DNA of 64,000 nt from Podarcis muralis. Lineage: Eukaryota. Within the stretch, counting starts at the first letter, position 1, and every line of letters starts with the position of its first letter. The DNA is taken from NCBI RefSeq assembly GCF_964188315.1, contig NC_135658.1:58156001-58220000 (forward strand), written 5' to 3'. The notes beneath the pieces are model-generated. The model saw only the letters and a program-made list of their open reading frames with translations. It had not been told where the DNA came from and did no database searches. This document shows positions 1-64,000 of this stretch, piece after piece. The translations under genes were made by a program, and so were the position numbers.

Positions 1-402
1 AGAAGAACCCCTGGACCACCAGGTCCTGTAGGACCAAGGACCATCATGGGAGTTTTCCCAAGACTCAAGAACCAAAGGCCTCCCGCAATACCTAGCCAGT
101 CCAGCAGCACAGAGAAACTATAGACGGGAGGAGTATCCATCTTCAGGCAGGAGAGTTGACCCTTTAAGAATCTGAAGTCTCCACAGTGGGGGAGGGTAGA
201 CTGGAAGCAGAGGCTATAAAAGTCTGTCTGATCTCAATCTCTGTCACAGTAAGTTACTCAACTCAGAACTATCCTTGGTCCTGCAACTCTTTACCTGTCT
301 CGCGCTATGAGACTAGCATCAGACCAGGACACAGCATTGACCTCCCCAAAAATGTTCCACATTCAGTGATGGAAATCCATATTAGAATCTTAGGGTGATA
401 CA
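1..402 (+). mobile_element. Possible LTR fragment (3' part, cut by the window edge)
   Basis: TATA-like GGCTATAAAAG near 213-223, then an R/U5-like tract ending ...GGGTGATACA at 402. No left boundary is visible. Confidence 0.3.
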
Positions 403-489
403 TGAAGATGCTCACAGGAAGCAAAAATATTGAAGATGGAAAGTCTCCAAATATTTATTATAATTAATTAGAGCCCACCTTTTAGGAAT

Positions 490-840
490 CATCATCACCA
501 CTATTAAATTTCTATACCACCCTTCATCTGAGGTTCACAGGGCAGTTTACAACATAAAAACACAAAACAGAGTAACAAACAAAACCTAAACCTACCCCAC
601 AGAGATATGTAACGAAGGCACCATGTGAGCCTGCCTGGGGAGAGTATTCCACAAATGGGGATCCACCAAAGAAAACTTCTGCTACTGTTATTATTACTAC
701 TATTTATTAAATTTCTATGTCGTCCTTCACCTGAAGTTCACAGAGCAGTTTACAATAAACACAAAAATGCATATCATAGTAACAAATGAACACAAAACCC
801 CCAAACACATTGTTTAAAAGGCCATTGTTTAATTAGCCAA
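490..840 (-). mobile_element. Two degraded L2-type 3' tails plus an L2 fragment
   Basis: Two related copies (about 502-570 and 702-770) of 'attaaatttcta..ccttca.ctga.gttcacag.gcagtttacaa', the reverse complement of a squamate L2/L2-SINE 3' end. Confidence 0.5.
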
Positions 841-975
841 AGGCCTGGGAGAAGAGGAAAGTTTTTTGCATTCAGCTTTATGTGCTTGGCCAATAAATAA
901 ATCAAATTTTTTTTCCAGGAAAAAATGATTTTGCACCAGAGGCAGAGTTAGGGCAGCACAATCAGTTCTGCCACA

Positions 976-1890
976 CTCTACCTCTCTTTTAAATCAGAAC
1001 CAGTGAAGGCGGTGAAGGTCCTGTGTGAGTGCCTGGAGGCGGTTGGAGGTTGGATGGCAGCTAACAGATTGAGGTTGAATCGTGACAAGACAGAAGTACT
1101 GTTTTTGGGGGACAGGACGCGGGCTGGTGTGGAGGATTCCCTGGTCCTGAATGGGGTAACTGTGCCCCTGAAGGACCAGGTGCGCAGCCTGGGAGTCATT
1201 CTGGACTCACAGCTGTCCATGGAGGCACAGGTCAAATCTGTGTCCAAGGCAGCTGTTTACCAGCTCCATCTGGTACGTAGGCTGAGACCCTATCTGCCTG
1301 CAGACTGTCTCACCAGAGTGGTACATGCTCTGGTTATCTCCCGCTTGGACTACTGCAATGCACTCTACGTGGGGCTACCTTTGAAGGTGACTCGGAAACT
1401 ACAACTAATCCAGAATGCAGCAGCTAGACTGGTGACTGGGGGCGGCCGCCGAGACCATATAACACCGGTCTTGAAGGACCTACATTGGCTCTCAGTACGT
1501 TTCCGAGCACAATTCAAAGTGTTGGTGCTGACCTTTAAAGCCCTAAACGGCCTCGGTCCAGTATACCTGAAGGAGCGTCTCCACCCCCATCATTCTGCCC
1601 GGATGCTGAGGTCCAGCGCCGAGGGCCTTCTGGCTGTTCCCTCATTGCGAGAAGCAAAGCTACAGGGAACCAGGCAGAGGGCCTTCTCGGTAGTGGCGCC
1701 CGCCCTGTGGAACGCCCTTCCAGCAGATGTCAAAGCGATAAACAACTACCTGACATTCAGAAGACATCTTAAGGCAGCCCTGTTCAGGGAAGTTTTTAAC
1801 GTGTGATATTTTACTGTATTTGTGGTTTTTATGGAAGCCGCCCAGAGTGGCTGGGGAGGCCCAGCCAGATGGGCGGGGTATAAATAATAA

Positions 1891-1924
<34 letters not shown>
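976..1924 (+). mobile_element. 5'-truncated L2-clade LINE (ORF2 C-terminus, 3'UTR, (TTA)n tail) in KDM6A intron 2
   Basis: Uninterrupted frame 976-1806 (LYLSF...WMAANRLRLNRDKTEVL...LGVILDSQLSM...SRLDYCNALYVGLP...LQLIQNAAARL...ITPVLKDLHWL...RAFSVVAPALWNALP), typical of L2 ORF2. Followed by the 3'UTR 'gccgcccagagtggctgggg' and (TTA)n at about 1890-1924. Confidence 0.92.
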
Positions 1925-1925
<1 letters not shown>

Positions 1926-3380
1926 TCAGCAGGAAGCTAAGGAGGTGCCACAGGGCTTCACAACTAGTATATTTAGCAGAATGGAAGGCTAGAGGTGCAG
2001 TTGCTGAATTTTGGACTCTCACAGGGCACTGCTGAAATTTGAAAAACCTAAGTTGGCCCTGATTGCACCCAATGTGTTTTGATTACAGGCAACAACCAAT
2101 CAACACACGTCCAAAAGATGCGTGATCACGCACATGGGTGTGGTGGCAAACTTGAACATGACTTGAAAAAGTCATGAAAAGGGCGGGACAGGGGCGTGAC
2201 GTGGTGGAACAGGATATGACATACTTATACACGCTTGTGGGCCAGGAACAGAACTCCCACACAAAATGGTCGTTAACTGTGCAATTTTTGCTTTAGGAGT
2301 GATCCCCAGAACATAACCCCCACATAAGTTGTGGGATTACTGAATAAGAAACCCTGTATATGTTTCAGGTTAGGCAAGGCCCAGCTCTAACATTTATGCA
2401 ACATCTGTATAGCTACTTACTTTAAAAGATTTTTTAAAATTTACAAAATTTGCTATTAATTTAATTTATGCTCAAGCTTTCTTCATGCAAGTGGCCTTAA
2501 AACTGAATAAACTTTCACTTTTTTAAAGTAATAAGCTAAATGGTTTTCCAAGGCATTTCCAAGCTGGAAAGAACTCTCAACCCCCAATGCTTTTTTCTAC
2601 CTTCTCCACCTTTCTCCACCTGGAAAGGCAAAGTAGTTGAGAAAGAACCACAAAGATCATCCCTGTACATGCTTCTGTCTCTCTACCTGGACACAGACCT
2701 TATTCCCCTCTCTGAGACTTTTCAAGAGAGACAGAGCAAATGCCCACATTTGAGTTTCTGTTATTGAAAGACAGACTATAAATTGCAAATAAACTAGCTT
2801 GAAAAGACAAGATAGGATAGAGATGGAGAGGTGAAGAGAAATGTCTTCCCCCATGTGGCTTTAGCCTGCTACTTATCAGTGATGGTGCCAAAGAATAGTG
2901 GCTAACGCAAAACAACTCACAATACAGTGAAATATTGCTAGGCCAGTGAGACTAGTTTATTGAGAACAGTTCAAAAATGCATGAATCAATGCAGGTGGTG
3001 CAGTCTTATAGATATCTTCTCCCGCAGATCCAGAAAAAGAAAAGGAGGGAGGAAAACAGGCTTCCTGAAGTTCAGACTTTGCTGAGCATCAAATGGAGGA
3101 ATATGAACACAAAATCTTACAACCTTAATATCTATTTTAATGACCCAGGTAGGAGAATCAGCACATACGTATACATGCCCTGGCCCTTCAATAAATGACA
3201 GCAATTAGCCAAACATATGAGGGTAAGATTTGATACCTTATGTCCTGATTTGGATAGGTTCCAGTTTGGGTATTATCGAATATAGGAAGATCATGAAATA
3301 ATACCCACATTTAGAACTTGGATACTGGAGCCATTTCTGCTTGTTTAGGGAGTTACTTGTACATTACTGGATCTCAGATA

Positions 3381-3623
3381 TAGTCATACCTCGAGTTGAA
3401 TGTGCTTCAGGTTGAGCGCTTTCGGGTTGCACTCCAGACGTAACGGAGCGCGTTACTTCCAGGTTTCGCCACTCGCGCATGCACAGACAGTCAAAATGAC
3501 GTCACGCACATGTGCGGAAGCGGCAAAACGTGACCCGCGCAGACGCACCGTTGCGTCTTACATTCTATTCAGGATGTGGACGGGGCTCTGGAATGGATCC
3601 CATTCACATCCCGAGGTACCACT
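3381..3623. mobile_element. Tc1/mariner (Tigger-like) MITE
   Basis: Degenerate TIRs (T)AGTCATACCTCG ... CGAGGTACCACT, with TA at the left end. Confidence 0.6.
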
Positions 3624-4650
3624 TAGTTTTGTTGTGTTGTTCCCACTCTGTAAACATCAATTCCGCTTCATAAGATGGCTCCTCTGCACCACTGTTAAGT
3701 GCCTAGTCCTAACTACTACTAGCAGACTGACAATAACGTAACAAACCCCTAGTTACTTCCTGAATGAAACATAATCAGGAACACACAAAAACAGAACAGT
3801 GTATGGAAATTATTGTCCTCATATACCTGTGCGTCTCAGTCTAACCCTTCCAGTAAATGGCAATGAAGTGAAGTCAGACATGAGCAGGAAACAGGAGGAG
3901 GGTTTACCCCCGCTTCTCACTCCTTAGAATTTTCCTCTCACTTCCATCTATTTCACACAATGAGTACAAACTGTGGCTAATCTTGTCAGCAGGTACATGA
4001 GGGTGGGGGTTTGTTCCCATTCTCTTACTAAATAGCCTGTTGGGTTAGATTAGTTGCAACCATTGATTTACAAGATCCAAGAGAAGTGTTCACAAGGGAA
4101 CGATGAGCACCACTATAGTCCTTTAGTTAACTGCCACTCCTCCTACAACCATGGAGAAAAGGTCTTTCAAAAATAAAGCACTGGTTAAATAAAGCACTGT
4201 GGTAACCACAACTGTAATAACTGCTGAGGAAGTTCCATCCACAGGTTCTTACAAACAACCAAATGCTTCACATCATAATTTACCATACACAAAGCGCCAA
4301 TGAAGGCCTTCAGGAATCCATAACACTGGACACAGAGAACTCAAGAAATTATCCTTAAGGAGTCTATCCCTTCTATGAGCAATACCTTTAATCTATATTA
4401 GTGCAGCAATCTGAATCCTATCTGATAAGAAAATATGTTTATTGTTTGAATCGTAATTGCACTAAAATTTAAGACCTGTAATTCCACCTTCAGCTTTTAG
4501 TTTGCCAAGCAAATTAAAACTGCAGTCATTCTAAACTTTAGCTTTTTAAGGTGCTCCCGCAACACATTCATCAGAGTGCTCCCAAATAGTTCAAATCTAA
4601 TTATAATAGCAAGTTATAAAACTGTATATATAAAATTATTATATAAAATT

Positions 4651-4675
4651 ATATATGTATGTATGTGTGTATGTA

Positions 4676-4712
<37 letters not shown>
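4651..4712. repeat. Compound microsatellite (TATG)n(TG)n(TA)n
   Basis: Read directly from the sequence. Confidence 0.95.
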
Positions 4713-6653
4713 TTAAATCAAGTAGAGATTAAAAGGCTAAATTATTATAATCATTCAGTATACTTCCTATTAGAGAAAAATGGAAAATATGAATGTGAAC
4801 AAGAGATCTAAAAATTGTGATTCTCTTAAAAATATATACGCAAATGAAATACAAGTTGTAATTCTGAAAATGTAATAGCAGACTGTGTAAAAATGATGTA
4901 GCTATCTTATGGCCATATGCCAAAACATAAGGTGGCTGAAAAGAACTAACCAACTTCAAGATTTATACTTTAATATACAATGACAAAAAATGATCCAGAA
5001 TGATGTATATATTTATTCCTTCATATTTCCATGAACAGACGTTAAGAAAAAGAAAAAGATCACTATTGATGCCCAAAAAGAAAAAAGACTTTTTTGGATG
5101 TGTGGATATATTAATTGGGGTGTGTCAAAGCTTAATTTAGGGAGCACACTCAGAGTTTCTTATGCATTTTTACATATTTTGGCTATTCTTGGTACATGTG
5201 TACACACACGTACACACTCTCCAAATAAAGTACTGGCCTAAAGTATAGCATCACCTCTTAGATTACAATCTTTGGCTGTATGAGTGTATCAGTTTTGATG
5301 GTCCACAGCTTATTTAAGGGTGCACACCCCTAGTTCTTTATTCTCTTATTTAGGCATGATGGCACCATGTTCTTGTGAAACCCTGGAATCATTGATTGAA
5401 AGAATGATTGTTTTTAACTGTTTTTAGAATGTTTTTATTGTTATTGATATGTCTGCCACACTGGGAGGAAGAGACGGATATAAATGAAATGAAATAAAAT
5501 AAAATAAATGATAACTAGTGAAAATGATAATAATATAATGAAACACTCCCTAATTATAGTTTGATATAAATTTTATGGATGTAGATGCACAATAGGAGGA
5601 TGGCCAATGGCCATTTTGGAATATTGCTTCCTTAGACCTGTGCCAACCTGCATATGATGTCTATCTAATTTTGATCATTCCAGACTTGCATTCTATCCAA
5701 GTATAAAATGCCACCAGGAATGGCATTCCTACAGAAATCTCTTACAGGTACAGGACTATCACTGGTATCTCAGTGATCATTCTGATTCATAGTGTTTGTA
5801 GGAAAGTTTCCATTATTGTAGCTAAATTAGGCCTCAATCCAGGGAGTCACAGAATGAGCTCCACATGAGAAGTCACATTTCTAAGGCTGTAGTCCTATGC
5901 ATTACCTAGGAGTTAAGTCCCTCTGAAACCAGTAGGACTTAATTCTGAGAAAACAAGCATAGGGTTGCAGGACATTTTCCAGAACTCCTTGTGTAAATGC
6001 AATATGACCACACATTCAACAAAAGACTTGCAGGATATTCAGAAGAGACTCCTGAGCTGCATGGGGAAAGTGAGAAATCAAATTTCTGTAAGGCAATGTC
6101 TAGCTTATGTCACAATGAGAAGCTGATTCTGTCCTGCAAGAGATATTTCCTTTTTTGTTGTTAAACCATCAATTCAATTTACATGAAACGGCTTACTTTT
6201 TTAGAAATGCGACAAATAAATAAATTACAGAATATCACTGTCTAAATACCTCAGATCACAACATTACCAAAATATGACTAAGCGAAATCTATTTTTAAAA
6301 AATATTGGCTTTTTAACCATCCTGTATCACCAAACAGGAAAAAAAAATCCACGAGAAATCAATCTGATTTATTTCCAAATAGAAGCAGTAAGGACCTAAC
6401 GATAAGTTACACATTCTCTGATAATCCTAGTCACACATGTGTTTGCAAAACTAGACTATTATATTGAATAAGTGCAAAAATAAATTAACAGAATGAAACT
6501 TAGTGTATCCATTGCATGAACAGTATGTCCATTACATTCTATTAAAAAAACATTGACAAACCTATTGGTTATGGCCTAATTTTATCAATGCACTAAATAA
6601 AAACATAGTCAATTACCATCATACTAACTTCAGTCAATATGACTTCTGTTATA

Positions 6654-6866
6654 CAGTGGTACCTCTGGTTACATACTTAATTCGTTCCGGAGGTCCGTTC
6701 TTAACCTGAAACTGTTCTTAACCTGAAGCACCACTTTAGTTAATGGGGCCTCCTGCTGCTGCCGCGCAATTTCTGTTCTCATCCGGAAGCAAAGTTCTTA
6801 ACCAAAGGTACTATTTCTGGGTTAGCAGTCTGTAACCTGAAGCGTATGTAACCCAAGGTACCACTG
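6654..6866. mobile_element. Tigger-like MITE (CAGTGGTACC family), copy 1
   Basis: TIR CAGTGGTACCTC ... AAGGTACCACTG with a TA TSD on both sides. Internal 'ttcttaacctgaa' repeats are shared with the copies at 24627, 29414 and 58108. Confidence 0.9.
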
Positions 6867-9800
6867 TATACACACCCAATGTACCAATGAATTGCTGCCT
6901 TAAAAAAGAGAAAAGAAAATAAACAGAAGACTAAAATGCATGAAACTGTAGTGGAGACCTTAAAATAAAATACATTTCACTCCATGCAACTGTCTTTGAA
7001 ACAAAGTTGTTCCAACAGTAAACAAGAATTCCCATGAAACATTAGGGTAACAAACCATAAACATTATACAAAGTACTGGCAAAAATGACTGAGGATGGAT
7101 GCAAAGTGCACTGAATATATCTGATGGCAAATTCTATCTAACCCTACGCATAGGCATACCTCTCATTGCATAACAGTAAAACCTTACTTAAGAGCTTCCT
7201 TGGCAATATATTATCACTGACATTAGCATATCAACCTCTGGGTATGAGTGAGAAAGAAGTTGCCCTCTGCTGCAAGGAGAAAACACCAACCTACAAACAT
7301 GGGTATAGATATTTAAATATTTAGGCTTCTGACCTAATATGCAATGAACATTACCTTTACACATACTTTAGAAAGAAATATAAATGCAATGTATTTACAC
7401 ACAGTTATTCAACATACTGAATCTAGTTGGCACACTAGTCAGCAGTATAAATAGATTTTATACTAGAATTTCTTATATTTAATTGTGCATGGGGGAGGGG
7501 TGACCCAGGATAATATTGGGCCTACCATACTTCTTTAACGTGCCCTTTAAGCCTGAAAGGTTCGAGCACCATACTATCACAAATCTCATTAGAATAAGGT
7601 CTACAGTATAACAAAACAATTGCTGCAGCACAAATAGAAACCTAAGCAAGTGCACAGAGGAACTAGAAGATCCAAAAACCAGAGTGCAATAGCAGAAGCT
7701 TGCTTATCATATACACCCACCAATGCCTAACTGCAAGCCAGGAAGTAAGAGTCATCATACTGCCCTGCCCCCATATTAAGAACAGAAGCAGATGCACTAG
7801 CCTTATCCAAAGCAGGGTATCAGGGAAATATTTGCAACACTTTTTTCCTATCAGCTCAATGCTTCAAATGAAGAACTGCTTGTAAACATTAAATCGGACC
7901 CTGAGGATTTGTTTACACTAGTATTTCACTTGGTATGAGAAGTACAAAAAGCATATTCCTGTGCTGTTCATCCCCCCCCCCCCCCGTACAGAGTAGAAAA
8001 TGCATTCTGCATGGGGAAATTAAGAGCAGAATCAGACATATATCATAGTTTAAATATCCCTTTCTGCACCTTAGATCAAGAAACATAATTTTCATATCCA
8101 ACAAAAAAAGTGGAACTTCTTACAACAGGCCTAGAAAAGTGCTCCTGAGAGACTGCCATTGTTGTCACTAGGTACCATACACTTAAATGTACTTGCATGT
8201 TCTAAAACTGTACTGATTAGCAAACTTGAAGCAACACTGTTTACATAAAAAAAACTAACAGTGGGGGAGGGGGAGTAAAATAGACTCAGAATAATGACAT
8301 TATGAACTTGCTCCTATCATAAACCACAAGCTTACCTGAGCGAGTAACTATGACAAAAAACTTAAAGATGCCAATCCATAGGACAGATATCTCAGGATTA
8401 TCATGGACCCAGGAAGTAACCCAACAGGAAAGTCGTTTAGGTTCCCCCACAACTCTGATACTTTGCTCAATAGCAAAATAGAACCTAGTTATTTTCTGAC
8501 ACAAAAGTCAGACTCTCCACACAGGCAGTTTTTCCTCTGAAATTGTTCAGCACCTCATAGGCCTGGCCTTGTGCATCTGAAAAGGCCCACAGCCCTCACC
8601 AGAACTACTGATGAACAATGTAAATGAACCCAGGCTGAAACCTAACTGGCTGCTTAGATCTTGCCTTTTAAAAAACTATTATAACTCAGAGGAAGCAATT
8701 CGTTCCCAGATGGTTTGGATTGGTGTTATCATCTAAGAATGAAGAGTTCTACACCATGACCATGACCATTACCTACTACACATAAGGCATAAATTGTTGC
8801 ACCATCCATGGTTTTGACACAAACTATTGGTGAACTTACTGGTTTTTTGCTATGTCAGCCATGAGCTTTACATTTATACACATGTTTGACTATGACCAAC
8901 TTTCAATGAAGCTCTTCACTGCAATCTTTGCCTGGTGACAGCCCATTCTGGAAAGTAAGCCCCCAACCACATAAGGCCTGGGACATCACTCTTTCAACAG
9001 AACCCATCTGTTTTAAATCCATCTGTCCTAATTTGCAATTTCTGCATATTTTTAATTTAGGCTACAACACTGTCCCCACTTACCATGGAGTAAGCCCTAA
9101 CCAACTCAATGAGACTTATTTTGGAGTAAGCATGCATAGGATTAACCTGAATATATTTTCATATTCAGAAACGTCAATCCACACCATACAATGACAAGAT
9201 AACAATATACTATCCATTTTCATGTATACTCTAGCAATGTTACCCAATTGTTGGGCTCTGCTCAATAGGAAAAGAAACCTTCTCATTCTAACCCTTAAAA
9301 TCCACAAGTACCAAACTCTGTTTTAACAACGTCACAAGAACCTAAGCCTCAAGTTATATACAAAAGATAAATACACATTTGAACTAAATATACAAGAAAA
9401 ATGAAAACACATTAGTTATATCATGTGATATTAAAAAGAACACAATACCAAAAGTACTCAGGCTGTTCGTCTTTGCAGATTGCGGCCTAACATTTTAAGC
9501 AGCAGAAACTCATCCATTTTTTTAAACATATGTGTCTTATCCTAAAACAGTTTTCAGTAAGATTTCAAATTCTGATAGTCTCTAACATACCAGAAACTAT
9601 ATACGCACAGCAGATTTTTTAAAAATTAAAATAACTACTTAAACATTAAATGCTTTGGAGAACCTGTCTATTTTAACAATGCAACGAAAGCCAATAGAAC
9701 AGAGGAAAGTGCCATTACATAAAACAAAACAGACATACCCACATAAAAAAATCATTCACAACGTAGTAAGTTCACCAGTTACACCAAAAGGAAAAAAAAT

Positions 9801-11087
9801 GTAAGCAAGCATTAAGGTCTAAAGTAGACTATTAAATCCAAATGGGAATGCCAATTTTAAAATAAGGAAATAATTTCATTTATATCCAGTCCAAAACATT
9901 AAGATGTCAAAATATAGACTCTAGCTCTGAAAATGCAGTGTCAAATGAATCAGCATTATAGCCTTTCTTGCAGCATAATAATGGTTAAAACTGTCCAGAA
10001 AATTAAATGGTCATATCTAGCTGCATGCTCCACAGGTTGATGCCGTTTATCCATGCTGTAAAAGTGCAATATTCTACTTTAGAAAACCGGAAGCAGGAGC
10101 TCTCAATACATTAGTGGGATTTGCAGCTCCAAAAAGCCACACTCTTCAACTGATATACATATTCATCCCTACTATTTATTTCCCTGTTTACCTCCTCCCA
10201 CCCTGTTCTTTCCCCTCCCTATCCGGCCATCTTGGGCAGTCAGGAGCAGCCATTAGTTAACTAAATGACAGGACCAAGAACTTTTTTAAATATAGGAACA
10301 AGATTTCTCTTCACACGCTCAGGTGAGCAGCAACAGCCTCTCCCCCATGGCCTGACAAAACAGCATGATGAGGCGAAAAGCCTGGGAGAGAAGACTCACT
10401 CAAGGAAGATGCACTTGGGGAGGAAGATGGCTCGAGAGTAAACAAATCACTTGGCGACTGACTCCCCAAAGTGACACACCATGGAAGAAAAGGGATCCCG
10501 CTTCTTCTAAAGCCCTTCTTTCGTGCTTATATGCATTAAGTTGGGTCGCTTCGGTCCTGTCCAGCTTTATGAGTAAATATGAGCAAAAGGGCTTTAAAAA
10601 GCCAGGGGGGGGGGGAGGTCCAAGGTGGCCAATGGCAGATAAGGAACGCCCGATCTCCCGATTATTCGCGAGGTTGCTCCCAGCTGGAGGGATTCAGGCC
10701 AGATGCGCAGGCACTCTCTGTCCTACTTTTTGGACAAAGCCCAGAAAGTGACCGAGAGCAGCTTTCCACGCCACGCGCCCCTCTCTTCCCCCTCCGCGCC
10801 CAGGGGAGCAGAGGGAGGCACCTCCGGGCACCACACGCGCGCCAAGAGAGCCATTCTCGTCCGAAAGCCAGGGAAAGAGGTGGTGGCCACGCAGGGCAGG
10901 CTCGACCCAAGTCTCCTGGCGAGTCCCACGGGCGCGCTGCTGCGGCGGCGGTTTAATTCCTCCAGCTCTGCTCCCCCCACACACACAACCCACACACACA
11001 CAAGCCCACACAACACACGCGAGGGGAGGGTGGCTCCCTCGTCGGTTGCCTCCTCCCCACCCCCACCAGAGCCCAATCCCCCCTTAC

Positions 11088-11151
11088 CTTTAACAGCAAG
11101 GCCTTCGTTCTGGCGCCATCTTCATGAAGCCTCTGAAATCCGAAGAGTCGG
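11088..11151 (-). CDS. KDM6A: Lysine demethylase 6A (UTX), coding exon 2 (64 nt); exon 3 lies beyond the left edge
   Basis: Acceptor cttctgcag|, donor aag|gtaagg. Encodes (S)[21 protein letters not shown] versus human [21 protein letters not shown]. The 64-nt length matches the recalled human exon 2. Confidence 0.96.
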
Positions 11152-11447
11152 CTGCAGAAGGGGGGAGACGGGAGAGAGACAGGCTGAGAAAAACAGCCGC
11201 GTCCGCCGAGAGGCTGCCCCCCTCGCCCGCCCCACACGGACGCCTTCATCCGCTCCCTCGCGCTCGCCGCCCGCGCTCCGACCTGACGAGAGCACCACAA
11301 CCGCCGCCGCTCTTTTTTATATTCCCCTCTCTCTCTCTCCCACACACACACACACGCGCGCACACACACACACAAGACACACACACACACCCCGGCCGAG
11401 CGAGAACACCGGACGAGCCGGAGCGCGGCGGCTGCCGTTGGGGGTAC

Positions 11448-11608
11448 CTGTCGAGGCCGGCGAGGACTTCTCTTTCCTCCGCTGTCAGGCTGGCGAAGTC
11501 CTCCTCGCTCTGGCCGCTCGCTTTCCCCGCCGCCATTTTCTTTTCCTCATCACCGAAAGAAGCAGTAGAGGCGGCGGCGGCGGCGAGCGACACTCCACAC
11601 GATTTCAT
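11448..11608 (-). CDS. KDM6A: Lysine demethylase 6A (UTX), coding exon 1 (161 nt)
   Basis: [53 protein letters not shown](S) matches the KDM6A N-terminus. Donor cag|gtaccc; 296-nt intron 1. Confidence 0.97.
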
Positions 11609-12099
11609 GGAAACGCAGCGCAATTAACTCGCGATCGCAAGGCCCCCCCTCCCCGCGCGCCCACCCCGAGGCCCCCCCAGTGCCGGGCGGGGCGGGGTGC
11701 CCGACACACACACGCCACCAACACAACTTTTATTACAACAACAACAGCCGGCAGGGAGGGGGAGGGAGAGGGAGAGGCGGGGGGGAGCCCCGCTGCTCGG
11801 AGGAGGAGGAGGGAGGGAGGGAGAGAGGGAGGGAGGGAAGGAGCCCCAGCGCTGGAGACGCGGGGGGGAGGCAGGAGGGGGAGGAGAATAAGGAGGAGGA
11901 GGAGGCGGCTGCTGTTGCTGCTGCTGGCGGCGGTGACGGCGGCGGAGCAGTGTTTACATCGCTGCTGAGCCGCCAGCCCCGGCGGCGAGGAGTGAGTGGA
12001 GTCGGAGTGACAGGGGCCCGCGCGCGCCCGCGCGGGGTGTATTTGTTGCCTGTACAAACTTCCCCAGCAGCTGCACAAAGTTGTTGTAATTGTGTCACA
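11609..12099 (-). other. KDM6A: KDM6A 5'UTR, with probable TSS near 12099
   Basis: The minus strand starts GTGTGACACAATTACAACAACTTTGTGC..GGGGAAGTTTGT, which I recall as the 5' end of human KDM6A mRNA. The GCTGCGTTTCC ATG context is also shared. Confidence 0.75.
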
Positions 12100-12162
12100 C
12101 AGCGAACCCCACGCCGCCACCGTGACCCCCCCTCCCCACCCCGCTTGCCTGTGCCCACGCAG

Positions 12163-12212
12163 CCAATCGCCGCGCCCAGCCGCGCCCACGTGACCTTTGT
12201 TGACTTACGTCA
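12163..12212 (-). promoter_or_regulatory. KDM6A: KDM6A proximal promoter motifs: CCAAT, E-box, CRE-like
   Basis: CCAAT 12163-12167, GTCACGTG/CACGTG 12187-12192 and TGACGTAA (TTACGTCA on +) 12205-12212, clustered 60-115 bp upstream of the inferred TSS. Confidence 0.6.
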
Positions 12213-13299
12213 GTCATAGCGCTCCTCTACCGCTACGCTCGAGCTTGGTAGCCGCGCTGCCTTTCACGTAGCGGCTACGCTGCGGAGTTGGGAAGCTGTA
12301 CTTCGGGTACCCCGATTGCAGCCGGAGCGCGGAATCCTCCATGTGTGGCCGGGGCGGGGCGGGCGGCGTTAGAAACTTCCTCTACTTTTCTAAAAAGTAG
12401 AAAAGGAGCCAAACCTTCCTCACACCCTGTCGGCACAGCATCCACATTTTCGGGACAGATATTCAACGGATAGAGACAGCAGAGGTTTCTGCGGAAGCAT
12501 TTCTTCATGTCATTCAGAGTCTGGCAGGGCTTTGAAAGCCTTATGACCTCCCGCTCGGAAGAAGGGCAGGGATTGAGAAGCCAAGTTACTCAGGATTTAA
12601 AAACCTTGGCATTTACTGTGTTGTTGTTTCTAGGTAGTTCTGCAGGCAGAAATTCACCGCATGTGGCCTTTCCCTGTTCATAGAGATGTAAAAAGCTGCA
12701 CTGTTGAATTTTTACCTGCTTTGCCGACTTTCAAAGAGCAAATTGGTTCTCGGACGGACGAAGAACACAGGATATGAAAAACGAGAGTATATTTCTAATC
12801 ATGAGATTCGTAGATTCATTATTCCGTATCAACCCGTTTCAGTTTTGTCATGGCACGAGGTCAAACGTGTACTTTTGTGTGTTAAAGGACCTATACACCA
12901 GCCCTCTTCATTTATGTGGCCAAATACACACTTTCCTTTTCTGTTCAGTTTTTTAAGCTGCCCACTTATTTATTTATTTACCGAAATTGATATACTGTAC
13001 GTACTGCTTTATAGGTGCGTTACATAACTGGTTACAAACACGTTTCCGTCGGCCTAACGAATCATACCGTTTGCTTAAGAAGTGAGATGTGCTTTAAATT
13101 CTCCCAGTTGTGTAGCACGACTTGGGAGCAAGACGGGGGAGCACTGAATTTCCAAAACTTTATTATATAATTTTTAAAAGCAATTCAACACTGAATGGGG
13201 GCGCAGGCCCATCCAACGAGCAGAAACCATTGTGGGAGAACTGTCACGATAACTTTAAAACCTGCAACGAAATGGGGCCGTGTAACCCGGTTCTATTTT

Positions 13300-14500
13300 A
13301 TCTGAGGTTGGTTTCCGCGCAGTCCCTGCGTCTAGGACTCTTTCCCCGCTAGTGGAGGAGTCTTACAGAACGTCAATCGAAAACCGGAAGTTTAAGTCGC
13401 TTTCCCCCCTATCTCTTCGGCTTCCGCCCTCATCACTGGCCGTACGCCATTGGTTGAGAGGGCGGGATTTATGTACACTATGGGCTGTTATTCAACCGTC
13501 AGTGAGTCAATCAAGCGACTTTGTCAGTTACCGAAGTAGCAGCAAGTTTGTATGCGGCCTTTAAATTAGGTGCGGGGAGGCCCCAACGGCGGCGGCGGCG
13601 GCGGCCAGCAGTTGCTCGAGGGGTAATAGGTTTGAGATTGCGTGCGCATAAATGGCTGCTGCGCTTAAACAGGCGGCTGGTCTGGAGACGCTGCTAGGGA
13701 GCCTGTGCGCGTGAAAACACGCGTGGCCGTTACTGCCCCCGTCGCCGGCCGCCTCCTGCGCAGAAGGGTGCGGGGAGGGGGCGCTCTTCTCGGCCAACGG
13801 CTGCGACCCCCGCCCTGCTTTTCTCCCGCCTTCCCTTGGGCCGGGTCTGGGGCGTGGTTCTTCTGGCACCAACGAATAATAATGGCTTCCCTTGCGCGGT
13901 GCGTGTGCGCGCGAGGAGAGAGAGGAGTGGGCCGGGGCTTGGAGCCGAGCCCGCCGGGACGCCTCTGAGGGGGCGGTTCGCGAAGCGGCGGCGGGGCGTC
14001 CCCTGCTAAGCCTGCGCGCGGCCGCCTTGGGCGCAGTGGCTCCGCTTCCTCTGCGGCGGCGGCGACAGCGGTTCTTCCCCCGAGTCCCTCTCAGCGAGGG
14101 CGAACCGTTAAGTTGCCGCCTCGGAGGAGCGACCCGCCGTAATTGGCCGCGGGAGGGGCGAGGGGACGACTTCCAGAAAGCCAGCCCGGGCTCGCGGCTC
14201 CGTGGGCAGGCGCCTTCCCCTTTCCTAGGAAGTGGGGTCAGGGAGCAGCAAGCCCCGCATTAGGCCTCCGCACTCCCCCCCCCCCCCCCTCACAAAAAAA
14301 GCGACTCCCAAGTTAATGTGTTTCTTCAACCCGAAGCAGAAAGCAGCCTTTCCGTGTGCGTGGAAGCCCCTGGCTCCAGGGAGAACGTGTGACAGAGACC
14401 GCTTCGGGAGGGCTTCCTCCATTTTCCTTGCTGATTACCTTTCCTGAGAATAGACACGTGTTAGGGTGGAGAGCGGCGGGCCTGGGCTGTGAAAAACAGG
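13300..14500 (+). promoter_or_regulatory. Second CpG island with promoter-like motif cluster; no recognisable gene
   Basis: ETS CCGGAAGT 13384, ATTGG 13449, GGGCGGG 13460, TGAGTCA 13503, donor TAG|GTGCGG 13569/70, NRF1-like TGCGTGCGCA 13639, YY1-like AAATGGCT 13650. Separated from the KDM6A island by about 0.9 kb of AT-rich DNA. Confidence 0.65.
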
Positions 14501-15805
14501 GCAGCGCAAATACAGTATAAACGTTTCCTGGCGCTTACGGGAGAAAAACAACAAACGCCATACTCTCTCTCACACACATACCCTAACTAACGCACTTTCA
14601 CGAGTCTTCAGCTCCCCTCAGTACACCCGGAAGGAAGAAAATGCAAAATGCAAAGTTGAAATGTTTTGCTTTGCTTCCCCCAAGGACCGCTCTGGGAGAC
14701 TTCTCGTATTAATAATTCTGTATTTATCTAAACTCGTCTGTCGAAAGAGTGTATGTCAGTACTTTTACATAATGGAAACATAGGCTTTTTCAAAACTGCC
14801 CAATTTCCTAAAATATCAAACACAGTCTAATACTGTATACCCTTACCTGAAAGTCAGCCCTGTCTACCTCAACAGGGCTTTCTTCTGAGCAACCTAACTA
14901 GAATTTCCCTATTACACTATAATAGCTGTGTGCTACATTCTTGTCGGATGAAAATTGTCCTTGTGAGAGTGAGCTGGGAAATAATAACTTTGTCTCCAAG
15001 TACTTTTAGATACAGTTACTAGTGTAATGCCTTGTTTTTGTGATGTTCAGGTAAGAAAGAATTTCATCCAATGAATTTTTATGAGCTGCTGTAGAGTTCT
15101 TGAAATTGACTTAAATGTAGACCAAAGGCAAATAGTCTTTACCCTAGTTCTTTATTTTCCAGCTGCACATAGTACTGCCACACCTCATAATAGTATTGTG
15201 AAGACTTGCATGTTGAAGAAGTATTATGTTTCCATACTGTATAGTTTCGTTTGTGAAATCCTTTGAAAATACTTGGTCATTTTTTTCTTCTCATATTTGC
15301 ATATTGTATTTTTCCTCGGTTTTAATTGCTTTGGTGAAAATGGGAGTGGTGCTTCTCCTGAAAATTGAATTGAATCTGTATTTCTGCTGAGCCATACCAC
15401 AGCCATTGTGTTATGCTGTACCACATTAATTTATAAAGCCTGTCGTTAATTTTGGAATGTAAGGACTTCATTCACCAACGTTCTGGAAATGTGAAGTTTG
15501 GAAGAGCTGTAGGCACCACCTTGTCTGCTTGTTTCTCTTCTCCCTTGGTTCACTGTTCCTCCCCCACCCCCACCCCCACCACACACACAGAGCACATGCA
15601 CACACACAGCTTTACCAAGGGTCTGGGTAAAAACTGCATCCAGTAAAACTGAAATGGATCTTCTTGAATTTGCATAATTTTACATGGCACTCTGCCATCA
15701 TATTGTTTTAGGATTGTGGTGATCCAGATATCATCCTTGGGCAGTGGTTTTATATATGAAACTATAGCAGAAGGAACTGCTGACATGGTGAAACCAGTCT
15801 CTGTT

Positions 15806-16067
15806 AAGGGCTGGCCCTAACAGAGCTGCATGCTGTGGCACCGGGGACAGAGAACAGGTGGGGGCGTAGCTGGTGCACATCCCAGGGGGCATGGCGCCTG
15901 TCCCGGGGGTGTGGCATGGCGCCTGGGGGGCGTGGTGCACCGCTCACAGGGGCATGGCGCCCGCCACGGGGGTGCGCAGCACAAGTCAGGGAGGCGGCTG
16001 TGATGGCACCCCACCCCGGATAGTATCCAGAGTGGACCACTCCCCTGCCCCCCTTCCTCTGCCATTG
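15806..16067. mobile_element. GC-rich non-autonomous DNA transposon/MITE with internal GGCATGGCGCC repeats
   Basis: Abrupt GC-rich block with three GGCATGGCGCC units and ends resembling the 48622 element. Boundaries are approximate. Confidence 0.5.
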
Positions 16068-16229
16068 CATATCTGGAGATGTTGACTGGTGGGTGTAAGA
16101 GAACAACAGAACAGGATTCAGTCCGGTCTCTATGGAGCTGGGGAACACAAACTTGACTTGCTCTCTGTGCTGAATCCAGGACTATAGGAAGGGTGCTAGA
16201 AACCTAATGGGGGAACAAAGCCGTTGGAC

Positions 16230-16467
16230 TGTTATCACTGTGAGTCCTTTCTTTGTTCTTAAAGTAAGCCTTTATTTACACACACACACACAACTATGTA
16301 TCACAGTCACCACTGTCTCCAGTGCTCACCAGAAGTATTTGCTAGCACGTTCGGAGTCTCACTGCTCAGATTGGGGTGCCCACAACAATATTAAAGCTTA
16401 CATTGGTATATTGCACGGGGCGGGGGACAAATCTATTGGAAAGCAACGAAACCACCAACAAATCACA
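16230..16467 (-). mobile_element. Solo LTR (238 bp; Gypsy/ERV1-type 4-bp TSD)
   Basis: Termini TGTGAT...ATAACA on the minus strand, flanked by a perfect GGAC TSD (16226-16229 and 16468-16471). The minus strand has CCAAT, a GC box, and AATAAA about 45 nt before the 3' end. Confidence 0.75.
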
Positions 16468-19400
16468 GGACCCATCTTTCCGGTCTCCCCCACCACTCTG
16501 TTTTCCTCCCCTCAGTCTCCCAGATTATTATTTTTTCTCTCCTACCCTCTCTTATCAGTCCATTGCTGTGCAGCTAATGTGACCTTGAAAAGCAGAGCTG
16601 AAAGAGGATATGGAAAAATGTACCCACTCTTCTCTTGGTCTTTTTGCCCTATGTACTTTTCAAAGGGGAAAATTGTAATCACCCTCACCCTCTTATGTCA
16701 AAGGAGGCAGTGGGGTGGGGGGCTCAGAATCTTTGTAGATGCCAAAGGATGTTCTGGTCAAATTAATGGATAATTAAAGGGCTTTTGTAGCATGAAGTAC
16801 TTTCCGTGAACTTTGGCCTATCAGCTGCACCGCTTCTTGGAAAGAGATGACCTTGCCACAGTTACTAATACTCTGGCTGCATCTAGATTGAATTTATATA
16901 TGGGACTTCCCTTAAACTTCCCTGTAAACTTCAGCTGTTTCAGAACACAGCAGGTTGTTAACCTGATTATACTGAAATATTTGCATTGGCTGCCACTTTG
17001 TGTCTGGCTGCTGGATTGAAGCTATACGCTCAAAAACTCTTGGGATGCGGTATCTGAAGAACCACTTGCTCCCATAACATTCTTCTTCTCCTCAGAAACC
17101 CTCCTCCAACTGACCTTCGGAGGCAGGCAACTGGGGAGATGGCCTTTGAAACTGTGTGCCTCTCTTACTCAGGGATGGTTTCCAGACATTTAGATGCTTC
17201 GTAAATATTGGTTCCTGACACCCATCTGTAATATAGGATGTATAGTGTGTGTGTGTGGCTTCCAATATATGTACTGAAAGATCACCTTTGACACCAGGGA
17301 AGTGCTTTCACTTAAAGCAATTTTGTTTAGACAAGCCTTTCCAGACGAATAGACGTTGACATGTCGTAATATTTTAATTCTAATTATATTTAAGTGTTTT
17401 GAATTGTGTTAACTGATTCTTGTTATTATATATTTATATCCTATATTTTCCCCTGCCAGGGAGTCAAGGTGGTTTACAGATAAAATATGAACCGCTAAAA
17501 ACGGGGAGGGGGGTAATTAAAACACTTTTTTCATTGAAAATTTTAATATTGTCAAATTTGGAGGTTTTACTACAATTAAGTGGTAAAAATATTTTGCTAA
17601 ATAAATAAATAGAAAATACAATTTTGAGGTATGTTCACTATCTGACCAACTGGGATATACTTTCAAAATCAGTTTCATCACATGGAAAGCCATAAATGAA
17701 GGCTGAGGGTTTTGACGAACATATTATTGCAGGTGATGGGCTCTAAATAAGTACAGTTTCACTGTCATATATAATTTCCAGTTGGTGAAATAGGAGAGAA
17801 CTGATTTCACTAAGTCTTCATAAATGAAAGTACTGTATATTCACAATTGATGGATGGGCATCCAGTATACAGTCATCAATAAACTTTCCGTAGTAAACAC
17901 AGTACTAAAGGAAAGCAGAAACCATCCCTTTATATTTGTCATCCCTGGCCAATCAGCAACTTAATAGATGCTAGAATTTTTGAATAGCATGTTGGACTAG
18001 TAGACCTTGGTCTGATTCAGGAAAGCACAACTTCCAGTTACCTTCACCTCCATTTATTTGTTTTGTTAGTTACTCAACACAGGACAGTCTCTAAGTGATG
18101 TACAGACAACTTTTAAAATATACAGAATTGTTAATAACTGTAAAGATGTAAACATTCTAATCAATACATAAAACACCAGCTTCCCAAGAAGTGGGGCAGC
18201 AGCCAAGACCAGTGCTCTTATAAAACTCTTTAGGAAGGAGGTCATTTAATACAGGAAAGCTATGCCTCATTAAGAGATGCTGTACTGTACAGCATACCTT
18301 CTACCGGTAGTTTGTCAATTTGTATAAGTGGAATTAGACAAGACTGAAGTTATCACACACCTGAGATATGTCTTTAAGGCTCACCCATGCATAAGTTCTG
18401 TTGCACTCAGTGGGGAATGCTTTTGAGTAAACATGTATAGGATTGTACTGTAAATCTTGTGTATTATTTTGACAATTTCTTAATGGAAGAAATGTTATAA
18501 ATATATGTTAAATAGTTGCCGATGCAGCCTTATGCATGTTTTCTTGCATGTATCCTGTTTTTTACATATAGAAATTAAATGCTTCATATTTTCTGCTTTA
18601 AGCCACCTTTTGAGCCCAATTTAGATTTAAAGACAGGTCAATTTTTTTTAAATAAATAAGTTTTTTGTTTTCTATCATTGTTTACAAATCTAGGATATTA
18701 AGATAAAACCCTACTAATTTTTAATTCCTTTAAAATGACCCCAAAGCTGACAAAAATAAAATAAATTTCAGAAGAAAATCTACCTAAGGGATTGTTCCAA
18801 CAATTGTGGATTAGCCACCAATAATGTTTCACTGGGTGCCTTTCTTATACATAGGCTACACAAATGGCTAAGCTAAAGGGTGCTTGTTGTTATTTTAACA
18901 GTCATGATAGGGAAGGAGGTAGTCACTTTAGTGTACAAGGGGTTATAGGTTAATCTCAATAGCTTGTATTATTCCAGGACAGTTGGAGATCTGCAAATAC
19001 AAATACTTAACATAAGCTCAGAAGGAACACTTTCTTGGTGATTCATTCCGACCAACAGGTAAGTCACTCGATTCTGCACAATTTACAAAGCAATTTTCAA
19101 GGACAGCCTACTGTACTATAATTTCTGCCATAAATTTCTTAGAACAACTTGGTTTCCTCATATTTAATATGGGGATCAAAATTCATATTGGGGTAGGTAT
19201 TGGGAACATATGTGTCAACATCTGATAAGGGAAATAATTATCTTTGTAGCATACAAAAGTCATTAAGTACAGTATCCTGCAAATGTACAATACTAATTTG
19301 ATCATCTCTTTAGTTTTCCAGATCTTACCTCACCATTCCCTAGTTGTGAGTCAATTGTTCACCATTTCAAAGTCGCTAAGATTTTGCTCTTTTGAAAAGA

Positions 19401-21989
19401 TTCCAGAATCAGATTTTGTGCCCAATACTAAATGAGTTACCATTTACCCACAAAACATTGATGTTTAAATGAAATGTAATTTATCATCTGAATAGCATAA
19501 ATGTTTGTCACTCAAATCTCTCTTTAGGCATATTCACCATGCATAATCTCAGGTTATTACAATGCCAACAATCATCCTGGCCATCTTTATTTCACTGTAA
19601 AATAGTAAAATTCCATTACCTGACCAGAGTTTCTTGAGACTAATAATAGGAAATGCTGCTGGGCATAGTAAAAAACAAAGAAACGCAAAACCAGTTCTGT
19701 TCATTCTCTGTTGTTACCTTCCCAGTGACTTTTCCCAGATAATTTCCTAACTTGGTTTTTAGATCTATTAAGAGACAGTATGTTTTTGTCACATTCATAT
19801 TAACTAATTCATATTAGTTTATTAAAAATGTTCTCACACTAATCTTAAAAGTCTCATTCCTTTTGTTCATCCTGGATGGAAAATATTGGAACCACAGATT
19901 ATCATTATTACCTATCCTAATTTTATTCCTGCTGACTTCTAGAATGTTTAAAATTTCCTCCCAGGATCTTGTTATCTGAATTATTTCTGCTATTGGGAAA
20001 AAATGCCATCTTACTTGTTTGTAATCCTATGTACATTTAACTAGTGAGAAACAGTCTTGTTACTTATGAGTAAACAAGATTACTCTGCTCTCCAGTGCCT
20101 TGATGTGAAATGACAATGAAAGGTTGACATCACTAAAATCTTTATATGATCAGACACAGACTGAATTTCTATTTCTGTATTATCTTTTGTCATTTAAAGT
20201 CATCAGAATCCTGTCTGTTCTTAAATAATTTTGATGTGGTGCGGAATAAAACATAAAATGGTTTGAATATCTTAAAGGAGCAATAATTAATTGTAAAACC
20301 ATTATTAATTACAAACTATCCACTCCTCTTTGAAAATGCCTAGGTGAAAAGCTACTGTCTTTTCCTTCATTGATCTGCTGAAAAATTGCATTCACCACTC
20401 CTTGGGATCTTCTCACGTTGTTAATTCATCATCTAAAATTATTATTTTATTTATATATTGCAAACTCGCATAAAAATGTATCTGTGTGGTGAGTGGTGCC
20501 TCAGTTTAAAAACCATATCATGAGCAATACATTCAACCTTTACAAAAATTGATTGCACATTATTGAGTAAAGCAAAGCCATGTACACAGGCAAAGTTACC
20601 CTAAATGTGTGTAAGGTGAGTTGCAAAGCAAATAGCACCCACCCTTCTTCTATTTAAATCACCACCACTCCCAGTGTGCTTTACAGAGGAGAGATGGCAA
20701 GAAGGATTCTCTTAACGTGCTACTCTCAGAATGCATAGTTGTGTCCTGAGCTGAATTCACGAAGCTTTATGCTGTCAGAACGTTGATCCAGCCAGCCAGT
20801 GATGCCTATTCTGACTGGCAGCAGCTCTCCAGGGAAAGGTTCTTTCCTTTTATCATACCACATGAGAACCTTTAAACAGGAGGTGCCAGTGGCTAACCTC
20901 ACTGTCACAAGCAGTACACCTCTGCAGAGCAGTTGTTGGGAATCACAATTGGGGAGGGTGCTATTGCACTCAGGTCCATCTTGCAAGGCTTCCAATAGCC
21001 ATCTGGTTTACATTGGGAGAACGGGATGTTGATCTAGAGGGGCCTTCAGTTTGATCCAGTAGAGTTTGTGTCACGTTCTTACAACATGCATGCAAAACAT
21101 GTGCTTTACCACTGAGATCTACTATATCCTTACACAAAGGTTCATTCTACTATTATTTAGAATTGGGAAAATCTGGAAAGGAACAAATAGTTACTGCATA
21201 CTGAAGTTTTATATTTGGCTTTCTATATTTATGGCATGCTGATATGCGTGTCAGATTTCAAAATAATCAGATAAGTTTGAACCCTTTCCCCTCTAGCCAG
21301 GAAACAGCAGAAAAACATCAGAACAGTTGTTTTTGCATGATTTATAGTATTTTGTGCTGTCGGTTGCATCAGAAACAGAAGATTGTGCTATATTTGTCCT
21401 CTGCCTCTGCTCCAGCCAAAATTAGGAAGCATCTCAGCATGGATTTGCTAATCTTTAGCGTCATGGCCATTGTTTAAAACTGATTTCCATTATATATTTT
21501 TTATCAAATTGATTTGTGGTTCAAAATGTAGTTCTGTCATGGAAATCCATTAAAAAAATGGCCACTACATTTTTCTCCTCAGTTAAATCCTTCCCTGTGT
21601 TCTGTGCTTTAACACTATTCAGACTAGAAATTAGGAGGAAACAGTTATTCACCACACTGCTAAAAACTTTATAGCACACTATTAATAACAAAATATTCCT
21701 CCAAAGCCCCCTTTGTGATTATTCCCCCCAACCCCTGCTCAGATCTTATAGTTTTACTGTATGTAGATTGTAAACTACACTTTGTTATCTGCTTCCTATG
21801 CTAACGGACCAGACTTACCCCAATCTAATGAGTTGTATTTGATTATCATAGTTTATGTTTATAAGATAATCATTCAAATGCAAAGAAATGTTTTCAGATT
21901 TTGAACAAGTAGCTGAAAGCATTAAAACATCTCTGCATCAATTGACCAGAACCTACATGGAAACTTTGCTGCAAGAGTTTCTTCCTCCA

Positions 21990-22560
21990 TACTTTTCTCT
22001 CTTTTTAATAATAAAAAAAATTTATTGGTTTTACAAGATTTTATACATTTTAACTTTAACCATTTCAAACATTGAAATAAAAGGTTCTATTGGACCTTCA
22101 GACTTCCTTCCCTGCCTTCATGGGTTCCATATTCAAAGTAAGGTTTTCTGCATCTTTTTCCTTTATCCATCTGTTAAATATCTATAGTTACCATACCTAC
22201 CGGTAATTCCACATTAGAAGTGTCATTACATCCCTGCCAATGATTTTAACTCTTTACAGTGGTCTTTTAAATAAATTAAGAATTTACCCCAGTCTTTTAA
22301 AAATACTTGATCTTCCTGGTTTCTGATCTTCTCCGTCAGTTTTGCCATCTCTGCATACTGTATCAGTTTAGTCTGCCATTATTCTCTTGTTGGTACTTCT
22401 TCCTTCCTTCCATCTCTGGGCTAGTAGCATTCTCACTGCCATCGTTGCATACATAAAAAGTATTTTATCCTCTTTTGGTATCTCTTCACCTTCCTCCATA
22501 CTTTTCAATGAGTCAGGAAATGCAGAGCTTTCCCAATATTCAAGAAAATGAGACAGCCCC
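21990..22560 (-). mobile_element. L1/Tx1-clade LINE 3' fragment
   Basis: Frameshifted ORF2 C-terminus (YATMAVRMLLAQRWKE...TKL..YAEMAKLT...DWGKFLIYLK), followed by an AT-rich 3'UTR and A-rich tail. Confidence 0.7.
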
Positions 22561-23711
22561 TGCTCACCTGTGTGCATAAAAGGCCTTGGTGGGCACATTA
22601 AATTAAGATGGGTAGATTATAGTAAAACAGGATAAGCAGCACTGAATCAGTGATGGACTTTCATCCCACTAGTTTCATTAGGCCTGGCAGAGATCCTAAT
22701 TTGGCCTACAAAGCTGTTTTTCCCAAGTCACAACCACCTGACCTCATATAAATTTAAATTTCTTAAATGCCTGTTTCTTTTTTTAAAAAACTCAAGGCAT
22801 CTTAAAACAGACTATTGAGGTTGTATCTTTTGTCACCACTCTCTGAACCTGCAGAGTATACCTTGAGGGTGTTTACCACCTTAGATGTTGGTTATTTGTT
22901 ACTGGGCAAATTCTGCTTGCTTGACTGGAGGCTGAAAAAAGCTGTTCCGCAGTTTGGGGTGTAGCTTTCAAATCAAGCCTGGGTTTTTGTTGCTGGCAGG
23001 CAAAAAGTCTTGGCATTCCAAAAAAATAAGGAAGTGGAGAGCACAAAATATATAAAGGCTGATTACATGTTTAATATTATGTACTTTTTCTGTTACGGAT
23101 ATTGGTTCAAATAAATCTTAGGTTATATATTAATCCTCTTTCACTAACAGCATGAACTTGAATAAATAACATTTGGATAAAAAGTATTACCTAGCTGTGT
23201 AAAAATTTTGAGTTGAATAAAATCTTGCTTTGCTGTTTCCCACCTCAAATCCTTCTGCCTAACTCTGGACTACATAACGCTTTGTTAAAGGTCACTGCAC
23301 CAGAAACTATAGATGGTGGCTGTTGCTGCAACAGCAATACAAGTTACAGTGTTAGCATATTACACATTTAGACATCTCATTAGCATAACAACTATTGTAC
23401 TCAATTACTCATATAGCAGATCATAGGATCAGTCCACTAATTCAGAAAAAAGCGCTGTCTAAAATTAAATTATTGCTTTCAAATAATACAAACATATATT
23501 CATGAGTCCATGAGTTCAATCACTTTTTAAATAAATGACATGAAAATGCTTCATAGTGAAAATGCTACATAATTGTTTATCTGTCAAGATGCTCTGTTGT
23601 ATCCAACATTGGTTATACTCAGAGTAGATCCATTGGCAATAGTACACATGACTAGCTTAGGTTCATTAATTTCAGTGAGTCTACTATGAGTAGAACTAAA
23701 TTGGATATAAC

Positions 23712-23884
23712 CAGTGCTCCCCCCCCCTAAAAATGTTTAGGGATACTCTCATTTTGACTCAAGAAAATCACAAATTTATAGTTCAATTCGGGGAAAATAA
23801 ATACAGTAAATGGACAAAGGTACAAAGATTCACAAAATATTTAGGGGTATGTGTACCCCTGTGTACCCCCAGAAAAAAGCACTG
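23712..23884. mobile_element. hAT-type MITE
   Basis: TIR CAGTGCT...AGCACTG with a perfect 8-bp TSD GATATAAC. Same family as 52530-52681. Confidence 0.88.
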
Positions 23885-24626
23885 GATATAACCCATGGCT
23901 CATGACTACATCATTTGTCTAATTTTCGCTATTTTCATTTTTGTCTTCCCCTCATCCAATTTCTGTAGCGTCTTGCCTGATAAAGAATTCTAGAGAATGC
24001 AAATGCTTTTGTGACATTTTGGATGGAAGCTATTGCCCAACTATGACTGATCAGCTATTCTTCTCCTATTTTCTCAGAATAAGCAAGTTTGTTCCAGGTT
24101 CCAAATCCAGATTGCCAGTTCAGGCATCACCATGTACACATTAAAGAGAAATGTTTTGACATATAGGCTGTCATCATCTGTGAATAACAGTTATGGCACT
24201 CAGAGGAATGAACACCTCTCTATTAACTTCTCCTAAAAGCACTGTACTTAGTCCTACAAAAGAGTATTTCTGGAATAGCAGACTCCACTAAGCATCACCT
24301 GCTACAACTTGAGGGTACAAATGGCAGTTGCTCATAATTGTACAAAATCATACACAAAACTATGAGAAAGCAAAGTGCACGCATTTGATGTTGGGGCTTG
24401 ATTATGCCCCATCCCATCCATTTCCCTAAAATACTACCCTTTTAGGAAACAACTCTTCCTAGGAAGTCATTGTGTGGGAACCTCTGGTGGTTGGGGGACA
24501 GGTTTTAATGAGTCCTGCCATGCATTGAAAGAGCTTGTGAGCAGGCCTTGCAGGCTTCCATTCACCATTCACCGCCACACGGTCACTCACAAGTTGGCAA
24601 TCCTTGAGGAGAGACTGATGGCACTA

Positions 24627-24868
24627 CAGTGGTACCTCGGGTTACATACGCTTCAGGTTACATACGCTTCAGGTTACAGACTCCACTAAACCAGAAATAG
24701 TACCTTGGGTTAAGAACTTTGCTTCAGGATGAGAACAGAAACCGTGCTCCGGCGGCGCGGCAACAGCAGGAGGTCCCATTAGCTAAAGTGGTGCTTCAGG
24801 TTAAGAACAATTTCAGGTTAAGAACAGACCTCCGGAACGAATAAAGTACTTAACCTGAGGTACCACAG
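24627..24868. mobile_element. Tigger-like MITE, copy 2 (opposite orientation to copy 1)
   Basis: CAGTGGTACCTCGG ... GAGGTACCACAG with TA flanks. Confidence 0.88.
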
Positions 24869-25232
24869 TACTCAGGATCCCACTTCATCTGTAGTAGCTC
24901 TACACATGTACACCAATATGCACATAGGGTCCTTTGTGGTTACTCAACACATGCCTGACAGGGATGCTTGTTTTCAGTGCATCCGCTGGTTCATGATTTG
25001 ACCTCACCAAAGGAAAGGGCTCCTTAAAAATTTCAGACAATTTTGCCAGCTGCTTTTCATCACTGTGCTCATCATTCCCAATGTAGAGTCTCTGCATGTT
25101 TCTGCACATCCATGGCTCCAATGAGAATCAACTTCCTAGAAGATGTTGTTGTCCCATTCAGCCACCCAGCCACCCATTGTAGCTTTACAGCAGAAGGACA
25201 TGTATCAGTAGACATAGCTTGGTGCTTTGAAG

Positions 25233-25370
25233 CAAGGAGGCCTAATTTGTGACCCTCCAGGAAACGTTGGACTCCAATTCCCATGAGCCTCAAATGGCAT
25301 AACCAATGGTCAAGAGCGAAGGGACTTGCAGCACAGCCGCATTTAGAGGGTCACAGGTTAGTCAGTCCTG
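25233..25370. mobile_element. Palindromic hAT-type MITE
   Basis: Internally palindromic (gaccctccag...ggactccaattccca...gggacttgcag...gagggtcac). The 8-bp TSD matches 7/8 (CTTTGAAG / CTTTAAAG). Confidence 0.7.
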
Positions 25371-25716
25371 CTTTAAAGAGTTGGTATTCCTGGGGTTCTT
25401 GCAGACATGCAGCAGTGATTTTAAGTGCCCCTGTGAGCAGTTTTACCCTCGTCACAGAAACCAAGACAGTGACTTATGCTTCCTGTGCAATGTGTGAGGT
25501 TTATAGTCACACATCACTCCCAAAGCAAAATGCACAAGTCCCAGATTGTGTGACGCTCACACATTTTACCATGGTGGAGACAGGGACGTTCTTACTTGGC
25601 ATGTTTCTACAGGAAGCACAAAAAGAACTTTGTGTTGCTGCGCTTCCTGTGCAAGATCCAAAGCTGTTCTCCCAGATGCTTTAAGCATAGAGACATTGTG
25701 TGAGGTGAAGATGAAC

Positions 25717-27095
25717 TAGAATCATAGAATTTTAGAGTTGGAAGGGACCACAAAGGTCAACTACTTCAACCTCCTGCAATGCAGGAATCTCAACTAAAGC
25801 ATCTATAACTGTATGGGAAAAGCATCCGGAAGACAAAAATGTATTAAGGAGTTGTTAGTGATCTGACATGGTTACCTTTCCTGCCTCTGTTCCTTCCCCC
25901 TCTCTCCCTCTTGTGAAGTTTTTTTGATGGTGTGAGAAGAGCCTTTAATGTCCTGAGAACATTGGGAGGAGAAGCCCCCCCCCCCACAGCTGTCTTCATC
26001 AGGTGTGGACGATAATGCTGGGTCCCTTCTTTGATGTTGGACGTTGTTTTGAGAAAAGGAGGCCTTGGGAGCGGGTGGCTAATGGATGATCTGCACGTAG
26101 CCAGTCTTGGGAGCCACACAGGCTATCTATAAAATCGAACAGTTTGAGCAAAGTTTCTTTGAAGGTCATGTACAGACTGATCAGCCGCAGGGCCGTGCAA
26201 ACCGAGGCTACCTGGGGGAGTTACTTCGCCGCTTCTTGAGGGCTTCCAAGTGGCAGATTGAAGTGCTTGCTTGGTATGCATACATTGCTTGCTGTTTTGG
26301 AATAAGATCTTTAATCTTCTCACTCACTTGTGTATTTTGTTTTGCTTCTGAATCTCATTTTAAAAGAACCACCTTGCCTTTAACAGGACAAAAGCACGTG
26401 GCCATTCAGCCTCTGCTTAAAAGCCTCCAAAGAAGGAGAGTCCACAAGCTCTTGAGGGAGTTTGTTCCACTGTCAAACAACTCTTACTGTCAGGAAATTC
26501 TTCCTGATGTTTAGTCGGAATCTCCTTTCTTATAACTTCAATCCATTGTATCAGATTCTACCCTCTGGAGCAGGAGAAAGCAAGCTTGCTCCATCTTCCA
26601 TGTGACAGTTCTTTAGATACTTCAAGATGGCTATCATATCAGTCTCCCCCTTTCCCAGCAAAACATACTCAGCTCCCTCAACTGTTCCTCATAAGGCTTG
26701 GTTTCCAGACCCCTGATCATCTTGGTCACCCTCCTCTGCACATGTTTCAGCTTGTCAATATTCTTCTTAAATGGTGGTGCGCAGAACTGGACACAGTATT
26801 CCATGTGTTGTCTGACCAAGACAGAATAGACTGGAGCTATTACTTCCTTTGATCATAACACTATACTTCTGTTGATGCAGCCTAGAAAAGCATTCACTTT
26901 TTTGTTTCTGCATCATACCGTGAACTCATGTTAAGCTTGTGGTCTACTAAGACTCCTAGATCCTTTTCACACATACTACTGGCAAACTAAGTGTCCCCCA
27001 TCTTATATTTGTGCAGCTGGTTCATTCTGCCTAAGAACCAGACATTTGCCCCTATTAAAATTCATTGTGTTCATTTTGGCCCAGTTCTCCAATCC
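25717..27095 (-). mobile_element. CR1 LINE 3' portion, interrupted by an insertion at about 25806-26397
   Basis: (ATTCTATG)n-type tail at the left end. RT C-terminal peptides [35 protein letters not shown] on the minus strand. Confidence 0.88.
25853..26385 (+). mobile_element. Possible solo LTR nested in the CR1
   Basis: TGTTA...TAACA inverted ends, TATAAAA at about 26127, AATAAG downstream. No clean TSD (GAGT vs GGAC). Confidence 0.35.
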
Positions 27096-27848
27096 GTATG
27101 TAGCAGTTGCCTCAACTTGCACCCAATGTGGGACCTTATTAACCTCACAGGCAGAAGGAGTTTCTCTTCGAAACTGGGATCACCGGGCTGCAGTCCTGTT
27201 TGCTACAGCTGCTCCACCACCTCCAAGATTTCCTTGCGTCAGAGATAATGAAAACATATTGTACTTATTTTGATGATTCTGGAGTACCCCTTATATGTAC
27301 TGTAGGCCTTATAATAGTGGGTACATTGTGAAGAACACATTCTTTGTACTTTGCTTGCCATATATTGTGTCTTTGTATGTTGGCCTAATCCCCTGTTTTT
27401 TTCTATTTGTGTATGTTCCTGTACATTAAGGACATCTTGAATCCCAATTCTGTCTGAACTGAAGTTTCCTTAAAAACAGGAAGGGATGTTGAGGTGGGAG
27501 CCCTGCTGATGCTGACTGGTAAAACTGGAACGTGAGAAGAGAATAGCTATGAGAGATCATGATAAAAGGAAGATATCCCATATGGGGATTGTGTGTGCAT
27601 GCTTTTCACAGTTCTAAGAGTTATGCTGCAGTGTTCAGAAAAGGATTTTCAACAGTGCTGTACTGTTAAGTGTGAAGGTAATGAACCACATGCTGATGTA
27701 GGTGGAATTATGCCATCGCTGGGCTGCTGCTGCTGTGGCTCACAGCTCTCAATGTTGCTAACATTTCTGTAGGACACACAGACAGCAGATGCTTTAATAA
27801 TCCCCAGACGCCTTATCTTAGGTGGTGGTTGTTTGTGATGGTTAATTT

Positions 27849-28201
27849 GGTAAAAGGCAAAATAAAAAGGCTGACCATTAGGTCCAGCCACGGTCAACTC
27901 TGGGGTTTGGCGCTCATCTCGCTTTATTGGCCGAGGGAGTCGGCGTACAGCTTCCGGGTCATGTGGCCAGCATGACTAAGCCGCTTCTGGTGAACCAGAG
28001 CAGCACACAGAAATGCTGTTTATCTTCCCGCCATAGTGGTACCTATTTATCTACTTGCACTTCTTGCTTTCAAACTGCTAGGTTGGCAGGAGCTGGAACC
28101 AAGCAACGGGAGCTCACCCCGTTGCGGGGATTTGAACCGCTGACCTTCTGATCGGCCAGTCCTAGGCTCTGTGGTTTAACCCACAGTGCCACCCACGTCC
28201 C
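27849..28201 (-). mobile_element. Sauria SINE
   Basis: The minus strand begins GGGACGTGGGTGGCACTGTGGGTTAAACCAC and carries the 'gtgcaagtagataaataggtaccac' core and an (ACCTTT)-like tail. Confidence 0.9.
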
Positions 28202-29159
28202 ATAAAAGGGAAAATAGATATACCTTGTAAATTAGGTTTATAAAATAAAAATAAAAATGAGAATTCCCTGGATGCCTAAGATCCAAGTTTGAGGCAAGTA
28301 CTCTTTATTGAGAGAGCCCCAGCCGAGATTTAAGATAACAAAACATGCAGAAAAGTGAAGCATGGAAATATAGGCCTTAAAAATATCCCCATCTAAGATG
28401 CTCCCAAAGTTTCCCACTTCCCTTAGCATAGAAAGAGACCGTATGTTTAGTAAGTTAAAATGGTTTCTTGCAAACTCTTCAAAGGTCAGATTAATGTGTT
28501 TTTCCATACATCAACAAGAAAAGACAGGCTGCACAACTTAAGTTCCAAAATGGTACATGTTTCTAAATTATTTGTATAGAAACACAAAGATGGCTTGCTT
28601 AAGCCATGCAGTCTAAATATGGAGCATCCAGCTTAGACCTTCTTACTAGTAGGGTTTACATGGTGGAAAATGAGAGAACAAAGGGCTTGGTAACCCTTCC
28701 TCCCAAGGTGAGGGTGTGTGACCTAGTTAAGCCTGGCAAAACGTTTACTCTGTGGTCTTATCCCCTGCATGCATTAATTAGAGTTAAGCGTGTTGGTTAT
28801 ATGAGACTGGATATCCCACAGTTTGATCTTCTGGGTTTGTTTTTAGCTTCCCCATCCCTTAAAATGCCTGGGCCATTTTCCATGTCCTGGATATAATTCA
28901 AAAAAGTTGGTTGCACATTCATGGGAGTCTTTGCCATTGACTACAATGAGACTTGCTTTCTAAAAATATGAGAGTCATGGTAAGCAACACTGAAAATATT
29001 TATTACACTACAAATGTACCAAAATGTATTCAAAACTTATTATTACATTAAAAAAAAATATGTAAAAAACACACCCAGTAAGTTCTTCAGCACTTTAGCT
29101 CTAGCTAGCATAGCTTTCCCAGAGCCCCTGTTCATATTGCTTGCATCAAACTTTTCTCT

Positions 29160-29390
29160 ATTTTATTTATTATTTATTTATAGGCCATCTTTATCTTCCA
29201 AGGAGCTCAAGGCAGTGTACCGGGTTCTCCTCATCCCCATTTCAGCCTCACAACAATCCTGTGAGGTAGGTTAGGCTAAGAGAATGTGACTGGCCCAAGG
29301 TCACCCAGTGAGCCCATGGCTGAGTGGGGATTTGAACCCTGGTCTCCCAGGTCATAGGCCAACACTCTAACCATTACACCACACTGGCTC
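29160..29390 (-). mobile_element. MIR-like/CORE tRNA-derived SINE
   Basis: tRNA-like head, CORE-like 'gtgaccttgggccagtcac...cctacctcacagg', (AAAT)n tail. Confidence 0.75.
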
Positions 29391-29413
29391 TTTTACACTA
29401 CTCTTTTACATTA

Positions 29414-29655
29414 TAGTGGTACCTCAGGTTAAGAACTTAATTTGTTCTAGAGGTCCATTCTTAACCTGAAACTGTTCTTAACCTGAGGTACCACTTTAGC
29501 TAATGGGGCCTCCCGCTGTTGCCACACCGCCGCAGCACGATTTCTGTTCTCATCATGAAGCAAAGTTCTTAACCTGAGGTAATATTTATGGGTTAGCGGA
29601 GTCTGTAACCTGAAGCGTGTGTAACCTGAAGCATCTGTAACCCAAGGTACCACTG
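29414..29655. mobile_element. Tigger-like MITE, copy 3
   Basis: (T)AGTGGTACCTCAGG ... AAGGTACCACTG with TA flanks. Confidence 0.88.
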
Positions 29656-32600
29656 TACTCAATTGGTGTGGCAGCCAGCACAATGCTATTCCTATGTCAT
29701 CAGTAGAGAAGTCCTAGATGGTACGATGGACCCCATGTTGTCAGTCTCCCAACACCAGCTTCCCCCCAGTTTCTGGGGGTCCAATGCTGGCGTGCAGAGG
29801 AGGAACATCTTGAGATCCTCCCAGGTGGTCCAGAGGCTACATTTACCCAAACACAATACAGAAAGAGCAGCATTGCAACAGCTTCCATTTCACTGGATTG
29901 AGGAAAACCCATTGGTCACCCCCACCCCATGGCCCCCATATGACATGAGAGATAGGTATGGGGGGGGGAGAGAGACTTAAACTCCTTCCAGTTCATGGTT
30001 TAAACAACAGGATTCCCACCACCACCTATAATTCACCAGAAAGCTTACATCATAACTTCTGTTTCAAAGGCTGAAATTCTGGCTCCCTTGAAGTCCAATG
30101 GCAAAACTACAAATGGCTTTCAAGCAGCTGGAGTTTTGCTTTTTACTATCTCCAATATCCTCAAACTTGTTAGAGCTTTGTGAAAAACAACTCATTAACA
30201 AGATTTGGAAAGCAGCAGGGTATGGGAAGTTTCTCTTTTATTATTAGAAAACACTTCATTTTGTTTAGATTCGTTCATGATAACCCATAACAGCCATACA
30301 CATTTGTTAACTTTATCTTCTGAACTTGCTTTCTTGGGTTTCCAAAACTTTTCCCAGCCAAATGAGACCTAGGAGAGCCAGATGCATATATCTTGTTTAA
30401 TTACTGTGCCGATGAGGCTGTTCTGTTATCTCTGGTTACAGGATAAAAAACAGAGACAAATGTTCAGATTGAAGCCTCCTCCTTTAGCTGTAGCATGTTT
30501 TATGAAAGATCATCCTGTTTCCCCTTTTCAAAATAAACCTTGGGGCACTCACTTAGAATAAATGTATCCTTGAAAAGCTTGCTATTCTTAGTACTTTTCA
30601 ATAGTTTGTGCTTTTAATCTTGATACCTCAATAGTGTTTTCGTTGATTTTTCATAGCGGGAACTGATGTATTTTATAGCTGTTGCCTTTCCAGCTATCCA
30701 TCTCCTAAATAACTGCTGTGATCAGGATTCCGCCCCACGCCCCCCCCCCCCGAAAAATCATAAAAATAAATTTGGAATTATACAATTGCTTTGATGATGA
30801 ACTCACAAATCTAGCAGCTGATGGAGCAGTGAGATATAACTTCAAGAAACAATTGTCAGTTTTCAAACATACATTTAAACATGCATGTTTCAGTTGCTAA
30901 ACTGAATCGAATCAATATTGCCACTGGTGGGTTTATTACAATGTTTCTTTTGTGGATTTTAACTGGAGACACACATCGTTCCCTTGCAAAAAGATACATG
31001 CATATATATTTTTTCAAGTCAGTTTATTGAACAATGGGCAGAACGCCTCCTTTAAATTGCAGGGTATTTAATTTATATCGGTTCTCCTGCATCCTTCCCA
31101 GTAATAGATTTTGAATGTTCATAACAGAAAATGTATTCAAAGCTTATAGGCATAGCTTCAAATCCAGTTGTTCCAATGCATGTCCAGGGACTTTCCTTGT
31201 TCTCTTTTGCAAGCACTTGGCAACTCGCTGGAATCTTAGTGTGGGGAGCAGTACTCAAGAAGCTGTGGATACATCAGTCTTTGCATTTCATGGATATACT
31301 GAAACACAAGGAGAATGCGTGAATCTGGATGCAAAAAAAAGGGAAACCCCAAGAATCTAAATATTTTATGGGATGAGGAAATATGGGCTTCAGTAATGCT
31401 GAAGGAGACCTTGGGAATAACAAGAGACAATAGACCACATCCATTTACAGTGTAATGCGGTGGAGAAAAACATCTACAGCTAGTTTAATATAACAGAGGA
31501 GCAGAATGTACTTTTCTCAAACAACTCCTTTGTAGAAAGAACAGGGATCTGCAGCCAAAGTCTTGGCTGGTTAGTTCAAAGCAAACATCAATATTCTTCA
31601 CCTCCTAGCCACATGCAGCTCTCCTCTCTCTGCCCAGGGTCTCTTCCAATTTCCCTCCTCTCAAAATCTTCCCTTTGCCCCCTGCTCATCCTTTTGCATC
31701 ACTCCTCACCCTGCCTTAGCCTTTTCCTATCCCCTTTCTTTGACCTTTGCTTCTTCTGCTGGTTACTTCCTAGGTCTATCCAACTGTGATACCCCTCATT
31801 AAGATCTGACAAGCTCCATAGATTAAAGACATGGACGCCCATGGAATGTTCCCCCTAGCGCCATGTTGAATGCAGCACAGTAATCATACTCTGGGGATAA
31901 GAGAGGAAAACTGTTACAATGGGGAAGCAATGGATGCCAAGTGAAGAGGGGTTACCAAACGCCCGGAATTTCCCAGACATATACGGAACACTGTATTGGC
32001 AGCAGTGCACATCTTGGGCAATTGGCAATTTCCCATAAAAATAGCTCCAAAATGGGAATTTGGGCAATTTTTTTTAAAGGTCAACAATTTTCACTGTTTG
32101 AAATATGGTAACCCTAGGGGACCTACTAGCTAGGGGGCACATAAGGCACAAATCAAGTGTGAAAGGCGATGGCGGCTCAAGAACTTTGCAATACTAAGCC
32201 TTATTTTCTCTAAGAGTGGCATCAAATATTTCTAGCAACCAACGCGACAGAACAATATGCTGCTTGACAACTTAATTGTTAACAGTGGGCTGTGAGGTAC
32301 AAAACTGAAGTTGTCCTCTGAAATATAGGCTAAATATATAGAAAGCTGTGCTAAATATTTTATATTTATATGTGGGACAGAGCATTATTAGTCACTGCTC
32401 TTTGTTTCTTTTCTGGGAGACCAGAGACCAAGCCAGGCAGGATGGTGGAGACTCTTTAAACTTCAGCAACATAGCAGCCAGGGGTGGAGGAGATTTGGAA
32501 TAAGATGGAGCAACTTTTTTTGGGGGGGCATTTAACCCTTTCTCTACTGCTGCCTTTCATCCCTCTTCACTCTCTGCTCTCAATTCCAACCTCCTGATGC

Positions 32601-32927
32601 TGCATTTCATTCCATTTCAAAAAAGTCTGGGCTTTGTTACATTTTTGGACCCTTCCTCCAGGCTAGAAACTGCCTTTAACATCCTAGGATAACAAAACTG
32701 TCTTTGCCCGGCACTGAAAAGAAAACAGTGTTGATGTCAGGAGAGTCTCTCTGAGGAGAGCATTCCAGAAATGGGGCATCACCACCAAGAAGCCTTTTTC
32801 TCTGGTTGCTGTTGTTTAGTATATTTTAACTATGCATTTTATATTGCTGCTGCCGCCACCAGCTGCCACCGAAACCTTGCTGAAGGGAAGTAAATAAATC
32901 TTTCAAATAAATAAATTTAAGAATCTC

Positions 32928-33067
32928 GGGCTGCACACACATTGTTCATTTAAAGCACCCCAAAGAATCCTGGGAACTGTAATTCACCCCTTGCCTTACA
33001 ACACTTTAAACAAACTACAGTTCCCACAATTCTTTATGGGGGTGCTTAAAATGTATGGTGTGCACCC
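32928..33067. mobile_element. Palindromic MITE (GGGCTGCACAC...GTGTGCACCC ends; possibly PIF/Harbinger)
   Basis: Long imperfect inverted arms, including TGGGAACTGTAAT / ACTACAGTTCCCA. Confidence 0.55.
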
Positions 33068-34501
33068 AACCTGAGCATGATGTGAGGTTTTCCCAAAGGG
33101 TGGCTCCTGACATAGGGCATGCTATGATTTATTTCCAAAAGTTAAATAGTCATGTAGATACAGTAAAGACCTAGAATCTCTAGGTTTTGCCTACATGTTT
33201 GGAATCTTTAATAGTTCTTCTTTGTTCTTTAAGAAAAAATCCACATAATGTACCAATCAAGCATTCAGCACACACCTTTTTGAGTGCCTGGCTAAAACCC
33301 CTGAATGCACCTGCCTGAATGGATTAAATCATTCTGCAACCCTGTTCCTATTATTCTTTTTCCACCTCACTTTGCTGCCTCCTTTAATTTTTTTCCCCCA
33401 CCTATGGAAGGAGGAAGGAGTTTTCCTCCTTTTAATTTTACCACTTTTTAAAGGATTTGTCATGTTTCTGTTTCTGGCTGGATAATTCTGGATGTCAGTT
33501 TAGAATCTGGCCTGAAGGATTCCCCTACTTTAGGTTGTTCTGAAGGGGGCTCTGGTTTTAACTCGGCTCCAGCTAGCAGAGATAAAATGCATGTGATCCT
33601 ACACTATTTCATAAGGAAAGCTTTCTATGCAAAGTGCATAATTTAAACATGTCAAATTGAAAAACCACTGGCTGTTCTAGTGAAGTTTTGTCCACTCTTC
33701 CTTTGAAGACTATATTTTAGAGCTTTTAGCAGTGTGGAATAGGCAAAAATGCAATGTGGGGTGGACAAATGCTATATTTTTTAATATATATAGGTAGCAC
33801 TGCCATCAGAGGCTGTGGAAATAACGACAAGAGAGAAACAGTTGTGGCTTATGGGGTAAGGTACAGTTGCCCTCCCGTCACCAGCATCAGGATGTGGCAG
33901 GGCAGTGACAAGGTCAGAACTGTGCAGGTGCACTTGCAGAATGTTGGATAGACTCCATCAGTGCCCTGACCTTGCAGACATCTTGCCCCATCCAGGTAAG
34001 CTGCAGCAGTGCCATACTGGATGGAGAAGAAACTGGGATATGAGTTCTGAAAGAGAAATTATGATATATCCTTGGAATCTCCCTGATTTCTAGGGAAAGT
34101 GCTTTTGCATTCACACAAGAGAAAAACATTTCTTCTGGAAGCATCCTCTCATGTTTCATGGGAGTGGCTTTAAAACACTTGCAAGCTGGGATGGGTGTCA
34201 TTATTCTGGCCCTGAGCAACAGTCAGGCCTCTGGCACAGAGGAAGAGGAACCAACTGGACCAGGAAGATTACTGGCACAAGCCATGGAGGCTCTGAGCCA
34301 AAATCAGAGTGAACTACTTTTAACAGGTAGGTAGGCATGACCACCCTCATATTAATCTCCTAGCATCATATGCAGTCAGCTGACTCAACTTCAGTGGAAA
34401 AATTGGGAGCACCTTTTAAGTACACTCGCAATTCTTCCTTTGCAGCCCACACTTGCATTAAAGTCAGGGCTGTAAAGGAGGAATCTTATCATCTGTGACT
34501 G

Positions 34502-34503
34502 GA

Positions 34504-34554
<51 letters not shown>
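34502..34554. repeat. (GAAA)n microsatellite
   Basis: Read directly from the sequence. Confidence 0.95.
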
Positions 34555-34555
<1 letters not shown>

Positions 34556-34584
34556 CACTCTACCAGGTAGTATCAAAAGGAAGT

Positions 34585-34954
34585 GGGTGGCGCTGTGGTC
34601 TAAACCACAGAGCCTCTTGGGCTTGCCGATCAGAAGGTCAGCGGTTCGAATCTGTGAGACAGGGTGAGCTCCTGTTGTTCTGTCCCAGTTTCTGCCAACC
34701 TAGCAGCTCAAAAGCACGCCAGTGCAAGTAGATAAATAGGTACCACTGCGGCAGGAAGGTAAATGGCATTTCCGTGTGCTCTGGCTTCTGTCATGGTTTT
34801 CCATTGTGCCAGAAGCACTTTAGTCCTGCTGGCCACATGACCCGGAAAGCTATCTGTGGGAAAACGTCAGCTCCGTTGGCCTGAAAGCGAAATGAGCACT
34901 GCACCCCATAGTTGCCTTTGACTGGGCTTAACCATCCAGGAGTCCTTTACCTTT
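34585..34954 (+). mobile_element. Sauria SINE (more diverged copy)
   Basis: GGGTGGCGCTGTGGTCTAAACCAC head, conserved core, CCTTTACCTTT tail. Confidence 0.88.
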
Positions 34955-34992
34955 GCCAATGCAGCAAACAATACTGATTTCTTAAAGGTCTA

Positions 34993-35352
34993 GGGACGCG
35001 GGTGGTGCTGTGGGTTAAAGCCTCAGCGCTTAGGACTTGCCGATCGAAAGGTCGGTGGTTCGAATCCCCGCGGCGGGGTGCGCTCCCGTTGCTCGGTCCC
35101 AGCACTTGCCAACCTAGCAGTTCGAAAGCACCCCCGGGTGCAAGTAGATAAATAGGGACCGCTTACTAGCGGGAAGGTAAACGGCGTTCTGTGTGCGGCT
35201 CTGGCTCGCCAGATGCAGCTTTGTCACGCTGGTCACGTGACCCGGAAGTGTCTGCGGACAGCGCTGGCCCCCGGCCTATAGAGTGAGATGGGCGCACAAC
35301 CCTAGAGTCTGTCAAGACTGGCCCGTATGGGCAGGGGTACCTTTACCTTTAC
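34993..35352 (+). mobile_element. Sauria SINE, full length, different subfamily, with TSD
   Basis: GGGACGCGGGTGG head and (CCTTTA)n tail. TSD CTTAAAGGTC at 34981-34990 and 35353-35362. High CpG retention. Confidence 0.93.
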
Positions 35353-35381
35353 CTTAAAGGTCCAGGAGTCATTATCAATGT

Positions 35382-35382
<1 letters not shown>

Positions 35383-35412
<30 letters not shown>
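35383..35412. repeat. (GAT)n microsatellite
   Basis: Read directly from the sequence. Confidence 0.95.
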
Positions 35413-35413
<1 letters not shown>

Positions 35414-38127
35414 AGTAACAAACAATGCATGTTACTACTTTAGTTTCCAAAAAGAATGTAAGACCCTATTTGTATGTTACAAAAGTGGGGTGGTAGTCAA
35501 TTGAAAAAGTAACTATCTGGGCATCTTTCCATATAAGAAAGCAATTTCTTTGAACATTTCCCCAAGTAATCCATTTTCAGCCAAGCCAATCAAGATGTAA
35601 TAACATGGCTGCAGCAGTGAAGAGCAACTTAAACATCAGAATTTTACCAAAATTTCACTTTACAACGTGCCCAAAGCAGTTTGCATACAGCTTCTCACCC
35701 AACTTTGCAAGATAGGCCAGTGTCATTATTCCACTGCTACAGCTGTAGTGGCTTGCCTCAACTTTTCATTGAGCTGAGATCTCATTTGAACTAGGCGTTT
35801 CCCAACTTGTAGCTCAAGCTCCTAAATACTAACTACCTTCAAGCTGCATGAAAAACCACTTCATACAAACATCTTTGGTAGAAGATGCCCACCATGGGAC
35901 GACTTTTCTATTGTATGATAACCTGTTTGGTGACCTGCTCCAGCCACTTGGCAAGATTATGGTTTGCTATGCCTGTTGTGGGGGAGCCCTGCCGAATTCA
36001 GGGTGAGTCAAGAGCTAGTAATCATATTGTGTTTTCAACCTATTACTTGCCCTCAGCTTCTTGAGCTCTTTAAGATTAAAGTATGTATGCATTAAGTGCA
36101 TGGTTTAAAATATAACAGAAGCCCCTGACATTCATATAATTGAGTAAGTCTGGCAAAAGATTGGGAGAAGCACTGAAACCTGTTTCTCAAAGTCCTGTGC
36201 TGGTTCAGGTTCTTGACTTAACTGGAGCATGGGCTGACAGAGAATTAAACTGTCTGATTATGAGCCAATTCCCAATATAATGTGTATATCCACAGGCTGA
36301 CTATTGGAAGGCTTCCACAGAAGCAAATCACACACACACGCAAAATGTAATTGGAAGAAGTCATCCATGCAGCTTGCTCAAAGCCAATTGCATGAGCAGA
36401 AGCTGGATAAAAACACCAGATCCAGTTTATGGGATAATCTTTGAAGAGGTGGGCTAGAGATAACCCATTCAAATGAATCCCTGCCCCCGTGGTCTACTGG
36501 GAGCATTCCAAGAAGACATCCGTGTTGTTACATGCCACCCCAATCTCCAAGTGGTGCGAGACTCCAGGGGTTCCAGGTGCTTACTCAGGGCCCAAGTTTC
36601 CTTTTGGAAATGAGACACAGCAGAGATAAACCATATGATATATGGTTTATTTATACATATATCCAACCTGAGCCTACAATGGAGGAGTTCAAAGCATTAA
36701 CACCCTGGGAGGGCCTTGCTTCCTCCATAGCTGCAGCCTTGGATTCAAATAGAAATCAACCATCACTCTCTCTCTCTTCCCAGTGTGCTACTTTTTCCAT
36801 TTCTAGCTCACCACTCACCTTTCCCTTCTCACCTTTGTTCTTCTAACTACCAGTGAATTAAGAGAAGGCCATCTAGGACAGTCTCACTTCCTTTGTTCCC
36901 TTAATGGCCCATTACCTAGGATATCAACTCATCAGGAACCTAGCCTGTATTATATTTTTACATTTGCTGGATTCAGGCATTAGCATGCAGTCTACTCGCC
37001 CCCCTTAACCTCATAACACTACAACTTACAATAGAAATAATTGAGAATGATGTGTATTGCAGACTAAAGGCTCCTCCAGATGACTTATTTATTGAACATT
37101 CATCCTGATCTGCTTGCACAAAGCTTACACAGAGGTCAAATTATATCCGGTCTTAATTGAGCATTTGTTCTGATTTGTTTATGGAATGGGTATACTGTAC
37201 CGCAATGAACATTCATTCTGCAGTCATCCTGCATTGCTTGAAGGGTGTTCATATGTCTTCCACCCTTTTCCAGTGCAATTTCTTATCACTTTCCAAACCA
37301 CAAAGGGTCCAGTTTAAAACAAAATGGATTTGTTGTCTCTGCTTAGAATAGCTTGTCTCCAACTTGGATTGTAATCCGAGTCTGGATTGTGCATTATGGG
37401 CACCCTAATTTCTGCATTGCTTCCTCTAATTTTGCTACTTGGATCCTTTTTACTAAATCAGGTTTCCCTAAGCTTGGATCTGACAAGATTCTGAAGTAAC
37501 ATATATAGTCCATATAGCTTGCTATGAGCTACTTCATAAGGTTGGCAGATTTCAATAGCCGTTTCAAAGGTGAGCTTTGGGCTTCTTAGCAGGCTTTTCT
37601 AGAGTACAACTACTCTGATACCAAGTACAATTTGGGGTCTTATCATAAGAACTATCAGCTCCCCAGAATTGCACCTGAATGCAGAAGAAATCGTATAGAA
37701 TTCATCTATAGGCTCTCCCCTCACTTTCTCATACATGAACACTAAACACTATTCTTCTTAAAAGCTTAATTGCTTTTTAGGACTCACTACTCTTTCACCA
37801 GTATATCATAATTTGGAGAGGGTGGCGGAGCTGATGTTAGTGTTTAACTTAACTGGACATGTTTGAACACATTTTTAACTTTACTACTAGCTGTTACTCA
37901 GCCTCTGTACTTAGATTATCAGTTAGGACTCTCTTGGAGTATCCCTACTTGAAGGCTTAAAATAATAAAAGTATTCTCTAACAAAGGCCATCCTAACCTT
38001 CTTTCTTTCTTTTCCAATGACATCAGGAAGATGACACCCACTTTCCTCAAATATGCCAGGAAACAGACCACTAATCAACATCCGCAGATGAGCTATTAGA
38101 TTGATGAACAAGGGGAAAGCCTCAAAA

Positions 38128-38497
38128 TTGAATGGTTTCTTTAAATGTAAAGGTTCATCATTGTTCCACTCAATGTGTATGTCTTTAAGGGGCCAGAGCA
38201 AGATAACGAGACCCAACTTTAAAGCTGTGAAACATAGCAGGTGCTGCTGAGTTGTATTTGATTAAGGTGTGTCAGCATTTGGGTTTAGTATATAAGGAGC
38301 AGCACCTAGCTCTCCCATTACCCTGGGGTTTGGGTTGGTGGTTGGGTCTGGTTTGTTGTTAATGTATTTAGTGTAAATGGAGTTTTTGTTTTTCTTATTA
38401 AAACCTTGTTTAAGTTATTTTTGAGTCCTTTTCATTTTTAATGCATGATCTCCCCAGCAAGCTATCTGCAGCGCTACCATACTGCAAATAGCCAACA
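38128..38497 (+). repeat. 5' LTR (lacks the first TG dinucleotide)
   Basis: Matches 42699-43068 base for base by eye and ends CAACA. TATATAA at 38289-38295, ATTAAA at about 38397. Confidence 0.95.
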
Positions 38498-38502
38498 TCT
38501 TT

Positions 38503-38517
38503 GGTTATGGGCCCAGC
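38503..38517 (+). other. Primer-binding site complementary to the 5' half of initiator tRNA-Met
   Basis: GGTTATGGGCCCAGC is the reverse complement of GCTGGGCCCATAACC in the anticodon arm of tRNAi-Met, the same PBS type as Drosophila copia. Confidence 0.9.
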
Positions 38518-38615
38518 TGCTGAGTGGATGACTGCATATTTTTGGACTCTGAGAAAGGTTTGAAAACTCCTTCTCCTGTTAGTGTAATTTTTTGTGGGTC
38601 TGGAAGAGTTCCAGA

Positions 38616-41600
38616 ATGGTTGACCGGGTTCCTGAAGCTGAGAAGGCTCTGGTCTTCCCACAGCTAACAGATGAGAACTATAGTTTATGGTCTTTTCGGG
38701 TGGAGGCGCTTTTGACCTCTAGAGAAGTATGGACCTATGTAACTGATGACCCTCCTGACCCTGTAACTAATGCTTGGTCGAAAGGAGATGCAAAAGCCAG
38801 GGCGATAATTAATTTGGCAGTCAGCGACCAGCAAGTAGTCTATATAAGAAATAAGAAAACTGCCAAAGAAATGTGGGACAGTCTTGCAGCAGTGCATGTT
38901 AGAAAAGAGTCAGCATCTGCATTGACGTTTTTCAAGCAGTTGTACCAGACGAAGTTGCAGCCTGGTGGTGATTTGGCAGCACACTTGAGACGTCTGGAGG
39001 CAATACGCGGCGAATTAATTCGAAGGGACATGGAGATACCTGATATTCAGTATGTTTTTATCATCCTTTGTTCCCTTAATGAGGACTTTGATGGTGTAGC
39101 TAGCCAGATATCTGCTGTTCCACCAGCACAATTAACTGTGGAAGGGGTAACGGCAAGATTAATGGGCGAGTTGGATAGAAGGGAGGCTTGTGCCATAAGC
39201 ACTCCTATTTCCAGAAAGAATGAGGAACGCCATATGCAAACCTGTGGTGATACAACTGCATTTAAAGCTGCAAAGCGTTGTTGGTTCTGCAATAAGCAAG
39301 GACATTTTGCAAAGGACTGCAGAGCCAAAAGAAAGCAAAGTACTCCCAAGTCTGTTTCTGTTCGTCAGTCACGGTTGTCAGCCCAACAGCAGACATCGTA
39401 TAGTAAAGACAGAAACGAGCCGCGAGCTTTTCATGCTTGGACTACAAATCGTAAAAGAATTAAAGATGCCAAGTGGAAGTCTTTTATTATAGACTCTGGA
39501 GCATCTCAGCACATCTGCAATGATCGAAGCTTGTTTATTTCTTTCGAAGAGGAAATTGGTAATGTACATTTAGCCAATTCACAAGTCTTGCAGTCGCTTG
39601 GCAGAGGTACTGTTAAACTTGACTCTTTAAACATTACAATAGCAAACTGCATTTACTGCCCGTCAGTGGACAATTTATTGTCAGTAAGGTGCTTTGCTCG
39701 TCAAGGCATAACTGTGCGTTTCTTAAAATCAATGTGTGAGTTTTTTGATGGGAACAAACGTTTATTGTATGCCCGGGACTCTGATGGTTTATATAGACTG
39801 TATTTTCGCACCTACTCCCAATCGCCTATAAATTGCAGAGCAGCACAGTCAAGCCAGGGGTTGAGGAATGTAAGGCCTCATTCCGGGTGTGTCCATGAGG
39901 CGCACAGAATTCTGGGACACCTGAATTTTGCTGATGTAATTAAGACAAAGAATATCGTTAATGGCCTCAACTTAAAACCATGTAAATTCTTTATGCAATG
40001 TCTATCCTGTTGCAAGAATAAGATTAAGGTTGCACGCAAGGGTAGGTGCTCAGATAGGAAAGTAACTGAACCATTTGAGCGTGTACATTGTGATTTAGTT
40101 GGGCCACTCCCACCATCATTAGGAGGTTCTAAGTACTGGCTTACTCTGATAGACCAGTATAGTAGATACTGTTGGACTTATGCAATAGCTGAGAAGTCCC
40201 AAGCATTTGAAAAGTATAAAGTTTTTTGCAACTGGGTAAAAACGCACTTTAACAAACCAATTAAGAACCTATTTTCTGACCGGGGCGGGGAATTTGTTTC
40301 TGAGGATTTTGAGAAATTCCTGGAAGCGCAGGGGACTACTCATGAGTTATCTTGCCCCCGAAGTCCCTGGCAAAATGGGCTTGTTGAAGTTGTGCAGCGT
40401 GACCTACAGGCAGGGGTTAAAACGTATCTGCATGATGCTAATCTGCCCAAAGACTTTTGGGCTGAAGCACTTAATGCATTTTGTTACGTTAGAAATCGCA
40501 GTTATCATACTGGTTTAGATGTCACCCCCTATGAGAAACTGTTTAAAAAACGCCCTAATCTGAAATACCTCCGCATTTGGGGTTCAGATGTAATTATGCA
40601 TTATCCTGCTAAGCAAAAATTGGGTGAACGTAGTGTCCAGGGAAAATTAATGGGCTACCAGCAGGGGGCGTACAGAATTTACATACCAGCAACTGGCAAA
40701 TTTCATATTACCAGAAGCATGATACAAACTGTAAATTGGAATGGAGTTGCTATCTTCCAAGATACTGATGGTATAGATAATACTGAGGAAGAAGAGGAAG
40801 AAACAGCAGAAGAAGCAGCAGGAAATAGTGCTTCTGAATTAATGGGAAAAGACAAAAAGCCTGTTGAGTCTGATAAATTGTTTGATGATTTAAAGTCACA
40901 GGCACCCGAGGGGAGGTTAGATTCTCTTGATTTTTCTGACCGAGAGCTTAGCCTACAGGCACCTCTTCAATCTGACAATGATTTACAACCTGAAACTAGT
41001 GGTTTACTTAGTCCCATTAAGTCTGAGAAGTCTGACTCTCCTTCTGGACTGAGACGTTCAGATAGAAAGAGACAGAAGCCACAACGATTTGCAGATGAAC
41101 ATTTTAATACTGTGTATGCCAATAAGGTAGTTTTTGAGCCAAAAAGCTACAGTGATGTTCAGAAATTACCTAAGCAACAAGCTGCAAATTGGTATAAAGC
41201 TATGAACTCCGAGATAGCTTCTTTAAAAGAGCATAACACTTGGTCTCTTGTACCACAAACCCCAGATATGAGACTTATTGATTCGAAATGGGTTTATAGA
41301 GTTAAAACGAATGACAAAAATGAAGTTGTAAGGTACAAAGCAAGATTAGTTGCTAGGGGTTTTCAACAAATTCCAGGCGAAGATTATGATTTGTGTTATT
41401 CACCAAGCGTAAAATATGAAACAGTTAAGCTTTTGTTAAAAGATGCATCACAGCGTGGACATTCCGTTTATCACCTAGATATAAAAACTGCATATTTGTT
41501 TGCAGATTTAAAAGAACAAATTTTTATGCGTGTTCCTGAAGGCATAGACGCCGCTGAAGGTTTGGTATGCAAATTAAACAAATCCCTTTATGGTCTGCAC

Positions 41601-42680
41601 CAAAGTGGAAGGAATTGGCACCAAACTTTAGCAAAAGAATTGCTGGATATTGGTTTTTCACAAGGAAAGGCAGACAATTGTGTGTTCATAAAGGAAAAGG
41701 CAAACTCTGTAACAAAAATATGTGTGTATGTAGATGACGTATTAATTTCTACAAAAACTAAACAGGAATATGAACAGGTGGTATCACAGTTACAGAAGAA
41801 ATTTGATGTAGTGGAATTAGGCATAGCTAAAAATTACTTATCCATGCAAATTGAGAAAGGCAAAAATGGATCTTTTCTGGTTCATCAAACTGCAAAAATT
41901 GATGATCTTGTTGAAATGCTATGTTTAGAAAATGCAAATGGGAAGGAAACGCCTATGGTGTGTGGTTTCACCTTTACAGATGAAGACAAGCCATTTCCTA
42001 ACAAAACTTTGTATCGTTCTGCTATAGGCAAGCTAAATTTCATTCAAAGAATCTCAAGACCAGATATAACTTATGCTTTTCACTTTCTGGCAAAATTTGT
42101 GGAAAAGCCTACTACACAATGTTTCTCTGCTCTTAAGAGAGTGGTAATGTACCTTAAACATACCAAACATTATAGGTTGCAGTTTACAACATGTATTGAC
42201 AAAGGTTTTGAAATTTTCTGCGATGCATCTCATGCAATGGAACAAAATAATTGCAGGGGTGTGTCTGGTATGGTGTTTTGTTATAACGGTTGTCCATTTG
42301 AATGGAAGTCCCAAACACAAACCATTATTTGTCTCTCCACAACAGAAAGTGAATTATGTGCATGCGTTCAGGCCACTCGTGATGTAGAATGGTATCTGCA
42401 AGTGTTTGCAGACCTACAGATGCAAGTAACACTACCAGTAAAAGTTTACCTTGATTCCCAGAGTGGACTTGCTATCCTGTGCTCAGAGACCAATACGCAG
42501 CGCACTAAAGTCTTAAGGTTACGTTTAGAATTTGTAAAGCAACTAATTGCTGATGAAATGGTTGTATTTGAATATGTTCCTGGTGACAGTCAAATTGCGG
42601 ACATTTTTACAAAAGCACTTCCAAAGGTTACACATGAAAAACATGTGCAAAGTATGCTTTCTGTTTTTGTTCCACAATGA
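38616..42680 (+). CDS. Copia Gag-Pol polyprotein, 1354 aa, uninterrupted
   Basis: ATG in strong Kozak context (AGAATGG). Gag N-terminal LTDENYSLW; zinc knuckle CWFCNKQGHFAKDC; protease IIDSGAS; integrase HRILGH..CLSC and D-D-E (HCDL, SDRGGEF, NGLVE); RT YKARLVARG, HLDIKTAYL, LYGLHQS, YVDD; RNase H FCDAS, TTESE, YLDSQ, ADIFTK. Confidence 0.97.
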   Translation: MVDRVPEAEKALVFPQLTDENYSLWSFRVEALLTSREVWTYVTDDPPDPVTNAWSKGDAKARAIINLAVSDQQVVYIRNKKTAKEMWDSLAAVHVRKESASALTFFKQLYQTKLQPGGDLAAHLRRLEAIRGELIRRDMEIPDIQYVFIILCSLNEDFDGVASQISAVPPAQLTVEGVTARLMGELDRREACAISTPISRKNEERHMQTCGDTTAFKAAKRCWFCNKQGHFAKDCRAKRKQSTPKSVSVRQSRLSAQQQTSYSKDRNEPRAFHAWTTNRKRIKDAKWKSFIIDSGASQHICNDRSLFISFEEEIGNVHLANSQVLQSLGRGTVKLDSLNITIANCIYCPSVDNLLSVRCFARQGITVRFLKSMCEFFDGNKRLLYARDSDGLYRLYFRTYSQSPINCRAAQSSQGLRNVRPHSGCVHEAHRILGHLNFADVIKTKNIVNGLNLKPCKFFMQCLSCCKNKIKVARKGRCSDRKVTEPFERVHCDLVGPLPPSLGGSKYWLTLIDQYSRYCWTYAIAEKSQAFEKYKVFCNWVKTHFNKPIKNLFSDRGGEFVSEDFEKFLEAQGTTHELSCPRSPWQNGLVEVVQRDLQAGVKTYLHDANLPKDFWAEALNAFCYVRNRSYHTGLDVTPYEKLFKKRPNLKYLRIWGSDVIMHYPAKQKLGERSVQGKLMGYQQGAYRIYIPATGKFHITRSMIQTVNWNGVAIFQDTDGIDNTEEEEEETAEEAAGNSASELMGKDKKPVESDKLFDDLKSQAPEGRLDSLDFSDRELSLQAPLQSDNDLQPETSGLLSPIKSEKSDSPSGLRRSDRKRQKPQRFADEHFNTVYANKVVFEPKSYSDVQKLPKQQAANWYKAMNSEIASLKEHNTWSLVPQTPDMRLIDSKWVYRVKTNDKNEVVRYKARLVARGFQQIPGEDYDLCYSPSVKYETVKLLLKDASQRGHSVYHLDIKTAYLFADLKEQIFMRVPEGIDAAEGLVCKLNKSLYGLHQSGRNWHQTLAKELLDIGFSQGKADNCVFIKEKANSVTKICVYVDDVLISTKTKQEYEQVVSQLQKKFDVVELGIAKNYLSMQIEKGKNGSFLVHQTAKIDDLVEMLCLENANGKETPMVCGFTFTDEDKPFPNKTLYRSAIGKLNFIQRISRPDITYAFHFLAKFVEKPTTQCFSALKRVVMYLKHTKHYRLQFTTCIDKGFEIFCDASHAMEQNNCRGVSGMVFCYNGCPFEWKSQTQTIICLSTTESELCACVQATRDVEWYLQVFADLQMQVTLPVKVYLDSQSGLAILCSETNTQRTKVLRLRLEFVKQLIADEMVVFEYVPGDSQIADIFTKALPKVTHEKHVQSMLSVFVPQ

Positions 42681-42696
42681 TGAACCGCAGGGGAAA

Positions 42697-43068
42697 TGTT
42701 GAATGGTTTCTTTAAATGTAAAGGTTCATCATTGTTCCACTCAATGTGTATGTCTTTAAGGGGCCAGAGCAAGATAACGAGACCCAACTTTAAAGCTGTG
42801 AAACATAGCAGGTGCTGCTGAGTTGTATTTGATTAAGGTGTGTCAGCATTTGGGTTTAGTATATAAGGAGCAGCACCTAGCTCTCCCATTACCCTGGGGT
42901 TTGGGTTGGTGGTTGGGTCTGGTTTGTTGTTAATGTATTTAGTGTAAATGGAGTTTTTGTTTTTCTTATTAAAACCTTGTTTAAGTTATTTTTGAGTCCT
43001 TTTCATTTTTAATGCATGATCTCCCCAGCAAGCTATCTGCAGCGCTACCATACTGCAAATAGCCAACA
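42697..43068 (+). repeat. 3' LTR (372 bp, TGTTG...CAACA)
   Basis: Perfect 5-bp terminal inverted repeat, preceded by the purine tract AGGGGAAA (42689-42696). Confidence 0.96.
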
Positions 43069-44635
43069 GAACTCAGAAGGCTAATGCAATTAAAACTGCT
43101 CATTGCTGCAAATTCTGGATATGATTGGTGATGACAAAGCAATAACCTATTAGTGATTTTGAGTATAACCTATTATTAGAGTGAAGCAAAATTACAAATG
43201 AAAAGACTAATAATCATCCAAATGATTAATTGCCACCTGCCACTGCCACCTGAATAGCGTCCCCAGAGAGCTGAAGAATGTAAAAATGTAAGTACTATCC
43301 TCGATCAGATGAAAAGTCCACCTGTCTCCAAAGTAACCAGCCAGATGCTTCTAAGAAGTCCACAAAGAAGGCATGGGGGTGGTAGCCCTTCTCTGTTTTG
43401 TCCCACAGCAACTGACATTTGGAACCACAGCTCTAGCCCTGGAAAATAGTGTGCAGTACATCCATCATGACCAGCAGCCATTGACAGCCCTTACCTGGTT
43501 CTACCTATCATTTGTTCTGGCTCCAACTATTGGTAGTCTCCCTGTCTTCTGCTCTACAAATGCCAATGGGCACCAGCCACCCATGGAACACACAGAAAGC
43601 TCAATGCCAGATTTCATGAGAGAACCTTCTGAAGTGACTTTCTTCAGAACATAGGAGCATAGAAAGCTGGGTCAGATTATTGGTCCATGCAGCTCTGTAT
43701 TACCTACAGTGACTTGTAGCAGTTGTCCAGGGTTTCAGGCAGAAGTCCTTCGCCTCCCTACTTGGAGATGCCAAGGATTGATCCTGGGACCTTCTGATGT
43801 TCTAGCACTGAGCTACTGGTCTTCCTGAAATACCAACTTTGAATCTTATTCAAATCCAATGCAGAACCTAGCTAGTAGTGTCATACTAATTTGTTATGTG
43901 ACAGAGTAACAAGTGCTAGATTTGGGCAGTATATTACCGAACTTTAAAAATAAAATAGAAAATTAACATTTATTATCCAGCTCCCTAGGGAAGATACTCA
44001 GAATTAAATCTGCGCTTTAGATAATTTAGTGTTTAATGATATTAAATATTATGCAAGTATATGATCATTAAAGCAATATTACCCCATGGAAGTTTGCTAA
44101 AAATACACCTTTGATCTGCTGACTATCTTCCCCAGCTGGAGCAGACCTTAATCTCTACAAGAAAACTGACATCTAAGAACAGATCCAATTCCACTAATCC
44201 AAGGAATGCATCAGTATCATAGCCTTCTAGACAGGAAATGTTATTCTGGGATCTGCATATGACAAGGAGAAAGAAATGCTGAGAAAGAAATGGGGCTTTT
44301 GGGAACAGCCCTGTAGAACCTCAAGGCTGACAACACTAGCGGTGCATCTGCTTTCACATCCTGAGAGCCGCCTGAAATCACAAAAACCTTTTCCTTTGTT
44401 GCGAACAAGTAAGTCATTTTTTAAAGAGAGTTTGGTGCTTCTCCTCTTCGTAGTTGCTGGGGACAAAATCCTTCTGCTATCTAGAAGACTTGCTTCTAAA
44501 GCAAAGTATGTACAGATCCCATGTATTGCCTTCTGTAGACAACGCTGTTGAAAAGATGTGGCATTTAGGACCACAGGACTGCAACAGCCGTCAGAACAGG
44601 TATGCCAGTTTCCTTTGATCCCACACGGAACAGAA

Positions 44636-45064
44636 CAGAGCCGGCCCTCCCATGACACGGGGTGAAGCACTTGCTTCAGGCGGCAGAAGTGCAAGAGGCA
44701 GTGCTCTGCTCGCCCACCCCACTTCCACTGCTGAGAGGGAGGTGTTCTGGCATGTGGCGTTGCCAGTCATCTTCCCCAGCCCCGGGCAGAGAAGCCCACC
44801 AAGAGGCAAAGCTTGGAGGAGTTCACTGGCTCCTGCCAGGATTGGCGATAGCTGGGGTGTCCCTGCTTGTCAGTTGCCACTTGGCTCCCCCCACCCTGGG
44901 GTGGGAGGAGGAAGCTGATTGGCAACACTTGGAGGAGCGGCCCAGCTCCCACCGAGACTGGTGAGAACCAGGGTGCCACAGCAGTGGAAGTGGAGTGTGG
45001 TAGGTGGGGCCAGGAGGAAGCAATTCTTTTGCCTCAGGTGGCAAAACAGGATGAGCCACCCCTG
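44636..45064. mobile_element. GC-rich hAT-like MITE
   Basis: Ends CAGAGCCGGCCCT ... GAGCCACCCCTG. Degenerate 8-bp flanks GAACAGAA / TAACAGAG. Confidence 0.55.
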
Positions 45065-46573
45065 TAACAGAGCCATATACGTAAGTGACCAAAAGCAGAA
45101 TTGTATACAGATTTGGGATGAATAGTCTAAAGGTCCTCAGATCACCCTTGGATCACTAGTGTCATCAGAGCCCTCCCTAGAACTGATAGAATCTGAGGGT
45201 CCTTCCAGATCTGGACAATTTAGCAGCACCCAGTCATTGCTTTAAGCTGGAACAGGAACAGCAACTTTGCTTCCAGACTTCTGGTGCTATATTTGGGGAC
45301 ACTGCATAGCTATTCCAGCTAAGTTTAAAAAGTATTGTCTTCTAAGAGGTGGGGGAGCAGAAGTCAATCAGGGAAAACCTGAGAGGGCAAAGTTCTCAGC
45401 ATACAGGAAGTGAAATAATCTGATATTGCACATCATATTATATGAATGTCTTTCTGTTAGAGTTTTTTGAAGTTGTTTTGGGGGAGTAAATGCATGAATA
45501 CATTGCTTTAAGCATTTTATAAATATTTCATAATCCAAAATTTCAATTTTCCTGTTTTTTTGGGGGGTGGAGCAGGCAAAAAAGCTTTAGAAAAAAATGG
45601 GAAGGGGAGTGTTTTTTGTATTAAAGGGGGATTTTTTTTGCAGGCCTTCACATCTCTAGCTACAGCCAGCACACCCAATGGTCAGGAGCAATGGGAGCTG
45701 TTGTCCAGTAACAACTGGAGGGCCACAGGTCCCCCATGCCTGTTCAAGGCCATGTGCCATACATGAGATTTATGTTCCAAGCAGCTACCTCTAAAATTCC
45801 ACTCAGCTTTATGCATAAAACTTTCTTTTTCTGTCAGCAAACCAGACCTCAACAGTTCCCATGGTGACTTTCAGGGATGCAGCATTTAAAAGGAAATATC
45901 TCCACCACCACAAAAATGGTTCTGGGCACAGAGTTTTCTCTGGTGACCTCTCTCCATTGTGGTTACAGCAGGCTGCTCCTTTCCTTAAATCATCAGCAGT
46001 TCCACTCTTCATTGCAGGGACTCTGCCTTCTCCTTTCTTAAAAAGCACTTAGTTCAGTGTGAGTGAACCCACAAACTAAATAATAAATGGGGAATAATAA
46101 AGCAGATGCAAGGTGATGAGCAAAGATAAAATAAGTTTTCTTTTAAAATTTAACAGAAAGTGCAGCAGACTCAGAATAGAGCATGATTCACAAAGCATTA
46201 CAAAATACATTATTAAAACAGAGGGGGAAATCACTCCAAACATGCTGGGAAAATAACTTATTAACCAAACACAATCAGAACTATTTCAGACCTGTAGCTT
46301 TTTTAGACCACCCTGAATACACCATCTCCCTATCTGCTTTGATATTGTGCAGAACTAAATGTCTTGTTCTTTATTTGCACAGGAACCCTGAAGGTAGGTA
46401 ATTTAGACTCCATTTTATCTTAACAATCCAACCTTTATTGAGTTTTGGATTTCTCCACAATTAACTCTAATGAGTCACAAGACCCAAAGAACTTGGGTTG
46501 AGAAATGTCATAGCAGTTCCTCCATAGTTAAACAGGGCTGAAAATGTATGTTCGTGTGTCAGCAGGGGTACTT

Positions 46574-46686
46574 CATAGAATCATAAAAACACAGAATGGT
46601 AGAGTTGGAAGTGACATACATGACAGATGGCCATCCAACCTCTGCTTAGAAACCTCCAGGGAATGAGAGCCCACCACCTTCAGAGG
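46574..46686 (-). mobile_element. CR1 3' end fragment
   Basis: catagaatcat tail and 'gatggccatccaacctctgcttagaaacctccagg'. Confidence 0.7.
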
Positions 46687-46918
46687 GAAGAAGAAGAAGA
46701 GGAGTTTGGATTTGATATCCCGCTTTATCACTACCTGAAGGAGTCTCAAAGCAGCTAAGAGTCTCTATTCCCTTCCTCCCCTACAACAAACACTGTGAGG
46801 TGAGTGGGGCTGAGAGACTTCAAAGAAGTGTGACTAGCCCAAGGTCACCCAGCAGCTGCATGTGGAGGAGCGGGGAAGCGAACCCGGTTCACCAGGTTAC
46901 GAGTCCACCGCTCTTAAC
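46687..46918 (-). mobile_element. tRNA-derived CORE-type SINE with (TTC)n tail
   Basis: B-box-like 'ccgggttcgcttcccc' on the minus strand, CORE-like 'gtgaccttgggctagtcac', (GAA)n on +. Confidence 0.75.
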
Positions 46919-47959
46919 TGGTCTTGTTCCCAGAAAATCCCTTCAGCATCCCTTCAGTTAGGTAGCACATACCTGGGGAATGCAGTCTGGCACCTGAGAT
47001 GTTACATTCAATTTTTGCATATTCATTCATTCCTTGGTCAGCTGAAGAAAGGGCTCTCTTTCACAAGACCTCTCAAGACAAAAAGCCTTTTAAAACACTG
47101 CTTTCTCCATTGTTTTTCATCTAAATGCAATATTTTATTTAGAAATATATTTTAGGAAGATATATTCAGAGCCAGTGTGATGGTGTCAGTGAACAGGGTG
47201 ATGGTGTCCGTGAACAGGGATGGCCTAGTACTGCAAAGACCCAGATTTTAATCCCGTGCTCGGCCATAAAGCAACCTTAGTGACCTTGGGCCAGGGACTC
47301 TCTTGGTTTAACCAGCACTGCCCAGAGTTCCTTGCAGGAAGAGTGGCATACAGTTGCAAGAAGTAAATAAATATCAAGCCAAATTTAAAATAATGTTAAA
47401 AAAGATCATTGAAGATAAGAGAAACAACAATAGATTCAATAAGGAGAGCTATGGGAAGACAGGAAGATTTTTTGTATTAAGTCCAACAGTTGATCCATTT
47501 AGGACAATACTGGGTGTGCTGGATTGAAATGGCTCTCTAGGGGTCTCACTCAGCCTTACCTGGAAATGTGGGGGGTTGAAACTGGGATTTTCTGTTTGCA
47601 AAGCAAATGTTCTACTGCGGAGCTGTGGCCCTTCTGCTATCTAGAGGGCTATTTAAATAACACAAAATCTTTAAACATTTAGGCAGGAAAACAATGTTGT
47701 TATAAGTATGCCCAAACAAATAAAGAAGAATTTAAGAAGAGAGAATCAATATTCGTAAAAAATCACAAGCTATAAACAGTAATGTATGTTTGAGAGAGAA
47801 AAGTAAGCATAATTTGTAGACAAATAAAAAGAAAATAATTCAAATACTCTAATGCCAAAAGTTTACACAGCCACACTCTATCATGAATATCTACTGGTAA
47901 TTATCACACAACCTTACATTATTATAGAGCTCTTGTTATTGGCATCTGTTTGTCTTGAG

Positions 47960-48615
47960 AGACAATGGAATGTGCCTCTGGGGGTGAAGTCAAACCGCCT
48001 CGTTGGCAACACCAGAGTGACCTTTCCAGGGCACAAGTCTGGGCAGTGTGTATGGAGGTCCTGGGCTGCCCAGACAACAAGAACCCACTCTCGGTCTCAC
48101 TTACGTAGTCCAAAGGAAAGTAGAGCAATACATTTGATGCCAGGAGTTGCCAGAGAGACGTACAAGGCACTATCCAAGTGTTTTAGGGATTCCATTCCAG
48201 ATTTGTGTAGGGTTTACTCCTTAGCCTTTTCTCCTCCCAAAGATATCCTTAAAGGCAGTGGAGGTTTGGTATCAGACCTTCCTTCCCAGGTCAATGAGCC
48301 CCATCTGCCCCTCACTTCCCTCTACACTGTGCAAAAACCACCTTCTTGACCATTGGACCCACTATTGGTCTCATCCACTCAATCCTCCAGAGCCTGTCTT
48401 CAAGTGCAGGGGCGCCTCTAACTCACCAAGGGCTTGAGACCCATCAGCTACCAGTCAAAGCCATTCCTAGGATGTGGCTGCTGTCACACACAGACAGCTT
48501 CTAGGAGCCACAGGGTGAGAGCTGAGAGCAGGGTGATGACCAAAGGTGGACGAACTACCTCAGAAAGAGCATGATGTGTTTCCCACCAGAGGTACTACCT
48601 CTCCCTGACACCCCA
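47960..48615 (-). mobile_element. Probable RTE-clade LINE 5'UTR fragment
   Basis: Resembles, from recall only, the reverse complement of reptile RTE/BovB-like 5'UTRs ('gggtttactccttagccttttc...aagatatcc..aaggcag.ggagg'). Confidence 0.4.
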
Positions 48616-48621
48616 TATACC

Positions 48622-48949
48622 CAGTGGCGGAGCAACCCTCTCCGGCACCCGGGGGAGGGCAGCCCGTACAGTGTGCATGTTGGGCATCCTGTATAGACTG
48701 TGCATGTGCAGCATCCCATACGGAGTGTGCACATGTGGCACCCTGTACGGATGCCCATATGGACGGCGCGTGTGAGAGGCAGCCCATACGGACAGTGCGC
48801 AAGAGTGGCAGCCTGTACGGATGCCACATGAGCGGTGCCCATATGGACTGTGCGTGCCCTCGGCCGCTCTATAGCTGGGGGGAGGCGGGGCCATCTTATC
48901 ACCCCGAGTGGCACCCGGAGCGGCCCACCCCCCACTTTGTACGCCGCTG
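48622..48949. mobile_element. hAT-type MITE carrying an internal ~24-bp degenerate minisatellite
   Basis: CAGTGGCGGAGC ... TACGCCGCTG, TSD CATATACC / CATACACC (7/8). Repeated 'ggcagcccgtacggactgtgcatgt'-like units at about 48657-48860. Confidence 0.7.
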
Positions 48950-49783
48950 CATACACCCCTCACTGGTGCTCTAGAAGCCCACATTTTGGACATATTAATT
49001 GGGGAGTGCCAACTAGATTCAAGGTTACCTGTGGATTGTTGCAGGTCTGTCATCTGCTCAGAACCCATGAAGGGTGCAGGAAAGCTGCTTGGACAATCTA
49101 TTTTTCCTTTGCACAGGCTCTTGTAACGACCCTCCGGATCAGCATGGACTGTGTTGCAGGTGGTAGCAGTGGGAGAGAGGAACCTCTCCAAATCAGGCAG
49201 CGGTAGAAGTGTTCCTCCACCAAATTTTGAGTAATTTCCCTATACCACCACTACTGTTGTTCCAATGGTGATATAGTCATAGCTCAAACTGCTCAGGAGT
49301 CCACATCCTATCCTTCAGAGAGGCTTTCCAGTGGCAGGAGAAGGATGGGTGTGTGACTGACCTTCAGCTCATGCAACCATTTAATAACTTTTAATGCTAA
49401 TGTTAAAAGTTAGCTTGAAAAGCATGAGAGCTTTTCAAAATGAGATAAATGGCCTTGCAGAGAGAATTTGACATGTGTTTGCCTTTCGGTTCCAAAAGTT
49501 TGCATTTTCAACTAGTTTAAGAACCTTTCCTTTCCTTGTTCACTTGGCACGCATCCTGTTACTTTTCTGTTGCTCCCTTACCAAGGGTCATTGTGTGTTG
49601 ACGATGGTTTCACCTGCAGCTGACCTAAATTCATCTCATTTGCTTATAATAAATAATGAATTCACCTTGCGCTTTGTGTAGCTGGAGTCAGAACCCGTGC
49701 GCTAAAGTGGCTCAAAGTGCACAGCCACAAGCTACTGCAGACCTCCATTATGCATTCCCCATGGCGGAGGTAGTTGCGTACCA

Positions 49784-50695
49784 TAGAATCATAGAATCAT
49801 AGAGTTGGAAGAGACCACAAGGGCCATCGAGTCCAACCCCCTGCCAAGCAGGAAACACCATCAGAGCACTCCTGACATATGGTTGTCAAGCCTCTGCTTA
49901 AAGACCTCCAAAGAAGGAGACTCCACCACACTCCTTGGCAGCAAATTCCACTGTCGAACAGCTCTTACTGTCAGGAAGTTCTTCCTAATGTTTAGGTGGA
50001 ATCTTCTTTCTTGTAGTTTGGATCCATTGCTCCGTGTCCGCTTCTCTGGAGCAGCAGAAAACAGCCTTTCTCCCTCCTCTATGTGACATCCTTTTATATA
50101 TTTGAACATGGCTATCATATCACCCCTTAACCTCCTCTTCTCCAGGCTAAACATGCCCAGCTCCCTTAGCCGTTCCTCATAAGGCATCATTTCCAGGCCT
50201 TTGACCATTTTGGTTGCCCTCCTCTGGACACGTTCGTTTGTCAGTGTCCTTCTTGAACTGTGGTGCCCAGAACTGGACACAGTACTCCAGGTGAGGTCTG
50301 ACCAGAGCAGAATACAGTGGCACTATTACTTCCCTTGATCTAGATGCTATACTCCTATTGATGAGGCCCAGAATTGCATTGGCTTTTTTAGCTGCCGCGT
50401 CACACTGTTGGCTCATGTCAAGTTTGTGGTCAACCAAGACTCCTAGATCCTTTTCACGTGTACTGCTCTCAAGCCAGGTGTCACCCATCTTGTATTTGTG
50501 CCTCTCATTTTTTTTGCCCAAGTGCAATACTTTACATTTCTCCCTGTTAAAATTCATCTTGTTTGTTTTGGCCCAGTTCTCTAATCTGTCAAGGTCGTTT
50601 TGAAGTGTGATCCTGTCCTCTGGGGTGTTAGCCACCCCTCCCAGTTTGGTGTCATCTGCAAATTTGATCAGGATGCCCTTGAGTCCATCATCCAA
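49784..50695 (-). mobile_element. Young 5'-truncated CR1 LINE (RT C-terminus and 3'UTR)
   Basis: LIKFADDTKLGG...FNREKCKVLHLG...EKDLGVLVD...[15 protein letters not shown], continuing in a second frame after a small deletion near 50232. (ATTCTATG)n tail; GTACCA duplicated at 49778-49783 and 50696-50701. Confidence 0.95.
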
Positions 50696-52419
50696 GTACC
50701 AAACACTTTCCCTTCTGGTTTGCCTGGTAGGGTATCGTGGCTATTTGTTGCTCAGCTGTAGAACAGAGCAAGATACATTGGTTTTAATAAGGTTGTGGGG
50801 CATGTATGGTGGGAACGTATGGAAGCTCAGGGGAGAAATGGACTTGAGTTTATCACAACCACCTTGAGCAAAGGACTGTAGAGGGTGTCTGAAGGCTGAG
50901 TGGTCTGATCCTGCTGTTGGCCCAGCTCCCTTTTATGCTCTTTAAAGGGCTGTTGCCCAATTCTGCCGTCCTTGGCTCCTAGTGTGTGGGGAAATAGGAA
51001 GGCACTGAGAATGTGTCTTTCAAGCCAGTTTTTCTCTTTTGCTCCCACACCCATGCCATTGCTTAAACATCTAGCCTGATAAACAATTCTGAATATTAGG
51101 AAAGCTTGTTTGCTATTTTTTGTGACATTTTGCTTGGTCCAATGAAGGTATGAGCCTATCCTGGCATTTGGAAGCAATACTAAAAAGGGACAGTGTTTCT
51201 GTTCTTTATTGTACAATCTCTTGGCTCTTTTGTAGGGGAGTGACTCATGATTTACTAATGTTTGGATTGGCACAGAAAATGTTTTGGGAGCATTTGTATA
51301 GCATAGAACATGGTTCCAAGCAGAAGTAACTACATCAATTTTCCCATGGGAATTGCTTTCTTAAGGTTGTATATGTTGCATCTCACTGAAACGCCATCAG
51401 AGGAATATCCTATGTGAAAGGCAATGTATTGAACAACTTGCCACCATTTCCCCTTTGCCCCAGAATTATATTACGTCGGGGGACTGTGGGAAATTAAAAG
51501 GATCCAGCCACTTGATGCTTCTTGCAGTCATGGCTAGAAAAAAAACATTTATGGTAGGCCAAAGATAGGCCTTGAGAGCTGGTTCAAGGCTTTCAGGTGC
51601 TGGTGCTGCCCCAACAGTGCCTCAGCTCAGCATTACTATTTCCCTCAGGAATTAAAACGGGGGACAGGAATGTTTAGATTTTTGGGGTGGTGAGGGCTAT
51701 GGGGCAAGACCTTTGGTGAAAGTGGACTTGGGCTATGTGGCACTGTAATAAAGAACATAACATGTTTACAACCATTGTTTCAAGTGATGTTAATTATCAT
51801 TAAGCATCAGGCAGGAATATTATAAAATGAGGAACTTAAGACAACCATGACTGTTTAATTATTTCTAAGTCAAAGTTAGCCACACTCGCATCCTTATGCC
51901 TGTAATTTTGAATATCTCTGTTAATGAACTTCTCAAATGCTGTGCTCTCACTTTTGGTTGCTTCTTATGCTTTTGCTAGTTCTGGCCCTTTAATTGATTT
52001 ACTTATCTGTTCATTCACATGAATAGCAAGAAGGCAATTTAATTCAGGGATGAGAAAGAATGCTGAATTGTAGTTGTAATCAGAAGCCTGAGATTAATAA
52101 TTCCTAGTTCACTCCCAAGAAACACCAAAAGCAGGCAGAAATCGGCTCCTCCAAACAACCAGAAAACAACAACACTGCATCTGAAAAGTTGATTCCTGGT
52201 GTGTGCATTCAGAGAATCCAGTGTTATGTGCACGTACAGGGAATTTCCTACCCAGCAGCCTGTGAAGTAATATACTGTAATGGGCTCTAGTGATCATGTG
52301 GTCCTTGCCAAAAGCCTAATTCAATTCTGTTCCACCTTGCCCTGGCGAGGCTCACCTAGTGCCTACTCTGGTGTCTTTTTATTGCCCAATCCTTTTAAAC
52401 TCTATTTCATTGTCTGGTT

Positions 52420-52710
52420 TCATTACTTATTTATATACCACCTTTTTCTTCCAAGGACCTCAAGATGGTATATCTAGTTCTCCTCCACCCCATTTCAGCC
52501 TCACAACAGTCCTGTGAGGTAGGTTAGACCAGTGCTTTTTTCTGATGGGATGCAGGGGTACACATACCCTTAAACATTTTGTGAATCTAAGTTTGGCCTC
52601 CTTGAGGGGCAGTATTTCAGTATGAGTAGGAAAATGAGAGTACACCTAAACATTATTATTTTTTTAGAAAAAGAAGCACTGGGTTAGAAGGGATGGTGAA
52701 TGGCCCGAAG
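52420..52710 (-). mobile_element. MIR-like SINE interrupted by a hAT MITE
   Basis: Same family as 29160-29390; resumes after 52681. Confidence 0.6.
52530..52681. mobile_element. hAT-type MITE (same family as 23712)
   Basis: CAGTGCTTTT ... GAAGCACTG, TSD GGTTAGAC / GGTTAGAA. Confidence 0.85.
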
Positions 52711-52799
52711 ACTTGATCTTGCTGCTTCTAATTGGGTTTCACTTGTATTTTGCAGTTTCACCCAGTAAACGAGTCTGTGGCAACACAGCGTTCTACAAA

Positions 52800-53650
52800 T
52801 GTTTGGGATTCAGGGAGATCTGCGCTGCTCTGCGGCGCTTTGCGCGCTCCAGAAACATGGGGCGGCTGCGCAGCGCTTCGCTTTCACAGCGCCCAAGGAA
52901 CCCGGATGCTCCGGTTCTCCGGGGAGGCCCTCTTCCTCGGCACACTCTATCCGTTTCGCTTGAGGGAGAAGGGAACTCAAAACCACAACTCCCATAATCC
53001 CGCGCGAGTAGCTTCTGCGGCGACGCGACTCCATGACAGCCGGGGGCCCCGAGGAGAGTCTTACAAAAACGCTTTTACTGGTTTTCTCCTCGGGTCGCGC
53101 ATGCGCTGCTGCCGGAGCCCTCGATTTTTTTCTTCCCTGAGGGGGGGCGGGGGTGGAATGTTGTAGAGCGGCGAGTGGGCGGAGCAGTTGCGGCTGCCTC
53201 TCTCTCTCTCTCTCCCCCCCGCCCCGCCCGCCCGTCCTCCCCAGTTGCTAATATGGCGTCTCGGAGAGCTCGCTCCGCCTCAGGTCAGTTGAGAGCCCGG
53301 CTTCCTCCAGGGCCGCCTGGCGCAGTTTCCATGGCGCTCGAGCCTCCCAGAGCGGAGATGGCCTGCCTTGCGCAGAGAGACGGAGCCGGTTGATGGAGGA
53401 GCTGGTCAGTCGTCTCGATTTGGGAGCCCCACTCGCCCGCCTCTTCCCGGGCTTCTCTCTCTCAATCCTGCCCTGCCCTTTCGCCCACCCCCAATCCGTG
53501 GGGCTGGGGCGGCCTGGCTGGATGCGCGCGGCTCCAGAGTAGGCGGGGCTTGCGCAGACCCCTTGCCCAAGGGGGCTGAGGGTGAGGGGGTACAAATGTA
53601 TTAAGAGGCGGCGAGGGTCAGGGCGCTTAGGGGCCTCCTCCAGCCAGGAC
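52800..53650 (+). promoter_or_regulatory. FUNDC1: FUNDC1 CpG island and promoter with NRF1 palindrome
   Basis: GC/CpG-rich. GCGCATGCGC at 53097-53106, GC boxes at about 53144 and 53177, ZNF143-like ACCACAACTCCCA at 52982-52994. Confidence 0.8.
53253..53283 (+). CDS. FUNDC1: FUN14 domain-containing 1, coding exon 1
   Basis: ATGGCG start in the CpG island, MASRRARSAS, phase-1 donor CAG|GTCAGT that fits exon 2. Confidence 0.85.
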
Positions 53651-56599
53651 ATTTTCTCGCAGTCCCAACCTAACCTAATCAGGCTTACTCGGAAGTAAGG
53701 CTCTCTGTGCTCAGTGGTTCTCATTTAATAAGTGTGCTGAGGGTTGGCCATAATAAGAGGCCTGCTGGGTCAGATTAAAAAAATTCACCTAGTTTAGGAT
53801 CAGTGGCTACCCAGATGCCCATAGGGAGCTCACAGTGGGTTGGACTGGATGACCCTTAGGGTCCCTTCCAGCTCAACAATTCTATGATTCTAACAAGCAG
53901 AGCCATTTCCTGCTGGTAGCTTCCCAGCCGCTAGCATTCAGACGCATGCAAAATAAACATTTTGATTTGACGCATGCTGCTGATCCTGGAGGCTCTGTGG
54001 CTTAGAGTAAGGAGTATTAGCTTTTGGTAGGTTCATCCAGCACTAATTTACTTCAGTCAAAGCCTCATGACGCCTTAAAAACACTAACTGGTGTATTTAT
54101 TACAGCATAAACTTCCATGGTCTCCAGCCCACTTTGTTAGATGCATCCATGTGGGCTTGAGTTCGCAAAAACTTACGGTATAATAAATACATTAGTTGGT
54201 TTTCACGGTGTTGCGAGACTCTGATTGTTTTGACTCAGATTTTGACTCCGGTTGAGATTTAACACAAAAAATTAACAATGGAAGGCTACCTTGTGATCCA
54301 GGATAGTGCAACAATGCAGTGTATTTGCTGGCGAAATTAAGAGGGAAAGGGTTTGGTTTCTCTGAGGAAGCAAAAATACAGTTGCTCTTTTGTCACCCTA
54401 TCCACTCTGTCCCCTAGTCTAGTTTTCAGATTACTGCTTTTAGCTGTACGGCTATTCTTTCACCTTATGAGTCCCCTAAAAATTTAAAGCGTGGCTGGGA
54501 TAGACAGGCACCAAAAAGCATATATATCATGCAGGTGTGCCTGTCTGAGAGAAGAGATTGGCTGGCAAACTTGGGTTTGTTGCTCTACCATGAGTGAAAT
54601 GACTCTTAGGGTAAGCCTGTGCAGTGGCTAAGGTGTCACATACAGAGAGAAGATGGCTACATGTGGAACAGTTATCACTTGGCATATTTTATGTAGGTAC
54701 TAATATGAAGTCAGAATAGTAATGAATTTAAAAGGATAGATTCTTCTGCTCGCACCATTTGTTCTTGTGGGTGAGGTGTGTGTTTTCTAATCCGTGTTAA
54801 TGAATGGTTGTAGTTATTCCAGATTAAGTAATGTTGCATGCAAGATGTTCTGGGTATGTGTTAACGGCTGTCTTTTATTTTACGTTTCATCTCTTCCATC
54901 CTTGATGTAGCTGCCTGCGCTTCCAGCTCCATACAACATTTACCTGAATTTAGTCTTTTTGTTGTATGATAGGAGAAGCCAACTTGGTGCCCTCCAGACA
55001 TGGTTGTACTCTAGCTCCCTCCAGCCCCAGCCAGCATGATGAGAGGAATGATGAGAGCTGTAGTCCCAACAACACCTTGAAGGCACCATGTTGGCTACCC
55101 AGGCTGCATGAGTATTCCCATACTGATGGCAAGAAAGTCGATGCCTTGTCTTTGCTGGTCTTGCCCACATGGGCAGGCAGGGAATCCACACCTGGTGTTT
55201 GGGTGTTAGTAGAGCAAATGTCCTCCATGGCTCAAAATGAGAAATGAGTGCTCAGCCACTTGCCATGTGTGATGCCACTCCACTCCCCTTTATTCAGAGA
55301 TTGAAAGTTGCTCCCTTTGGCTGCCTTGCAGCTCTTTGGCTTCTCATTGCTTTAATTTTGCATAACTGAGGTTAGTGTTATTTACACTTCGAATGCCTTA
55401 GGGAGAATTATTTTATTTATAATTTTAAATATTTTAGGTAGGTGTTGAGGAAATGTCAGCTGTGAATGACACTGGAAAGCATAGATAATTTAGGGCTCAA
55501 ACCAAACCCATGACATTATAAGTTATGGGGATTTTGAGCTCCAACAGAATGTCATTGGTGTCCTTAACCTAATGACCCTAAAAACTTACATCCTTAGGGA
55601 TCACGTTTGACAGATTTACTGCACAGGAAATGAAGGCTAGTGTTCATTTTCATCCTAGCTCTTTTGATTTTCTTTGCTGTGAAATCTCTTTTGAGTATTC
55701 TCCCATTATGTTGAAGTACAAAATACAGACGTAATGCTCCACCAATCCATGACATGATTGCCTGATCTTAAAAATTGTGAGTGTCTTGGCTTTCCTTTTT
55801 CAATTTTTTTACGGAACAACTACTGAAAGAACGTGAAAATCTGGCTGCAGTAGTAGCTTATGTGTCTGTGTGCCTTTGGTTTCCCTTTCTTTCTTGCATG
55901 GAACTTCTTCTGAGTACTTTGGTTGTTGTTGCCATCTTTGCATTTTGGTAACACTGCAGGGATGTGCCTATTTTTGTATGCATGTGTGTTTAATGTGTAC
56001 AGAGGGGAACTGGAGGTAAACCTGCAGGTCAAGGCCTTGGAATGGCCATGGAGACTAATGGTAGGATATGTTCAATGATTGCATGTCACTGAAACACATA
56101 TATCACACTGCAGAAAATGAAGGGTGCTATCTGAAATATTTACAGTATTGTCGCCTTAGTTGACTTGCTAGTATTCTGCTTTGTGGATTCCTGAGAGAGT
56201 GTTCTCAGATTAGTGCCACATAAGCAAACATTTTATATCCACAACATATATATGCATATGCTATATACTTCTTAAACTGAATGGGACCCGTTATCTAATA
56301 AGCTTAGAAATCTAGAAGTTTTGTTGCCTTTCCATAGTACTCTCAAATTGTACATTAGAATGTATAGCCTTTTTATCTTTATCAATATTCATATAATTAA
56401 GAAAATGCAGTAAGTGAGATCCTGCATAGTGTGAGGAGGCATCTACTTGTACAACAGGGCTTTTCCTTCCTCTCCTGCCCCCTGCAGCCCCATAGGCACC
56501 CCCCAAAATCTGCAGAGGGTGGGGCACCCTCTAGAACAGATTTGGGGAGCTTGCAAGGGACTGGAGGAGGGAAAAGGAAAAGAGAAACCAGACGTCCTG

Positions 56600-56885
56600 T
56601 GGTGCAAGCGAGTGGACATCATTGGAACAGGGCTTTATTATGACTGCTCCTGTTCTGTGGAACAGCATACAGCCACTCTCTCCACTTTCCAGAAACAACT
56701 GAAAACATTTTTGTTTTTTCAAGCTTTCCCAGCTATATGAATGGGTCCCTGCCATTGGTGTCCAATTCGTATTGTTTTTAAACTCACCTTCTCATATTTT
56801 TTGTTTTAAAAAGCTGCTGTTCTTATAATTTGTACACTGCCACGGGATTTATGTGGAAGGAGATTAATATAAATAATTAGAGTAA
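56600..56885 (+). mobile_element. Degraded L2 3' end
   Basis: 'ctttccagaaacaactgaaaacatttttgttttttcaagctttccc' and an L2-type tail ending ataaataa. Confidence 0.5.
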
Positions 56886-57063
56886 TATCTCCCAGTTGTT
56901 TTTATATAGCTTGCTCTTCCTGAACAGCTGGATTATTAGTGTGTTCAGTTAAATCACTTTCATCAGGCATATGTTTGTGAATTAGCATTGCTGAGAGCTG
57001 CAACACATTTACTCTTTTTAAAAAAGTGTAGAGGGAAACTAACTATCAATTTCTCTTTTAAAG

Positions 57064-57220
57064 AGCATGACAGTGATGAGGATTCATACGAAGTACTGGA
57101 TTTAACAGAATATGCAAGGCGCCATCATTGGTGGAACCGAGTGTTTGGCAGGAATTCTGGACCTATTGTAGAAAAGTATTCCGTAGCTACTCAGATTGTA
57201 ATGGGTGGCGTATCAGGCTG
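57064..57220 (+). CDS. FUNDC1: FUNDC1 exon 2 (157 nt), containing the LIR motif YEVL
   Basis: (E)[51 protein letters not shown](W). Acceptor ttctcttttaaag|, donor ctg|gtgaga. Confidence 0.98.
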
Positions 57221-57555
57221 GTGAGAACCAATTGTTTTTAAATACTGTAGTGTGTTTTTAATAGAACAGTTTTCTTCTGAAAGTATTTTTAAAGTGATAT
57301 AAGTTTTGCATTTCTGAGATCACACTGAACTAGTAAAAGAGGTTTCAAACATTCTTATAAGCAGTTTTCAAAATAGATTGGAGAAGAAATTGCTATCTTT
57401 TTTTTTTAAGATAGGGCAGGGATGGCACAATTGATTATGAGACTGGATTTGAATAGTTGGCGTTTTTAACTGTGACTAAAGATAATGGGTGATATTCAAT
57501 GCCAGTTGAATTGGACTGGGACCAGTGAAATCGATGGACTGAAGTTACTTTAATC

Positions 57556-57691
57556 CAGGCTTCCTCAACCTCGGCCCTCCAGATGTTTTTGGCCTACAAC
57601 TCCCATGATCCCTAGGTAGCAGGACCAGTCATCAGGGATGATAGGAATTGTAGTCTCAAAACATCTGGAGGGCCGAGGTTGAGGAAGCCTG
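57556..57691. mobile_element. Palindromic hAT-type MITE
   Basis: Near-perfect inverted arms CAGGCTTCCTCAACCTCGGCCCTCCAGATGTTT ... AAACATCTGGAGGGCCGAGGTTGAGGAAGCCTG. Confidence 0.88.
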
Positions 57692-58107
57692 GTTTAGACC
57701 ATTGATTTCAATGGACCTACTCTGAGTGTGACTTCATACTTTTACATTTACACCTTGCAACCTACAAATGCTTACAAATGAGGTATTGTAGTTCAGTATT
57801 TATTTAATTAACTTCAGTTTCATTAAAAGATTTGGAAATAAAAGTGGGTTGGTAAAGTGAAACCACCCTCCTGTGGCACTGTAATGTCGCTGTTCGGAAT
57901 GCAAAATAAAATAGAGCTAGATATTAGGAATTGACTAGGTAGAAAAAATAATCTTCACAAGTTCCACAGCGCTAAGGGTCCTAAAAAGAAAGTATTCAAA
58001 ATAGTGGTGTAAATTATATTATGACAATGCAGTTTATATCCATCAGCACCTTTATTACAGATTAGTTTGATCAACAGGATCCACCTATAGAAGTTAACAA
58101 TCAAGTA

Positions 58108-58349
58108 CAGTGGTACCTCGCGTTAAGAATTTAATTCGTTCTGGAGGTCTGTTCTTAACCTGAAACTGTTCTTAACCTGAGACACCACTTTAGCTAATGG
58201 GGCCTCCCGCTGCCGCCGTGCTGCCGCTACACGATTTCTGTTCTCATCCTGAAGCAAAGTTCTTAACCTGAGGTACTATTTCTGGGTTAGCGGAGTCTGT
58301 AACCTGAAGCATCTGTAAACTGAAGCGTCTGTAACCCGAGGTACCACTG
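58108..58349. mobile_element. Tigger-like MITE, copy 4
   Basis: CAGTGGTACCTCG ... CGAGGTACCACTG with TA TSD. Confidence 0.9.
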
Positions 58350-58840
58350 TAACTGACTGCATGCAGTAATGTCATGTAAGCTTATTTATTCAGGAAAGTA
58401 GATTCTAGCCTCATATTTTGCAAAGACCACTAAATCATATCTCTTGTTGTGCTGTTAGTCTCATGTTGCTCTGTCTGGGTTGCCAATGAGAATAATGAGA
58501 GTTCCTGCATATTTCTTATCCCATGAGATTCTACATTTGCCAACAGTATTCAGTTAGGGAGTTTCAAAATGCACAATCTTGAGCACGAGAATGAGAATTC
58601 TGGAACACAGTAACCAATTATCAGATTATCCTCATTGCCTATTCTCCTGTGCACATTTACTTGAAAGTAAATATGTTGTGAGCCCAGTAAGTATGTACAG
58701 TTTGACAACTCAGACTGTAATCCAATAACACTTTCCTAGGAATAAACCCTATTGAACTTGGAGGTTCTTAGTTCTGAGTAGACGTGTATAAGATTGCACT
58801 GTTAATTTGTCTTTTCCTTTTTCTCTCTCGTTCCTCCAAG

Positions 58841-58916
58841 GTGTGCAGGATTTTTATTCCAGAAGGTTGGAAAACTTGCAGCGACTGCAGTAGGCGGCGG
58901 CTTTCTCTTGCTACAA
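58841..58916 (+). CDS. FUNDC1: FUNDC1 exon 3 (76 nt)
   Basis: [25 protein letters not shown]. Long pyrimidine acceptor, donor caa|gtatgc. Confidence 0.98.
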
Positions 58917-60074
58917 GTATGCAGACTTTAATTATTTAGAAAGTGCTATGATTTGAATATAGGCAAGTTAACTGCTCAGTAAACAGAAAGGGAAGTGGAG
59001 GCTGTAACAACAGCTGAATGGTTTTGCATAAAGTGGTCCCTGGAAGGTATTTCCCAGATCTCCTCTTGCTGGTGCAGCTCTGCTAAAATCCATGTGAGAA
59101 GAACCACAAAGTGCCCGTAATAAAACGTTAGAGTTTGGGTTGATGAAGTGTCGTTCGGTCTATCTTATCTCATTTACACACGCACACTTTAAAAATTAAA
59201 GTCTCTGTGAAAATCTCATTATGCTCATTTTGTAAATATGACTACACAACGTGAACATAGTTACCTTGTAACATCTAGCATTAAGAATTTTCCTGTCTCT
59301 TATTTAAGTATGAGACATTGAGGGGGCTATTTTGTAAAATGTAACATAGCAATCATAAGTGGAAAGTGCTATTTGCTCTGGCCAGGGTGGAACATGGAAG
59401 GCATTTTTTGTTATTGGGGAGGGGGGTGTTCCCCTCACTGATAGTTTTAATCCCTACCCCCAGTGTTGGGAATGAGTTTCAGGCTGGCTCAGTTAAGGAG
59501 ACTGACAAGGAAGAGAGAAGACTTTGGATTCAGCATTCCAGGGCAATATGATATGCCCCAGAATGCTGCTGAATGAGTCTCACTGCTGGTGGTACTTCTG
59601 TGCCTGTTGAGCTCTGGGTGGATGTACCAAGGGCCTCCAGTGTGGATGGACCATCCAACTAGTACAGCTTTTCCTTGCAAGTGGAGCCACACTTCCACCC
59701 CATCCTAAATGCCCCCCCCCCCCGCTGCAAGCCGGCCTTCAGCAAAGATTAGGATTCCTGTATGTAAATGTACCATTAAAGACATTATGACTGTAAGCCA
59801 AAAATAGATTCTATAAACAAACTGATAGGTTTTAAGTGGCATGCCCATAAATACTATTCTAGACTTTAAATATTTATTGCCATCTCTCTGCTGATTTATT
59901 TTAAAATTAAAAGTTTAAAGATATATACAGTCTAGGGGGATTATGTTGTTACAAAATGTGGAAGGTGACCTATTTTTAGCAGATAATAGTTTCCTAAATG
60001 AGTACATTTCCTTAAATGCATTGAGAATTTTTTTTGCTCTAGCTCTTCAGATGTCTGTCTTTTACTTTTCCTAG

Positions 60075-60203
60075 ATTGCTAGTCATAGTGGCTATGTACA
60101 GGTTGACTGGAAAAGGGTTGAAAAAGATGTAAACAAAGCAAAGAAGCAACTCAAAAAACGAGCAAACAAGGCAGCTCCTGAAATCAACACATTGATTGAG
60201 GAG
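60075..60203 (+). CDS. FUNDC1: FUNDC1 exon 4 (129 nt)
   Basis: [43 protein letters not shown]; cttttcctag| and gag|gtaaag. Confidence 0.98.
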
Positions 60204-61097
60204 GTAAAGCATGTCTTACTTGCTTTTGAATATTGATTTTGCTGCGGCCTTGATGTGATGTTGGGTTTCCAGGTGTTCCGTATCTTAACAACCTATGGTA
60301 TGTTAGATGACCCTTGTCTCCAGGAAAAGGGGTGCTGAGTAAAGCTTTGGGCTGCACACTCCAAGTGCTGTGCCCCAGATGGCCTTTGCTTTACCTTGGA
60401 CTTCAGCAAGAAGGGAGGGAATGCAGTCCCCACCCCCCATGGGAAGAGTCCTTCACTTGGGTATATTGCCTGACTTGAATGTTTGACTGTTTGGTGCCTG
60501 GAGGCCTTTTGACTGGTTCTATAGCATATTTTATTTATTCAATCTTCCATTGGCCCTTAAAGAGTCAGATGTCTGTATCCATGAAACAATTATATTTCCT
60601 TAGAAATAGGTTTTTATTTGAGAACAAATGGCACCTTAAAAAACTAAAAAAATGTACTTTGGTATAAACTATTAGCTCGGATGAACGGAGCATCAAATGC
60701 ACAAAACTGTATGCCACAATACATTTGTTAGCCTTTTAAAGGTGCCTAAGGACTGCAGATTTTCTGGCAACAGACTACTCTGGATTTTTTATTTAGGGGT
60801 TCAGTATTTAAAGTATTTATGATAAAACATTTTAAAGCATTTGAAATGTCACAGGGTGGTTGCAGATGCTTTCTACACAAGCATTATGGACTTATAATTC
60901 AAGACTAAGGTAGATAGTTCCTTTTTAAAACAATGAACAATCTTTCCACAACTAACAAAGCTCTGCCTAGAGTTGCAGTACTCTGTAACTCTGGTAGTTA
61001 TCTGAGTGCAAAAAGTATTTGTTTATTTAATTTTTATTTTATTTTTTTGCTGTAATGCTATTTCCACAGTCTATAGTGAACTCTCTTTCCTTTTCAG

Positions 61098-61175
61098 ACA
61101 ACAGAATTCCTTAAACAGAACATAGTTGTATCTGGCGGGTTTGTCGGCGGCTTCTTGTTGGGCCTTGCATCTTAA
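61098..61175 (+). CDS. FUNDC1: FUNDC1 exon 5 to the stop codon (spliced CDS 471 nt, 156 aa)
   Basis: [25 protein letters not shown]; ctttccttttcag|. Exon lengths 31+157+76+129+78 sum to an intact frame. Confidence 0.98.
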
Positions 61176-61627
61176 GGACATTTCTCTTCCTGCTGGCTTA
61201 ACCATGATAATGAAGAAGGGTAGCAACACACAGTTCTTAAGTGAGGCAGTCTGAGTCGCTCTCTAATCACTCCAGAGCAAGATGGATGGATTTGCCAGAC
61301 AAATCTTGAGTATTTTGCATTTTAGGCTTTTGCCTCCTTAAGCTTGCTGAAACAGGTTTGCTGAAAAATCTACAGTGTGTTGCATAGCATTCCTGAAGGA
61401 ACAAGAACTGGCTAACTTTTGTCATGATTTTTATTATTGTATCTTCATGCAGAATTCAGCATATTTAATAAGCTATCTTTTGGCTCTACATCTTTTTTCC
61501 CCAATTTTAGGGATATATTTTTATTATTGTTTAAGACAATCCCATGCTGTGTTTAATCATGCCTATGACTAAATGTGTATATTGTGCTTCAAGCGCAGAA
61601 CTAGCCATCTTCTGTAGAAACCACTGC

Positions 61628-61700
61628 AATAAAAATAATGTATACATCAGTAATACCTTTTTGCAAAGATGAAGTAACAGGCAATTGTGAACCTATTAAA
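61628..61700 (+). terminator. FUNDC1: FUNDC1 candidate polyadenylation signals
   Basis: AATAAA at 61628-61633 and ATTAAA at 61695-61700; the latter is followed by a GT/T-rich downstream element. Confidence 0.6.
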
Positions 61701-62988
61701 GAGTGAAGATCAATCAATGTCTGATTTTTGCTTTCGTGTGTTTTCATATGTTGTATCAACTTGATGTGGTTCCATCATCAATCACACAAGCAGATTGTGG
61801 GCAATGGCAAATGTAAAAATCAGAGGAACAGAGGATCGTTTATAAGCAAATTGCAGGAATGACCCATTTCCAGGAAACATTTTAGCGGCAGCAGCTTTTA
61901 GGATTGCTCCACGAACAGCTTCAAGATGCAAACAAGTGTCCAGTGGAGAAATATATATGAAAAGATCCCTATGTGCAACCAGGCTGCACAGTTTACTTCC
62001 TCGGGTGCAGTACAGTGAGGGAGCATTCTTAGAAAGGTGGCTTGGTCAGGACAAGTGGTGTTGGAAACTGCTGCCAGTATACTGGGAAGACAAGGATACA
62101 AAAGGACATATGCATGTGTATAATGGACTTGCAAGCAAAGATGCAGTAAATGGACCAGTGACCAAGGATACAGCTAAAACTGATTTGTGTATGTAAGAGT
62201 TGGTTTCTCCCCTGCATCTCTGTGGGCATTTAGCTTCAGCAGGGGGACCCAAGAGTTCCAAATCACACACTCCATTTTAACCCTTTGAAGCTAAATAAGG
62301 ATTAGCTGTTAACTCTGGGAAGCTGTACCAGTATCCAAGAGGACATGAAATGGTTGAGAGTGCAAGCTTGCAACAAACCAAGAATCTTCTGCCAAAGGAC
62401 TTGTACAGAGCAAGCTACAGGCCAAATTATTATTTTTTAAGTCTACTCTCCAGCTGACAGTGATATTAAAGGCTACTGCCCCATTCTCTATTCTAGTGCT
62501 GCCACTGAGTTACACAGTTCTTGTGAATATGAAAAGAAAAAAGAAGAACAATCTGATTCCTTTGCTTAAAAGTTTTCCAGTTTCATATGCCACTTTTGCT
62601 GGGCACTCTTCACTTTTTGGTTCTTTGGAGTTTACTGGTCCTCTCTTGCATTCGCTTCTGTCTTGCAATATATTAGCAAATACTTTAGAATAATATAACG
62701 TTGTTTTCCCAGTTCTTGTCTCTGTTACTGTCCCTCAGGACTCAGTTCTTGGCCACCTTTTCTCTCTCTGGTTTCTTTAGTCTACAGACTTGATTAATTT
62801 ATTTTGGCTTGCAGTATCATTGTGATGCTGATGAGAATTCAGCTCTTTTTCTCCTCTTCCTCTTCTCATTCCAACTGTCTTACAGTTATTTCTATTTGGA
62901 TATTGGATAATAATTTTAAAATACTCAAAGGAGAAAATTTGTGCCATCCTCCTATCCCCCACCAAACCAATGGTTGGAACTCATGATA

Positions 62989-63288
62989 GGAATCTGGATA
63001 GCTCAATTGGTTAGAGCACGGTGCTGATAAGGCCAAGGTTGCAGGTTTCATCCCCATATCGGACAGCTGCATGTTCCTACATTGCACGGGGTTGGACTAG
63101 TTCAGGCACCCCCAACCTTTAGCCCTCCAGATGTTTTGGACTACAATTCCCATCACCCCTGACCACTGGTCCTGTTAGCTAGGGCTCATGGGAGTTGTAG
63201 GCCAAAACATCTGGAGGGCCACAGGTTGGGGATGCCTGGACTAGTTGGTCCTCAAGGTCCCTTCCAACTCTACAATTCTATGATTCTA
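62989..63288 (+). mobile_element. tRNA(Ile)-headed, CR1-tailed SINE (POM-SINE-like), split by a MITE
   Basis: Head TAGCTCAATTGGTTAGAGCACGGTGCTGATAAGGCCAAGGTTGCAGGTTTCATCCCC resembles tRNA-Ile(AAT). Continues into the CR1 3' tail 'gggttggactag...ggtcccttccaactctacaattctatgattcta'. Confidence 0.8.
63103..63238. mobile_element. Palindromic hAT-type MITE nested in the SINE
   Basis: CAGGCACCCCCAACC ... GGTTGGGGATGCCTG with a perfect 8-bp TSD GACTAGTT. Confidence 0.92.
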
Positions 63289-64000
63289 TATCCCTCCAGT
63301 TGCTGGACTCTTATTTACTATCAGCTGCAACCAACATTAGCAACGGATGATAGGTGTTGTAGTCCAACAACATCTGAAAGGCAACAGACGTTCCCCTGCT
63401 CTAAACACTTTGTTATCCTTCTCCCTCATAAGATAACATCCCTCTTCAGTTTCTCAGCTAGTTAAGGCTTTAGGGGTGATAGCCCTTTCATTCTTGCATC
63501 ACATTACTCCTCTGGTTAATATCGGCTTGCAGGCATCCCATAGACATCTGGTTTGCCACTGTTAGAACAGAGTGCTAGAATAGATCAACCTTTGGCTTGA
63601 TCCAGTGGGGCTCTTATTTCTTAAGAACTTGGAATGTTAGTTCAGCTCCCAAATATTAAAAATTACAAAACATGTAATGGTAATATTTTATGATGGACCT
63701 ACACCACAAAAAGATAGTTGATAAATGCTTGTTTTTTTCTATGGAACTGTACACCATCACCCCTGGAATAAATTCTTCTAAACTATCAATTGCAATCAAA
63801 TGAAATATTTCAAAATACAAGTTATGAAATCCCAGGAGCCTGGCGTTGCAGGAACAGGAGACAGAACTTTAAGGATTTTGCTTCATAACTGCAATATCCC
63901 AAAAATTGGGATATGGTTTCTTGGAGAGGAAGTTGAATTTGGAAATCCTTATAAAGAGCAAATAAGCAGTTAGTACTACTGCTAGTTAATGAAGCACAAG

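Follow-up and report, generated by a model that had tools for sequence, protein, structure and literature searches.

The window, a 64,000-nucleotide stretch of the Podarcis muralis genome, carries a full-length Ty1/copia LTR retrotransposon of 4941 bp, whose two LTRs flank a single internal region. The element is intergenic. About 10 kb downstream of it begins a FUN14-domain gene with exons at 58842-58922 and 60054-60248, and on its other side lies what we take, from the translation, to be a KDM6A-like gene, read from the minus strand, with exon 1 near 11246-11623. These two genes are divergent and have CpG-rich starts, at 10000-14000 for the presumed KDM6A-like gene and at 52800-53600 for the FUN14-domain gene. 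Two reverse transcriptase (RT) fragments elsewhere in the window, at 952-1806 on the plus strand and at 49861-50740 on the minus strand, presumably belong with the L2 and CR1 LINEs that they resemble.

All parts of the element read on the plus strand. A single gag-pol frame of 1354 aa without stops (38616..42680) occupies the whole internal region, and no env was found in the element. The Pfam matches along this ORF follow the order gag, protease, rve (PF00665), SH3 and RVT_2 (PF07727), with RNase H motifs last. The Gag capsid region and CCHC zinc knuckle span 38703..39320 (PF14223; CCHC at aa 222), the aspartic protease spans 39483..39707 (PF22936; DSG at aa 293) and the integrase, with its HHCC, rve core and SH3-like domains, 39891..40721. 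The latter retains H430/H435/C462/C465 as well as D493, D555 and E591 in the D,D-35-E arrangement (D-x35-E). RT (41235..41960; PF07727) has D955 and YVDD at aa 1038. The motifs at aa 1201, 1243, 1279 and 1328 (42207..42635), which stand without a listed Pfam match, we assign to RNase H.

The 5' LTR (38128..38497, 370 nt) has the CA end, lacks the terminal TG and contains a TATA-like motif at 38289 and ATTAAA at 38397. It is followed by a 5-nt spacer, TCTTT (38498..38502), which the junction analysis below predicts to be a cDNA-end extension trimmed by integrase, and by a 15-nt primer-binding site (PBS; 38503..38517) complementary to nt 25-39, the anticodon arm, of a host tRNA-Met(CAT) gene. 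At the other end, the polypurine tract (PPT) AGGGGAAA (42689..42696) adjoins a 3' LTR of 372 nt with TG...CA ends (42697..43068), 16 nt of sequence separating the latter from the gag-pol stop. Pairwise comparison of 38128-38497 with 42699-43068 gave 370 identical LTR positions, with 0 mismatches and 0 indels. A prior sequence-only reading had reported a stop-free ORF with the catalytic residues of all four enzymes, identical LTRs, a PBS and purine tract, the compact 3' end without env and a Ty1/copia identity; each of these was recovered here, the last through copia Pfam domains in copia order. The window LTR lacks a 12-nt unit of the commonest, 385-nt LTR, and one other locus, L060, has this unit in only one of its LTRs.

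With two LTRs, the order PR-IN-RT-RH, a copia-type Gag and RT, a PBS and a PPT, the element has the hallmarks of Pseudoviridae. Its PBS is predicted to pair with a short internal segment of initiator tRNA-Met (tRNA-iMet) and not with the tRNA 3' end, suggesting hemivirus-type priming. By analogy with Pseudoviridae, Pol II would transcribe the element from its 5' LTR, the transcript would be packaged in intracellular particles, the 5' half of tRNA-iMet would prime reverse transcription, and integrase would insert the cDNA after five surplus bases had been trimmed from its right end. From the intact motifs and the likeness of Gag to the Copia virus-like particle (VLP) protein, we infer both the formation of such particles inside the cell and reverse transcription. 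Lacking env, the element would spread only via the germ line and interbreeding.

Family A and its relatives in the genome

We call the family of the window element family A. In the 1.52 Gb of genome searched, exact junctions numbered 116 for PPT-LTR and 102 for LTR-PBS, alongside 306 exact LTR right ends and 719 candidates from an LTR search; the family comprises about 100-120 copies. We examined 101 loci, made up of the window, the 40 best RT/LTR matches and 60 loci from the LTR-PBS junction list, with 8 of the 102 LTR-PBS junctions lying outside this set. Two LTRs are present at 87 of the 101 loci and are identical to one another in 53 of these. An ORF of at least 1340 aa persists at 54 of the 101; the first 40 loci, being the top matches, are biased to young copies, and the ORF is kept in 17 of the 60 later ones. 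The sequence-only reading had proposed a young family with intact coding capacity and named genome-wide copy number and divergence as a check; these counts, with LTR pairs that are mostly young, bear the proposal out. Between young and old copies pN/pS is 0.23, which shows that selection for function operated in between, that is, purifying selection acted between the subfamilies. The synonymous share among young copies is no different for private and shared variants (p 0.41).

Perfect 5-bp target-site duplications (TSDs) flank 69 of the 87 two-LTR loci. Four further loci match at 4 of 5 positions, and 14 have none, a figure that includes the uncallable L105. Three bases outside the duplication there is a clear preference for G/C (64 and 63 of the 69 loci). 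The copies are unevenly distributed: contig C20 (30 Mb, 2% of the genome), which may be the W chromosome, carries 22 of 100 listed LTR-PBS junctions (p 1e-16).

Several loci depart from the standard form. L081, L086, L087, L097, L106, L108-L110, L113, L116 and L117 have all lost the same internal stretch of the RT region, about 640 nt long (window 41460-42097, limits placed using L146), and this deleted derivative likely moved in trans. Among these, L108, L109 and L110 on C20 have identical flanks, with a right 5-mer that is one base off the left one, toward the spacer sequence; their identical flanks indicate one insertion copied within a segmental duplication. At L021 (C20:9809500-9815100), a direct duplication of about 200 bp surrounds the insertion instead of 5 bp, resembling the long duplications of retroviral one-ended joining.

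The PBS of family A occurs at 768 genome sites, a few of which are tRNA genes. Of 20 sites sampled, 15 are copia elements, one from family A and 14 from four further families (B-E). The latter (L123-L140) are 29-39% identical to family A and have at least one ORF of more than 1300 aa each, LTR pairs that are 99-100% alike and the same half-tRNA PBS. Their LTR-PBS spacers measure 4, 3, 0 and 1 nt, respectively, compared with 5 nt in family A. Five families with spacers of 0, 1, 3, 4 and 5 nt in one genome represent a natural series on copia integrase trimming.

Insertion junctions

The 3' LTR of the window copy starts with TG at 42697 and is followed by GAACT, which has no left-hand repeat. Its 5' LTR is without TG, a detail overlooked in the sequence-only reading, and comparison of both flanks revealed no TSD. 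All 19 other LTRs of the comparison set carry the terminal TG. TG...CA ends and a 5-bp duplication, both typical of Pseudoviridae, are therefore present in the family and missing from the window copy, placing the defect in the junction of this one copy. The preferred G is found at +3 of the right end, and there is no S at -3 of the left. The right end was likely joined normally, whereas host end-joining likely repaired the left end, at the cost of the TG and of the duplication. For retroviruses, insertions have been described in which only one end is joined and the host repairs the other, with truncated element ends (PMC5041404, partial text). Alternatively, this left junction could stem from a small deletion at a later time or from faulty assembly. 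The flank at 38102-38118, 9 nt before the junction, resembles the stop-PPT stretch of the element (8-nt blocks 42678-42685 and 42689-42696); the likeness may be due to chance or may have aided the repair of the left end.

A different kind of junction recurs within the family. At seven right ends the LTR is followed by the spacer TCTTT and a non-G base, where 0.4 would be expected among about 204 host-side ends; L025 is an eighth right end of this kind. In all seven junctions with a placeable left end, a rule that excludes L145, the left 5-mer differs from TCTTT and the spacer occupies the place of the right-hand duplication, with the G/C preference kept at +3 in six and at -3 in five. Position 4 of the left 5-mer is T in 7/7 of these junctions versus 18/69 perfect duplications (p 2e-4, post hoc test).

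The spacer-retaining junctions likely record a 5-nt trim by integrase, for which they would be indirect in vivo evidence. We propose that the right end of the cDNA carries the spacer as five extra bases and that integrase trims five bases from one cDNA strand. The 5-nt flap of the other strand would equal the integration gap in length, and partial pairing with the target could let this flap be sealed in, replacing the target duplication. The addition of a non-templated A after the retained spacer was also considered and dropped, A being already the commonest base after perfect TSDs (28/69). A corresponding test in family C was weak, with two matches among about 165 host ends, of which one fits (CGAAG left, CGTAG right) and the other has no simple fit.

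A narrow literature search aimed at junction scars of a 5-nt trim found none described. Integrase cleavage is expected for the unusually long 5-nt LTR-PBS sequence of Sireviruses (PMC2829016, partial text), and one XMRV junction has been explained by an unpaired 5' base that may have changed the duplication (PMC2857682, partial text).

Age, activity and origin

For dating we borrowed a rate of 1.98e-9 per site per year (PMC8760935, partial text); the resulting ages take no account of reverse-transcriptase errors, and LTR and internal estimates lie threefold apart. The absence of differences over 370 LTR positions bounds the age of the window copy only to less than about 2.0 Myr. The copy has five private substitutions and differs from its nearest relative at 14 of 4199 sites; it is likely a few hundred thousand years old and probably inserted within the last half-million years. 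The sequence-only reading had called it very recently inserted, which holds for a young family and overstates what LTR identity alone can tell; the private changes and the nearest copy give the age stated here.

The young class comprises 68 two-LTR loci with 19 mismatches in 26142 nt, equivalent to 0.18 Myr, and 51 of the 68 LTR pairs are identical. The older class comprises 19 two-LTR loci with 58 mismatches in 7123 nt, equivalent to 2.1 Myr. Young copies have a median of 4 private substitutions per 4199 nt, the average of which corresponds to 0.56 Myr, an upper figure. The main burst took place roughly 0.2-0.6 Myr ago, atop at least 2 Myr of activity. We are confident that the window carries a full-length Ty1/copia element with intact gag-pol, one of some 100-120 copies, that was likely inserted in this 0.2-0.6 Myr burst from a lineage probably long resident in lizards.

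It is plausible, if somewhat short of an even chance, that family A is transposing now and that the window copy is very recent. The retention of the ORF at 54 of 101 loci and the 51 identical pairs among 68 young ones are in line with this. A 1301-nt contig from the DNA run X10 tracks the flank to 38129 and has its last 290 nt off the element, suggesting an allele that lacks the insertion; however, the X10 flank is 2.4% off the window, hence the empty site may be a lineage difference. Against current transposition, none of the pairs among the 66 young copies compared falls within 2 differences over 4199 sites. Moreover, CpG transitions account for 47 of 305 private changes, from only 78 CpGs, an excess indicating that the copies have aged in the genome.

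RNA bears on the same question from both sides. In the bulk run X23, 470 of 12.8 million reads belong to the family, and first mates are mostly minus strand in every internal bin, which would be sense in a stranded library of the common kind. Such a sense bias over the internal region favours present activity, but the X23 alleles fit the older subfamily (94-96%), agreeing with seven older copies at 13 of 18 sites, and not the young class. Family A is thus transcribed, with RNA reads that mostly match the older subfamily. The single-cell run X21 was too thin and carried no usable strand information. Of the "potentially active family" in the sequence-only reading, the intact autonomous copies stand; with no near-identical young pairs and RNA mainly matching older copies, current activity is plausible but unproven.

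Data from other lizard samples raise the question of how the young subfamily spread. In the DNA runs X1 and X10 the internal region reaches about 85-95x the flank depth, a rough figure that does not give a copy number. The dominant internal contigs of both runs carry the commonest letter of this genome at 10 of 10 sites among those listed. Among the matches listed, internal pieces of X10 differ from the window copy at 8 of 2567 nt, about what the variants of the window copy itself account for. The flanks, at one locus, differ from the window at 24 of 1011 nt in X10 and at 11 of 736 nt in X1.

We tentatively consider, as a rather unlikely course of events, that the young subfamily originated in a single lizard lineage, from which hybridisation carried it into others over the past few hundred thousand years. 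Elements matching the commonest letters of this genome at the sites listed, beside flanks that have diverged by 1-2%, point in this direction, as does the pervasive gene flow among wall lizards (PMC8760935, partial text). However, the contrast comes from one flank locus and two samples, where a deep or introgressed haplotype would look alike, and the comparison draws on 40 of 285 difference rows and 16 of 1369 contig pieces. Purifying selection would also slow the change of the element. Spread by hybridisation is compatible with, and not exclusive of, insertion in a burst from a long-resident lineage.

Joined to the junction data, it would give a bolder scenario that we regard as unlikely in its entirety. 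Hybridisation would have swept a still mobile copia subfamily, one of five families amplifying side by side in a single amniote genome, through diverged wall-lizard lineages during the past half-million years, while the integrase of this subfamily, trimming five bases, would leave a flap that fills the 5-nt gap and is sometimes sealed in instead of a target duplication.

As to origin, no named protein comes closer than P0121 and P0122, gene models of Podarcis lilfordi with 92% and 94% identity. Both are spliced fragments of family A, one of which is named 'effector 161-like'. Word-index and full HMMER protein searches, in collections that contain few squamate elements, returned no named non-lizard relative above about 37% identity (background 27-37%); the sole closer full-length match is an ENA protein at 39%. 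An RT-RNase H tree of 47 rows, picked from 486 by score and label, places family A with families B and C and protein P0001 (support 100/100) and unites the five host families and two ENA proteins in one clade (97/89). In quick trees the five-family clade (10 rows) is recovered at 88 and 89 and is not starred. In the 47-row tree it sits within an animal clade that includes Anopheles, Aedes, Solenopsis and Xenopus rows (100/99). Forcing family A together with the mosquito, ant or Xenopus rows was rejected (p-AU 8e-32, 2e-4 and 1e-4), these groupings having been chosen after the tree was seen.

The position of family A suggests that its lineage has likely been long resident in lizards, with an old independent entry possible. 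The sequence-only reading had suggested an RT phylogeny and saw a candidate for horizontal acquisition, partly on account of a Drosophila-copia-like architecture. The tree, which keeps family A in one clade with four families of the same genome, does not support this, and a single ORF with a half-tRNA PBS is common to all five families here and hence no mark of a Drosophila origin. A recent horizontal transfer into this lizard lineage from an arthropod or fish is very improbable. The long branch of family A (0.74) and its low identity to other host families (38-39% to its sister families) would suit such an event, and an old horizontal origin of sarcopterygian Mtanga elements is left open by PMC11889832 (partial text). 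Against it stand the lack of a named non-lizard protein above about 37%, nearest relatives in the same genome, the rejected insect and frog groupings, a residence over time documented by older copies of up to about 2 Myr and by the P. lilfordi copies, and the occurrence of copia in 23 of 24 squamates (PMC11889832, partial text).

Contamination or misassembly as the source of the element or of its LTR identity, the refutation envisaged in the sequence-only reading, is hardly credible: the left junction is atypical and no spanning read was seen, but members of the family, each with its own flanks and TSD, are spread over many chromosome-scale contigs, host genes flank the window copy, and the family is also present in DNA samples X1 and X10 at the rough depth given above.

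Comparison with known systems

Klai et al. 2025 (PMC11889832, partial text) report copia elements in 23 of 24 squamates, which they rank as the richest copia hosts. Podarcis muralis has 1004 copies, grouped into 44 clusters, in their survey, and Zootoca vivipara has 304. The sequence-only reading had treated copia as a minor, little-studied class in squamates, which this survey contradicts; its statement that copia is absent from mammals and birds agrees with PMC4350176 (partial text). All 750 amniote copia elements in supplement 6 of the survey belong to the Mtanga clade. Family A shares its superfamily and host group with these Mtanga elements of Lepidosauria and may already be among the published clusters; in our tree, which has no labelled Mtanga reference, it groups with Anopheles, Aedes and Xenopus (100/99). 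Unlike the present analysis, the survey, in its available text, does not treat individual lizard families for age, junction structure or expression.

An intact young copia element in an amniote is thus mostly ordinary, and since squamate copia is already in print, the headline does not change what is known. What interest remains stems mainly from the junctions and from a possible passage of the young subfamily from one lineage to another. In addition, family A offers a well-dated, copy-rich system for the study of amniote germ-line control of half-tRNA-primed elements, and its insertions could serve as markers for lacertid population work.

The corn snake Copia element (PMC4657000 and PMC11948899, partial text) is likewise a young squamate copia, with 85 near-identical copies. 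It underlies alleles of OCA2 (amelanistic) and CLCN2 (Stripe) and has been proposed to be currently active, whereas no mutant alleles are known for family A. Set beside each other by description, the two elements differ in length, the corn snake element measuring 5832 bp and the window element 4941 bp.

Drosophila copia and the genus Hemivirus share with the window element a single gag-pol ORF, no env and a PBS matching a short internal segment of initiator tRNA-Met. Priming by such a short tRNA segment defines the hemiviruses (PMC8515867, ICTV profile). The window Gag matches the solved Copia VLP protein, and family A Gag the Drosophila copia Gag, only distantly (70 bits). The 5-nt LTR-PBS spacer is a trait of the window element that sets it apart from Drosophila copia, and 'Copia' is a small clade separate from Mtanga in PMC11889832 (partial text).

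A 5-nt LTR-PBS spacer is also found in Sireviruses, which differ in being restricted to plants, often env-bearing and much larger, with a PBS that corresponds to the tRNA 3' end (PMC2829016, partial text). We considered and rejected an assignment of the window element to Sireviruses, given its lizard host and, as regards an env-like third ORF, the 16 nt between stop and 3' LTR.

With respect to the junctions, the closest parallels are aberrant retroviral insertions, in which one-ended joining is accompanied by truncated ends or long duplications (PMC5041404 and PMC2857682, partial text). Family A differs from these cases in that the whole 5-nt spacer replaces the right-hand duplication, at seven checked natural insertions.
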